Assembly (NCBI GenBank): GCA_029856435.1 | Contig: JAHQXB010000100.1 | Coordinates: forward strand, 1 to 40,287 | Direction of reading: 5' to 3' | DNA length: 40,287 nucleotides | Origin: Candidatus Jordarchaeia archaeon | GTDB lineage: Archaea > Asgardarchaeota > Jordiarchaeia > Jordiarchaeales > Jordiarchaeaceae | Shown: piece after piece, positions 1 to 40,287 of the stretch | How the letters are laid out: the number at the start of each line of letters is the position of its first letter | Position numbering within the stretch: position 1 is the stretch's first letter | The notes under the pieces: model-generated | The model's input: the letters and a program-made list of their open reading frames with translations, nothing else | What the model was told of the DNA's origin: nothing | The model's database searches: none | Made by a program: the position numbers and the translations under genes

Positions 1-79
1 GAAAAATTCTTAAAAAAAGTTTAAATATCTCTCTTTACTTGGTTTTCGCATCAAAATCCGAAATATTTGAGGGAACCTA

Positions 80-520
80 ATGGTTGGTGAATCACCGAAA
101 GGCGAGTTTGCAGCACGTATACTCAAGAAAAAGAGCAAAAAGGCTAGGTGGAAGGACAGGTACTACAAACGTAGAATGCTTCACCTAGATGTTAAGGCAG
201 ACCCTCTAGAGGGCGCCCCTCAAGCAAGAGCTATCGTCCTCGAAAAAGTGGGAATAGAATCTAAACAACCAAACTCGGCCATTAGGAAAGCAGTCAGAGT
301 CCAACTCATTAAAAATGGGAAACAGGTCACGGCTTTCCTGCCGGGCGATGGCGCTCTAAACTTCGTAGACGAACATGATGAGGTTATTGTGGCAGGTATA
401 GGTGGTGCCAGAGGAAGAGCCTTCGGAGATTTACCAGGGGTAAGATGGAAAGTCGTTAAAGTAAATGGTGTGTCCCTAGAGGCACTTCTATCGGGAAAGA
501 GAGAAAAACCAATAAGGTGA
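80..520 (+). CDS. rps12: 30S ribosomal protein S12 (uS12)
   Basis: [20 protein letters not shown] and [13 protein letters not shown] motifs. Confidence 0.98.
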
Positions 521-604
521 AACCACCATCTAAAATATTCCAAATAAAAATCAAGCTTAATTTAATTAATAATAACCTAACATAAAAATGGGGCAAGCAT
601 CAAT

Positions 605-1171
605 ATGAGTGAAGTGAAGGTATTCGGGAAATGGCCCATTGACAATATTGAAATACGCGATATAGGACTAAGAGACTACATAAACCTCACACCAAAATAC
701 ATTCCTCACACTGGTGGTCGACACGAACAAAGAAGGTTCCTAAAATCCAAGTTAACCATAGTTGAGAGATTAATTAACAAATTACAAAATCCAGGGCGGA
801 ACGCCGGCAAAAAGATAAAGGCATTAAACATAGTCAGACTCGCATTTGAAATTATACATCTAAAAACTGGGCAGAATCCGGTACAAGTCCTCGTCAGGGC
901 GGTAGAAAATTCAGCACCCAGAGAGGAAACAACCAGAATTAGTTACGGCGGAATAGTTTACCACCAAGCAGTAGATGTAGCCCCCATGAGGCGCGTAGAC
1001 TTGGCGTTAAGATTCCTAACTGAAGGAGCGAGAAAAGCAAGCTTCGGCAACCAGAAGACTATAGAGGAATGCCTAGCAGACGAATTGATAAATGCAGCAG
1101 CCAACGACACAAAAAGCAGTGCAGTAATGAAAAAAGAGGAAAAGGAAAGAATAGCGGTGTCAGTGAGGTAA
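605..1171 (+). CDS. rps7: 30S ribosomal protein S7 (uS7)
   Basis: [21 protein letters not shown] and RRVDLALR motifs; follows S12. Confidence 0.98.
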
Positions 1172-1517
1172 ACAAAACTCTAAATATTTCAATTTAGGAT
1201 AATCTAAAAAGACTGCCTTCCAAAACCAATGAAAAAAGGGAAAACCCCCAATAATCAGAAGATAACTCATTCTTGAACCCAACTTTCGGAACCTACGATT
1301 TTGAATAATTGTGCTCCTACGCAGTTGTGTGGTTGCAACTTTACTGGCTTAATACATATATACAAGAGAGAACATGATGATAGATAGCGTGGAAACTGTG
1401 CTAAGAGATGCTCAAATCCGCGGAATGGGATTTAAACTATGCCAAACCTAATAAAAAGGGCATCTGATTCCCATTCTAAAGTTCCCAACAATGAAGGTAG
1501 AACGGCTCGGGTAGTTT

Positions 1518-1943
1518 TCAGCCAATGATTACATCATCAATCTGGAAATGTCTCCGCGCCAGCAGACGTGCGCGGGCAACATTCTTTCCCGCTTTTCCAA
1601 TGGCAATGCCCTTATCTTTAGGATCCACGTTCACAACCGCTACCTTTCTTCCGTTTCTTTTTTCAGTTATGTGAATAGATTTTATTCTTGCTGGAGCAAG
1701 AGTATTTTTTATGAAGTCCTCAGGGGTATCTGCGTATTCCACTACGTCTATGGGTTTCTTAATGAAATCCCTGACTCTCTTTATGTTCGTTCCCCGTTTT
1801 CCTATGGCCATTCCGATATCTCCCGGTTTTATTACAAATACTATTCTTCCTTCTTCCTCATCCACAATACAGTCTTTTACCACCGCACCTGTTATGCTCT
1901 CAAAGAGAGCTATATACCGGAGTTCTGTTGAGGTGAGTTTCAC
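1518..1943 (-). CDS. nusA: Archaeal transcription factor NusA (2 KH domains)
   Basis: GMAIGKRG and GIAIGKAGKN KH motifs; follows L30e; GTG start. Confidence 0.96.
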   Translation of the reverse strand: MKLTSTELRYIALFESITGAVVKDCIVDEEEGRIVFVIKPGDIGMAIGKRGTNIKRVRDFIKKPIDVVEYADTPEDFIKNTLAPARIKSIHITEKRNGRKVAVVNVDPKDKGIAIGKAGKNVARARLLARRHFQIDDVIIG

Positions 1944-1961
1944 ACTATAGCTTGCTATTTT

Positions 1962-2261
1962 TTATCCCTCCTTTAATTTTAGTATGTTTGAGTCACCAGG
2001 TTGCTCTACTGATAGGCATGCCACCATATGCGGTCTTCCGCATACGGAGCCTAGATCCCAGCTTGTGCCTGCATAGTTGTAGATGGGTATGTTGGAGAGT
2101 TTGCTATAGTAGAGTATTTCTTCCCGAGTTTCTTTAGGGCAGTTGGATGCTATGATTACAAGCTGGGTTTTACCCAGCTTTATTTGTCTTATTGTTTTTT
2201 TTGTGCCGAGGGTTACCTTTCCGGTTTTAATTGCGAGGTTTATTGCTTTATCGATGTCCAT
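1962..2261 (-). CDS. rpl30e: 50S ribosomal protein L30e
   Basis: KTGKVTLGTKKT, IIASNCP and LGSVCGRP motifs; ATG at 2261 preferred over GTG at 2267. Confidence 0.96.
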   Translation of the reverse strand: MDIDKAINLAIKTGKVTLGTKKTIRQIKLGKTQLVIIASNCPKETREEILYYSKLSNIPIYNYAGTSWDLGSVCGRPHMVACLSVEQPGDSNILKLKEG

Positions 2262-2263
2262 TT

Positions 2264-3457
2264 TCACTTCTCCTTAGCTTCTTCCCGCCTGGGATATTGA
2301 CCCATTAGTAGGTCTATTGCGCCAGTGCCTACAGGTATTAGTTGGCCTACTATAACGTTTTCGGTTATACCGCTTAAACTGTCTTCTTCTCCCTTTATAC
2401 TTGCTTCTATTAAATGTTTTACAGTTACCTCGAAGGCCGCCCTTGCAAGTACGCTTTCCTTTTCTCCGCTTATTCCGTGGCGTCCTATCTGCCTGATGTC
2501 TCCTGAAACCGTCATTAGGTCTGCTACTAACATTATGTGGCGTATATCTACGTCTAGCCCTTGCTCCTCTAGAACCTTGCTTGCTTCTTCTATTATGGCA
2601 TTTCTGGCGGCTTCTACCCCTAGTGTTTGCGCTACTTCATGTATATGATTTGAACTGGTTCTCGAAATATCAACTCCAGGGATGCGTAAAACTTCGGGTA
2701 GATTTGTTCCCTCAGAATACAAAACATACTCGTTTGAGTCCCTTTCCTTTTTGATAACGACCCTATCGATTCCTGCCACTCCCTTTAGGGTTAGACTTCT
2801 TGTTTTTTCCAAAAGTTTTTGTAGGTCCGTTAAGGTTTCAGATTCAGGCATTAGATAAATGGTGTTACCTTCAAAGGTCACTTCGCCTTTCTTGAGACCT
2901 TTCACCTTTTCCAGCACCATTTCTACTGTGATACCTTTATCTTCCAGCAATTCTGGATCTAGGTTAATCACAATTTGATGTGTGGCGAGGTCTATTTCTA
3001 CATTGTAGGCAACGTTCTCTATTCGGGTGGTTTCAATCAGCCTTGCCACCTCTCTGGCTTTTGCAAGATCGTATCGGTGTTCCTCATCCAAATGGATAGT
3101 CATCATGGGAGTTGCGGGATTGCGCCGAGCATCAACGATTTCAATTAGACGTGGTAAACCTAACGTTACGTTAAGTTCAGCTACTCCCGCATAGTGAAAT
3201 GTTTTTAGAGTCATCTGTGTACCTGGTTCTCCTAGACTCTGAGCAGCGACTGTGCCAACGGCTTCTTCAGGCTCTATTAAAACTTTTGAATATGCCTTCT
3301 TAACCTCTTCTATTATTTTTTTAACTTTTTTGGGGGTTAAATTATCCTCACCAATTTTAGCTTTCAAGGTCTTTTCAAGCTCATCAATCAATGAGTAAGG
3401 AAGAAATTCCTCCTTCCTTAATTCATCTATTTGCTTCGAGATTTCTTCAGCTAACAT
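2264..3457 (-). CDS. rpoA2: DNA-directed RNA polymerase subunit A'' (Rpo1C)
   Basis: AAQSLGEPGTQMTLKTFHYAG, LGLPRLIEIVD and SVLARAAFE motifs. Confidence 0.98.
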   Translation of the reverse strand: MLAEEISKQIDELRKEEFLPYSLIDELEKTLKAKIGEDNLTPKKVKKIIEEVKKAYSKVLIEPEEAVGTVAAQSLGEPGTQMTLKTFHYAGVAELNVTLGLPRLIEIVDARRNPATPMMTIHLDEEHRYDLAKAREVARLIETTRIENVAYNVEIDLATHQIVINLDPELLEDKGITVEMVLEKVKGLKKGEVTFEGNTIYLMPESETLTDLQKLLEKTRSLTLKGVAGIDRVVIKKERDSNEYVLYSEGTNLPEVLRIPGVDISRTSSNHIHEVAQTLGVEAARNAIIEEASKVLEEQGLDVDIRHIMLVADLMTVSGDIRQIGRHGISGEKESVLARAAFEVTVKHLIEASIKGEEDSLSGITENVIVGQLIPVGTGAIDLLMGQYPRREEAKEK

Positions 3458-3585
3458 TTTAAACCACTTACTGGTATTCCAATATTAAGGGATAAGCGTA
3501 ATTTTATATTCATTCTACCATCCAACATAATTACATGTAATCTTCCACTGCTTTCAATCGGCATAAATATTTTTCTTTGTATTGT

Positions 3586-6234
3586 TTATTCTTCCTCGCT
3601 TAGTACTTTTTCAATTATTACATCAATATTTACGGATTTGCCATGATCACTCTTAGAGGGGTCTACACCGTCCTCCCCATACTGGAATTGAATTATGCTA
3701 CCTGCCGCATTCCTTACCGTCCTATCATACTCTACCTTAATGTCCTGGAGAGCGTTTATCAGCCTTCTTTGCATGTATCCACTAGTGCTGGTTCTTACAG
3801 CCGTGTCTACCAGTCCTTCTCGGCCGCCCATAGCGTGGAAGAAGAATTCAATAGGAGTTAATCCCTTTTGGTAACTTGAACTAACGAAACCTCTTGCTCT
3901 CGCACTCAAGTCACCTTCTTCAAAGTGGGGCAGTGTTCTATTCCTGTACCCTCTCTGTATTCTGCTTCCTCTCACTGATTGTTGCCCAACGCAAGCAGCC
4001 ATCTGTGCAAGATTAAGTAATGTTCCTCTCGCACCCGTTTTTGCCATTATTACCGCATGGTTTTGCATACCAAGGTATTCGCCTGCTACATCACCAGCCT
4101 TGTCTCGAGCATTAGAAAGCTCTTGCATAATCAGCATTTCCAAGGTTTCCTCGAGAGTTCTGCCCGGAAGACTTTCAAGTTCTCCCCTTCTATAAGTTTC
4201 AATCAGTTCATTGACTTTAGCATTAGATTCTTCCAAAATTTCATTTATACGAGACAATGCTTCCTTCGTTATCTCTACATCGTCTATTCCCATCGTAAAG
4301 CCCTTAGCGGTTATTAGAAGAGTCAACATGCGTGTAACAGAATCAAGAAAGTCCCTCGCCTGATCCGACCCATAGTCCTTGACGATTCTGTGGAACAGGC
4401 TACCTGGTACTCCCGCCCCAAATGCGGCCTTATCAATAATGCCAGAGACAAGATTTCCGTTACGAACCACCACAAAATAGTCGTACGGGCAATTTTCTTT
4501 TAAGCAAGTATCGCATCTTTTACAGATTTTTGATTTGAAAGAAAGATTCAGGTCTTTAGGTAGAAGGACACTAAAAATCTGTTTCCCAGTCCAGAGTTCC
4601 ACTGGACTTTTAATAGCAGGAGGCGGAAGTTCAGTGCGACCCGCCACCAAGAGGAGGTCACACGTATCCTTTCTGTTGAAAAACATGTCCTTTTTTGTGA
4701 GCAAATAAGCTGCGGAAATAAAATCCTGAATGCCACCTATAATTGGACCTCCATAGCGTGGACTGAGGATATTTTCCTGAACCCTCATTAAGACGTAAGC
4801 CTCTGCCCGCGCCTCCTCTCCCTGAGGAACATGAAGATTCATTTCGTCCCCATCAAAGTCTGCATTATAGGGAGGACAAACACACAGGTTCAACCTAAAT
4901 GTTTTGAAAGGCATGACACGCACTTGATGAGCCATTATTGACATCCTATGTAGCGAAGGTTGCCTATTGAATAAAACAATATCTCCATCCCGAAGGTGCC
5001 GCTCTACAATAAACCCCACCTCTACCGTCTCAGCGATGGCTTTTCGATCCTTCACAAAACGAAGATCAATCCTTCTCCCATCACTACGTATAACATAGTT
5101 AGCGCCCGGAGTATTATCCGGCCCCCTAATAATCAGCTCCTTCATATCATCAATATTCCACTCAGTTATTCTTTCAGGTATTGTCAAAATTTTTGCAATT
5201 TCGACTGGTACACCGACCTCATTTATTCCAAGATTGGGATCGGGAGATATAACAGTCCGCGCAGAAAAATCAACCCTCTTCCCGGAAAGATTGCTTCTAA
5301 ATCGACCCTCTTTCCCCTTAAGCCTCTGCGCAAGGGTACGCAGAGCCCTACCAGACCTGTGTCTTGCGGGAGGTATTCCAGACATCTCATTATCAAAATA
5401 GGTGGTGACATGATACTGAAGCAACTCCCACAAATCCTCCACTATAAGTTGCGGCGCCCCCGCCTCAATATTCTCCCTCAAACGCTGGTTAATACGAATA
5501 ACATCAACAAGCTTGTGTGTAAGATCATCCTCAGAACGAACACCCGAATCCAAAGTGATACTTGGGCGAACAGCTACCGGAGGCACAGGTAATACGGTGA
5601 GAACCATCCACTCCGGCCTAGCATATTTGGGATTTATGCCCATTAAGCGACAATCACTATCAATAATCCTTTCACATCTATCCCTAACATCGCTCGGAGT
5701 TAAACGTATAGAACCTATATCAGTCTCCTCATAAAAGGTAGTAGGCTTCTCCAAACGAATCTTAAGCTGTTTCTCCCCACAATGGGGACAAGTACTAATT
5801 CGGGAAGCCCTCTTAATAACCTCAGCCGCAATAGCATCACTCAGAGTCCCCGTCTCCCTCTCGTATTCGTCCATTTGCTCCGTAAAGACTTTAATTTCGT
5901 CTTCAGGCAAAAGAAGACGCGAACAAGAGCGACAAGTAGCCCTCAAAATTTTTTGAAGAAGCTTAGCAAATGCCTCATGAATAACAGGCCTCGCCAACTC
6001 AATATGACCGAAGTGGCCCTGACACTCGCCGACCCTTGATCCGCATGTTTTGCATCGTCTGCCTGGTTCTATTGTTCCTAGTCTGCTGTCCATTAGTCCT
6101 GAGTCTATTGGGGCTCCGTCCTCATCGTAGGTATCGGGTGTGATTATTCTGGTGACGGACATTCTTCGAATTTCATCGGGTGAAAGTAGCCCGAATTTTA
6201 TCGAGTCAACGACTTTAGGCAGTCTGAATGCCAC
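3586..6234 (-). CDS. rpoA1: DNA-directed RNA polymerase subunit A' (Rpo1N)
   Basis: Catalytic NADFDGDEM motif and N-terminal Zn-binding Cys motifs; no intein seen. Confidence 0.99.
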   Translation of the reverse strand: MAFRLPKVVDSIKFGLLSPDEIRRMSVTRIITPDTYDEDGAPIDSGLMDSRLGTIEPGRRCKTCGSRVGECQGHFGHIELARPVIHEAFAKLLQKILRATCRSCSRLLLPEDEIKVFTEQMDEYERETGTLSDAIAAEVIKRASRISTCPHCGEKQLKIRLEKPTTFYEETDIGSIRLTPSDVRDRCERIIDSDCRLMGINPKYARPEWMVLTVLPVPPVAVRPSITLDSGVRSEDDLTHKLVDVIRINQRLRENIEAGAPQLIVEDLWELLQYHVTTYFDNEMSGIPPARHRSGRALRTLAQRLKGKEGRFRSNLSGKRVDFSARTVISPDPNLGINEVGVPVEIAKILTIPERITEWNIDDMKELIIRGPDNTPGANYVIRSDGRRIDLRFVKDRKAIAETVEVGFIVERHLRDGDIVLFNRQPSLHRMSIMAHQVRVMPFKTFRLNLCVCPPYNADFDGDEMNLHVPQGEEARAEAYVLMRVQENILSPRYGGPIIGGIQDFISAAYLLTKKDMFFNRKDTCDLLLVAGRTELPPPAIKSPVELWTGKQIFSVLLPKDLNLSFKSKICKRCDTCLKENCPYDYFVVVRNGNLVSGIIDKAAFGAGVPGSLFHRIVKDYGSDQARDFLDSVTRMLTLLITAKGFTMGIDDVEITKEALSRINEILEESNAKVNELIETYRRGELESLPGRTLEETLEMLIMQELSNARDKAGDVAGEYLGMQNHAVIMAKTGARGTLLNLAQMAACVGQQSVRGSRIQRGYRNRTLPHFEEGDLSARARGFVSSSYQKGLTPIEFFFHAMGGREGLVDTAVRTSTSGYMQRRLINALQDIKVEYDRTVRNAAGSIIQFQYGEDGVDPSKSDHGKSVNIDVIIEKVLSEEE

Positions 6235-6478
6235 CTAATCAACTCCATGTTAATATTAAAATTATCTTCGGGATACAAAAGTAGTAAATTTTTTACACAA
6301 CCAAAAATGAACCCCGCACAACTTATAAACTTTTCTTCAAAAGAAAAGCTACCCTAGGGGCATATAAACTTAATGTGTTTGCGTTACGGATTAGAGGGAC
6401 GCAAACCAGTTATGGGTGGTAGTTTTGTTAAATAATGAGTCTGGAGCTTTAATTTTTCTTCTCAATTTGTTAAGCTGT

Positions 6479-8299
6479 TTATAGGACGGTGACACTTTTG
6501 GCCAGGTTTCTGGGTTTGTCTGGGTCGAATCCTCTTTTAGTGGCAATGTAATATGCGAGTAGTTGTAATGGTACGATGTATGTGATTGGTGAAAATGGTG
6601 TGGGGGTTGGGGGTATACTAATTATTTTATCGGAGAGTTTTTTGATATCGTGGTCGTTTTGCTCTGCTATGCTTATGATTTTTGCTCCTCGTGCCTTCAC
6701 CTCCATGATGTTTCCAATTATTTTTTCGTGTGTTTCGTCAGGTGGTGTGATGAAAACTACTGGAAAGCCGGGCTCGATTAGGGCTATTGGTCCATGCTTT
6801 GATTCTCCTGCGGGGTAAGCTTCGGAGTGAATGTATGCTATTTCTTTTAGTTTTAATGATCCTTCCATTGCTGTGGTGGTGCTAATGCCTCTCCCTAGAA
6901 ATAAGAAGTTTGGCTTGTAGGCATATTCGTAAGCGATATCTCTTACCAAGCTTTCTTCCTTTTTGAGGGTTTTTTCTACAATTTTGGGGGTTTGCATTAG
7001 TCCCTCTCTGAGTTGGTCCACCTCTCTACTTTCGAGAACTCCTCTAATTTCGGCAATCTGTAAAGATATTAGGGCCAAGCTTGCAAGTTGTACAATGAAG
7101 GTTTTTGTTGCTGCTACTCCTATTTCTGGTCCAGCTTGTGTGTATAGAGTGAGGTCTGATAATCGGGAGATGGTGCTTCCCATAACATTGGTGACTGAAA
7201 TTATTTTTGCTCCATTGTTCTTGGCGAATCTCACAGCGTTTAGAGTGTCTGCGGTTTCTCCCGATTGGCTTATTGCAAGGATCGTGGTATCTTGGTCAAT
7301 AAGGTTGGTTGTGGATTCCTGAAATTCTGAGGATATTATTGCTTGACTCTGCAAAGCAGATAACTTGGAGAACATGTATTTTCCAGCTAACCCTGCATGG
7401 TTCGATGTGCCAGCAGCTGTGATGTACAATTTCTTTGAGTCATTTAGAGCTCTGGCTACTTGATCTATTATTTCTGGTCTTATCAGAAGTGTGCCGGTAA
7501 GTGCATGGGGTTGTTCATGTATCTCCTTAAGCATAAAGTGGGGGTATCCACCCTTTTGGGCCATTTCGGGTGACCAAGATATATCATATATTTCTGGTTT
7601 AACTACTACCTCACCGTTAATGGTTTCTACGTGTATTTTGTCGTAATTTATGGCTGCTATTTCTCCATCATTTAGTAATGCTATTTTTTTTGTGAATGGA
7701 AGAAGTGCAGTAATATCTGAAGCACAATAATTAGCGTTTTTGCCAATTCCAATTACCAAGGGACTCTCGTTTCTGGCGCAAACTAACACATTCGGCTCCT
7801 CTACATAAATTACAACTATTGCGTATGTTCCCCTTATTTTCTGCAGCGCCTTCCTAGTAGCCGTGTAGAGGTCACACCTAGTTTTTAATATGATTTCTTC
7901 AATTAGGTGTGGAATTACTTCAGTGTCCGTTTCTGACTCAAATCTGTGTCTTCTTTCCAAATCTTCGCGTAGCTCTAGAAAGTTTTCAATAATTCCATTA
8001 TGAACTACGGCTATTTTTTTGGTGCAGTCAAGGTGAGGATGGGCGTTAATTTTTGATGGAAGACCATGTGTAGCCCATCTTGTGTGTCCTATCCCTATTC
8101 TACCAGGAAGACTGTCTAAGTCCAGTTTTTGGTGAATCTCATCTATTTTTCCCTTATCTTTTTTTATACAGATTGAGTTTTGATGAATTGTTGCTATACC
8201 CGCTGAATCGTAGCCTCGATACTCAAGCCTTTTAAGTGCTTCATGTATGAGTGGCGAAACAGAACTATTTTTTTCAATGATGCCTACAATTCCACACAC
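6479..8299 (-). CDS. glmS: Glutamine--fructose-6-phosphate aminotransferase (isomerizing)
   Basis: N-terminal MCGIVG, GHTRWATHG, SQSGETADT and RNLAKSVTV motifs. Confidence 0.98.
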   Translation of the reverse strand: MCGIVGIIEKNSSVSPLIHEALKRLEYRGYDSAGIATIHQNSICIKKDKGKIDEIHQKLDLDSLPGRIGIGHTRWATHGLPSKINAHPHLDCTKKIAVVHNGIIENFLELREDLERRHRFESETDTEVIPHLIEEIILKTRCDLYTATRKALQKIRGTYAIVVIYVEEPNVLVCARNESPLVIGIGKNANYCASDITALLPFTKKIALLNDGEIAAINYDKIHVETINGEVVVKPEIYDISWSPEMAQKGGYPHFMLKEIHEQPHALTGTLLIRPEIIDQVARALNDSKKLYITAAGTSNHAGLAGKYMFSKLSALQSQAIISSEFQESTTNLIDQDTTILAISQSGETADTLNAVRFAKNNGAKIISVTNVMGSTISRLSDLTLYTQAGPEIGVAATKTFIVQLASLALISLQIAEIRGVLESREVDQLREGLMQTPKIVEKTLKKEESLVRDIAYEYAYKPNFLFLGRGISTTTAMEGSLKLKEIAYIHSEAYPAGESKHGPIALIEPGFPVVFITPPDETHEKIIGNIMEVKARGAKIISIAEQNDHDIKKLSDKIISIPPTPTPFSPITYIVPLQLLAYYIATKRGFDPDKPRNLAKSVTVL

Positions 8300-8333
8300 T
8301 TTTTTCCCCTCACAGTATCCTATAAGACCTTTT

Positions 8334-9692
8334 CTAAAAATTTGAGCCCACTTGGAATATTTGATAAGCGCTGTAGGGTTCTCGATCGGTTATCTCTCCA
8401 CACAGGTTGGTGGTCATTTGTTCGTATATTTCCTTCATGTTTTTTGTGTGCCCTAAGACGTAGATTAGTTTTACATAGGCGGTTTCGGGCAACATGTTTT
8501 TGCAAGGAATAACTCCAATTTTAAGGAGGTCTCTTCCCCGCTCATACACGTTCATACCTACGAATCCAAAGAGGCACTGGGAAGTCATGGCTATAGGGAT
8601 ACCTTCCTCCACTGCCCTTTTTAAAGGTTCTATAATTGTTTTGGGGCAGTGTCCCAAACCAGTTCCTGCTAAAACAATTCCATGATAATCTAAGTCTATG
8701 AGTTTATGAATAATGTCGCCATTCATTCCGGGATACGTGTATATTAGCGCCACTCTAGGGTCAAGTTGGGTGTCTAATTTAACTTCGCCTTTCTTTTTTC
8801 TTTTCCGGTAATCCTTTCTAATTATTTTTATTTCATTGTCTTTCACCAGTCCTATGGGAATATCTGCAATTGTGCGAAAAGCATCCCGCCTGCTGGTGTG
8901 CATCTTTCTAACTCGAGTACCTCTATGAATCAAATTATAGTCGTCGCTACTACTCCCATGCATACAGACAACCACTTCAGCTATGTCACTGAACGCAGCC
9001 ACCCTAGCCGCAGAGATTAAGTTTATCGCCGCATCACTTGAGGGGCGGTCACTGCTCCTCTGGCTGCCAACTAGAACTACTGGGACTGGTAAATCCTTTA
9101 ACATAAAGGATAGTGCTGATGAAGTGAAATGCATGGTATCGGTGCCGTGGGGAATGAGGATACCGTCTGCACCCGAGTTTATTTCTTTGGCAGCAGTTTC
9201 CGCAATTTTTATCCATTTGTCTGGTGTCATGTCTTCGGAAAATATTTCGAATAAAAGTTTTGTTTTCAGATTGCAGATTTCTGCAAGTTCGGGAACCGCA
9301 CTAAAAAGTTCTTGTGGAGTAAAAGCGGGAATAACAGCTCCAGTTCTGTAATCAAGTCTACTTGCCACTGTTCCGCCGGTGCCAATTAAAGAGACATTGG
9401 GTTTCTTGGGATCAAATTCCACTTGTATTTCGGGGATAGCGTAAAGGCCTGGCTTGTAGCCTAATTCTTTAATTTTTGTGTCTTCTGTGACTCTCACACC
9501 TATATTGTATCCAGTATCTAGTTTGAGTACTAGGTGCTTATCATCACCCATATCGCTTCTTGGGAGTAGTATCCCTCTATATGTTGCTTCGGGGGTAATT
9601 ACTTCGATTTCGCTCCAAATTCTAACTTTAGCGATCTCAAGTTTTTTCCTAACAAATCCCCAGTATCCTTGCAGCTCCTCCTTCACCGTCAT
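8334..9692 (-). CDS. gatD: Glu-tRNA(Gln) amidotransferase subunit D
   Basis: KLDTGYNIG, TGGTVASRLDY, HGTDTM and GSQRSSDRPSSD motifs; overlaps the gatE stop. Confidence 0.97.
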   Translation of the reverse strand: MTVKEELQGYWGFVRKKLEIAKVRIWSEIEVITPEATYRGILLPRSDMGDDKHLVLKLDTGYNIGVRVTEDTKIKELGYKPGLYAIPEIQVEFDPKKPNVSLIGTGGTVASRLDYRTGAVIPAFTPQELFSAVPELAEICNLKTKLLFEIFSEDMTPDKWIKIAETAAKEINSGADGILIPHGTDTMHFTSSALSFMLKDLPVPVVLVGSQRSSDRPSSDAAINLISAARVAAFSDIAEVVVCMHGSSSDDYNLIHRGTRVRKMHTSRRDAFRTIADIPIGLVKDNEIKIIRKDYRKRKKKGEVKLDTQLDPRVALIYTYPGMNGDIIHKLIDLDYHGIVLAGTGLGHCPKTIIEPLKRAVEEGIPIAMTSQCLFGFVGMNVYERGRDLLKIGVIPCKNMLPETAYVKLIYVLGHTKNMKEIYEQMTTNLCGEITDREPYSAYQIFQVGSNF

Positions 9693-11644
9693 TGTTTTCC
9701 CTCCAATATTTTTGCTATTTTTTTACGAAGAACTTCAGCTACTATTTTTCCATCAATTTTGCCTCTTACCTTTTCCATCACTTTGCCCATCATAGGGCTA
9801 AACGCCCTATCCCCACTTTTTTCTATAAAGTCACGGCTCTCATAGAGCACCTCATCAATTATTTTTTCAAGTTTCTCAACCGTAATGGTTTCCAACCCTA
9901 ATTCTTTAAGGGCGTCACTAACACTAATTGAGGGGGATTTCGCTAGTTCTTGTAGAATGTTTTCCAATGCTTCTTTTGCTATTTTTCCTTCTGAAATAAA
10001 TTTGAAAACATCTTTAATTTTTTCTTCGGAGATATTGTCTGTTTGGAAGCCCTCCCTCTCCAGAGATTTCATAGTTTGAAGCAAGGTTACAACAACAATT
10101 GTTGGATCTATTTTATATTTCTCGACGATGCCCATAAACAATTCCATTTTCCCTGACGCCATCAATTCTTCTACGAACTCTTCATTTATCTTGTACTTTT
10201 CAGCAAGGCGTTTCTGAGCCACCCAAGGATATTCAGGTAACCTCTTACTAATTGCTGCAACCCTTTCCTTTTCTATGACCAATGGGGGAGTATCTGTATC
10301 GGGATATAAACGCGCCCCACCATGCAACTCTCTTAAAAATTCGCTGTTACCATTTTCTAACGCTCTCCTAGTTTCCCTCATTACACCCTTCAGGGCGCCC
10401 TTAGCCCTATCCACAACAGTCTCCAAGGCCTTTTCCGCCATATCCGCATCACCTATAACAATTGCGTAAGCATCTATTTCCCCTAGTGCAAGAAGATTAC
10501 GTATCTGGGAGTTCTCCTCTGCACTGATGTTATATTTGCTGAGGTTTTCATCAGAATGAATGATGCCTTTTAAACCAGTGATTATCATAACTTTCTCTGC
10601 AATTTCTTTTCCAAAACTCTTCCCTGGCTGAATCTCTTTAGATAAAAGTCCCGCGAATTTTGGAAGTTTTACTGCTAATACGATTTCGTTAGCCTTCCTA
10701 TTTTTGATAATATTGCATTTGGTGGAGGCGAAAACCTGGGAAACGTTCTTAAAATCTTTAGAAAAGTCAGTTTCCTTCACACCACGATTCAACAACTGAT
10801 TCTTAATATCAATTAGTGCAAGTTGTCTCAGTACTTCATTCTCAGCCAGTTTAGGTATCCAATCCAATTTTTGTACTCCTTTAATTTCCACACGCTCTCC
10901 ACCCTCTATACTCACATTTAAATCCTGCCTAATGGTTCCAAGCCCCCTCTTAACCTTCCCTGTCGCCCTGAGAAGCATTCCTATCCTGTAAGCTACTTTG
11001 AGAAGCTCTTCTGGATTCTTAATTTCAGGCGCCGTAACAACTTCAACCAGAGGGATGCCTAATCTATCAACCCTGTAATAAACAGTGCTTTGCTCCTCAC
11101 GGATTTTCCTAGCCGCATCCTCCTCTATACAAATAGTGGCTACTCCAACCTTCCCACCATTAATTGGAATATAGCCCTCTGTTCCAATAATTAATGTACG
11201 CTGAAATCCACAAGGAACTGACCCGTCAAGATAATTTTTACGAAGGACATGTAACTCGTCTATAATCTTTGCATTAAACAATAGGGCAATCTCTATACCT
11301 ATATCTATTGCTTCCTGAGATATGCTAAAAGGAGGAGTTTAATGCTTGTATGCATTCTACATACAAGTTTCATCTATCTCGTAAGTACAATTAACATCAT
11401 CATATACTTCATAAACAATTGTACGCCCCTTTTCATACTCAACAAGCATTGCCTCGTCATACTTACCCATCTCGCCCAAAACAGGTCTAAAGAATCTTTT
11501 AACCAGAAACTGTGGTTCATCGGTCTTCAGAACAGGTTTACAGAAGCAAAAAAGTTTGCGACTGGTTAAAAGCTCCTGGTGAATCTCGACTCCGGCCTTG
11601 AATCCCAGTTTATCATAGTCGAGTTGTATTGCGACCACCTCCAT
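9689..11644 (-). CDS. gatE: Glu-tRNA(Gln) amidotransferase subunit E, intron-containing: join(11644..11369, 11338..9689), about 640 aa
   Basis: The two ORF-track pieces (GFKAGVEIHQ...YEIDE and ...RKNYLDGSVPCGFQRT) are in the same frame. Removing 30 nt gives YEIDE-TPPFSISQEAI, matching the GatE DExPP motif. Start is ATG 11644 or ATA 11629. Confidence 0.93.
11339..11368 (-). other. 30-nt BHB/BHL-type mRNA intron in gatE
   Basis: Pre-mRNA GAUG AA^A CUUGUAUG-UAGAAUG-CAUACAAG CAUU AA^A CUCC: 4-bp central helix, two 3-nt AAA bulges, perfect 8-bp inner stem, in-frame UAG and UAA inside. Confidence 0.88.
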
Positions 11645-11818
11645 TTTTGGAGTTTTTAAATTATTAGTAGATTGTAGCAATACTAATAATACCCTTTACC
11701 TCATAAGAATGTATCATTCTAAAAACATTTTCCTTAGAAAAATTCAAAGTATTTATAACTAATTTTATAACTTAGTCAAATTGACACCCTAATTATTAGC
11801 AAAAGGTGATAAAAATTC

Positions 11819-13426
11819 TTGAAGACACCAGAACCCTCTCAAATATGGAGAACGGCAGCTTACAGCGAAATAATTAATCAAATTCTAAATAATAAGGAAA
11901 AAGGCTTAGAGCTAAACATATTGAAAAAAAGGGTTTGCCAAAAGTACCACCTAGATAAGGTTCCCAGTAACTCAGAAATTCTCAGTTACGCCTCAGAACA
12001 GGAAAGACAACTTTTACTACCCTTACTTCAGAAAAAGAAGGTACGTACAATTTCAGGTATTGCAGTAGTAGCGGTAATGTCCAAGCCTGCCCCCTGCCCC
12101 GGCAAATGCATCTACTGTCCGGGTGGTACTATTGCACCAAAGTCCTACTCGGGACAAGAGCCTGCAGCTATGAGAGCTATTCAAAATAACTTTGACCCAT
12201 ACTTACAAGTGAAAGCCCGACTCGAACAGCTAAAAGCCATAGGTCACAAAGTGGACAAGGGAAAAATTAAGCTAATAGTGATGGGGGGAACTTTTCTCTC
12301 TCTCCCACAAGATTATCAACACTATTTTGTACGTAGATGCCTTGAGGCAATAACTGGCGTCCCCTCTGAAACTTTGGAGGAAGCAAAAAGAGACGCTGAG
12401 CATTCCCACATAAGAAATGTAGGAATAACCTTCGAGACCAGACCCGATTATTGTAGAGAAGAAAATGTTGACAATATACTTAATATGGGTGGCACCCAAG
12501 TTGAGATAGGTGTTCAAACAGTTTATGATGATATTTACAAGCTTGTTAACAGGGGCCACACAGTACAAGAGGTGGTGAAGGCCTTCAGGATAGCTAAAGA
12601 TGCGGGCCTTAAAGTAACAGCACACTTAATGCCAAATCTCCCGGGAACCAATTATGAGAGAGATTTGGATATGTTTAAAACTGTTTTTAATGATCCGAGG
12701 TTTAAGCCAGACGGCCTCAAGATCTATCCCTGTTTGGTGCTTAAAGATACACCTCTCTATGATTTATACCTTAAAGGGGAGTATAGCCCTTACCCCACGG
12801 AAGACGTTATAAAGCTCATTGCTGAAGTCAAAAGAATAATTCCAAAATGGATACGTATCCAACGCATTCAGAGGGATATCCCCTCGAAATTAATTGTCTC
12901 AGGTGTAAAAAGCGGTAATCTAAGAGAACTAGTTGCTGACGAACTAAAAAGAAGAGGGTATAAGTGCCAGTGTATTAGATGCAGAGAAGTGGGCCATATA
13001 TTAAGAAAAAATAATAATATTTTAGATGTGGACGAGGTAGTTTTGCACACCGAGAGATACTCCGCTTCTGAAGGCGAAGAAGTTTTCATATCCTACGAAG
13101 ATAAGGACAGAAATATATTAGTTGGATTTTTAAGACTACGCCGCCCCTCACCTTTAGCCCATAGGCCAGAGATTCAGAATTGTGAATCAATGATTATTAG
13201 AGAATTACACGTCTACGGTCCACTAGTACCCGTCCGTGAAAAACCAAATGATGAGTGGCAACACCGAGGATACGGCAAAAGGTTACTTAGTTTAGCAGAA
13301 AAAATTGCTAGAGAGGAATACGATGCCAAAAAAATTCTAGTCCTCTCCGGCGTAGGTGTTAAAGAGTACTATTATAAACTAGGATACAAACCAGACGGAG
13401 TCTACGTTTCAAAAATGTTAAATTAA
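11819..13426 (+). CDS. elp3: tRNA uridine(34) acetyltransferase Elp3 (radical SAM + GNAT)
   Basis: CPGKCIYCPGG, MGGTF, ETRPD, IRELHVYG and WQHRGYG motifs; TTG start after GGTGA. Confidence 0.96.
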   Translation: MKTPEPSQIWRTAAYSEIINQILNNKEKGLELNILKKRVCQKYHLDKVPSNSEILSYASEQERQLLLPLLQKKKVRTISGIAVVAVMSKPAPCPGKCIYCPGGTIAPKSYSGQEPAAMRAIQNNFDPYLQVKARLEQLKAIGHKVDKGKIKLIVMGGTFLSLPQDYQHYFVRRCLEAITGVPSETLEEAKRDAEHSHIRNVGITFETRPDYCREENVDNILNMGGTQVEIGVQTVYDDIYKLVNRGHTVQEVVKAFRIAKDAGLKVTAHLMPNLPGTNYERDLDMFKTVFNDPRFKPDGLKIYPCLVLKDTPLYDLYLKGEYSPYPTEDVIKLIAEVKRIIPKWIRIQRIQRDIPSKLIVSGVKSGNLRELVADELKRRGYKCQCIRCREVGHILRKNNNILDVDEVVLHTERYSASEGEEVFISYEDKDRNILVGFLRLRRPSPLAHRPEIQNCESMIIRELHVYGPLVPVREKPNDEWQHRGYGKRLLSLAEKIAREEYDAKKILVLSGVGVKEYYYKLGYKPDGVYVSKMLN

Positions 13427-13551
13427 ACCGCTTTATTTTCTTTAGAGAATCCTTTGCAACACCCTTATCTTTAGTATCTTTGCTTTACATCAGCTCTTAA
13501 GGAGAAAGGTTCTTCTACCAATTTTCACTGTGCCACGGGCAAAAAAGGTAT

Positions 13552-13920
13552 TCACTTTAGCTCAGACACTTTTTTCGCTATGTCATTAATCAAGTCCTTC
13601 GCATTTCCCGGATCAATTATACTTGCAGCCGCAGAGGGAACATCTATACCTGCAGCAATGCCAATCTGTTCTTTGCTATGAACATACACATAGGGAATTT
13701 TCTTTTCTTCACATAGCAATGGCAAATGTGCTACTACTTCGGGAGGATCTACATCCTCCGCTAAAATAACTAATTTAGCTTGCCCACGTTCAATGGTCTT
13801 AGTCGTCTCATTTGTGCCCTTTTTAATCTTACCGGTATCACGCGCAATCTCCAATGCTTGCAAAGCCTTTTTAACTAGTTCTTCTGGAACTTGAAATCTC
13901 ACATAAAAGGGCTTCGACAA
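13552..13920 (-). CDS. rpl7ae: 50S ribosomal protein L7Ae
   Basis: [11 protein letters not shown] and [21 protein letters not shown] motifs; TTG start after GGAGG. Confidence 0.98.
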
Positions 13921-13928
13921 CAGTCATT

Positions 13929-13954
13929 CCTCCTTCAGGCAGCGCCCTCATCAT
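13929..13954 (-). promoter_or_regulatory. Box C/D-like (K-turn/K-loop) motif abutting the SD of rpl7ae
   Basis: Minus strand AUGAUGA-GGGCGCUGC-CUGA-AGGAGG, 9 nt before the TTG; the C-stem is weak. Confidence 0.5.
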
Positions 13955-14096
13955 ATGTGGTAGGGCTTCGCTTTTTTGATTTTTAATGAGAAACAAGTTA
14001 ACATATTTGGCTTATGAAATTTTTGGTTTAGGAGCGCTTTTCACAAACTTAAAGTTGAACCTCATCCCTTATTCAGTTGATTTTTCTCAGAAATAG

Positions 14097-14612
14097 TTAA
14101 TCAGACAAGAATTTAAGAACCTCGTTAAATGCAATTTTAAACCACACAGTATATTTTTCGGGATGCTTTTCCACGTTTTCTTTGAGGGCTTTCACATTCA
14201 CCCATTTATAATCTTCTGCCTCCATTGGATTTACTTCAACTTTTCCATCATAATTACCAACAAAAACATGATCAAACTCATATTCCATAAGATTATGATC
14301 AAGATTAGCCTTATATACAAAGGCGAATATTTTTTTCAAATCACAATCAAAGCCCATTTCTTCTTTTAGTCTTCTGTGAGCAGCTTGTTCCGTGTCTTCG
14401 CCAGGTCTCGGATGACTACAACAAGTATTTGACCACAGACCACCAGAATGATATTTACTTTTAGCTCGTTTTTGGAGAAGAGTTTCTCCCTTGGAGTTGA
14501 AAACAAATATGGAAAAAGCGCGGTGTAATCTCCCTTCTTCGTGTATTCTCATCTTTTCCCCAGTACCTACCTCGTTATCATTCTGATCCACAAGAATTAC
14601 CATTTCACTCAT
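14097..14612 (-). CDS. idi: Isopentenyl-diphosphate delta-isomerase, type 1 (Nudix fold)
   Basis: LHRAFSIFVFN, LLQKRAKSKYHSGGLWSNTCCSHP and EYEFDHVF motifs. Confidence 0.95.
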   Translation of the reverse strand: MSEMVILVDQNDNEVGTGEKMRIHEEGRLHRAFSIFVFNSKGETLLQKRAKSKYHSGGLWSNTCCSHPRPGEDTEQAAHRRLKEEMGFDCDLKKIFAFVYKANLDHNLMEYEFDHVFVGNYDGKVEVNPMEAEDYKWVNVKALKENVEKHPEKYTVWFKIAFNEVLKFLSD

Positions 14613-14790
14613 ACACCTTGCCTCCTATCTACACTTTTCTAAATCATTCTTTGATTATGGGGAAGTTTTACTGCTAAAATATATTTTATTATTTTTGAAT
14701 CTGTTATTTCATCATCATCTTGTTTTAAATCTCTCTTTTTGTTTATCTCAGGCCTTTGCTTGCCAGCCTTAAATCCTGAGATAATTTAAC

Positions 14791-15597
14791 TCATCTCTGG
14801 TTGAATATAAGTGTTCCTAAATCCTGTTTGCCAAGTAGAGATTGGAGAATGTAACCATCCCTTTTTGCATTAATTATTTCTATTTGAATTCCTTTTTGAG
14901 CTAAGGGTAAGACCTCCAATATTTTGCGGTGCATACCCCCTGTAACATCGGTTGTTTTGGATCCCGAAATGTTTTGTAGGGTTTTTTCGATGTTATCTGT
15001 AGTGATTGAACGGATTAATACCGCGCTTCTATTTGTGTTGGGATCAGAATCAAATACTCCATCCACATCTGTTCCAAAAACCACACGTTTAACATTTAAG
15101 TTCTGCGCCAAAAATGCCACAATGTGATCGCCAGATAATATACTATGGCCTTGTTTTTCATCAAAAACTGCATCACCCCACAGCACCGGTATACAACCCA
15201 TATCCAAAGCAAATTTCACAGTTTTAGTATAAATTTCTGATATTTTACCACCGCTCTGAATAGAAATTGCGGAAGGTTGCAGCGGTATGGCAGGCAATCC
15301 CAAGCTTTGGAGTTCCTCTACAAGTATAAAATTTAGTTTACGCATAACCTGAATGGTTTTAGTGAACCCAAATATTTGGTTTCTAGACTTCAAACCCAGA
15401 TGAATATTGTACTTATTTGCAATCCTATGTCCGAACGATCCCCCTCCATGAACTAGAACTAACTTCAAATCAGGACTCTGTTTCAAGGCGCTCTCAATTT
15501 CCCTACTAATTCTCTTAATGGTTTTAAAATCAGCTTGCATCTCCCTATCTTTTTTTGTAATAACGCTACCACCCAACTTAAGTATAACAGAACTCAT
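14791..15597 (-). CDS. ipk: Isopentenyl phosphate kinase
   Basis: ILKLGGSVIT, VHGGGSFGH, SGD and DVTGGM motifs; follows mvk. Confidence 0.92.
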   Translation of the reverse strand: MSSVILKLGGSVITKKDREMQADFKTIKRISREIESALKQSPDLKLVLVHGGGSFGHRIANKYNIHLGLKSRNQIFGFTKTIQVMRKLNFILVEELQSLGLPAIPLQPSAISIQSGGKISEIYTKTVKFALDMGCIPVLWGDAVFDEKQGHSILSGDHIVAFLAQNLNVKRVVFGTDVDGVFDSDPNTNRSAVLIRSITTDNIEKTLQNISGSKTTDVTGGMHRKILEVLPLAQKGIQIEIINAKRDGYILQSLLGKQDLGTLIFNQR

Positions 15598-15713
15598 CAA
15601 AACCTCTCCCTGAAACAATTATTTTCCATTCAGCACACCTAATTTGCGAAGATATTTCTGACTCCAAAATAACTGTAGAAAGTAAACTATCCTTATTTTA
15701 TACAGATAAATTT

Positions 15714-16673
15714 CTATTCTACTTTTACTCCCTGGTGTGAAAAGTTGGTAATAATGGGTTTACCTCCCGCTTTTAATATAGCATCCGCTATTTGTTTCTG
15801 TTTATCCTCTGAGGAAAGAGCGATCATACAGCCTCCTCCGCCCGCGCCTGTTAACTTTGCGCCATATGCTCCATTCTCTCTAGCGGTATTTATTAGTTTG
15901 TTAAGCTCAAAAGTGGATACTCCAATTGCTTCTAGCAACCCCTGGTTGATATCCATTAATTCTCCAAGTGCGTGAAAATCATTCTTGTCTAAAAGTTTTA
16001 GGCTTTCCATAACAATGAGCCCAATCGATTTAATAATTGGCTTCATTATTTTTTCCTGTCTTTGCTTTCTTAACTTTACCTTTCCAACCCACTCTGCAGT
16101 GCTCCTTTTTATACCTGAGTCCCCAATCACAAGAGGAATTTCGGTTTTTATTTTAACCTGCTTCATATTCCCCTTCTCGTAAAGTATTGCGCCACCATAG
16201 GTTGCAATTGTGTTGTCGATCCCAGAAGGAGTTCCATGAACGGTTTTTTCAGCTCCAAAGGCTATACTTGAAATTTCAGAGTTTGATAGATCTAGGTCCA
16301 GACAAGCACTCACAGCCGCAGCAGTAGCTACAGAAACCGCCGCAGAAGAACCCAACCCAGCGCCCGGAGGTATCTCTGATTTTATTGAAATATCGAAGCC
16401 TTTATGTAAGCTAGTTAGAGAAGAAATCTCCTTACAAACAGTCCATACTGGTTTGAAAATTTGGGGTAAATGGGGAGGAGGATGACTTTTATCAATTTTA
16501 AACTTTGCCGCCTGATCATATTCTTTTGAGTAAACTCGAGATATTTTCTCGTCACTCAAATTAACAGATACATAAACACGTTTATCTATAGAAGCCACTA
16601 AAGCGGGCTCACCGTAGACAACAGCATGTTCACCGAAAAAAATAACCTTTCCGGGCGCAGAGGCGGTCACCAT
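15714..16673 (-). CDS. mvk: Mevalonate kinase
   Basis: APGKVIFFGEHAVVYG, PPGAGLGSSAA, HGTPSGID and KLTGAGGGG GHMP motifs. Confidence 0.96.
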   Translation of the reverse strand: MVTASAPGKVIFFGEHAVVYGEPALVASIDKRVYVSVNLSDEKISRVYSKEYDQAAKFKIDKSHPPPHLPQIFKPVWTVCKEISSLTSLHKGFDISIKSEIPPGAGLGSSAAVSVATAAAVSACLDLDLSNSEISSIAFGAEKTVHGTPSGIDNTIATYGGAILYEKGNMKQVKIKTEIPLVIGDSGIKRSTAEWVGKVKLRKQRQEKIMKPIIKSIGLIVMESLKLLDKNDFHALGELMDINQGLLEAIGVSTFELNKLINTARENGAYGAKLTGAGGGGCMIALSSEDKQKQIADAILKAGGKPIITNFSHQGVKVE

Positions 16674-16758
16674 GCTTAACACACCCATAATTAGACGCCA
16701 CAGGCCCTCTAAAAATTGTTACTATCCAATTAAAATTTAAAATAATAATTAGCACTCA

Positions 16759-17370
16759 TCACTGTCTCCTAACTTTGGCTTCAAATTCTTCTACAGAAAC
16801 GGGTAGCTGCCCGTCGGGTGGAATTTCTCCTCTCTCCCTGAGAACTTGCCGAGCTAATAGCCAGTATATTAGAGAGAGAGCTCTACGCCCCTTGTTATTG
16901 CTTGGAATTACCAAATCAATATTCGCAGTAGAATTATCGGTATCGCATAAAGCAACAACTGGAATTCTAGCCTTGGCTGCCTCACTCAAGGCCTGTGAAT
17001 CAGCCCTGGGATCAGTAAGCATTATAACATCGGGCTCTATATATTTGTCGAAAGACGGATTAGTGAATGTTCCCGGAATGAATCTTCCCGCAATTGTATT
17101 AGCATGAATTATGCTGCTAAACTTGCGTACAGGTCTTTGACCATACTGTCTAGCGGACACAACGGCTATTCGGGCAGGTTCAAATCTTGCTAAAAAGCGA
17201 CCGCCAATTCTTATTCTCTCATCTGTTTTTCGGATGTCGAGAACATAAAGTCCATCAGACCTCACTCGGTAGATGAAGGGCTCCATGCTCTTCGTTTTGA
17301 CCTGAGTTCCAATATGGACACCCGCAGCTAGATACTTATCCAATGGGATTAGCAGTTCCGGCTCAGACAT
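16759..17370 (-). CDS. rps2: 30S ribosomal protein S2 (uS2)
   Basis: [20 protein letters not shown] and [10 protein letters not shown] motifs. Confidence 0.98.
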
Positions 17371-17446
17371 TACTTAACACGCTCTAAATTGCGATTTGAT
17401 TTTGATGTCTAGTCAAATAAATTTTAAACCTAAAAATTTTGTGGAT

Positions 17447-17647
17447 TTAGGTATGTTGACTAAAGGGAATTACATCATCAATCAGATTAACATGACTTAG
17501 CAACATACGTCTACAACAATACCTTGTAAGGCCCATACTAGTTAAAACGGCATCGGGCGGCTCTCCTTGTCTTACTCTCCTAAGAAACTCTTCCCATTTG
17601 TCTCCTACTACTTTTCCACATGTAAAGCATCTTATGGGTATTATCAT
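17447..17647 (-). CDS. rpoN: RNA polymerase subunit N (Rpo10)
   Basis: [12 protein letters not shown]...RYCCRRMLL; start reassigned to ATG 17647 after GGTGA. Confidence 0.97.
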
Positions 17648-17792
17648 AAATCCAATCACCATTAAAAATTTAGGAATGCTCAGACTTCCCAAGCACACAA
17701 GATTATATATAGCTTACCACATTAACATTATTTGGTTTATAAGCGAATAAGTTTGAAGACCTCCATAATTTTCTCATCCTAGGGTGGGATGG

Positions 17793-18203
17793 TTACCTAT
17801 AACTTTTTTGTTCTTTTGCTCGGGCGCCCCTTCCTCCAGGTTTCTTAGGTTCCTTCCGTCTTGGGTCTGAAACTAGAATTTTTCTGTCATACTCTAAAAG
17901 TTTTTGTCTTATTTGAGGATCATCGAAATACTGAGTTAAGGCCTTCGAGATGGAGGTTCTAGCTGCTTCCGCTTGGCTAATCACTCCTCCACCCTTCACA
18001 GTAACATCTATGTCAACTTTGTTATATAAATCAGGGCCTACAAGGATTAAGGGTTCCAGTACTTTTTGGCTAGCTAGAAGTGGTTGCATTAGTTTAATGG
18101 GGATGTTATTAACTCTAATTTTTCCCGTACCAGGTTTTAAGACCGCCCTAGCTATTGCATTTTTTCTTTTTCCACTTGTTAATATTACCACTTTTTTACT
18201 CAA
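17793..18203 (-). CDS. rps9: 30S ribosomal protein S9 (uS9)
   Basis: SGKRKNAIARA, VKGGGVISQAEA and QKSYR C-terminus. Confidence 0.98.
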   Translation of the reverse strand: MSKKVVILTSGKRKNAIARAVLKPGTGKIRVNNIPIKLMQPLLASQKVLEPLILVGPDLYNKVDIDVTVKGGGVISQAEAARTSISKALTQYFDDPQIRQKLLEYDRKILVSDPRRKEPKKPGGRGARAKEQKSYR

Positions 18204-18219
18204 TATTACTCCTCCAAGA

Positions 18220-18750
18220 TTAGATTCTATTAGATGGAGGGAACCACCCTATTTCTCTGGAAAGTGTTTCTATTGTAATGTAGCTAGAGTCCGTTTTTTT
18301 GACATGCGCATCAGTAATTGTTTGAGCGGAAACTTGGCTGTAAAATTCAGGGGTTCCTATGTAAACTCTCAGACGTTTATAGGCTGCTTTTCCTTTAGGT
18401 TTCTTCCAAGGAAGCATGCCCCGGATGGTACGTTTAACTATCCTATCAGGTCTACGGTAATGAAAAGGCCCCTTCCAAGGGGCGGTATGTGTTCTGATTT
18501 CTAATCTCGATTTATATTTAGATATGACTGCGCTTCTCTTACCAGTAATTACCGCTTTTTCAGCGTTGATAATCGCTATTTTTTCGCCTCTTAGTAGGCG
18601 ATTAGCAACCACACTCGCTAACCTTCCAAGAATTAGGTTAGTAGCATCGATTACAGCCAAATTTTCGATTGGCAAATAGTCTCTGTTCTTCTTTTCCTTT
18701 GGTTTCTTTATAGTTTCTTCCAATTTAACCTCTTTTCCTTCTTCTGACAT
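18220..18750 (-). CDS. rpl13: 50S ribosomal protein L13 (uL13) with charged N-terminal extension
   Basis: IDATNLILGRLAS and KRTIRGMLP motifs; start 18750 or 18759. Confidence 0.97.
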   Translation of the reverse strand: MSEEGKEVKLEETIKKPKEKKNRDYLPIENLAVIDATNLILGRLASVVANRLLRGEKIAIINAEKAVITGKRSAVISKYKSRLEIRTHTAPWKGPFHYRRPDRIVKRTIRGMLPWKKPKGKAAYKRLRVYIGTPEFYSQVSAQTITDAHVKKTDSSYITIETLSREIGWFPPSNRI

Positions 18751-18763
18751 TTCGCTCACTCGT

Positions 18764-19129
18764 CTATTTGATTATTTTCACCTTAGTACCGGAAGGGTTT
18801 CTTTTAATGAGTTCTTGAATGGTTATACATTCTCCTCCAGATTTTTTAGTTTTGTTGACAGCCTCTTCAGAGAAGGACAATGCTGCTATGCAAACCTTAT
18901 GTTCTAGCTCTCCTGAACCTAAAACCTTTCCGGGCACTAAAACAGTGTCATCATTGACTGTGTGTCTATTAATTTGGGACAAGTTTACAGAGGTTCTTTT
19001 CCTTCTAGGTTTTCTTAACTCTTCTGAGACTCTTTTCCATATCTTACTTTTCTCTGATTTTGATTTTTTCTCGAGTTCAACTATTAGTTTCCAAACTTCT
19101 GGATTTGTGGGTCCTGTTGTTTTAGGCAA
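18764..19129 (-). CDS. rpl18e: 50S ribosomal protein L18e
   Basis: VNLSQINR and VPGKVLGSG motifs; TTG at 19129 follows GGAGG (ORF-track start at 19219 overlaps rpoD). Confidence 0.95.
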   Translation of the reverse strand: MPKTTGPTNPEVWKLIVELEKKSKSEKSKIWKRVSEELRKPRRKRTSVNLSQINRHTVNDDTVLVPGKVLGSGELEHKVCIAALSFSEEAVNKTKKSGGECITIQELIKRNPSGTKVKIIK

Positions 19130-19178
19130 CTTTTGGCCTCCGCTCTTTATTGTATCTTTCGAAGCAAATATGGGCTTT

Positions 19179-19973
19179 TTAGGCGAGCAGTGATTGAAGT
19201 TGCTTAACCTTTTTCTCAAATATTTCTATAGCAGTTTCTACAATTTTTTCTGGAGGGAGCGCACCGGTAGATTCGATACTAAATATGAAGGAGGAGTCAT
19301 CCGCATCAACGTGAATGGCGTCAAATTCACATTTTTCTTCACATGACTTACACAGAGAACAATTTAAAACATCCTTAATCACAATTGATTTATTTTTCAG
19401 ATCCAAAACACCTTTTGGACAAATTGTTACGCATTCACCACAAGCTTCACATTTATCTCCCTCAAGTTGAACAATGGGCTTGTACTTGTAAGCACATGTA
19501 GAAACCGGTTGGTATTTTGCATGGTCTTTACCTTGGCCAAGAGAAGCGTAAGCTTCCAGCACTATACGTTGCCCCCGAGCCAAACGAACAATTGGGATTT
19601 TATCACTAACGGGAACTACTGAAGGATTTTGAGATTTCAAGTCTCCAGAATAAACCGTCACACCTTCCTCTTCCGCCTCCCTCTCAAGCGTGAAAGTTAG
19701 CTGACACTGTGTGCAACCAGCTCCCTGACAACTGCATTCTTCCGGTAAAACATAATTCTCTAAATCGGTCTTAAGAGGAATGAGACCCAAACGGTGTGCA
19801 AGAATTTCATCGAACAGCGGAGACGTATTCTCAATAATAATGACTTCTTCGATAGCCATAGTTGGCACTTCGGCTAAGATAATACGCCTTAAGGCATTGG
19901 CAAACGCTACATCAACATTTTCAAGCAGGAACCTTAGATAATTCGTGTCCTTAGATAATATTCGTATATTCAT
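19179..19973 (-). CDS. rpoD: RNA polymerase subunit D (Rpo3) with ferredoxin-like domain
   Basis: ANALRRIILAEVPTMAI, LAHRLGLIP, HAKYQP and two CxxCxxCxxxC motifs. Confidence 0.97.
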   Translation of the reverse strand: MNIRILSKDTNYLRFLLENVDVAFANALRRIILAEVPTMAIEEVIIIENTSPLFDEILAHRLGLIPLKTDLENYVLPEECSCQGAGCTQCQLTFTLEREAEEEGVTVYSGDLKSQNPSVVPVSDKIPIVRLARGQRIVLEAYASLGQGKDHAKYQPVSTCAYKYKPIVQLEGDKCEACGECVTICPKGVLDLKNKSIVIKDVLNCSLCKSCEEKCEFDAIHVDADDSSFIFSIESTGALPPEKIVETAIEIFEKKVKQLQSLLA

Positions 19974-20113
19974 AATCACACCAACGAACTAAATCAAAGT
20001 TAATAAAAATGATGCTCAACGTTATTAAGCATAAGTACACAACATATGAAATTATAATATAAAGGTACTTGGTCTACACTTAGGATTCTCGAGCTGAAAT
20101 AAATAACTGATTT

Positions 20114-20515
20114 TTAGACCCTCCGACCACGTCGACCTCCCGGTCTACGTGTGCCGTCATGTGGATATGGAGTTACCTCTTCGATTCGCCCAATTCTCAA
20201 TCCAGCCCTAGCCAAGGCACGTATCGCTGCTTGAGCCCCCGGCCCCGGTGTTTTGGGACCATGTCCACCCGGTGCTCTGACATAAATGTGTATTGCTGTG
20301 ATACCCTTATCCATAGCTGCTTGTGCTGCCCTGTAAGCTGCTTGCATAGCAGCGTAGGGAGAGGACTCGTCCCGATCAGCTTTTACAATCATACCTCCTG
20401 AGTAGCGCGCGATTGTTTCGGCACCGGAAATGTCCGTTATGTGAACTATGGTATCGTTATAAGAGGAGTATATGCGAGCAATACCCCAGTGAGGTTTTTT
20501 GGATTTTTCGCTCAT
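20114..20515 (-). CDS. rps11: 30S ribosomal protein S11 (uS11)
   Basis: [10 protein letters not shown] and GGRRGRRV motifs. Confidence 0.98.
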
Positions 20516-20542
20516 TTTTCATTCCCCTTAATTCAAATATTA

Positions 20543-21070
20543 TCATCCTTCAACTTTAGTTTTGACGCGTTCAGGATGGTTGGGGTCGCTTAGCGGTGAA
20601 GAAGGGGCGAAGGACACCAAACTCTCTTCCTCTCTAGTTACTAAGTATCCCGGCGAAGTTACGCGTCTATTATCTATTGCTATGTGTCCATGTGTTATAA
20701 GTTGCCTTGCATGATAAATGGATTTGGACAACCCCAACTTATTGACTATTGTCTGTAACCTCCTACCTAATAAATCTTCAATGTTAAGTTTGAGAACATC
20801 ATCCAAGGAAGCTTCAAGATTTAGTATCCCTAAATGGTGAAGTCTTCCCACCAATAATTTCCTTGATTTTTCTTGTTCCTCGTCGGGAAGGGCAAGGCAG
20901 CGTCTAGCCTGATCCCTAAAGTTGCTGAGCATTGTGCTTGCGCGCCAAATCTCTCTCTTATTCCTTAAACCATACTTACCTATGAGAATTAGTTCACTGT
21001 GTATTCTATCCTTCTGGAAAGGATGCCTTGGAGTCTTGTACTTCTTTCTATGTTTCTTAGGATCGCCCGT
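20543..21070 (-). CDS. rps4: 30S ribosomal protein S4 (uS4); probable ACG start (alternative GTG 21079)
   Basis: GDPKKHRKKY, YGLRNKREIW, RRLQT and ARQLITHGHI motifs. Confidence 0.96.
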   Translation of the reverse strand, partial: TGDPKKHRKKYKTPRHPFQKDRIHSELILIGKYGLRNKREIWRASTMLSNFRDQARRCLALPDEEQEKSRKLLVGRLHHLGILNLEASLDDVLKLNIEDLLGRRLQTIVNKLGLSKSIYHARQLITHGHIAIDNRRVTSPGYLVTREEESLVSFAPSSPLSDPNHPERVKTKVEG

Positions 21071-21086
21071 TTCAATCACCTCAAGT

Positions 21087-21539
21087 CTACTTTTTCTTTC
21101 TCCTTACACCCACGGTTTGACCTTTACGTCCCGTAGTTTTGGTGTGCTGTCCTCTTACCTTGAGTCCTAAGGCGTGACGTATACCCCTGTAACTCTTCAT
21201 TTTTCTCATATCATCAATGTCTGTTTTAATGGCTAAAGTGAGATCAGAACCAGTGAGATGTAAATATTCACCAGAACTTACGTCCTTCTGTCGATTAACC
21301 ATCCATTTAGGAATACCATATTTTACGGGGTTGGCCAAAACCTCCTCAATTTTTCTAACATCTTGTTCCGAAATAAACCCCATTCTAATGTTAGGATCAA
21401 GCCCGACTACCCGTATTATGGACTCCGCTAACCTAATGCCCACTCCTTTAATTCCAGTCAAAGCATAGGCTAGCTTTTTTGAACCGTCCAAATCTGTACC
21501 AGCAACTCGAACAAGATAACGGTACTCTTCCGACGACAA
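21087..21539 (-). CDS. rps13: 30S ribosomal protein S13 (uS13)
   Basis: LTGIKGVG and YRGIRHALGLKVRGQHTKTTGR motifs. Confidence 0.98.
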   Translation of the reverse strand: MSSEEYRYLVRVAGTDLDGSKKLAYALTGIKGVGIRLAESIIRVVGLDPNIRMGFISEQDVRKIEEVLANPVKYGIPKWMVNRQKDVSSGEYLHLTGSDLTLAIKTDIDDMRKMKSYRGIRHALGLKVRGQHTKTTGRKGQTVGVRRKKK

Positions 21540-21765
21540 TTGTAAACACTCCTTATTAGGGAATCAAAAACAACAAAACACCAAATAAACTTTACGTACA
21601 GCGTTTAACAGCAGAAAATAGTAAAACCACTAAAAAAATAAATATATCGCCCATTTTCACAGAAAACAAATAAATACCCTAAGAACTTTAAACTAAAAGG
21701 TAGCTAAAATTCACAAAAATTGAGAAAAATGTTAAAATGAAGATGCCGGGGTAACCAAGTGGATC

Positions 21766-21783
21766 ACGTTACAGGCGTACAAA
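21766..21783 (+). other. tRNA intron 1 in the D-loop (18-19 nt; boundary uncertain)
   Basis: Removal is needed to restore the ACC/GGT D stem; best BHB-like fold has central TGGA/TACA (one mismatch) and inner CG/CG. Confidence 0.6.
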
Positions 21784-21793
21784 AACGGTGCAG

Positions 21794-21818
21794 ATACTTA
21801 TTAATGTAGTTAGCACAA
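21794..21818 (+). other. tRNA intron 2 at position 29/30 (25 nt)
   Basis: Central helix GTGC/GCAC, bulges AG^A and AA^G; removal gives CAGGC. Confidence 0.85.
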
Positions 21819-21826
21819 GCCTGGAG

Positions 21827-21838
21827 AATACACTAGTA
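21827..21838 (+). other. tRNA intron 3 at canonical position 37/38 (12 nt)
   Basis: Central helix CTGG/CTAG, bulges AG^A and TA^A; no inner helix. Confidence 0.85.
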
Positions 21839-21872
21839 AGCCTGTGGTCCGAAAGGATCGCGCGAGTTCGAA

Positions 21873-21900
21873 AGGAAAATACTTATTATTTACCCGAGTG
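21873..21900 (+). other. tRNA intron 4 at position 59/60 in the T-loop (28 nt)
   Basis: Outer helix GCGAG/CTCGC, central TTCG/CGAG, bulges AA^A and TG^T; removal restores TTCGAAT. Confidence 0.9.
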
Positions 21901-21991
21901 TCTCGCCCCCGGCGCCAATAACTACTCCTTTCAGTGGCCGGAACATATTTTGACTTCCTAAAACTAGTTAGGAATAACTGGATTCGGATGC

Positions 21992-23042
21992 TTATCCCTC
22001 AGTTTCCTCGCTTCTATCATGTTTTTTCCACATAGGAGGGTAGGTTCCCGGCTCCATTAAGACACGGTTTATTTCCACCACAACCCCATGGTTTGAGGCG
22101 TACATTTCTTGACTGCTCATTTTTGCTATTCCCAATGCTACAGCTTCATTTTTAAGCGTGAAGATTGAAACTAGATCACCAGCTTTTATCTCACTCTCTA
22201 GTTTAACTATTCCAGGAGCGGTTAGATTTGCGCCGTGACAAAGAGAATCTACGGCAGAGTCTCGTATAAAAATTTTAGGTATATGCTCCAGTGCATTTTC
22301 CATTGGTTGGATAATTTTTCTAAGGAATGATTCGTCTCCATCTTCCTTCCAGAAATGGTAAGCATCAACGAGGTCGTATAGGTTTGTTATAGTATCTTCT
22401 TTAAAAGGCCCTGTTCGGGTGCGTCTAAGTTCTCTCATGTGGGCGCCACAACCTAAAACCTCACCAATGTCGTGGCAGAGCTTTCTTATGTAGGTGCCGG
22501 CCTCACAACCAACACGCAAGAGCCCATTTCTACCCTCTAATTCATTTAGTTCAATATAATATATTTCCCTAATCCTCACCCTCCTTTTAACCGAGGAGCG
22601 AAGCGGTGGACGTTGATAAATTTGTCCCGCAAACTCGTTTACAACTTCTCTCAATCTACTTTCAGACACATCCCCGTGCAGCCGAATTACACAAACATAC
22701 TCTTTCCCAGCCGGAAGAAGAGCTTGAACTACTTTAGTTGCAGATTCTAAAGCCACAGGAAGCACACCAGTGACTTTGGGATTTCACTGCCCCCTATGCT
22801 TCTGAAGGAAGCTCTAGTGTCCCAGCGTGGCCTGCCTTCTTAACATTTAAGATTTTTTTGACCCAGCTAACCACTTCATGCGAGGTGGGACCCGGAGGCT
22901 TGTCAACATTGACTATCCCGTTTTTTATATAATCTTCTATTTGACGTTCGTTGGGTGGAGTTCCATACTCCGGACTAGTGACCGCGTTAGCCTTCTGGAG
23001 TATCTCTCTTTTCTTGTCGCTGGGTAAAAAACGCTCGACCAT
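21992..23042 (-). CDS. cbf5: H/ACA RNP pseudouridine synthase Cbf5 (TruB family), intron-containing: join(23042..22814, 22782..21992), 339 aa
   Basis: Spliced junction restores [15 protein letters not shown]; [12 protein letters not shown] and [12 protein letters not shown] motifs; C-terminal PUA domain. Confidence 0.95.
22783..22813 (-). other. 31-nt BHB mRNA intron in cbf5
   Basis: GGGA CACU AG^A GCUUCCU-UCAGAAGCAU-AGGGGGC AGUG AA^A UCCC: canonical BHB; frameshifting and contains UAG. Confidence 0.93.
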
Positions 23043-23093
23043 TATCCATCCCCACTAAGTTTTTAAAATAAAAATAAAAATATTGGGTTACAT

Positions 23094-23387
23094 TTACCGC
23101 ATAAGTCTTAGATTCACTTTTACTTCTTGCTTCATTAAATCCAACAACCCTGCTTTTTCTAGCGCACTAATGATTTCGCTGTCTTCAGCCCCACGTTTGA
23201 TATCAATTTTGTTTTCTGTAACCTCCAAGTGTTTTATATTCGCTCTGCGTCTTCTAACCTTGTTTAGTGAGGGGGGCCCTGTAATGAGAACATAGTTTTT
23301 GTCGATGACCTCTACTATTATGCATTTTTTGCCAGCTTCTCTTCCCATTAATTTCACGCAAATTCTTCCCGGTTCAATTGCAACCAT
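23094..23387 (-). CDS. rpl14e: 50S ribosomal protein L14e
   Basis: [19 protein letters not shown] and [12 protein letters not shown] motifs. Confidence 0.96.
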
Positions 23388-23448
23388 TTTCTAAACCTCC
23401 AGTCGCTCTCGAGTCTTCCTTCCAGGTCACCCTAGTAGGTTCAATCTC

Positions 23449-23991
23449 TTAGGAGGACGAGGCAATATATTCTTCTACCACTGTCTTTAAAATCTTTACT
23501 ATAGAATCAAGCGACCACAAATCGGTATTAATTATCACGTCAAAAATTGAGTGGTCATCAATGTTAATGTTATAAATTTTTTTAAATCTCTCCTTTTCAC
23601 TCTTCTCTCTAGCAAGAGTTTCTTCTAAAGCCTCCTCATAAGACTTATTATCCCTTTTGGCTAATCTTCTGACCCTTACTTCGAGTGGGGCGGTCAGTAA
23701 TATCTTTATATCAGCATACTCTTGTGCCATCCAGGCGCTCAAACGAGCATCAATAATTACGTTTCCTTTTTTTGCCACCTTAATAGTTTCCTCATCAATC
23801 TGACGATCTATCTCAGGATTATTCTCGACATAGGAGCTAAATTCTTCTAGACTCATACCTTTCTCTTTGGCTAAACGACGGAAAATTTCTCCCGAAGAAA
23901 CGTATCTTAAATTAAAGATTTCAGCTAAGAGCTTGGCACAGGCAGATTTACCCACGCCATGCTCCCCGCTAATTGTTATAACAATACCCAC
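23449..23991 (-). CDS. cmk: Cytidylate kinase (archaeal type)
   Basis: P-loop ISGEHGVGKS, SSGEIFR and DARLSAW motifs; conserved position after L34e. Confidence 0.93.
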   Translation of the reverse strand: MGIVITISGEHGVGKSACAKLLAEIFNLRYVSSGEIFRRLAKEKGMSLEEFSSYVENNPEIDRQIDEETIKVAKKGNVIIDARLSAWMAQEYADIKILLTAPLEVRVRRLAKRDNKSYEEALEETLAREKSEKERFKKIYNINIDDHSIFDVIINTDLWSLDSIVKILKTVVEEYIASSS

Positions 23992-24257
23992 TACTCGTTG
24001 CCCCTAACACTAATCTTATAAAACGATTTTAAACATCTAGAGCAGAGGTACCCACCATAAGGCCTGTCTGGTCGCCTCTGAGTCTTCGACTTTAAATGTG
24101 AAACACTTTCACTCCAACATCCCGAAAGAAGCGCGCCGCAGGAAGCACAAACGGGTTTATTAGCCTTCCTTCTGCGATAATGGGTTACAAGTTTCCCACC
24201 TGAAGTTCTAACTTTTTTTCTCAGCATAGATCTGGATCTATATTTTGGACTAGGCAA
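23991..24257 (-). CDS. rpl34e: 50S ribosomal protein L34e
   Basis: PKYRSRS, CASCG and RPDRPYGGYLCSRC motifs; TTG start. Confidence 0.95.
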   Translation of the reverse strand: MPSPKYRSRSMLRKKVRTSGGKLVTHYRRRKANKPVCASCGALLSGCWSESVSHLKSKTQRRPDRPYGGYLCSRCLKSFYKISVRGNE

Positions 24258-24273
24258 CTCATCCATCACCATC

Positions 24274-24957
24274 CTAAGTTTCAAAATTTACTCCAAACAA
24301 TCGCTGAAAAATCCCAGCAAAAGCAAAGTTAGTAATAAAGTACCACCAAATGAAGAAAATTCCGAAACCGGGAATTAGACACCAAGCATCAGCAGCAATT
24401 GGTACGTTTAAACCTATTACGTAGTGGAAAAACGTGTACCACTCTGATGGCATCGCAAAAAGGTAAACTCCTGGAAAGTAGCCCAACCCGCCCATCTGCC
24501 AAATTAACCAGTTAATGTCCAAATACTGTGGACCGACAAGCCCTCCAAGCATCCCCTCAGGGATACCAGGTAATCGAGCTAAATTAATTGGAAGCACCGC
24601 AACAATGGAGGGAATCACACGCTCAAATCCGGGAAAACCATATAAGCCATATAGATAGTAGAACAAAGCCATAAAGGGTATCATGTAAATAAGGGTTGGT
24701 TTCATCCGCGTGGATGCTTGTTCTCTCTGAATTCTCTCAATGAATTTTCGTTTCCTCTCAAGCTTCAATATTAATTTTTGGTTATTCTCCTTTTTCGCAT
24801 TAGCCATTGCTTCGCGCCATTTCCTTATCTCTCTACTATATCTACGAATCTTAGCCACTGGTAAAACTAACCTGTTAACAGCGCTCGCTGTGACGCTGAG
24901 CAAGAGAGAAGCACCCAAGACGACCCACATTGACCCCGGAGGAACACTAAAACTCAT
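24274..24957 (-). CDS. DUF106/EMC3-TMCO1 (Oxa1 superfamily) membrane protein
   Basis: TM - basic coiled coil - MKPTLIYMIPF TM - WWYF TM architecture; conserved position between adk and L34e. Confidence 0.85.
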   Translation of the reverse strand: MSFSVPPGSMWVVLGASLLLSVTASAVNRLVLPVAKIRRYSREIRKWREAMANAKKENNQKLILKLERKRKFIERIQREQASTRMKPTLIYMIPFMALFYYLYGLYGFPGFERVIPSIVAVLPINLARLPGIPEGMLGGLVGPQYLDINWLIWQMGGLGYFPGVYLFAMPSEWYTFFHYVIGLNVPIAADAWCLIPGFGIFFIWWYFITNFAFAGIFQRLFGVNFET

Positions 24958-24986
24958 TTTAACACCTTCTCATATTAATACGTACT

Positions 24987-25589
24987 TTATCTCTTTAAGG
25001 ACTTAAATAACTTGACGGTCTCAGCCGCAGCCTCTTTTGCTTTTCCATCGTGGTTCATAATTATCTTGACTGTTGAACCCGCTATCTCAGCACAGGCCAA
25101 GGCAGCTGACCTACACATTTGCTGGTGTAGATTTATATCCTCGACAGATTCAACATCACGGTTTCTAGTAGTATCCTTACTCCGTCTACCAGCTATCTCT
25201 TCGGGAAAAGCCTCCACTAATATGATGATATTAGGGCAGAGAGCCTCAACAACCCACATAGGAAGACCGGGCAAGAAGCCTTCAGGTGTCCTGATTAGCA
25301 TATGAGTGTCCACAATTACAATCTTGTCTCTAGCCATATTCGCAATTTTTTCAGCTGCCGAACGCTGTATCTTACGCTGGATTTCAGCGGGCAAACTTCT
25401 CATTTGATCTCTATTCTCTACCAAGCCACTGGATTTGGCTTCTTCAAACATAACTGTTCCATAATTCACAAGTACAACTTCACCCAAGCCTAAAGACTTT
25501 AGCGTTTCAAGCGCAGCTTCTAGAACTGTGGTTTTGCCACTACCCGGCAATCCGGTCAAAATGAATACTTTACCTTGTCTGTCAGTCAA
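24987..25589 (-). CDS. adkA: Adenylate kinase (archaeal type)
   Basis: GLPGSGKTT, NYGTVM, RDQMR, VDTH and PEGFLPGLP motifs. Confidence 0.96.
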   Translation of the reverse strand: MTDRQGKVFILTGLPGSGKTTVLEAALETLKSLGLGEVVLVNYGTVMFEEAKSSGLVENRDQMRSLPAEIQRKIQRSAAEKIANMARDKIVIVDTHMLIRTPEGFLPGLPMWVVEALCPNIIILVEAFPEEIAGRRSKDTTRNRDVESVEDINLHQQMCRSAALACAEIAGSTVKIIMNHDGKAKEAAAETVKLFKSLKR

Positions 25590-25601
25590 GTAGAAATCCT
25601 C

Positions 25602-27278
25602 CTACTTTATACCTAGCAACCCTCTCAAAGCGGGGTTAATAGTAGCAAGCTGCTCCTGAGCAATGATTTGATAATACTGATAAATAATACCCACCGTTAA
25701 CAGCATTCCTACCCCTGAGCCCAGGGCCCCTGCAAAATCAGCCAAGGCAGCCAAAACGCCAACACCTATACCTCCAAGAATTGTGACCACTGGAATGTAT
25801 CTATCCAATATTTTTTCAATAATTACAGGTGATCTTCTGAAACCAGGCACCATCATCCCTGCTTGAATGAGCTGGTTTGCTATATCCTTGGGACTTAATC
25901 CTGATACGTCAATCCATATGTATGCAAAGAGCCCACAGAAACCAGCGAATAACAGAAGATAGACTCCCGCTCTCACTGGGTCGGCGAACACAGAGGGTAA
26001 ACCATGTGGTGTTGTAAGATAGTACACTAGACCCCCATAGGGTGTGAATTGGCCCTGAGTTCCCCAAGAGGGAATAAACTGGCCAAAAAGGTTCACTATG
26101 GGATTGAAGTTCCAACCAACATTATACTGAGCTACCCATGAATACTGTACCAACAAATTGGGGTCGCCTAGCAATGCTAGGTAATTGTAGAAGGACTGAA
26201 AACCATAATTGGTCCATAAGACTTGAGCTATAATTAGAGCATTTGCATAAAGGGCCCAAACTAGGATAATAGGTATATTCGAGGTATAGAAGAATTTTAT
26301 GGGATAACGTCCTCGAAAACCACGATAACGAGCATATTGCAGGGGAATTTCAACCCTCACAGACTCAACATAAACTACAACCAGAAAGGTTATGAAGCTA
26401 GCAATTAAACCAATCAAGTCTGGTTGACCGTATCCTCGATTAAAGAGATGCCAAATATCTGCATGAGGATATATAAGGTCAAAAATAAATGCTACTCTAG
26501 CCCACTCAACAGCCGTAGGAAGCCCATTTATAAAATATGTGAAATCGGTGATACCTGTAGGTGGATAGAGGGTTCTAAACTGGCTAATTGTTTGTTGGAA
26601 TACTCTATATGTATAGCTGTAAGGAAATGTAAGGGTTTGAATAGTTGCAAGGAGTATACCGCTGGCAAGAAAGTCGTAGGGGCTTGTGGTAGTGTTAAAA
26701 CACCCCCAAAATATTTGCCCCGCAACATTTGCAGCGATAAATAAGCTCACTCCACTGCCAAGGCCCCAGCCCTTCTGAATTGTTTCATCCATTAATATAA
26801 GAAGAGTCCCCGCAACTGTGAGCTGAACAAAAACTAGGAGCATTTTATCACCAGAGAGTTGTCCGTAAGCGCCGGAGATTATGTAAATTGCAGCCTGCAC
26901 TACTGTAACTAGAAAAGCTAATATCTTCTGTGTTCCAGTAAAAAGAGCGCGATCCTCAGGATTGCCATATTCCATCTGAATCAGCCTAGAGCCGACAAGC
27001 AGCTGCATTATTAACCCCGCTGTCACTATCGGTCCAATACCAAGCTCCATTAGAGTACCACGTGAAGACGCAAGAATTACACGCATAAAATAGAGGTAGT
27101 CATACCCTTGCTCCGTTTGAATACCGTATAGAGGAGTGTTAGCCATTACGAGAAAAATTATGAGTATTACTCCAGTCCAGAGAAGCTTTTCTCTAAAGGA
27201 TACTTGACGTTCAGGGGCTCTTATCTCTGGAAAGAACTTTATTATAGGCTTAAAGGCACTTAGAAACAGTCCCGGCAT
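25602..27278 (-). CDS. secY: Preprotein translocase SecY/Sec61alpha (enlarged loops)
   Basis: GTLMELGIGPIVTAGLI, GWGLGSGVSLFI, YTSNIPII and PGFRRS motifs. Confidence 0.97.
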   Translation of the reverse strand: MPGLFLSAFKPIIKFFPEIRAPERQVSFREKLLWTGVILIIFLVMANTPLYGIQTEQGYDYLYFMRVILASSRGTLMELGIGPIVTAGLIMQLLVGSRLIQMEYGNPEDRALFTGTQKILAFLVTVVQAAIYIISGAYGQLSGDKMLLVFVQLTVAGTLLILMDETIQKGWGLGSGVSLFIAANVAGQIFWGCFNTTTSPYDFLASGILLATIQTLTFPYSYTYRVFQQTISQFRTLYPPTGITDFTYFINGLPTAVEWARVAFIFDLIYPHADIWHLFNRGYGQPDLIGLIASFITFLVVVYVESVRVEIPLQYARYRGFRGRYPIKFFYTSNIPIILVWALYANALIIAQVLWTNYGFQSFYNYLALLGDPNLLVQYSWVAQYNVGWNFNPIVNLFGQFIPSWGTQGQFTPYGGLVYYLTTPHGLPSVFADPVRAGVYLLLFAGFCGLFAYIWIDVSGLSPKDIANQLIQAGMMVPGFRRSPVIIEKILDRYIPVVTILGGIGVGVLAALADFAGALGSGVGMLLTVGIIYQYYQIIAQEQLATINPALRGLLGIK

Positions 27279-27350
27279 TTCTCATTTCAGCCTCGGCTTT
27301 TTTTGGTTTGACGCATCATTTGGCTTTGTGGAGTAAAGTGGATATAGTTT

Positions 27351-27372
27351 TCTTTATATTTTTTGCTATTAA
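27351..27372 (-). promoter_or_regulatory. BRE/TATA promoter upstream of secY
   Basis: Minus strand TTAATAGCAAAAAATATAAAGA, identical to 27975-27996. Confidence 0.65.
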
Positions 27373-27489
27373 TCAGAGTTATAGACTAAATTTTTACTAC
27401 AAATTATTCCTTTTCCATAAAAATTTTTGAGATTCATCTTGTTAAAATACTGAGAACAGTAAAATATTATTTGGGGATAAATTACCTTT

Positions 27490-27921
27490 TTATTGGTTGG
27501 GGGTAACTATTTTTCCACCCGCAGCCTCAATTTTTTCTTTAGCCTTTTCGGTGAAGCTTTCTGCCTTGACTAGAAGGGGTCTTGTTACTTTGCCTGATCC
27601 GAGAACTTTGTCATATCCAAGATTATGAAGATCTATAACTAGCATGTTTTCTTGTTTTCCCGAGGAAAATTTTTCAGCGAACTGGTCTATCGTGCCCACA
27701 TTAATTGTTTCGGGGTTTTTCACTATCCTCTCATAGCGGGTGAATCCGTATTTTCCGAAATAGTCTGGTTCGTATTTTATGGTTTGGATCCATAGATGTT
27801 TATGTTTTCCCGTTTGTCCTCTGCCGCCTCTCTGACCTTTGCTCCTATGTTGGCCTACCTGTCCGAAGCCATGAGTTCTAGACCCACGCATTTTCCGCGT
27901 TTTTTTCCTTCTTCTTATCAC
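27490..27921 (-). CDS. rpl15: 50S ribosomal protein L15 (uL15)
   Basis: RKMRGSRTHGFG, YFGKYGF and KVLGSG motifs; GTG start. Confidence 0.97.
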   Translation of the reverse strand: MIRRRKKTRKMRGSRTHGFGQVGQHRSKGQRGGRGQTGKHKHLWIQTIKYEPDYFGKYGFTRYERIVKNPETINVGTIDQFAEKFSSGKQENMLVIDLHNLGYDKVLGSGKVTRPLLVKAESFTEKAKEKIEAAGGKIVTPNQ

Positions 27922-27974
27922 CGTTATCACACACAATATTAATTTAGTATATTGTGGTTGGAGTAAGCTGAGAG

Positions 27975-27996
27975 TCTTTATATTTTTTGCTATTAA
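27975..27996 (-). promoter_or_regulatory. BRE/TATA promoter upstream of rpl15
   Basis: Identical 22-bp copy of the secY promoter motif. Confidence 0.65.
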
Positions 27997-28104
27997 AATA
28001 TAGATGGCTAAGTTTTCAAAAAGGTAGAAATTATTTAAATTTTAAATATAAAAAGAATCATGTTTTGGTTCTTTAGAGAATTAAGGTTTATGTGCCTTTT
28101 GCCT

Positions 28105-28617
28105 TTAGGCTTTCTGGGCTCTTATCTCTAGAACCCTGTTTTTGTATCTTGATTCTACGGTTTTGGGGTTTATGCTACAGGGCATTTGGATTTCCTTATT
28201 ATATTTTTTCATGTTAGAGTTAACCCATATGTAAATTGTATTTTTAGTAGCATCTACCTTTATGTCATCCTTTTTTATGCCGGGAATTTCGGCTATGACT
28301 ATTATTTCCTTCCCCTCGTCAAATACATCAAATAATGGTTCTTCTTCTTTTTGTTCGATTTGCACTTCAGGTTTGAATAGGTCTTCGCTTTTTCCAATTG
28401 GCTTGATTTGAGGCTTACCGTCCGGGCCCAGAGTTACGGAAAAACCATAGAACAGGGGTGGGGGGTTTCGGAAGAACTTTTCGGGATCTTGGAATAATTT
28501 TTCTTGGTTTTGGAAAAGCTGACGCATCATTTCCTCTATGATTTCTTGGAACTGTTCAAAGTTTTCAAAGATATCCCAGAAGGGGAATCGACGCTTCCTT
28601 TTTTTATCGTCAGTCAA
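28105..28617 (-). CDS. hsp20: Small heat shock protein (Hsp20/alpha-crystallin family)
   Basis: FPFWD N-terminus, YGFSVTLGPDGKP, DVFDEG..VIAEIPGIKKDDI and YKNRVLEI motifs; TTG after GGAGG. Confidence 0.93.
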   Translation of the reverse strand: MTDDKKRKRRFPFWDIFENFEQFQEIIEEMMRQLFQNQEKLFQDPEKFFRNPPPLFYGFSVTLGPDGKPQIKPIGKSEDLFKPEVQIEQKEEEPLFDVFDEGKEIIVIAEIPGIKKDDIKVDATKNTIYIWVNSNMKKYNKEIQMPCSINPKTVESRYKNRVLEIRAQKA

Positions 28618-28781
28618 ATACAAGCCTCCTACTAAAGGATGTAATCATAGGGATATAATAATGTATCGAAAGCGGTGGATGATTACTGCAGAGCAAGAAA
28701 AAAGGTTTTTCAGTTTTTTCAATATTTATATTTTTAAACGTATATTTATTCCAAAGAGAAAAAATTTAAAAAGCAAGTTAT

Positions 28782-29261
28782 TTAAATCATTTTCCTTAAA
28801 AGTTCATTTATTTTTTCTCCGCGGTATCCAAGCTCCCCCCTTGCCCTAAATGGCCTTTTTTTGGGATTATCGAACCCTCCCTTCGGGGGATGTAGTCTAA
28901 AAATAGGTTTCAAGTCTGGCAGATCGCTAAGTTTCGCCTGGTTTTTGTAAACCGCCTTTGAGAAAGCATCCACGCTGTCAAACTTTGACTTTTCTTTCAA
29001 ATATTGATCTGTAAGTCTCTTGTTACCGCTAAGGCGCCCTCTTTTACTCAATAGCAAGCTTAAGGTTTCTTCATCTATTTCTCCCCATGTGATATAATCT
29101 TTGGCTTTCTGGAGCATTCCAAGGTGGCTTGGGGTACTTTCTATTAAGGTTGCGTGATTTAAATGATGCAATCTAAGCATTTTTAGAGTATCGTTTATTT
29201 CTCTTCGGACATTAACTGTTCCTCTAATTCTTACTACAGCTAGAAGTTTGTTTGATTCCAT
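28782..29261 (-). CDS. rpl30: 50S ribosomal protein L30 (uL30)
   Basis: AVVRIRG, TLKMLRL, YITWGE and FRLHPPKGG motifs. Confidence 0.97.
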   Translation of the reverse strand: MESNKLLAVVRIRGTVNVRREINDTLKMLRLHHLNHATLIESTPSHLGMLQKAKDYITWGEIDEETLSLLLSKRGRLSGNKRLTDQYLKEKSKFDSVDAFSKAVYKNQAKLSDLPDLKPIFRLHPPKGGFDNPKKRPFRARGELGYRGEKINELLRKMI

Positions 29262-29267
29262 CTAATC

Positions 29268-29900
29268 TTAGCTCCTTACCCAATCTTTTGGATGCATAGT
29301 TTCGTAGGTTTTTCTGAGCGCATCAAATGTAGCATATGCAAAGTTTACGGTGGTTTTGGTGTGTCCCCGTGACCATGACCATACATCAGTAATGCCAGCC
29401 AATCTTAAGATTATTCTTGCAACATCAGAGGCAACGATTCCTACACCTCTTGGCGCGGGAATAAGTTTAACTTCCACACTTCCTGACTTGCCTCTTACTT
29501 TGAAAGGCAGGGAGTGCACATCACCACAACCGCATTCCCAGCTTCCGCATCCCCGACGTATAGGAATTATGTTCATTTTTGCGCTTATTATTGCTTTTCT
29601 TATTGCGGGGCCTATTTCCGCGGCTTTTGCCTCGCTTATTCCTAGGTACCCATTATTGTTACCAACAGCTACGGTTGCTTTAAACCGGTTTTTTTCTCCA
29701 GCGTCTGTTTGTTTTTGAACTAGATTTATATCTATTACTTCCTCTTCTAACCCGGGAAGGAGAATATCCACTATTTCGGGCTCCATGATACGTAGGCTTT
29801 GCTGGAAGATTTCTTCTATGCTTGTAATTATCCCTTCTTTAACCATCATGCCAACTCTGGTTTTTGGCTGAAATTCTTCTTCGTATTCGGTCTTAGACAT
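29268..29900 (-). CDS. rps5: 30S ribosomal protein S5 (uS5)
   Basis: VQKQTDAGE, RRGCGSWEC and LIPAPRGVG motifs. Confidence 0.98.
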   Translation of the reverse strand: MSKTEYEEEFQPKTRVGMMVKEGIITSIEEIFQQSLRIMEPEIVDILLPGLEEEVIDINLVQKQTDAGEKNRFKATVAVGNNNGYLGISEAKAAEIGPAIRKAIISAKMNIIPIRRGCGSWECGCGDVHSLPFKVRGKSGSVEVKLIPAPRGVGIVASDVARIILRLAGITDVWSWSRGHTKTTVNFAYATFDALRKTYETMHPKDWVRS

Positions 29901-30503
29901 TTATTTTTTGCCTCCAAAACTCTCAAGAATCGCGTTTTTTACTGTGTCAAAATGTTTGGGCAGATTTTCTGGTTTTACTCCACGTTTTAGCTGTTTGGAA
30001 AATTGTCTATTGTAGAGGTCAGGATTTTGGGATTGAAGCATTTTAGCGTATTCTGCTATGTGTTCACCACGTATACGCGAATCTTCGGGAAGTATATCTT
30101 CTCCATGTGGAACCTCAAGGTTCGCATCTAGAGCACCTTTTAGAACCGCAAACAGGCTGCTGTTTTTAACAGATGCTTGTAATCCAATATCGAGAATAGT
30201 TTTCTTTATTTTTTTCTTTTGAGCCTTTAGACCAATAAGGAGACCTATTAAATAGGCAGCGGGAATATTTCCGCAGTGCCCTTCCCAACCATATTTTTTC
30301 TTAAGCTCATGCGTATGCGCAGAAAGCAAAACTTTATCACCGTGAGGCAGAGAATCTATTATCTGCGCAGAAATATTGTTTGCACTCCTTCTTACAACTA
30401 ACCTAGGTAGTCCTGAAACTAGTAGTCTTCGCCTTAGATAATAATTCGTTTTTTGTTCTCTTCTTCTTCTTACTGGAACTTTGTATGTTGGGTTTTTAGG
30501 CAT
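29901..30503 (-). CDS. rpl18: 50S ribosomal protein L18 (uL18)
   Basis: [18 protein letters not shown] and NIPAAYLIG motifs. Confidence 0.97.
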
Positions 30504-30647
30504 CTCTTAAACCTCTAATGAAAAATTCATCCAAATCAATTAGGGAATTAGGATTGTGAAGTAAACAACAACATTTATCGTTTAAAAGGTTTCTATCAAA
30601 GTAATTATTGTTTATGTCTAAATCACATTTTTATCAGGTTCTAAAAT

Positions 30648-31097
30648 TTATCGCCTCGTTAATTTTTGTTCTTTTATGTAGGTTTTCACATGGGCCACGT
30701 TTCGGAATGTACCGCCCTTTGCCTTCAGGTAAAGAGTCCTATAAACGGAAGGAGTAATTACTCTTCTAGCTCTTAGATCTTTCAGGAGTCTTCGGATCGG
30801 CCTAATTTTCTTCATCCATAGCTCTTTTCTTGACACACGAGAGTACTTTGCGCCTCTGATTTTTCCTTTACCTCGTCTCTGCCCTTTCCTTTTTTTCTTG
30901 GCAAGAAGCCTAGCTCTTCCCCGGCTGGTTCCCACAACATCTTTTGCATATATTATTTTGTTTTTAATTAGACTTCGAATATCTTCCTTCCTAATGGCCA
31001 TTGAAACTTTATCCAGATTATCAGGGTCTATCCATACCTTATTTTCGCCAACTTTAAGGAGCTTTGCCGCAAGTTTTCTCTGAGCTCTAAGATTCAA
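30648..31097 (-). CDS. rpl19e: 50S ribosomal protein L19e
   Basis: QRKLAAKLLKVGENKVW and LYLKAKGG motifs. Confidence 0.97.
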   Translation of the reverse strand: MNLRAQRKLAAKLLKVGENKVWIDPDNLDKVSMAIRKEDIRSLIKNKIIYAKDVVGTSRGRARLLAKKKRKGQRRGKGKIRGAKYSRVSRKELWMKKIRPIRRLLKDLRARRVITPSVYRTLYLKAKGGTFRNVAHVKTYIKEQKLTRR

Positions 31098-31154
31098 TTT
31101 GCTCTACCTCTCTTTTTCTACTCATTTTTCGCATTCCTTTTTTGCAGGTTTATC

Positions 31155-31871
31155 TTAACCCTTTTTTGAGGTTATTTCTTTCGCCTTTTCGACCCATTTT
31201 TTAATTTGTTCAGCAGGCACTTCAATTATTTCAGATAGCTCCTCTATTTCCGTTTCCTCAGCTAAATCCTCAGCGCTGAATATGCCAATTTCTTCTAGCT
31301 TTTTAGCTGTTGCCTTACTTATACCTTCAATAGCTGTTAACTCAGTTTCTCCAGCTACCTTCGGGACTTCTTCGACCTTCTTTTTCCGAGGCTTCTTTTC
31401 TGCGGCCTCTAACTCTTCTAGTTCCTCTAGGTCCTCTTCTTTTATTGTTTCGCCTTCTTCCAACCTTTCTTCGAGTTCCTCTTCTTCAGCCAATATTACC
31501 CTTGGATTAAGCACCCATATAGCCCTTTTTTCAGCCTCATCCATAATATCAACAGCTTTACGTCCACCGACGGAATTCGCTATGCGAATTGCCTGCCTCT
31601 CGGGGTTTACCTTATCTAAATCTTTAACATTATAAACTATCACTTCCTCGAATCCTGAGGGATGTAAACCCCTAATTTTTTTGGGGCTACCATATCCTAT
31701 ACTGGGGGATTTAGGTGCGCCCTTTCTTTTTAGCCTCATCATATTGTCAGTACCCTTCGGTGCGCGCCATCTACTTTTTACCCTCTTATAGCGCCAACTC
31801 TCATAGGCGACAAAAGTGGGTTTTTTTGCCTTGATTTTCTTCCTAACCTGTAAGAGTCTTTTTTCACTCAA
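31155..31871 (-). CDS. rpl32e: 50S ribosomal protein L32e with C-terminal acidic linker and HhH-like domain
   Basis: WRAPKG, GYGSP and RGLHPSGF core (aa 1-126), then an E-rich linker and ELTAIEGISKATAKKL. Confidence 0.94.
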   Translation of the reverse strand: MSEKRLLQVRKKIKAKKPTFVAYESWRYKRVKSRWRAPKGTDNMMRLKRKGAPKSPSIGYGSPKKIRGLHPSGFEEVIVYNVKDLDKVNPERQAIRIANSVGGRKAVDIMDEAEKRAIWVLNPRVILAEEEELEERLEEGETIKEEDLEELEELEAAEKKPRKKKVEEVPKVAGETELTAIEGISKATAKKLEEIGIFSAEDLAEETEIEELSEIIEVPAEQIKKWVEKAKEITSKKG

Positions 31872-32230
31872 GTTAGCATCCCTTCTAGAAGGTATCGCAA
31901 CAATTGATTAGCATAAAGTGAGAATGAGACACTCTCTTTTTAGCTTTGCAGCATAAACAATTACTAAAACTTAAATTTTACGCATTCCCATTATTCCTAT
32001 CAGGTATGAGACATTTCCTCCCATCGATTTCTCACCACAAATGTGGATAATATACGATTCAAGTAATCACACTATGTTAATGAAATACACAATTTATATA
32101 CTTCGAAATCAATAAATAAAGTAAATTACTCTTTCCAAAGTCCGTTAGGAAACCTGAAAAAAGAAGTTTAGATCATTTACCTAATGGAATTTATTGAAGA
32201 GGGTATATCATAATTTTAGGAGGCCCGGTC

Positions 32231-32824
32231 ATGGGAGAAGAAAAGGTTAATGTCTCGAGAATTTACGAAGAACTGTCTGCACTCAAAAGTATAATGGATG
32301 ATTTTGCAAAAGTTGTAGCCTCTGTTTTCAACGAAGTTAAAAATACTATTTCAAGTATTCAAGAAGGCATACAAGCTATACAAACAAGCATCCAAAACCT
32401 ACAAGCTGCAGTCCCACAGCAATTACGAAGTCTCTTACAAGAAGAGCTAAAGAGTTTGAAGGAGGCCATTCAATCCATACCAGCAGGAGTTGCAGCTACT
32501 TCGCCAGCCTTTGCAGCTCCAGCTGAGCAAGATGTAGCATCACCCGCTGTCGTCCACGCAAGAGCAGGGTTGAGAGGCCCTGCAAGCGCGTTCTCACCCT
32601 TGATTGAAGCCTTAGAGAAAAGATCAACTGCGGCAGATATTGCAAGCAAACTGGAAGAAGTGAGAGATACACTGCAAGCCCGTTATCCTTCCAATCCTTC
32701 CTTTTATGAAATGACGAAGATTGCAAAACAATTAAGGAGTAAGGGGAGCGCCAAACTAGATCGAAGCGCAACAAATGAGCTTATCAGAATGGCTGAGGAG
32801 TGGAGTGAAAGAATAGTTAAGTAA
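32231..32824 (+). CDS. Hypothetical protein: N-terminal coiled coil, Ala/Pro linker, C-terminal helical bundle (possibly Vps28-CTD-like)
   Basis: 197-aa ORF with GGAGG SD and heptad pattern; domain call is by-eye only. Confidence 0.75.
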   Translation: MGEEKVNVSRIYEELSALKSIMDDFAKVVASVFNEVKNTISSIQEGIQAIQTSIQNLQAAVPQQLRSLLQEELKSLKEAIQSIPAGVAATSPAFAAPAEQDVASPAVVHARAGLRGPASAFSPLIEALEKRSTAADIASKLEEVRDTLQARYPSNPSFYEMTKIAKQLRSKGSAKLDRSATNELIRMAEEWSERIVK

Positions 32825-33094
32825 CGTCAACCTTAAACAAATACTAAATACTGTAAATTCAAAGGTCAACTTCTAATGAAATCTATATGCAAGTTTTTAC
32901 TGAAAACCTAAAAGAGAGAGACCATACTTTAAATGAGTTTTATTATCCGTAACAAATATTAATTTAAACGTTGTAGGCTTTTTGTCTATTATTACAGTTA
33001 CTCGGCGGTCATTAAGCCAAGAACCAACAATTGAGTTAATAATAGGAAAATAATCCCAGATGGTTTCCATAAAAATCCAAGGAAGGAAAAAAAT

Positions 33095-33670
33095 ATGGTC
33101 AAAACGGCTTACTCAAAGCTGGAGGTAAAAATTCCGGATAACGTTCAAGTCGAAGTAAAAGGCATGGTTGTGGATGTAAGTGGGCCATTGGGTTCTCTAA
33201 GCAAAGATTTTTCACATGCCAAAAATATCAGAATTTCTAAAGCGAATAATAGCATTATTTTGGACACATACTACCCAGACAAGAAGAAATTGTCACTACT
33301 TGGCACATTAAAGAGCCACATAACAAATATGATAGAGGGGGTTACACGCAAATTTAGGTATGAAATGAAAATCGTATACGCCCACTTTCCAATATCCGTA
33401 GAGTACGACCCAGCTAAAAAGGTACTGCTCATAAAAAACTTTTTAGGTGAAAGAAGCGCCCGAAAAGCAGAGATCCCCTCAGGAGTAGATGTCCAAATTA
33501 AGGGAGACAATGTGATTCTAGAAAGCGTAGACAAAGAAAAAGTTGGTCAAGCTGCGGCTAGAATTCAAAAAGCTACCAAAATCAGGAAAAAGGACCCTAG
33601 GGTTTTCGGTGACGGTATCTACGTGTACAGAAAATATCTTGGCGACGAGCTTCTGTGGAAAATACTTTAA
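33095..33670 (+). CDS. rpl6: 50S ribosomal protein L6 (uL6), inverted relative to the spc cluster
   Basis: IVYAHFPI, IKNFLGE and KDPRVFGDGIY motifs. Confidence 0.97.
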   Translation: MVKTAYSKLEVKIPDNVQVEVKGMVVDVSGPLGSLSKDFSHAKNIRISKANNSIILDTYYPDKKKLSLLGTLKSHITNMIEGVTRKFRYEMKIVYAHFPISVEYDPAKKVLLIKNFLGERSARKAEIPSGVDVQIKGDNVILESVDKEKVGQAAARIQKATKIRKKDPRVFGDGIYVYRKYLGDELLWKIL

Positions 33671-33886
33671 TTCAAAACGTTGTCACACTCTTCACTATCT
33701 CAATTACTACTAAAACAGCGGGGAAAACCGCCCTCCATGATATGAAGGGAAGAACAAGCTAAAGGGAGCATAAAAACAACTTAACCCTCTTCCATATTGA
33801 TTATTCACTATGAAAAGTTATCCTGTATAAATTTTTCTAGAAAAGGGTTCAAAAACCAAATGAACCTAAACTTCTAGCTTTTCTCT

Positions 33887-34279
33887 CTAATACACGTACG
33901 CTATTAGTCTACCGCCTGTTTTTTGAGCTTTTGCCTCGTGATGAGATATCACCCCATAGGGAGTTGAAACTATCAATACCCCGAAGTCTGGGGCGGGTAG
34001 ATACTGTTTCTCAACTTCTTCGAAGTTTTTGTTCTTAACAGGATACCGCGGTTTTATTACTCCACACTTGTTTATTCTTCCAAGCAATTGCACTCTAAAT
34101 TTACCTGCGCGCCCATCGTCTATGTATTCAAACTCTCCTATGTATCCATGCTTTTGCATCACTCTAAGGATATTCCCAATAAGTTTAGAAGCGATATTGA
34201 TAATTACTTCTCTCTTACCCACATTCTCACTGTTATTTATACTGCAGAGGGCGTCAGCAAGTGGATCATTCCTAGCCAA
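33887..34279 (-). CDS. rps8: 30S ribosomal protein S8 (uS8)
   Basis: [23 protein letters not shown] and [10 protein letters not shown] motifs; TTG after GAGGTG. Confidence 0.97.
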
Positions 34280-34296
34280 GATTTCCACCTCAATAT

Positions 34297-34443
34297 TTAA
34301 TTATATTTCTTGAAACCAATTTTCGCCGCCTTCTCTCTGAAACATCTTCTGCAGATGTACAAGTTATAGCGTCTTATCACGGCCCTATGGGTACCACAAA
34401 CCTTACAACTTCGGCTACCTTTACCAAATTTTTTCTTTGACAT
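34297..34443 (-). CDS. rps14: 30S ribosomal protein S14 (uS14, Zn type), 48 aa; not in the ORF track
   Basis: Manual translation [48 protein letters not shown]. Confidence 0.96.
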
Positions 34444-34453
34444 ATCGCGATTG

Positions 34454-35023
34454 TCACTCCTCTACTTCTTTTTTAAATGACACACCAAACTCCTCTTCCA
34501 TAAAAACTATTGTTTCTTCTTTCGTAATTTGATGCGAACGGGGTATACTTTTACGCGCCTTTCTTCTCCTCCTAATTCTATACCCCGGGCGCTCCATTGT
34601 GACACAGACATCCATACCAAAAATACCTAGTTGAGGATCATAACGAACCCCTGGAATCTCTATGTGTTCCCGAATTCCAAACGAGAAGTTCCCATGCTCA
34701 TCTATTGAATCGGGGTTGAGGCGCATTTCAACGACCTCTAAAGCTCTTCTTAAAAAGTCATGAGCTTTTTCTCCTCTAAGAGTCACTTTACAAGATATGG
34801 GTTCCCCCTTCCTTATCCCCCAGTCACGAATAGTCCTCTTAGAAATACCTTGAACCGGTTTCTGCCCAGTTAAGCTTTCCAATACATTCATGGCCTTCAC
34901 TAGTTTTTCCCCGCTTGCACCGACACCGAAATTGACCACTACCTTCTCGATTCGGGGTCTTCTCATAGGGTTTTCATTCCAATAATTTAGATAGTATTCT
35001 TTATCTATTGACTCGCTACTCAA
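34454..35023 (-). CDS. rpl5: 50S ribosomal protein L5 (uL5)
   Basis: [25 protein letters not shown] and GIFGMDV motifs; TTG start inferred. Confidence 0.97.
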
Positions 35024-35027
35024 AGAA

Positions 35028-35798
35028 TCAACTCTCCAATACCTTTTCCTCAAGTTGGATTTCGGGTTCGTTTTGTCCTATGGGAAAGACGTACTCCAAA
35101 GCAGTTTCGAAAATGGTACCGTCAGGAGCTTCAAGTGAAACCACACTTGCGTGAGGCCCGAAACGCGGTATAATTTCCCTAATTTTACCATAAAGCCCCA
35201 TATTCTTGCCATCGATGACTATAGCCAAGTTATTCTCCTTAAAAGGAATATGCCCCAATATTTCTTGATTAGGGATAGATATTTTCAAAGTATCTTTAGT
35301 ATTATAGGGAACAATTTCCTTTGGGGAAATTTTAGGGTCTTCGATTCGGAATAAGATGTTTCTTCCATCATGTAAGGTTATTTGAAGATGGCCCCCCTTT
35401 ACTGACACTTTATTTTTTATTTGGCACAGTTTATAGGAGGCTTCCTCTTTTTTAATGGGTATGGGTTTCAACCCTTTTCTGGGTATGGGTAGTATACGAT
35501 AAAACTGGTTTACCTTTGAAATTTCAACGACATCCATTAAGCCCACGGGAAACTTGTAGTCGGTTCTGACCACTCCATCGACTTTAACGTTTCCCTCCGA
35601 GAGAATATGTTTCGTTTCACGGGTGGTGTAGCTATATTTCAGAATATCGCGGATGAGTAATAGAAGCGGTAAACTCTCCTCGGTGCCATGTGGGCCAGGC
35701 CTAGGTTTAACAGTCCACTTATATTCCTTTCTGGGAATCGGCCAAATTTTTGGCGCAGATATTCTTTTAATCTGTTTTCTTTCTCCCATTTTACCCAA
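35028..35798 (-). CDS. rps4e: 30S ribosomal protein S4e
   Basis: KRISAP, PRPGPH and DYKFPVGLMDV motifs; TTG start just after the L24 stop. Confidence 0.97.
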   Translation of the reverse strand: MGKMGERKQIKRISAPKIWPIPRKEYKWTVKPRPGPHGTEESLPLLLLIRDILKYSYTTRETKHILSEGNVKVDGVVRTDYKFPVGLMDVVEISKVNQFYRILPIPRKGLKPIPIKKEEASYKLCQIKNKVSVKGGHLQITLHDGRNILFRIEDPKISPKEIVPYNTKDTLKISIPNQEILGHIPFKENNLAIVIDGKNMGLYGKIREIIPRFGPHASVVSLEAPDGTIFETALEYVFPIGQNEPEIQLEEKVLES

Positions 35799-35799
35799 G

Positions 35800-36174
35800 C
35801 TAATCGACCTCCGTAGCTCCTGTTTTTCTCTTAATAATCTCTTTTCGCCTCTTGTCGTCGAGTTTAAGTTTGCCAATCATTACATTAGAAGGATGTATGG
35901 GATAAAATACTGTGGTACCATCAGCCTTTTCTATAGTGGCATTTTCCACATGTAAAACGTAGTTTTTGGTGTCCACTTTTTCCACTTTGCCTTCCAAACC
36001 AGAGAACGAACCAGTTATAACCACAACTTCATCTCCTTTACGAATAGGCATAGATCTTATCCCGTATTTAGCTTTCAAATCCGGCGTTAAGGCTGCACTG
36101 ATCATTTTTCTTCTTCGATGTAACGGCGCTGTATACATTCTTTTTCTTTGATTTCTGGGTTTTGTCGATTTCAT
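35800..36174 (-). CDS. rpl24: 50S ribosomal protein L24 (uL24)
   Basis: APLHRRRK, IRKGDEVVV KOW motif and IHPSNV. Confidence 0.97.
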   Translation of the reverse strand: MKSTKPRNQRKRMYTAPLHRRRKMISAALTPDLKAKYGIRSMPIRKGDEVVVITGSFSGLEGKVEKVDTKNYVLHVENATIEKADGTTVFYPIHPSNVMIGKLKLDDKRRKEIIKRKTGATEVD

Positions 36175-36192
36175 AGTCCTACTTCCTAAAAC

Positions 36193-36618
36193 TTAAATAA
36201 TGGTTGTTGCAACGCTAGCCAATCGTGACCAACGTTCAGCAGCTTCTTTTGCAATCGGTCCTCTAATTTCTGTTCCCTTAGGCTGCCCCTCTGGATTAGT
36301 TATCACAGCTGCATTATCTTCGAATTGAATCCAGTAACCGTTAGGTCTACGGAAAGGTTTCTTCTGCCTCACAATTATTGCCCTTAGCACCTGCCTTCGC
36401 ATTTCGGGAGTTCCAGACTTGACCGAAACCACTGCCATGTCTCCAACTGTTGCAGAAGCCAGTCTATTAAGACGCCCCTTATACCCAATTACCGAAACTA
36501 TCTCCACTATTTTTGCACCAGAGTTGTCAGTACATGCTATCTTTGCACCCACATTTAGTCCTCTGGACATTTTTGGGATGAATAATGCACCTACTTTCCC
36601 GCGACCTCTTTTAGGCAT
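36193..36618 (-). CDS. rpl14: 50S ribosomal protein L14 (uL14)
   Basis: [14 protein letters not shown] and [11 protein letters not shown] motifs. Confidence 0.98.
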
Positions 36619-36948
36619 TTATTTTCCCTTCTTTTTTTCTATAATTACAAACGATACGGTTTTACTTAATCGACGACACTCCATAATTTTAACCAAATCC
36701 CCGACCTGAGCATCGATACAGGGAGGATTATGAGCAGGAGTTAACGAGTGTCTACGTTCATATCTCTTATACTTTTTAACATACCAAAGATAATCACGTC
36801 TAACTATTGCTGTATTTTCCATCTTATTGCTTGTGACTACGCCCTCAAATATCCTTCCACGGACTGGCAAGTTCCCGTGGAATGGACAGAGTTTATCCTC
36901 ACATTTAGTTTTGGGGGCGGCAACTTCGACTCCAATATTTCTAGTCAT
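36619..36948 (-). CDS. rps17: 30S ribosomal protein S17 (uS17)
   Basis: CPFHGNLPVRG, KYKRYERR and ECRRLSKT motifs. Confidence 0.98.
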   Translation of the reverse strand: MTRNIGVEVAAPKTKCEDKLCPFHGNLPVRGRIFEGVVTSNKMENTAIVRRDYLWYVKKYKRYERRHSLTPAHNPPCIDAQVGDLVKIMECRRLSKTVSFVIIEKKKGK

Positions 36949-37051
36949 TATTGTTCCTCTCTATTCGGAATTCTCTTCTTTTTTGTAGCATTATTAAATA
37001 ACATAATAGTTTAACATTTGTTTCTTTTACAGGTGAACAAAATTTTCAAGG

Positions 37052-37348
37052 CTATTTAAAAGATTTGCGTATTTTTTTAATTTTATAAACATTTTTAATG
37101 CGATCTTCAGGTCGTCCGACGATTTCTTTGCCTTCAACTTCTATTTTAACACCGTTGGGGGATGTGAATTCAAATGTAGACACATTTTTCGGAATTTTTT
37201 TTATTCCATTACCTTCAATTATAATCATATTCTTTGTTTCATCTATTACCGTTCCGCTTATTAGATAACCTTTATGTGTACTTTTAGTGACTTTGACGGG
37301 CAACCCTATTAATTCATGACATATTATGTTTTCCTTAGTTATTTTCAT
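37052..37348 (-). CDS. rnp1: Ribonuclease P protein component 1 (Rpp29/Pop4)
   Basis: HELIGL, VIDETKN and RPEDRIK motifs; start uncertain (37348/37369/37393). Confidence 0.9.
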   Translation of the reverse strand: MKITKENIICHELIGLPVKVTKSTHKGYLISGTVIDETKNMIIIEGNGIKKIPKNVSTFEFTSPNGVKIEVEGKEIVGRPEDRIKNVYKIKKIRKSFK

Positions 37349-37405
37349 TCTATTTCTAGTAAGTTTCATATTTTTTTGTTTAACGTGTTGCATTTATAAC
37401 AGTAG

Positions 37406-37624
37406 CTATTCTTCTGTTTTAGAACCTTTTTTACGCTCATTAATGACAGTAAGAATTCTTGCTATTGTTTTTCTAATTTCTTTAATTCTGCCGGGATTTT
37501 CAATAGCCCCACCTGAGGCTTGTAAAGCCCTCTGTTCTAATAGCTCTGATCTATACTCTTCCAATTTTTTTTCCATCTCTTCCATATTCCATTTTCTTAT
37601 ATCCTTTATTCTAACTATAGGCAT
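37406..37624 (-). CDS. rpl29: 50S ribosomal protein L29 (uL29)
   Basis: ENPGRIKEIRKTIARILT motif. Confidence 0.97.
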   Translation of the reverse strand: MPIVRIKDIRKWNMEEMEKKLEEYRSELLEQRALQASGGAIENPGRIKEIRKTIARILTVINERKKGSKTEE

Positions 37625-37656
37625 AGCCTTCTCCCAACTTTCATTTTAGGTAGTCT

Positions 37657-38310
37657 TTAAGCCTCCTCTTTCTCCCCCTCTTCCTTTTCCTCTTTTAGAC
37701 TGATATCTTGGGACTTTGGCTCCAAGATTTCTATGTCGTCAGGGAGATGCGCATTAGGAAGCATTATTTTAACATGCACCCCGGTTATTCCCGGCTTACT
37801 CAGAGAGTGAACCACGGCGTCATCGACGAATCGAACTGCAGGCTCTCCTGTTTTTGAAACAAACCCGTCTCTGAACTTTTGATATTTTGCACGTTGGCTT
37901 GTGAGTTTTCCACTAATCTTTATTTCGACGCCCTTTGCACCAGCCGCCATAACTCTCCTCATAATAGAATACGCAGCCCTTCTAAAGTGAATCCCTCTCT
38001 CAAGTGCAGATGCTAAACGCGACGCCATCACACGGGCACTAAGCTCTGGAGTTTCAATCTCGTTGACTTCAATCTGGGGATTCTCCAGTCCAAATCTAGT
38101 TTCCAAAGCTTCAGTAAGATCCCTCACAGTGCGCCCTCTTTTTCCAATAACTAAACCTGGACGCGCTGCATAAATTATTACTCTAGTTCCAAGTGCGGTT
38201 TTTTGGATATCAACCTTTTCGTACCCTGCCTTCTTGAGCTCCTCAGCTAAGTAATCATCTATTTCGGCCCTTCTTACTCCCTTTTCAATAAATTGATCCT
38301 TTGCTGGCAT
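37657..38310 (-). CDS. rps3: 30S ribosomal protein S3 (uS3)
   Basis: ARPGLVIGKRG KH motif and GAKGVEIKISGK. Confidence 0.98.
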   Translation of the reverse strand: MPAKDQFIEKGVRRAEIDDYLAEELKKAGYEKVDIQKTALGTRVIIYAARPGLVIGKRGRTVRDLTEALETRFGLENPQIEVNEIETPELSARVMASRLASALERGIHFRRAAYSIMRRVMAAGAKGVEIKISGKLTSQRAKYQKFRDGFVSKTGEPAVRFVDDAVVHSLSKPGITGVHVKIMLPNAHLPDDIEILEPKSQDISLKEEKEEGEKEEA

Positions 38311-38331
38311 TTGTACACTCCTTCCGTTTCT

Positions 38332-38808
38332 TTACTCCACAGATATCCTTTCTTCTTCGACAACAATTTCCACGTGGGTTAAATTTCTATATTTTGCTGA
38401 GGATCTTCCAAAAGCACGCGGCATAGCCCGCTTGATTATGCGTCCACGTTGGGCTGCTGCATGAATGATGCGTAAACTATCAGCATCCATACCTTTGTAT
38501 GTGGCGGTAGCCTCAACATTATCAAGAACTTTTAATATGGCGCGGGCCGCCTTTACTGGGTAGCCACCACTATGCCATTTATGAAGACCCTTATGGTGCG
38601 CCCTAAGTTTATTATGCCTCTTATATGGAACCATCTGCCTCATGTCTATGACGGCTTCCAGAAACTCCTTGGCTTCATATAGCATCTTTCCTTTTATACT
38701 ATGACAAATCTCACGAGCATGTTTTGGTGAAATTCGAAGATCGCGCCCACTACCCTTAGCAGTACGCGCAGGATCTAATCCGAACACTGAATATCCAAAG
38801 TTGGGCAT
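38332..38808 (-). CDS. rpl22: 50S ribosomal protein L22 (uL22)
   Basis: ISPKHAREIC, GYPVKAA and MPRAFGR motifs. Confidence 0.97.
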   Translation of the reverse strand: MPNFGYSVFGLDPARTAKGSGRDLRISPKHAREICHSIKGKMLYEAKEFLEAVIDMRQMVPYKRHNKLRAHHKGLHKWHSGGYPVKAARAILKVLDNVEATATYKGMDADSLRIIHAAAQRGRIIKRAMPRAFGRSSAKYRNLTHVEIVVEEERISVE

Positions 38809-38951
38809 CTGCACACGTCCTATAAACTTTATTTTATGTGAGTTATTACCAAATTAAGATACGTATAAAAACATTTTGCTCTTTAACAGTTAGATACGTT
38901 ACAAAATTCGGATTTTAAAAGTTAACCCCAATTCCCTCACCCATGTTTCCC

Positions 38952-39024
38952 ATGAAAAAAGCTTTTTTCATACTTTATCTGAACCATGTAAGCATATGAA
39001 CCTTCCTATGAAAAACATTTTCAT
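38952..39024. repeat. Composite repeat copy A: two ATGAAAA..TTTTCAT palindromes with conserved spacer
   Basis: Perfect 20-bp palindrome 38952-38971; second palindrome 39008-39024; spacer CTTTATCT..TGTAAGCATATG. Confidence 0.6.
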
Positions 39025-39433
39025 AATTATTAATATGCTTCAGTTAATACAAGCTTTTTTATGCATAAAACTTACTTTTCAGAACTCAATTTAGCAATTA
39101 TTACTAAATCCAATAGCATTATTACTAAATCTAAAAAAACTTTCTAGAATTAATAGTATAACGGGGGGACCTCTCCAACTAGAGGATTCATTTTACAAAT
39201 GATTATTCCCTACACTCTATTTTTTTCTCCTCTTTTTCCCCAAAAAAGCTTCTTAGAAGACCCTTATCAGAAGAAAACGTTAACCCGTAGTTCGGGTGCC
39301 AGCTAGTTGAAATAAACTGATGAAACAGAAACACACCAAAGACTTTTTTATACATAATCCAAATTAATTTATAGTCTAATATGTATTAACTCTTAACTTA
39401 ACACGTCAAAAATAGTTATGGAGGATGTATAAT

Positions 39434-39865
39434 TTGAGCAGCATTGCAATAGGTGAATTTTTCAAGGAGCTCTCAGCTCTTCTTGGATCACGTATTGAAG
39501 TTAACACAGATATCGGAAAATCTTACAGCGGCATACTTAAAGGGTTTGATAGAAACACGCTAAGCATAGTCCTAGCGGAAGCTAAAGATAACCAAGGAAA
39601 CTTCTATCATCGTATATTCATACGGGGCGAGAAAATAAACGAAATAGTAAAAGCCGAGGAGCCGTTTGACATAAAGGGGCTCTACCTCGAGCTACAAAAA
39701 ATTTTCCCCCCAGGCGAAGTAGAATTTTTCGAAGATAGCCGGATAATACTTGTTCTAAAGAAGGTAAGAGTAACCGAAGACGGAGTCGAAGGAGAAGGAC
39801 CATTAGCCGATAGGATAAGACAAGTATACGACAAATACATTTTAGAGCAAAAAACAGAGAAATAA
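39434..39865 (+). CDS. Augmented Sm-like protein SmAP3 (Sm domain + Lsm C-terminal domain)
   Basis: Sm1/Sm2 motifs GKSYSGILKGFD and IFIRGEKI, followed by VRVTEDGVEGEGPLADRI; TTG start after GGAGG (or ATG 39425). Confidence 0.88.
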   Translation: MSSIAIGEFFKELSALLGSRIEVNTDIGKSYSGILKGFDRNTLSIVLAEAKDNQGNFYHRIFIRGEKINEIVKAEEPFDIKGLYLELQKIFPPGEVEFFEDSRIILVLKKVRVTEDGVEGEGPLADRIRQVYDKYILEQKTEK

Positions 39866-39977
39866 CCCAACCACTTTTTCATTCTTACAATAAGGATTTA
39901 TCCCCAAGGCGGGTACAGCTTACACTATCCACACTCAATTTCACCATGGAAAGGTATGAACAAATGTGTGTATTGCT

Positions 39978-40061
39978 ATGAAAAATCTTTAGGTTTTCAT
40001 CCTTTATCTAAAAAGTGTAAGCTTATGTACGTTTACCATGAAAAAAACTTTAGATTTTCAT
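39978..40061. repeat. Composite repeat copy B
   Basis: ATGAAAAATCTTTAGGTTTTCAT-CCTTTATCT..TGTAAGCTTATG..ATGAAAAAAACTTTAGATTTTCAT. Confidence 0.6.
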
Positions 40062-40287
40062 CTTTTGTCTAAAGCGCTTTATCGTATGAGCCTTTAGCTT
40101 ATGAGAGGCAATCTTGGGGGAGTATTTCTCCTTTTTTCGAAAAGCTCTATTTGGGCCCTTTTCCCCAAGCTGCGGGTGTGCGTCGAAAAAGTTAAAAATG
40201 GTCTCTTTCTGGCGTTGGAACCGCGTTATTCCTTCTTTGATCACTAGAGCTAAATACACCCATATGTTTAGGTAGCACTCCCTTCTG

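What the first reader, a model, noticed from the sequence alone, without database searches (positions are those of the whole stretch)
11339..11368. Stop-containing BHB intron inside gatE: an apparently undescribed archaeal mRNA intron
Seen: gatE is split into two same-frame ORFs by 30 nt containing UAG and UAA. The insert folds into a perfect 8-bp stem (CUUGUAUG/CAUACAAG) under a 4-bp helix (GAUG/CAUU) flanked by two AAA bulges. The outer helix GAG/CUC is offset, giving a BHL-like relaxed form. Cutting after the second bulge nucleotide on each side, as EndA does, yields exactly GAU GAA ACU CCU CCU (DE-TPP), the conserved GatE DExPP motif. Established: GatDE makes Gln-tRNA(Gln) in archaea, so a dead gatE next to an intact gatD is unlikely. 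The well-documented archaeal protein-gene intron is in cbf5; I know of none in gatE. Inference: EndA splices this mRNA, making Gln-tRNA synthesis depend on tRNA-splicing capacity.
Basis: partly seen in the sequence, partly recalled or inferred. Interest (0 to 1): 0.95.

Follow-up and report, generated by a model that had tools for sequence, protein, structure and literature searches.

The report
tRNA-type mini-intron inside Asgard gatE
The only gatE gene (needed to make Gln-tRNA) of this Asgard archaeon (Jordarchaeia/Freyarchaeia) is interrupted by a 30-base tRNA-type intron kept at the same codon in every sampled relative, so its mRNA almost certainly has to be cut and rejoined by the tRNA-splicing enzymes, which the papers I could search confirm for only one archaeal coding gene (cbf5).

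Summary
On the minus strand, gatE is split at 11339-11368 by 30 nt carrying UAG and UAA.

The outer exon helix is weak and shows no covariation. This is therefore a relaxed (HBh'/BHL) motif, not a canonical BHB.

Cutting after the second nucleotide of each A-rich triplet restores the frame and the DETPPF motif in all 11 sampled Jordarchaeia genomes. Their intron lengths are 29, 30, 31 and 35 nt, and 7 of 15 pairs show compensatory changes.

- Exon 1 is under strong purifying selection (dN/dS about 0.03-0.05).
- There is no second gatE and no GlnRS.
- The genome encodes a two-subunit EndA whose catalytic subunit keeps the lysine loop shown to allow BHL cleavage, plus RtcB.
- Two other Asgard families carry similar introns at or 5 nt from this site.

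No spliced RNA or protein could be found, so splicing is inferred, not shown. This scan had already flagged gatE introns in other Asgard genomes. I found no published report. It is a new member of a known kind (the cbf5-type pre-mRNA intron).

The parts
11369..11644 (-). gatE exon 1 (92 codons, ATG at 11644 to GAA at 11369)
   Evidence: It aligns to residues 1-85 of M. thermautotrophicus GatE 2d6f_C and ends at ...EADE. Pfam GatB_N positions 2-42. dN/dS is 0.03-0.05 against congeners.
11339..11368 (-). 30-nt intron (A-CUUGUAUGUA-GAA-UGCAUACAAG-CAUU-AA) with in-frame UAG and UAA
   Evidence: Present at the same site in 11 of 11 Jordarchaeia genomes, at lengths 29/30/31/35 nt. Covariation.
11371..11374 (-). 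5' strand of central 4-bp helix H (GAUG, exon 1)
   Evidence: Pairs with CAUU at 11341-11344. Across relatives it becomes GACG/CGUC, and the helix is 97.5% paired with one doubly changed pair.
11368..11370 (-). 5' splice-site bulge AAA (cut inferred between 11369 and 11368)
   Evidence: Invariant AAA in the alignment. The position is a 3-nt bulge in the MFE fold.
11345..11367 (-). intron stem-loop h' (10 bp in this genome, 8 bp conserved)
   Evidence: Six of 8 pairs show changes on both sides and 97.5% are paired.
11341..11344 (-). 3' strand of helix H (CAUU, intron)
11338..11340 (-). 3' splice-site triplet AAA (cut inferred between 11339 and 11338). It sits in a 3x3 internal loop or open loop, not a clean bulge.
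   Evidence: The outer helix GAG/CUC (11378-11380 with 11335-11337) is only 73% paired and shows no covariation.
9689..11338 (-). gatE exon 2 (549 codons plus stop)
   Evidence: Its residue 2 aligns to residue 87 of 2d6f_C, so residue 1 corresponds to residue 86. Pfam GatB_N 47-276, GAD and GatB_Yqey.
8334..9692 (-). gatD (intact partner subunit), directly downstream and overlapping the gatE stop
   Evidence: Pfam GatD_N, Asparaginase and Asparaginase_C.

Best explanation
The 30 nt at 11339-11368 are an archaeal splicing-endonuclease intron of the relaxed HBh' (bulge-helix-loop) type, sitting inside the gatE coding sequence. In the pre-mRNA, exon nucleotides GAUG pair with intron nucleotides CAUU to form the 4-bp central helix. 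The 5' splice site lies in the AAA bulge between that helix and the intron hairpin. The 3' splice site lies in the AAA just after the helix. The heterotetrameric (alpha-beta)2 EndA cuts after the second nucleotide of each triplet. RtcB then joins GAU GAA to ACU CCU CCU and releases a 30-nt intron, probably as a circle. The result is a 641-residue GatE with an intact ...YEIDETPPF... motif. Shown here: the structure, its conservation and covariation, exact frame restoration, selection on both exons, and presence of the enzymes. Inferred: the cleavage and ligation themselves, and that they outpace or precede translation. I see no sign of a regulatory role. The simplest reading is one of many tolerated tRNA-type introns in a lineage with very high splicing capacity.
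For: (1) Structure: the MFE fold equals the centroid and matches the motif.
(2) Conservation: the same site is interrupted in 11 of 11 Jordarchaeia genomes across two families. It is also interrupted in two JGI metagenome contigs and in further protein clusters whose exon-1 ORFs all stop inside the intron.
(3) The rule 'cut after bulge nucleotide 2' restores the frame and DETPPF at lengths 29, 30, 31 and 35 nt. It also does so at 51 nt in G288 and at 41/41/35 nt in family f13. Lengths that are not multiples of 3 exclude read-through.
(4) Covariation: 7 of 15 pairs change on both sides. H and h' are 97.5% paired. No shuffle of 500 reaches the observed score, and slid controls collapse to 14-49% paired.
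(5) Junction precision: exon 1 ends at residue 85 and exon 2 begins at residue 86 of GatE 2d6f_C. One Pfam GatB_N domain is split across the two exons.
(6) Exon 1 dN/dS is 0.03-0.05 at dS 0.6-2.
(7) Need: there is a single gatE, an intact gatD, and no GlnRS above cut-off.
(8) Enzymes: two EndA paralogues are present. One is 3e-45 to the A. pernix alpha subunit, keeps the Tyr/His/Lys catalytic residues, and aligns without gaps through the Crenarchaea-specific loop, with Lys at the K44 position and Lys at the R46 position. The other lacks the His. That loop's lysine is shown experimentally to allow BHL cleavage (PMC3241643). RtcB is present.
(9) Context: two other genes in this genome obey the same rule, cbf5 in this window and rtcB. 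Freyarchaeia tRNA genes are 92-95% intron-bearing (PMC11291895).
Against: No RNA evidence exists. No spliced junction was found in JGI contigs. No junction-spanning protein above 73% identity appears in the 5.8-billion-protein collection. These collections are mostly genomic, so the negatives are weak.

The 3' site is not a clean bulge. The outer helix is only 73% paired and shows no covariation, so cleavage depends on a broad-specificity EndA that has not been assayed for this lineage.

The fold on its own is only z = -2.37.

My genome-wide motif scan showed no overall excess over frame-shifted controls. An excess appeared only in the 28-31-nt class (8 against 0 and 0), and I chose that window partly after seeing the data.

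The single rtcB gene is itself interrupted by a similar insert, which raises an unresolved bootstrapping question.
Confidence: 0.88

Rival explanations
1. Programmed translational bypassing (T4 gene 60 type). The ribosome takes off at ACU after GAA, slides over the hairpin and lands on the ACU that follows UAA. The mRNA is never cut.
For: In this genome the insert is flanked by the direct repeat AAACU. It contains a stable hairpin and an early stop.
Against: Take-off and landing codons do not match in relatives that keep the insert. They are ACG against ACU in G007, G008 and G009, and AUG against ACG in G006. What is conserved and covaries is the 4-bp helix between exon and intron plus two 3-nt A-rich triplets, which is the EndA motif. 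No stop codon directly follows the putative take-off codon. In family f13 the excised segment starts inside a codon.
Confidence: 0.03
2. A split gene. The two ORFs are translated separately and the 95-residue N-piece and 530-550-residue C-piece assemble into GatE. The hairpin would be an intercistronic element.
For: Both pieces are conserved and under selection. Public annotation calls the pieces as separate proteins.
Against: Exon 2 has no start codon at the boundary. The first in-frame ATG/GTG/TTG is TTG at 11281, 19 codons in, which would delete the conserved TPPF block. The break lies inside one Pfam domain and between adjacent residues of the solved GatE. This reading does not explain why one cut rule restores the frame at eight different insert lengths, or why an exon-intron helix covaries.
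Confidence: 0.04
3. A pseudogenising insertion (small mobile element with a target-site duplication) in a decaying gatE.
For: An AAACT direct repeat flanks the insert, and the insert holds two in-frame stops.
Against: There is only one gatE and no GlnRS. Exon 1 dN/dS is 0.03-0.05 and exon 2 is full length in all 11 genomes, despite saturated synonymous divergence. The repeat shrinks to AAAC or AAA in relatives.
Confidence: 0.02
4. An assembly or sequencing artefact.
For: None beyond the general possibility in MAGs.
Against: The insert is in at least 11 independently assembled genomes. These include the complete Freyarchaeia-1 chromosome CP147778, reported as validated by long reads, and two JGI contigs of 200 kb and 29 kb (PMC11291895).
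Confidence: 0.01

Closest known systems
cbf5 pre-mRNA intron of Crenarchaeota (Desulfurococcales, Sulfolobales; Watanabe 2002, Yoshinari 2006, Yokobori 2009 = PMC2738675)
   Same: A short intron inside a protein-coding sequence with an unconventional (relaxed) BHB at the exon-intron borders. The predicted cuts fall between the 2nd and 3rd bulge nucleotides. It is linked to a hetero-oligomeric EndA and is conserved across an order-level clade (PMC2738675).
   Different: A different gene (gatE, an essential translation factor) and a different phylum (Asgard). It sits at the DExPP motif of the GatB_N domain. cbf5 splicing was shown by cDNA and in vitro cleavage, whereas here nothing has been shown in RNA. 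This same window also holds a cbf5 intron at the very position described for Crenarchaeota.
Non-canonical tRNA introns with BHL/HBh' motifs (Thermoproteales; Freyarchaeia and Atabeyarchaeia, PMC11291895; A. pernix EndA work, PMC3241643)
   Same: The same motif grammar: a 4-bp helix, 3-nt bulge or loop, and a hairpin. The same enzymes are expected, (alpha-beta)2 EndA with the lysine loop plus RtcB. The size range is the same, and the lineages are already known for extreme tRNA intron load.
   Different: The host RNA is an mRNA with no tRNA body to help positioning. The intron must be removed for a reading frame rather than for a fold.
BHB intron in the 5' UTR of Haloferax volcanii HVO_1309 mRNA (Schwarz 2020, PMC7714728)
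   Same: An mRNA that is a substrate of the archaeal splicing endonuclease.
   Different: That intron lies in the untranslated leader, is a canonical BHB, and does not interrupt a coding sequence.
Unconventional HAC1/XBP1 mRNA splicing in eukaryotes (from my own knowledge, not tested here)
   Same: Protein-only cut-and-rejoin splicing of a short intron in an mRNA at stem-loop sites. In animals the ligation is by RtcB.
   Different: That nuclease is IRE1, not a tRNA-splicing endonuclease, and the event is stress-regulated. No regulation is evident here.

Membership tests
Archaeal splicing-endonuclease (BHB-type) intron | [quoted passage not shown] | tested here: met
   Met in the relaxed form only. 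The 4-bp H helix, the 3-nt 5' bulge and the h' stem are present and conserved. The 3' AAA follows H but faces a 3x3 loop or an open strand, and the outer helix h is unsupported.
Archaeal splicing-endonuclease (BHB-type) intron | Cuts between bulge nucleotides 2 and 3 give a functional joined RNA | tested here: met
   The frame and the DE(T/E)PP motif are restored in 15 of 15 genomes at lengths 29, 30, 31, 35, 35, 41, 41 and 51 nt. The junction maps to adjacent residues 85 and 86 of 2d6f_C.
Archaeal splicing-endonuclease (BHB-type) intron | Helices maintained by compensatory change | tested here: met
   Seven of 15 pairs change on both sides. No shuffle of 500 reaches the observed score, and slid controls collapse.
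Archaeal splicing-endonuclease (BHB-type) intron | Host encodes an EndA able to cut relaxed motifs, (alpha-beta)2 or epsilon2 with a specificity loop | tested here: met
   By sequence only. There are two paralogues. The alpha-like one keeps Y/H/K and the CSL with Lys at the A. pernix K44 position (PMC3241643). The beta-like one lacks the His. Its activity has not been assayed.
Archaeal splicing-endonuclease (BHB-type) intron | Host encodes the 3'-phosphate RNA ligase RtcB | tested here: met
   One RtcB gene at 579 bits. Its own coding sequence carries a 30-nt insert that obeys the same rule.
Archaeal splicing-endonuclease (BHB-type) intron | Excision and exon ligation observed in RNA (spliced mRNA, circular intron) | not testable with these tools
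   No spliced form was found in JGI contigs or in the protein collection. These are mainly genomic data, so the negative result is weak.
Translational bypass element (T4 gene 60 type) | Matching take-off and landing codons, with a stop directly after the take-off codon | tested here: not met
   The codons differ in G006, G007, G008 and G009. No stop is adjacent to the take-off codon.
Group I / group II self-splicing intron, or intein | A catalytic RNA core of hundreds of nt, or an in-frame protein-splicing domain | tested here: not met
   The insert is 29-51 nt, contains stops, and its length is often not a multiple of 3.

The most novel reading that the evidence does not exclude
The gatE DExPP codons are a recurrent landing site for tRNA-type introns in Asgard archaea. 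Jordarchaeia (30 nt), family f29 (51 nt, same phosphodiester) and family f13 (35-41 nt, 5 nt upstream) carry unrelated-looking introns. These lineages sit far apart on a quick GatE tree, with intron-less families between them. This would imply repeated, ongoing insertion of EndA-type introns into mRNAs wherever the exon can supply half of the motif (GAUGAAAC). In these close relatives of eukaryotes, protein-only mRNA splicing would then be routine and essential. It would extend to cbf5 and to the ligase gene rtcB itself, so the splicing system would have to splice its own ligase message.
Probability: 0.45. Interest if true: 0.92.

Novelty: new member of a known kind. Interest (0 to 1): 0.8.

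Why it matters
Reviews and primary papers up to 2025 that I could read cite cbf5 of Crenarchaeota as the only archaeal coding sequence shown to be interrupted by a splicing-endonuclease intron, plus one Haloferax 5' UTR case (PMC7714728, PMC12397907, PMC2738675).

A conserved intron in the only gatE gene would show that this kind of mRNA splicing is not a cbf5 curiosity. [quoted passage not shown] Here an indispensable translation function depends on it.

It also has a practical consequence. Gene callers split gatE, and public records label exon 1 a 'hypothetical protein'. Metabolic reconstructions of these MAGs can therefore wrongly score GatDE as broken.

The recurrence of introns at one site in three lineages offers a concrete system for asking how such introns are gained.

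Tried and rejected
(1) Spliced form in public data. An exact junction pattern in JGI metagenome contigs found nothing. A gapped pattern found two contigs, both with the 30-nt insert.

(2) Exon 1 against longer proteins gave no junction-spanning relative above 73% identity. Against near-length proteins, all eight clusters end ...DETCM/DETCR/DETYM at the intron stop. So no RNA-level evidence either way.

(3) Genome-wide HBh' scan with a frame-shifted splice rule as internal control. There was no overall enrichment: 69 against 81 and 88 with stem >= 6, and 36 against 36 and 33 with A-rich bulges. Chance hairpins at gene boundaries dominate, for example L34e/cmk and the ribosomal protein genes in this window. 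Only the 28-31-nt class stands out, at 8 against 0 and 0. That window was partly post hoc, so this is not a census.

(4) ARAGORN on the genome found only 3 tRNAs, so it cannot be used to describe this organism's tRNA introns.

(5) The careful GatE tree did not finish. Only a quick tree with long-branch warnings is available, so 'independent gains' is not settled.

(6) Tocchini-Valentini 2011 (PMC3064391) is not held.

(7) Considered and rejected, for the reasons given under rivals: translational bypass, stop-codon read-through, split gene, IS/MITE insertion with target-site duplication, assembly artefact, group I/II intron, intein.

(8) A canonical hBHBh' reading is rejected because the outer helix does not covary and is absent in 3 of 10 distinct sequences.

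Full report
**What is there**

On the minus strand of the window, gatE starts at ATG 11644 and ends at the stop at 9689-9691. One frame reads ...NCTYEIDE TCM* NAYKH* TPPFSISQ.... So 30 nt at 11339-11368, holding UAG and UAA, separate a 92-codon piece from a 549-codon piece in the same frame.

Folding 71 nt around the insert gives a single dominant structure, with the MFE equal to the centroid at -13.6 kcal/mol. It has GAG/CUC, a 3x3 internal loop AUA/AAA, a 4-bp helix GAUG/CAUU, a 3-nt AAA bulge and a 10-bp hairpin.

On its own the fold is only moderately unusual (z = -2.37, 5 of 200 shuffles).

**Who carries it**

Record titles of the nearest genome contigs name the organism as an Asgard archaeon of Jordarchaeia/Freyarchaeia. 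The titles are Ca. Jordarchaeum madagascariense, Jordarchaeia QZM_A3 and Freyarchaeia-1 SRVP19 chromosome CP147778.

The assembly is 3.54 Mb and 97.8% complete. It has one gatE; the only other hits are a GatB-like gene at 25-35% identity. No GlnRS reaches the NCBIfam cut-off. gatD follows gatE directly and is intact. GatDE is therefore the expected only route to Gln-tRNA(Gln); this rests on established knowledge of archaeal tRNA-dependent transamidation.

**Comparative test**

In 40 relatives, every genome of the same genus (5) and of the sister family in the same order (5) has the gatE frame broken at the same place. Most other Asgard families have a continuous 630-700-residue gene.

I extracted the inserts and applied one rule: cut after the second nucleotide of each A-rich triplet. 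This is the rule stated for BHB bulges in PMC2738675. It restores the frame and ...Y-E-x-D-E-T-P-P-F... in all 11 genomes. The inserts are 29, 30, 31 or 35 nt long and differ in sequence. Lengths that are not multiples of three rule out read-through of the insert.

An alignment of the 11 sites (A1), scored against the proposed structure, gives these results:

| Measure | Result |
|---|---|
| Pairs with changes on both sides | 7 of 15 (e.g. CUUGUAUG/CAUACAAG to CGUACAUG/CAUGUACG; GAUG/CAUU to GACG/CGUC) |
| Central helix and intron stem | 97.5% paired |
| Shuffles reaching the observed score | 0 of 500 |
| Slid controls | 14-49% paired |
| Outer exon-exon helix | 73% paired, no compensatory change |

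The motif is therefore the relaxed HBh' (bulge-helix-loop) form and not a canonical BHB.

**Is the gene alive?**

- Exon 1 aligns to residues 1-85 of the solved M. thermautotrophicus GatE (2d6f_C).
- Exon 2 starts at residue 86, with no residue missing or doubled.
- One Pfam GatB_N domain is divided between the exons.
- Exon 1 has dN/dS of 0.03-0.05 against congeners, at synonymous distances of 0.6-2.

This excludes a decaying pseudogene.

**Are the enzymes there?**

The genome has two EndA paralogues.

- One is closest to the catalytic alpha subunit of the A. pernix (alpha-beta)2 enzyme (3p1z_B, 3e-45) and keeps the Tyr/His/Lys catalytic residues.
- It aligns without gaps through the Crenarchaea-specific loop, with Lys at the K44 position and Lys at the R46 position (IRKPKS).
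- That lysine was shown by mutagenesis and loop grafting to confer cleavage of BHL and off-position introns (PMC3241643).
- The second paralogue is 31% identical, lacks the His and lacks the loop. This fits a structural beta subunit.

RtcB is present once.

Published work on the same clade reports that 92-95% of tRNA genes in complete Freyarchaeia and Atabeyarchaeia genomes carry introns, often several and at non-canonical positions (PMC11291895). Consistently, ARAGORN recognises only 3 tRNAs in this near-complete genome.

**Rivals**

- *Translational bypass.* It would need matched take-off and landing codons. These match here (ACU/ACU) but not in G007, G008 and G009 (ACG/ACU) or G006 (AUG/ACG). 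In family f13 the excised segment begins inside a codon.
- *Two-polypeptide split gene.* It lacks a start codon at the exon 2 boundary; the first is TTG, 19 codons in. It also does not explain the covarying exon-intron helix.
- *Insertion with target-site duplication.* The repeat shrinks to AAAC or AAA in relatives, and the exons are under selection.
- *Artefact.* It is excluded by independent assemblies, including a long-read-validated complete chromosome and two JGI contigs.

**What is missing**

I could find no RNA-level evidence.

- The exact spliced junction is absent from JGI contigs.
- No junction-spanning protein closer than 73% identity exists in the protein collection.
- All short relatives of exon 1 end inside the intron (...DETCM*).

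These data are mostly genomic, so the negatives are weak. Splicing remains an inference, which I rate at 0.88.

**Beyond this genome**

A sample of 301 Asgard genomes shows two further groups with a truncated frame at this spot.

- Family f29 (G288) has a 51-nt intron at exactly the same phosphodiester, with the same GAUG-AAA/CAUC-ACA motif.
- Family f13 (three genomes, two complete) has 35-41-nt introns 5 nt upstream, after the first nucleotide of the Asp codon, with the motif AGGC-AGA/GCCU-AGA.

The same rule restores ...EAD(D/E)EPPH, as in the methanogen structure.

On a quick GatE tree, Jordarchaeia form one clade. f13 and f29 lie elsewhere, with intron-less families between them (quick search only, long-branch warnings). 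This suggests repeated gains at a favourable exon sequence, or an old intron with many losses. I cannot decide between these.

**Novelty and scoring**

The searchable literature names cbf5 of Crenarchaeota as the only coding sequence with a demonstrated splicing-endonuclease intron. It adds one Haloferax 5' UTR intron, and notes that introns in other protein genes were only 'predicted' (PMC7714728; PMC12397907; PMC2738675). Searches combining gatE, Asgard, Jordarchaeia/Freyarchaeia and intron terms found no report.

Earlier notes of this scan had already flagged gatE introns in other Asgard genomes and several other mRNA introns in this genome. I re-derived the gatE, f13, rtcB and cbf5 cases independently here.

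In kind, this is a new member of the cbf5-type class. Its interest lies in the gene, the lineage and the apparent breadth of the phenomenon.

Noticed in passing
window 22783-22813 (minus strand); cbf5 exons 22814-23042 and 21992-22782: cbf5 in this same window carries a 31-nt intron (CACU-AGA ... AGUG-AAA). The same cut rule restores [17 protein letters not shown]. The cut falls between the 1st and 2nd letters of the catalytic Asp codon, which is exactly the position described for the crenarchaeal cbf5 intron (PMC2738675). It is present at that position in all 11 Jordarchaeia genomes (27-35 nt, covarying stems) and in G021 of family f13 (41 nt), but not in most other Asgard families sampled.
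   Followed up: partly
L043:1547-1576 (minus strand) = G000:C93: The only rtcB gene, encoding the ligase expected to rejoin the exons, is itself interrupted by a 30-nt insert with an in-frame TGA at LPD|AHQGYGFP. The motif is CCCG-ACA-CAUG...CAUG-CGGG-AAG, and the same rule restores LPDAHQGYG. If real, the ligase message needs ligase to mature.
   Followed up: partly
L054 (G288, family f29); L029, L032, L055 (family f13): Two other Asgard families have tRNA-type introns in gatE at the same site or 5 nt upstream (51 nt; 41/41/35 nt). These lineages are not next to Jordarchaeia on a quick GatE tree, which suggests an intron hot-spot.
   Followed up: partly
G000 contigs C24, C136, C35, C151, C16 (scan positions): Five further 28-30-nt inserts with A-N-A / A-N-R triplets join long open frames under the same cut rule, for example ...NDVYAIGG... 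on C35 and ...FVHICGTHEQ... on C136. No frame-shifted control hit falls in this length class. I did not identify the genes.
   Followed up: no
whole genome G000: ARAGORN finds only 3 tRNA genes in a 97.8%-complete 3.5-Mb genome. This fits the published 92-95% intron-bearing tRNA genes of Freyarchaeia, and means standard tRNA finders fail here.
   Followed up: no
P0029, P0032 (public proteins matching exon 1): Public annotation records gatE exon 1 of Jordarchaeales MAGs as a separate 'hypothetical protein' of about 98-111 residues ending inside the intron. gatE is therefore mis-annotated as split or missing in these genomes.
   Followed up: no

Follow-up and report, generated by a model that had tools for sequence, protein, structure and literature searches.

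BHB introns predicted in gatE, cbf5 and tRNA-Ser(GGA) of an Asgard archaeon of the order Jordiarchaeales

Archaeal BHB introns that would be spliced by EndA and RtcB are very probably present in the precursor of tRNA-Ser(GGA) and in the pre-mRNAs of gatE and cbf5, all encoded in the window (the whole stretch of 40,287 nucleotides analysed). That these genes lie together is probably due only to their shared place in a conserved cluster of translation genes of the ordinary kind; the genome is rich in such introns. As very short tRNA-type introns interrupt the two essential protein genes gatE and cbf5 and the tRNA-Ser gene, their RNAs would need to be cut and rejoined by tRNA-splicing enzymes. 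The analysis showed conserved, covarying motifs, products that are restored exactly on excision, and the splicing enzymes encoded in the genome. The contig was placed in the Asgard archaea (Freyarchaeia/Jordiarchaeia), a possibility that had been raised only conditionally in a preliminary description of this DNA. The six interruptions proposed in that description (one in gatE, four in tRNA-Ser and one in cbf5) were all recovered at the same positions (Table 1). The uniform geometry attributed to them, with 4-bp helices and purine-rich 3-nt bulges, held in part: five of the six inserts fold as BHB motifs, but the D-loop insert of the tRNA gene does not (2/4 pairs), and the 3' bulges of the tRNA introns at 37/38 (TAA) and 59/60 (TGT) depart from the purine-rich pattern. 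Excision of the five BHB introns by the standard rule gave exactly the conserved products.

Table 1. Positions in the window of the interrupted genes, their exons and their intervening sequences.
Feature	Coordinates	Strand	Description
gatE exon 1	11369..11644	-	92 codons from ATG at 11644; first start of the ORF tool is TTG at 11680
gatE BHB intron	11339..11368	-	30 nt, in frame, TAG and TAA inside
gatE exon 2	9689..11338	-	549 codons and stop; Pfam GatB_N 47-276, GAD, GatB_Yqey
tRNA-Ser(GGA) gene	21745..21917	+	170 nt + CCA (encoded); four intervening sequences
D-loop intervening sequence	21765..21785	+	~21 nt; boundaries set by homology with congeners, +/- few nt; no canonical central helix in clade
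tRNA intron 29/30	21794..21818	+	25 nt; central helix GTGC/GCAC, bulges AGA and AAG
tRNA intron 37/38 (canonical site)	21827..21838	+	12 nt; CTGG/CTAG, bulges AGA and TAA, without inner helix
tRNA intron 59/60 (T loop)	21873..21900	+	28 nt; central helix TTCG/CGAG; T stem is the outer helix
cbf5 exon 1	22814..23042	-	76 codons and G of Asp codon; Pfam DKCLD
cbf5 BHB intron	22783..22813	-	31 nt, strict hBHBh'
cbf5 exon 2	21992..22782	-	AT of Asp codon, 262 codons, stop; Pfam TruB_N 17-149, TruB_C_2, PUA

The two halves of gatE, which is essential and serves the formation of Gln-tRNA, constitute two ORFs in the same frame, separated by the insert. This insert folds as GATG, AAA, an 8-bp stem, CATT and AAA, with a central helix GATG/CATT and AAA bulges, and, having no outer helix, corresponds to the relaxed HBh' form. 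When its stops were read through, the GatB_N profile matched over the break (2-276), and intron-less gatE homologs are continuous (...IDE-TPPF...) precisely at the predicted junction. All 11 genomes sampled from the order (families f1 and f2) have the intron at the identical codon; the outgroups L018 and L094 lack it, and their sequence is identical to the predicted junction. The central helix has become GACG/CGTC in relatives, a compensatory change, and the inner stems have entirely different sequences among these genomes, with pairing maintained. In the host genome, chance yields a motif that equals or exceeds that of gatE in strength at 4e-5 of given position/length pairs.

The cbf5 insert breaks the frame within GTL-D-P and divides the codon of the catalytic Asp after its first letter (...CTAG closes exon 1, ATCCC opens exon 2); its excision restores GTLDP. 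The fold comprises an outer helix GGGA/TCCC, a central helix CACT/AGTG and bulges AGA and AAA, and a motif of at least this strength occurs by chance at about 1e-6 of given position/length pairs in the host genome. An intron is present in cbf5 in six of the 27 Asgard families sampled, and in the 20 intron-bearing genes from these six families the central helix is fully paired (4/4), with variation in both strands.

The unspliced tRNA-Ser(GGA) gene was matched by neither ARAGORN nor Rfam, for which a permissive threshold yielded only a chance snoRNA match; with the introns removed, ARAGORN called tRNA-Ser(GGA). Nowhere in the assembly does its anticodon arm or its T arm occur uninterrupted. In the congener tRNA-Ser genes, substitutions fall mainly inside the introns, and compensatory changes were identified in two helices. 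At the homologous D-loop site, GTGG faces CAAA in the host clade (2/4 pairs) and pairs with CCGC or CCAC in the congeners G005 and G002, a compensatory change; the 29/30 intron of G005 has the helix GCGC/GCGT, including a compensatory replacement of T-A by C-G. The compensatory helix changes of gatE, cbf5 and the tRNA gene were tallied by eye and by script, in genomes that are few and related. Many D-loop deletions of 17-27 nt still gave a tRNA-Ser call with ARAGORN, so the cut sites are not fixed by this approach. A canonical-looking 16-nt motif located 7 nt upstream of the D-loop site was rejected, as its excision deletes G18G19 and the tRNA-Ser call is lost. G005 and G002 have orthologous genes that lack the 59/60 intron, which was thus gained within the genus.

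The EndA of the host comprises two paralogous subunits, a catalytic alpha and a beta that lacks the catalytic His, the catalytic Tyr/His/Lys being found in alpha only. The crenarchaeal-specific loop of alpha is unbroken, with K and K where K44 and R46 stand, and alpha aligns end to end (E 3e-45) with that of the (alpha-beta)2 EndA of A. pernix (PDB 3P1Z; PMC3241643), from which the host enzyme differs in being an Asgard orthologue with a predicted activity. Judged from its sequence, this EndA is of the broad-specificity (alpha-beta)2 type, with predicted assembly and predicted cleavage of relaxed motifs; the broad specificity anticipated earlier agrees with the alpha and beta pair and with the two basic loop residues of alpha. 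Alpha/beta EndA with the specific loop has already been published for Asgard archaea (PMC5829648). Such an enzyme would cut the gatE, cbf5 and tRNA-Ser RNAs between the second and third nucleotides of every 3-nt bulge, and the RtcB ligase would join the exons. Left unspliced, gatE would end after ~95 codons, and in cbf5 both the reading frame and the codon for the catalytic Asp would be lost. The genome contains a single rtcB gene, which itself bears an intron; that the sole rtcB should need splicing is a chicken-and-egg oddity.

Introns were also confirmed in the mRNAs of rtcB, pcm and hypD, genes of mixed function that were selected for their conserved motifs and then examined with Pfam, and an HdrC-like gene is likely to be another case; the suggestion that split genes elsewhere in the genome might be spliced was borne out in these genes. 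Two other candidates drew no decisive support from Pfam: C46, a putative split gene, has a Fer4 (ferredoxin) match in exon 1 and no Pfam match in exon 2, and C24 has no Pfam match in either exon. In a genome-wide scan, BHB motifs joining two open frames were no more frequent than in frame-shifted controls, whatever the stringency and whether or not codon usage was filtered. True cases are swamped by chance motifs at ordinary gene junctions, and the scan therefore yields no count of mRNA introns. In the window, a strict motif scan, by which relaxed motifs are not exhaustively covered, detected no further interrupted genes, in agreement with the initial impression that the other genes have no comparable interruption. 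The candidate at 23976-24013 was rejected as merely the L34e/cmk gene junction. A genome-wide similarity search identified no copies similar to any of the six introns, and the proposed spread from tRNA introns is unsupported as a recent event.

The region of these genes is a standard archaeal ribosomal-protein/RNA-polymerase cluster (S13-S4-S11-RpoD-L18e-L13-S9-RpoN-S2, with mvk, ipk, L7Ae and Elp3), and the special splicing-dependent locus of the preliminary description is not supported. We consider it unlikely that the locus is a functional unit in which introns in genes for tRNA and rRNA maturation form a feedback circuit between translation and splicing capacity. Synteny of the region is maintained across the genus, and the enzymes encoded by gatE, cbf5 and the neighbouring Elp3 gene each have tRNA or rRNA as their target, but the cluster is of the usual archaeal kind, and introns are not restricted to enzymes acting on these RNAs, as had been supposed, because pcm, hypD and probably a ferredoxin-like gene carry them too. 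The intron in the lone rtcB gene is the only hint of a circuit, whereas the EndA alpha and beta genes are uninterrupted; furthermore, the introns are of unlike ages, that of cbf5 occurring in six families, that of gatE throughout the order and that of the T loop in part of the genus.

Translation of the inserts, or their bypass on the ribosome, through Pyl/Sec recoding, read-through or programmed frameshifting, is far less probable still. Selenocysteine machinery has been reported in the lineage (PMC11291895), and the gatE insert of G005 and G002 contains a single TAG, as recoding would allow, but in the window TAA is present too, and the gatE introns of the 11 genomes measure 29, 30, 31 or 35 nt, lengths that, at 29, 31 and 35 nt, make read-through translation impossible in some relatives. 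The cbf5 insert, with its length of 31 nt and its split Asp codon, tells against recoding too, and it is the RNA helices that covary, not the would-be peptides. Pseudogenes or assembly artefacts are just as improbable: the host genome, a draft assembled from a metagenome, has 5.7% contamination, but other genomes assembled independently, one of them a closed chromosome, share these inserts, the exons are strongly conserved (96-98% protein identity), and there is no second gatE or cbf5 in the genome, gatE being single-copy and cbf5 giving one match.

If the inserts are indeed BHB introns removed by the tRNA-splicing enzymes, enzyme-spliced introns would exist in the mRNAs of close eukaryote relatives and would need the ligase that eukaryotic XBP1-type splicing needs, which would bear on the existence of protein-gene introns before the spliceosome. 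The gatE intron and the Asgard cbf5 intron are absent from the searchable literature, where no paper combines Asgard, cbf5 and intron. gatE is a new intron host, in which the intron has been kept order-wide, the classic cbf5 intron is now found in several Asgard families at the same nucleotide, and rtcB, pcm and hypD add evidence for common mRNA splicing by the tRNA machinery in this lineage. It seems somewhat probable that, in Jordiarchaeales (Freyarchaeia/Jordarchaeia), tRNA-type splicing is a routine and essential step in the mRNA maturation of many unrelated genes, including rtcB, and that the cbf5 intron either predates the split between Asgard archaea and Crenarchaeota or was recurrently inserted, the identical nucleotide in both groups implying one or the other. 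Half of the motif already comes with the cbf5 codons GGG ACN NTA GAY CCN, which is relevant to repeated insertion. For annotation, intron-bearing genes get called split or truncated.

The searchable literature contains one archaeal BHB mRNA intron in a coding sequence (cbf5, Crenarchaeota) and one 5'-UTR case. The latter, HVO_1309 of Haloferax volcanii (Schwarz 2020, PMC7714728), for which cbf5 was counted as the sole other mRNA case in 2020, is a case in which the tRNA splicing endonuclease cleaves an mRNA, as proposed here, but its intron lies in the untranslated leader, whereas those of gatE and cbf5 interrupt coding sequence, so that the protein would depend on splicing. Heavily interrupted tRNAs have already been published for this lineage. 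Like the multi-intron tRNAs of Freyarchaeia/Atabeyarchaeia (Valentin-Alvarado 2024, PMC11291895; Goswami 2026, bioRxiv 10.64898/2026.10.13.758758) and Thermoproteales, tRNA-Ser(GGA) has several introns at non-canonical sites; D-arm inserts of ~21 nt without a canonical motif, and up to five introns per gene, have been reported for such tRNAs. It shows no essential difference from them and is one more example, with the 59/60 intron as its within-genus gain. The cbf5 intron of Crenarchaeota (Desulfurococcales, Sulfolobales; Watanabe 2002; Yokobori 2009, PMC2738675) lies in the same gene at the identical site, between the catalytic Asp codon's first letter and its second. In both groups it is a strict BHB motif of a common size range (17-41 nt in Asgard archaea) with a patchy distribution and intron-less relatives; the difference lies in the host, Asgard here and Thermoproteota in the known system.

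The RNAs of gatE, cbf5 and tRNA-Ser would, judging from their sequences, almost certainly require EndA and RtcB, the splicing endonuclease and RNA ligase that act on bulge-helix-bulge (BHB) introns. The gatE gene consists of two ORFs in the same frame, separated by 30 nt containing TAG and TAA, and the Pfam GatB_N profile (positions 2-276) was matched across the break. The minus-strand RNA of the insert folds as GATG, AAA, an 8-bp stem closed by a 7-nt loop, CATT and AAA, and excision by a cut two nucleotides into each bulge gives ...YEIDE-TPPF.... In this genome, a motif as strong as this would occur by chance in about 4e-5 of given position/length pairs. The gene is single-copy in the draft genome G000 (3.54 Mb, 97.8% complete), of which the window is one entire contig (C73), the other match being gatB. 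The insert lies at the identical codon in every genome of the genus (six) and of the sister family (five), and its length (29, 30, 31 or 35 nt) makes read-through impossible. Across relatives, GATG/CATT in the central helix is replaced by GATG/CATC and GACG/CGTC, and the inner stems remain paired despite their unrelated sequences. The insert is absent from two outgroup Asgard genomes (loci L018 and L094), in which the DNA is continuous over the predicted junction. Close gatE relatives belong to Candidatus Freyarchaeota/Jordarchaeia (including the closed chromosome CP147778.1), and the lineage is therefore Asgard, as the preliminary description had guessed.

The 31-nt insert of cbf5 is a strict motif, with outer GGGA/TCCC and central CACT/AGTG helices, bulges AGA and AAA, and an inner stem. 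Without it, G is joined to AT, restoring the catalytic Asp of GTLDP in a gene of 339 codons. In a sample of 151 genomes from the phylum, members of six families out of 27 have cbf5 split at this site, the introns measuring 17-41 nt, and the central helix is completely paired in 20 of the 20 intron-bearing genes examined. Its exon strand varies by synonymous codons (CACT, CTTT, CTCT, CCTT and CCCT), with covariation of the intron strand. The exon codons contribute half of the central helix in addition to the outer one, which may explain the repeated use of this site. As late as 2020, cbf5 was described as the sole coding-sequence case (PMC7714728), and no mention of an Asgard cbf5 intron, or of a gatE intron, was found in the literature searched.

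In four Asgard genomes (G049, G095, G076 and G104) the cbf5 match falls into two pieces within a single open frame of 836-856 aa, which looks like the presence of an intein. In another Asgard family, a tRNA-Ser-like match adjoins an intronless cbf5 (G016:C67:85774-87383; L009, L028), and the adjacency therefore predates the genus.

The tRNA-Ser(GGA) gene, as it stands, was detected by neither ARAGORN nor Rfam. It is common in its entirety to four genomes of the genus (94-97% identity), with differences mainly within the introns. The 29/30 helix displays a compensatory change in the two more distant congeners, from which the T-loop intron (59/60) is absent, identifying the latter as a recent gain. 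The fourth insert, in the D loop, is well formed in these two congeners, GTGG being paired with CCGC or CCAC; in the clade of the window CAAA stands in the partner's place and the pairing is lost. A motif of canonical appearance 7 nt upstream was rejected, because its excision would delete G18G19 and abolishes the ARAGORN tRNA-Ser call. The helix-less insert agrees with a preprint reporting that in Asgard tRNAs the D-arm inserts, about 21 nt long, frequently lack the canonical motif, with up to five inserts per tRNA gene in this lineage (10.64898/2026.10.13.758758). Only two uninterrupted tRNAs (ARAGORN) and seven matches to the Rfam tRNA model were obtained for the whole of G000, in line with the published finding that almost all tRNA genes of this lineage are interrupted (introns in 92-95%; Valentin-Alvarado et al., PMC11291895).

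Positions of genes and introns (window coordinates unless a contig of G000 is named)
Feature	Position	Strand	Remarks
gatE	within 9.7-24.3 kb	minus	
gatE insert	11339-11368	minus	
Elp3	within 9.7-24.3 kb	plus	
L7Ae, amino-acid-kinase-fold gene, GHMP kinase	within 9.7-24.3 kb		
NUDIX protein	14100-14612, within 9.7-24.3 kb	minus	
S2, RpoN, S9, L13, L18e, RpoD, S11, S4, S13	within 9.7-24.3 kb		
L14e, cmk, L34e	within 9.7-24.3 kb		by eye from translations only
tRNA-Ser(GGA)	21745-21914, within 9.7-24.3 kb		plus encoded CCA
tRNA-Ser intron 29/30	21794-21818		clear motif
tRNA-Ser intron 37/38	21827-21838		clear motif
tRNA-Ser intron 59/60	21873-21900		clear motif; T stem is outer helix
cbf5	within 9.7-24.3 kb		
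cbf5 insert	22783-22813		
rtcB	C93:302-1801 (L063)	minus	exon 2 begins at profile position 21
pcm BHB intron	C109:12093-12124		PCMT profile 3-59 in exon 1, 61-208 in exon 2
hypD BHB intron	C136:1384-1411		exon 2 begins at profile position 29
HdrC-like ferredoxin gene, likely BHB intron	C49:341-370		break within second CxxCxxCxxxCP motif

No sequence similar to the window introns occurs anywhere else in G000, and a genome-wide motif scan could not distinguish genuine introns from motifs arising by chance where genes meet. Candidates with recognizable protein motifs were therefore confirmed one by one; the additional spliced genes that had been expected were found in pcm, hypD and rtcB, and the HdrC-like ferredoxin gene is likely to be split too. 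In the sole rtcB of G000, the metal-binding motif is interrupted between LPD and AHQGYG by a BHB intron of 30 nt that includes an in-frame TGA. This insert occurs throughout the genus (six of six genomes) and measures 30 nt in five of them; the copy in the closed genome (G005, L074) causes a frameshift and its length is therefore not divisible by three. In the sister family it is absent and the sequence is continuous (LPD-AHQGYG). The exon-joining ligase would thus require its own product for its making.

The introns are of different ages and lie in genes of mixed function, lending no support to the dedicated locus or the feedback circuit previously proposed; the 9.7-24.3 kb stretch is an ordinary archaeal translation/transcription cluster. 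The NUDIX-domain gene follows the GHMP-kinase and amino-acid-kinase genes, a place often occupied in archaea by type-2 IPP isomerase, and was considered a possible type-1 IDI in the preliminary description.

G000 has two EndA paralogs. The first matches the catalytic alpha subunit of A. pernix EndA over its entire length (E 3e-45; PMC3241643), retains Tyr, His and Lys, and carries the crenarchaeal-specific loop without a break, with Lys occupying the positions of both K44 and R46; in the second, Ser replaces the catalytic His. From its primary structure, the enzyme is thus assigned to the (alpha-beta)2 type with an L1 loop, the combination of subunits that had been predicted and a type already described in Asgard archaea (PMC5829648). 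The cbf5 intron interrupts the gene at the identical nucleotide to that of Crenarchaeota (PMC2738675).

Follow-up and report, generated by a model that had tools for sequence, protein, structure and literature searches.

The window analyzed here is a 40,287-nt stretch of DNA in which rps13 (21087–21539, minus strand) and cbf5 (21992–22765, minus strand) are separated by a 450-nt gap, and this gap holds a tRNA-Ser(GGA) gene on the plus strand, at positions 21745–21917. The gene is 173 nt long and consists of five exons and four inserts (20, 25, 12, and 28 nt), and no open reading frame of at least 60 aa overlaps it. Its 5′ end reads GCCGGGG and its 3′ end CCCCGGC-G-CCA, giving an acceptor stem GCCGGGG/CCCCGGC, a discriminator G, and an encoded CCA. 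The predicted features are as follows, with a caret marking each cut within a bulge:

21704–21711, plus strand: TATA-like box CTAAAATT, 41 to 34 nt 5′ of the mature end; candidate promoter.
21745–21764, plus strand: exon 1; acceptor 5′ strand, U8 and A9, D-stem 5′ strand ACC, and D-loop AAGTGGAT; invariant in four close species.
21765–21784 (best guess), plus strand: intron 1; D-loop, at about 20a/21, 20 nt; central helix GTGG/ACAA, inner helix ACG(TT)/(GG)CGT.
21785–21793, plus strand: exon 2, 9 nt; A21 and C22, D-stem 3′ strand GGT, G26, and C27 A28 G29.
21794–21818, plus strand: intron 2; 29/30, 25 nt; helix GTGC/GCAC (4/4 Watson–Crick), bulges AG^A and AA^G.
21819–21826, plus strand: exon 3, 8 nt; G30 and C31, then the anticodon loop C U GGA G37.
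21827–21838, plus strand: intron 3; canonical 37/38, 12 nt; CTGG/CTAG (three Watson–Crick pairs and one G·U), bulges AG^A and TA^A.
21839–21872, plus strand: exon 4, 34 nt; A38, anticodon-stem 3′ strand, 17-nt variable arm, T-stem 5′ strand, and T-loop TTCGAA.
21873–21900, plus strand: intron 4; 59/60 in the T-loop, 28 nt; full hBHBh′, central helix TTCG/CGAG (4/4), bulges AA^A and TG^T.
21901–21917, plus strand: exon 5, 17 nt; U60, T-stem 3′ strand, acceptor 3′ strand, discriminator G73, and encoded CCA.

The TATA-like box is kept in the close orthologues (L002–L004), and elsewhere in the genome several tRNA genes are preceded by A/T-rich elements at approximately the same distance (e.g., CTAAAAT or TTTAAA). 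We note also that the neighboring cbf5 (aCbf5 pseudouridine synthase, 21992–23042, minus strand) lies in two frames, with DKCLD at 22794–23042 and TruB/PUA at 21992–22765, and that taking out 31 nt (22783–22813, minus strand) restores GTL-D-P-KVTG. This 31-nt insert has a bulge-helix-bulge (BHB) helix of its own, CACT/AGTG, with 4/4 Watson–Crick pairs and bulges AG^A and AA^A.

Joining 21745–21764, 21785–21793, 21819–21826, 21839–21872, and 21901–21917 yields an 88-nt sequence, which ARAGORN calls as tRNA-Ser(gga), drawing it with a long variable arm, a D stem of 3 bp, and the T-loop TTCGAAT, and for which the minimum-energy structure obtained with RNAfold is a class II cloverleaf (−40.5 kcal/mol). 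In the 88-mer, the acceptor stem has 7 bp and the T stem 5 bp, the D-loop has G18 and G19, U33 lies in an anticodon loop of 7 nt, and the T-loop fits TTCRA. On the serine side, it has the anticodon GGA, G73 before CCA, and a variable arm of 17 nt whose stem is 4 bp long. The latter features serve as SerRS identity elements. When the DNA is left unspliced, ARAGORN finds no tRNA across the whole window, and Rfam reports no tRNA at the gathering score in the window and no match to a tRNA model at E ≤ 10 on 21650–22000. The sole Rfam match at E ≤ 10, to GlsR27, scores 16.9 bits against a cut-off of 100 and was discarded as noise. Thus, the first-pass annotation, which had read these 173 nt as a tRNA-Ser(GGA) with four introns that gives a clean cloverleaf only after excision, and which had warned that standard tRNA finders might miss or mis-call it, is borne out on both points.

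In the BHB rule, the central helix is formed between the four nucleotides of the exon that precede the 5′ bulge and the four nucleotides of the intron that precede the 3′ bulge, and the bulges are 3 nt long and are each cut after the second nucleotide (PMC2738675; bioRxiv 10.64898/2026.10.13.758758, methods). Introns 2, 3, and 4 carry the 4-bp central helix that is required for EndA at exactly the predicted cuts, such that the helices GTGC/GCAC, CTGG/CTAG, and TTCG/CGAG originally proposed at 29/30, 37/38, and 59/60 are exact, with 4/4 pairs each. All four introns also have a flanking helix of at least 2 bp, namely an h′ of 3–5 bp in intron 1, an h′ of 2 bp in intron 2, an h of 2 bp in intron 3 (which has no inner helix), and, in intron 4, an h of 5 bp and an h′ of at least 2 bp. 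In this last case, the outer helix is the 5-bp T stem, and the inner helix comprises GG..CC plus AAAUA/UAUUU. When introns 2–4 were shuffled, 4/4 pairing at the fixed cut arose in just 1.1–2.5% of trials, and the unconstrained minimum-energy fold of the 173-nt precursor shows the full hBHBh′ of intron 4 as well as the intron 2 helix. A blind BHB scan (G·U allowed) returned ~25 motifs per sequence, which is too permissive to have discriminating power alone, and we therefore relied instead on boundaries fixed by orthologue comparison and on the shuffles. The spliced anticodon arm was looked for in metagenome contigs and not found, a result that carries little weight since the mature tRNA is shorter than typical contigs. 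Separately, introns 2 and 4 have a 10-mer, ATACTTATTA, in common, which was considered as a trace of intron copying and rejected: it is found in this genome only, the corresponding stretches differ in L002–L004, and the match is presumably chance in A/T-rich loops.

The Ser(GGA) gene is present in all five other species of the genus, and a pattern search of 300 genomes of the phylum matched it only in six genomes, all of this genus. Three of the congeners have genes that are 94–97% identical to that of the window, with four inserts each, and in the close species intron 3 is variable and 11–12 nt long. The genes of G005 (the SRVP Freyarchaeia complete genome, a single 3.6-Mb contig from the same genus as the host) and G002 have the D-loop, 29/30, and 37/38 inserts and a continuous T arm, GTGGGTTCAAATCCCAC, with no T-loop intron; L056 likewise has a continuous T arm and no T-loop intron. 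Scanning metagenome contigs with a gapped pattern yielded 51 loci, and the resulting orthologue set, from genomes and metagenomes together, comprises 35 distinct Ser(GGA) genes. The compact orthologues in this set are ~105 nt long, with the 37/38 intron alone and an 11-nt D-loop, TAGCCTGGTAG. Among the 35 distinct genes, the T-loop intron is limited to the clade of the window and one other clade (the L032 type, which also has four introns). The 29/30 intron has 4/4 pairs in all 29 of the distinct orthologues that have one, and the pair involving tRNA position 25 covaries, being T-A in GTGC/GCAC, C-G in GCGC/GCGT, A-T in GAGC/GCTC, and G-C in GGGC/GCCT. We note that several metagenomic genes (L024, L035, L045, L037, L039, L073, and others) have a D-loop intron elsewhere, after TAG, at ~15/16, of 19–36 nt; genes of this type also carry the 29/30 and 37/38 introns and have no match among the 300 genomes of the phylum.

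Of the 88 exon columns, just one varies across the four close species, versus 14 of the 85 columns in the introns (Fisher p = 2.5e-4). The lone exon change, in exon 4, turns a G·U into an A-U pair in the variable-arm stem, and the acceptor, D, and T stems show compensatory pair changes between clades. Near-invariant exons, diverging introns, and compensatory stems are together the pattern expected if the gene works and its inserts are spliced out.

The assembly, a draft of 181 contigs, is 97.8% complete, and the searches for a further copy cover its assembled DNA. Within this draft, mature-sequence BLAST, ARAGORN, and Rfam all fail to find a second Ser(GGA) gene, compact or otherwise, which bears on the question raised in the first-pass annotation as to whether this is the sole copy; the BLAST matches are the exons of the gene itself and the 3′ halves of other tRNAs. 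A genome-wide anticodon-loop scan for GGA tRNAs gave 3914 matches and was uninformative, and the BLAST, ARAGORN, and Rfam negatives were used instead. The other type II Ser genes seen are TGA (C77:1797–1967, minus strand) and CGA (C176:3523–3720, minus strand). The former is 171 nt long and has introns in the D-loop (strict, GTGG/CCAC) and at 29/30 and 59/60, with none at 37/38, so that three of the four intron sites of the Ser(GGA) gene are occupied here too.

Taking the genome as a whole, ARAGORN reports 6 tRNA genes and the Rfam model gives 12 matches, while an acceptor and T-arm scan reveals many genes of 100–208 nt; ARAGORN and the Rfam tRNA model miss most tRNA genes of this genome, as the Ser(GGA) gene confirms. 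More than 12 of its tRNA genes have a 24–34-nt insert at 59/60 with similar ends (TTCGAA, then [TA]GGA ... CCCGAG.., then T), examples being C110:175–340, C155:673–823, and C94:6986–7131 (all plus strand). The ends of these inserts are forced by pairing with the invariant T-loop, and therefore their similarity does not require copying between genes. At C39:633–840 (plus strand) lies a 208-nt gene that, by eye, looks like a tRNA-Trp(CCA) with several inserts, one of them long and with C-box-like GATGATGA and D-box-like CTGA words, which is reminiscent, again by eye, of the box C/D guide that the tRNA-Trp intron of euryarchaea contains.

The D-loop insert differs from the other three in its central helix, in which the four positions are G·A, U-A, G-C, and G·A, that is, two Watson–Crick pairs and two G·A mismatches, short of the four base pairs of the BHB definition. 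Its inner helix (3–5 bp) nevertheless adjoins the cut sites in the correct BHB register. At the same D-loop site, strict BHB motifs are found in relatives, namely GTGG/CCGC in G005, GTGG/CCAC in G002, GCGG/CCGC in L056, and GCGG/CCGT in L032, and these strict helices vary as T-A, T·G, and C-G across the four genes. Cutting at the homologous positions leaves a mature D-loop AAGTGGATAC, which is one base off that of L032, AAGCGGATAC, and keeps A21. We placed intron 1 at 21765–21784 on account of this homology with the strict-BHB orthologues, the L032-like D-loop, and the retention of A21. The earlier description of this intron as relaxed therefore stands (2/4 pairs), whereas its previously proposed ends, 21766–21784, give way to 21765–21784 (20 nt). 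Judging from its absence in all compact relatives, the D-loop insert is a real insertion; we infer its excision and its exact ends from homology and from the need for a normal D-loop, and the ends may be off by 1–3 nt. At most boundaries, BHB-like matches of the relaxed kind turn up by chance alone (bioRxiv 10.64898/2026.10.13.758758). As an aside, intron 1 holds CAGGC (21772–21776), which is identical to the mature anticodon-stem 5′ strand, and in the minimum-energy fold of the precursor this region is paired with GCCUG of exon 3. The match is probably incidental, since three close species have TAGGC and it is absent from the G005 and G002 introns.

Three other readings of the locus need to be weighed against one in which all four introns are removed at the cuts listed above. 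That the gene is invisible to ARAGORN and Rfam, and that one of its splicing motifs is degenerate, could be taken to mean that it is a decaying pseudogene with accumulated insertions, neither expressed nor needed. However, nearly all tRNA genes of this genome look alike in this respect, and a decaying gene is difficult to reconcile with exons that are almost invariant while the introns diverge, or with compensatory stem changes between clades. In archaea, a G34 tRNA is needed for the reading of UCU and UCC, and no other Ser(GGA) gene was found in the assembly. Taken together, these observations leave the pseudogene reading scarcely credible.

A less radical option is that three introns are spliced and the D-loop insert is retained, its motif having been lost in the lineage, such that the mature D-loop is ~30 nt long. 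In favor of retention, GTGG/ACAA has just two pairs, versus 4/4 in G005, G002, L056, L032, and the Ser(TGA) paralogue of the same genome, and only 1 of the 20 insert sites varies in the four species, which could mean a role in the mature RNA. Yet the inner helix sits in the exact BHB register at the homologous cuts, G·A accounts for both mismatches, a purine–purine mismatch also occurs in the helix of at least one further D-loop intron of the genome (by eye), and the spliced D-loop matches that of L032 with A21 kept; furthermore, we know of no tRNA with a ~30-nt D-loop of this sort. We thus regard retention as improbable. There is somewhat more room for a version in which four introns are removed with other D-loop cuts, either at 21766–21784 or with the 3′ cut after 21782 (GTGG/GTAC), the latter giving a D-loop 1–2 nt longer. 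The GTGG/GTAC register has 3/4 pairs compared to 2/4 in the homologous register, and D-loops of 9 to 11 nt are all present among the orthologues. On the other hand, this register puts the inner helix out of frame, and it is the homologous register that gives the D-loop length and A21 of L032, which is the nearest strict-BHB four-intron orthologue. Such alternative cuts are unlikely, although less so than retention of the insert.

Taking all of this into account, we consider it highly likely that 21745–21917 is a functional tRNA-Ser(GGA) gene, the only one found in this Freyarchaeia-group Asgard archaeon, the four introns of which would be removed by EndA and the exons of which would be joined by RtcB. 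The genome encodes two PF01974 proteins (on C104 and C64) for the former activity and one PF01139 RtcB (on C93) as the ligase. The C104 EndA (192 aa) keeps the active-site Tyr, His, and Lys, and its best match is 3P1Z_B (E = 3e-45), the catalytic subunit in the heterotetramer of Aeropyrum pernix, a match that covers the GQPL..KP loop region as well, while the C64 EndA (197 aa) has Thr in place of the M. jannaschii catalytic His. This suggests that EndA is an (αβ)2 enzyme of the broad-specificity kind. The RtcB gene (C93:302–1636, minus strand) has one in-frame TGA inside the Pfam match.

In the pathway that we propose, transcription would give a precursor of ~173 nt or more, EndA would cut this precursor at four bulge-helix-bulge sites, and RtcB would rejoin exons of 20, 9, 8, 34, and 17 nt into the 88-nt tRNA. 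Splicing is probably stepwise, by cut-and-join, because the intron 2 helix uses G24 and U25 of the D stem, because intron 2 interrupts the anticodon stem, which serves intron 3 as its outer helix, and because exons 2 and 3, at just 9 and 8 nt, have little to hold them. An essential decoder gene would then require eight cuts and four ligations, with exons down to 8 nt. We would also raise, more tentatively and as a possibility that is still somewhat doubtful, that the D-loop intron has lost its canonical central helix and is near-invariant in this state in at least four species, yet must still be removed. If intron 1 is indeed spliced, the Freyarchaeial EndA would act on a motif that falls outside the definitions published so far (hBHBh′, HBh′, and hBH), and it may do so by recognizing the inner helix together with the spacing of the bulges. 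The strict and degenerate versions of one and the same D-loop intron provide a natural substrate for testing the specificity range of EndA.

A point of comparison is available in the published SRVP Freyarchaeia genome, where the orthologue match starts at C1:1482398. In Supplementary Data 4 of Valentin-Alvarado et al. 2024 (PMC11291895), tRNA #6 is a Ser GGA at 1482398–1482542 with introns at 1482446–1482471 and 1482480–1482491. These two correspond to introns 2 and 3 as placed by the BHB rule (gene positions 49–74 and 83–94), and as the tRNAscan-SE boundaries coincide with the BHB-rule cuts, they provide independent agreement for both. The same interval, C1:1482398–1482542, also holds an insert of 20 nt in the D-loop, and this insert has a BHB of the strict type (GTGG/CCGC; bulges TA^A and AA^C). 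By our reading of the sequence, the published annotation leaves this strict-BHB insert in, and the intron count of this gene would rise from two to three; D-arm inserts are those that tRNAscan-SE misses (bioRxiv 10.64898/2026.10.13.758758). The gene of the window differs from this published Ser(GGA) gene in that it has a T-loop intron, which the latter does not, so that species within a single genus differ in whether they carry this intron.

The first-pass annotation had viewed the gene in the context of Thermoproteales and had judged four introns to be at or beyond the known range. Neither view holds. The host belongs to the Freyarchaeia (Jordarchaeia) group within the Asgard archaea and is congeneric with the SRVP Freyarchaeia genome. 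To our knowledge, Thermoproteales tRNA genes reach three introns per gene. In the genus of the host, however, four-intron tRNAs are already in print (Arg-TCT, Ile2-CAT, and Leu-GAG), as they are in Atabeyarchaeia (PMC11291895). The same paper gives 92–95% of tRNA genes as interrupted, and up to five inserts in one gene are reported for the lineage (bioRxiv 10.64898/2026.10.13.758758). The four-intron Ser(GGA) gene is therefore a new example of a kind already published for the genus and is ordinary for the lineage. It resembles the multi-intron tRNAs of Freyarchaeia and Atabeyarchaeia (PMC11291895) in its small BHB introns, non-canonical sites, four-intron organization, and D-arm insert. The multi-intron tRNAs of Thermoproteales (Sugahara 2008 and Fujishima 2010, as cited in the literature) are also similar with respect to non-canonical positions such as 29/30 and 59/60, the relaxed BHB, and the predicted crenarchaeal-type two-subunit EndA, but the present gene belongs to a different phylum (Asgard) and a more heavily interrupted gene set, with 2.2 inserts per gene compared to 1.54 in Pyrobaculum calidifontis (bioRxiv 10.64898/2026.10.13.758758).
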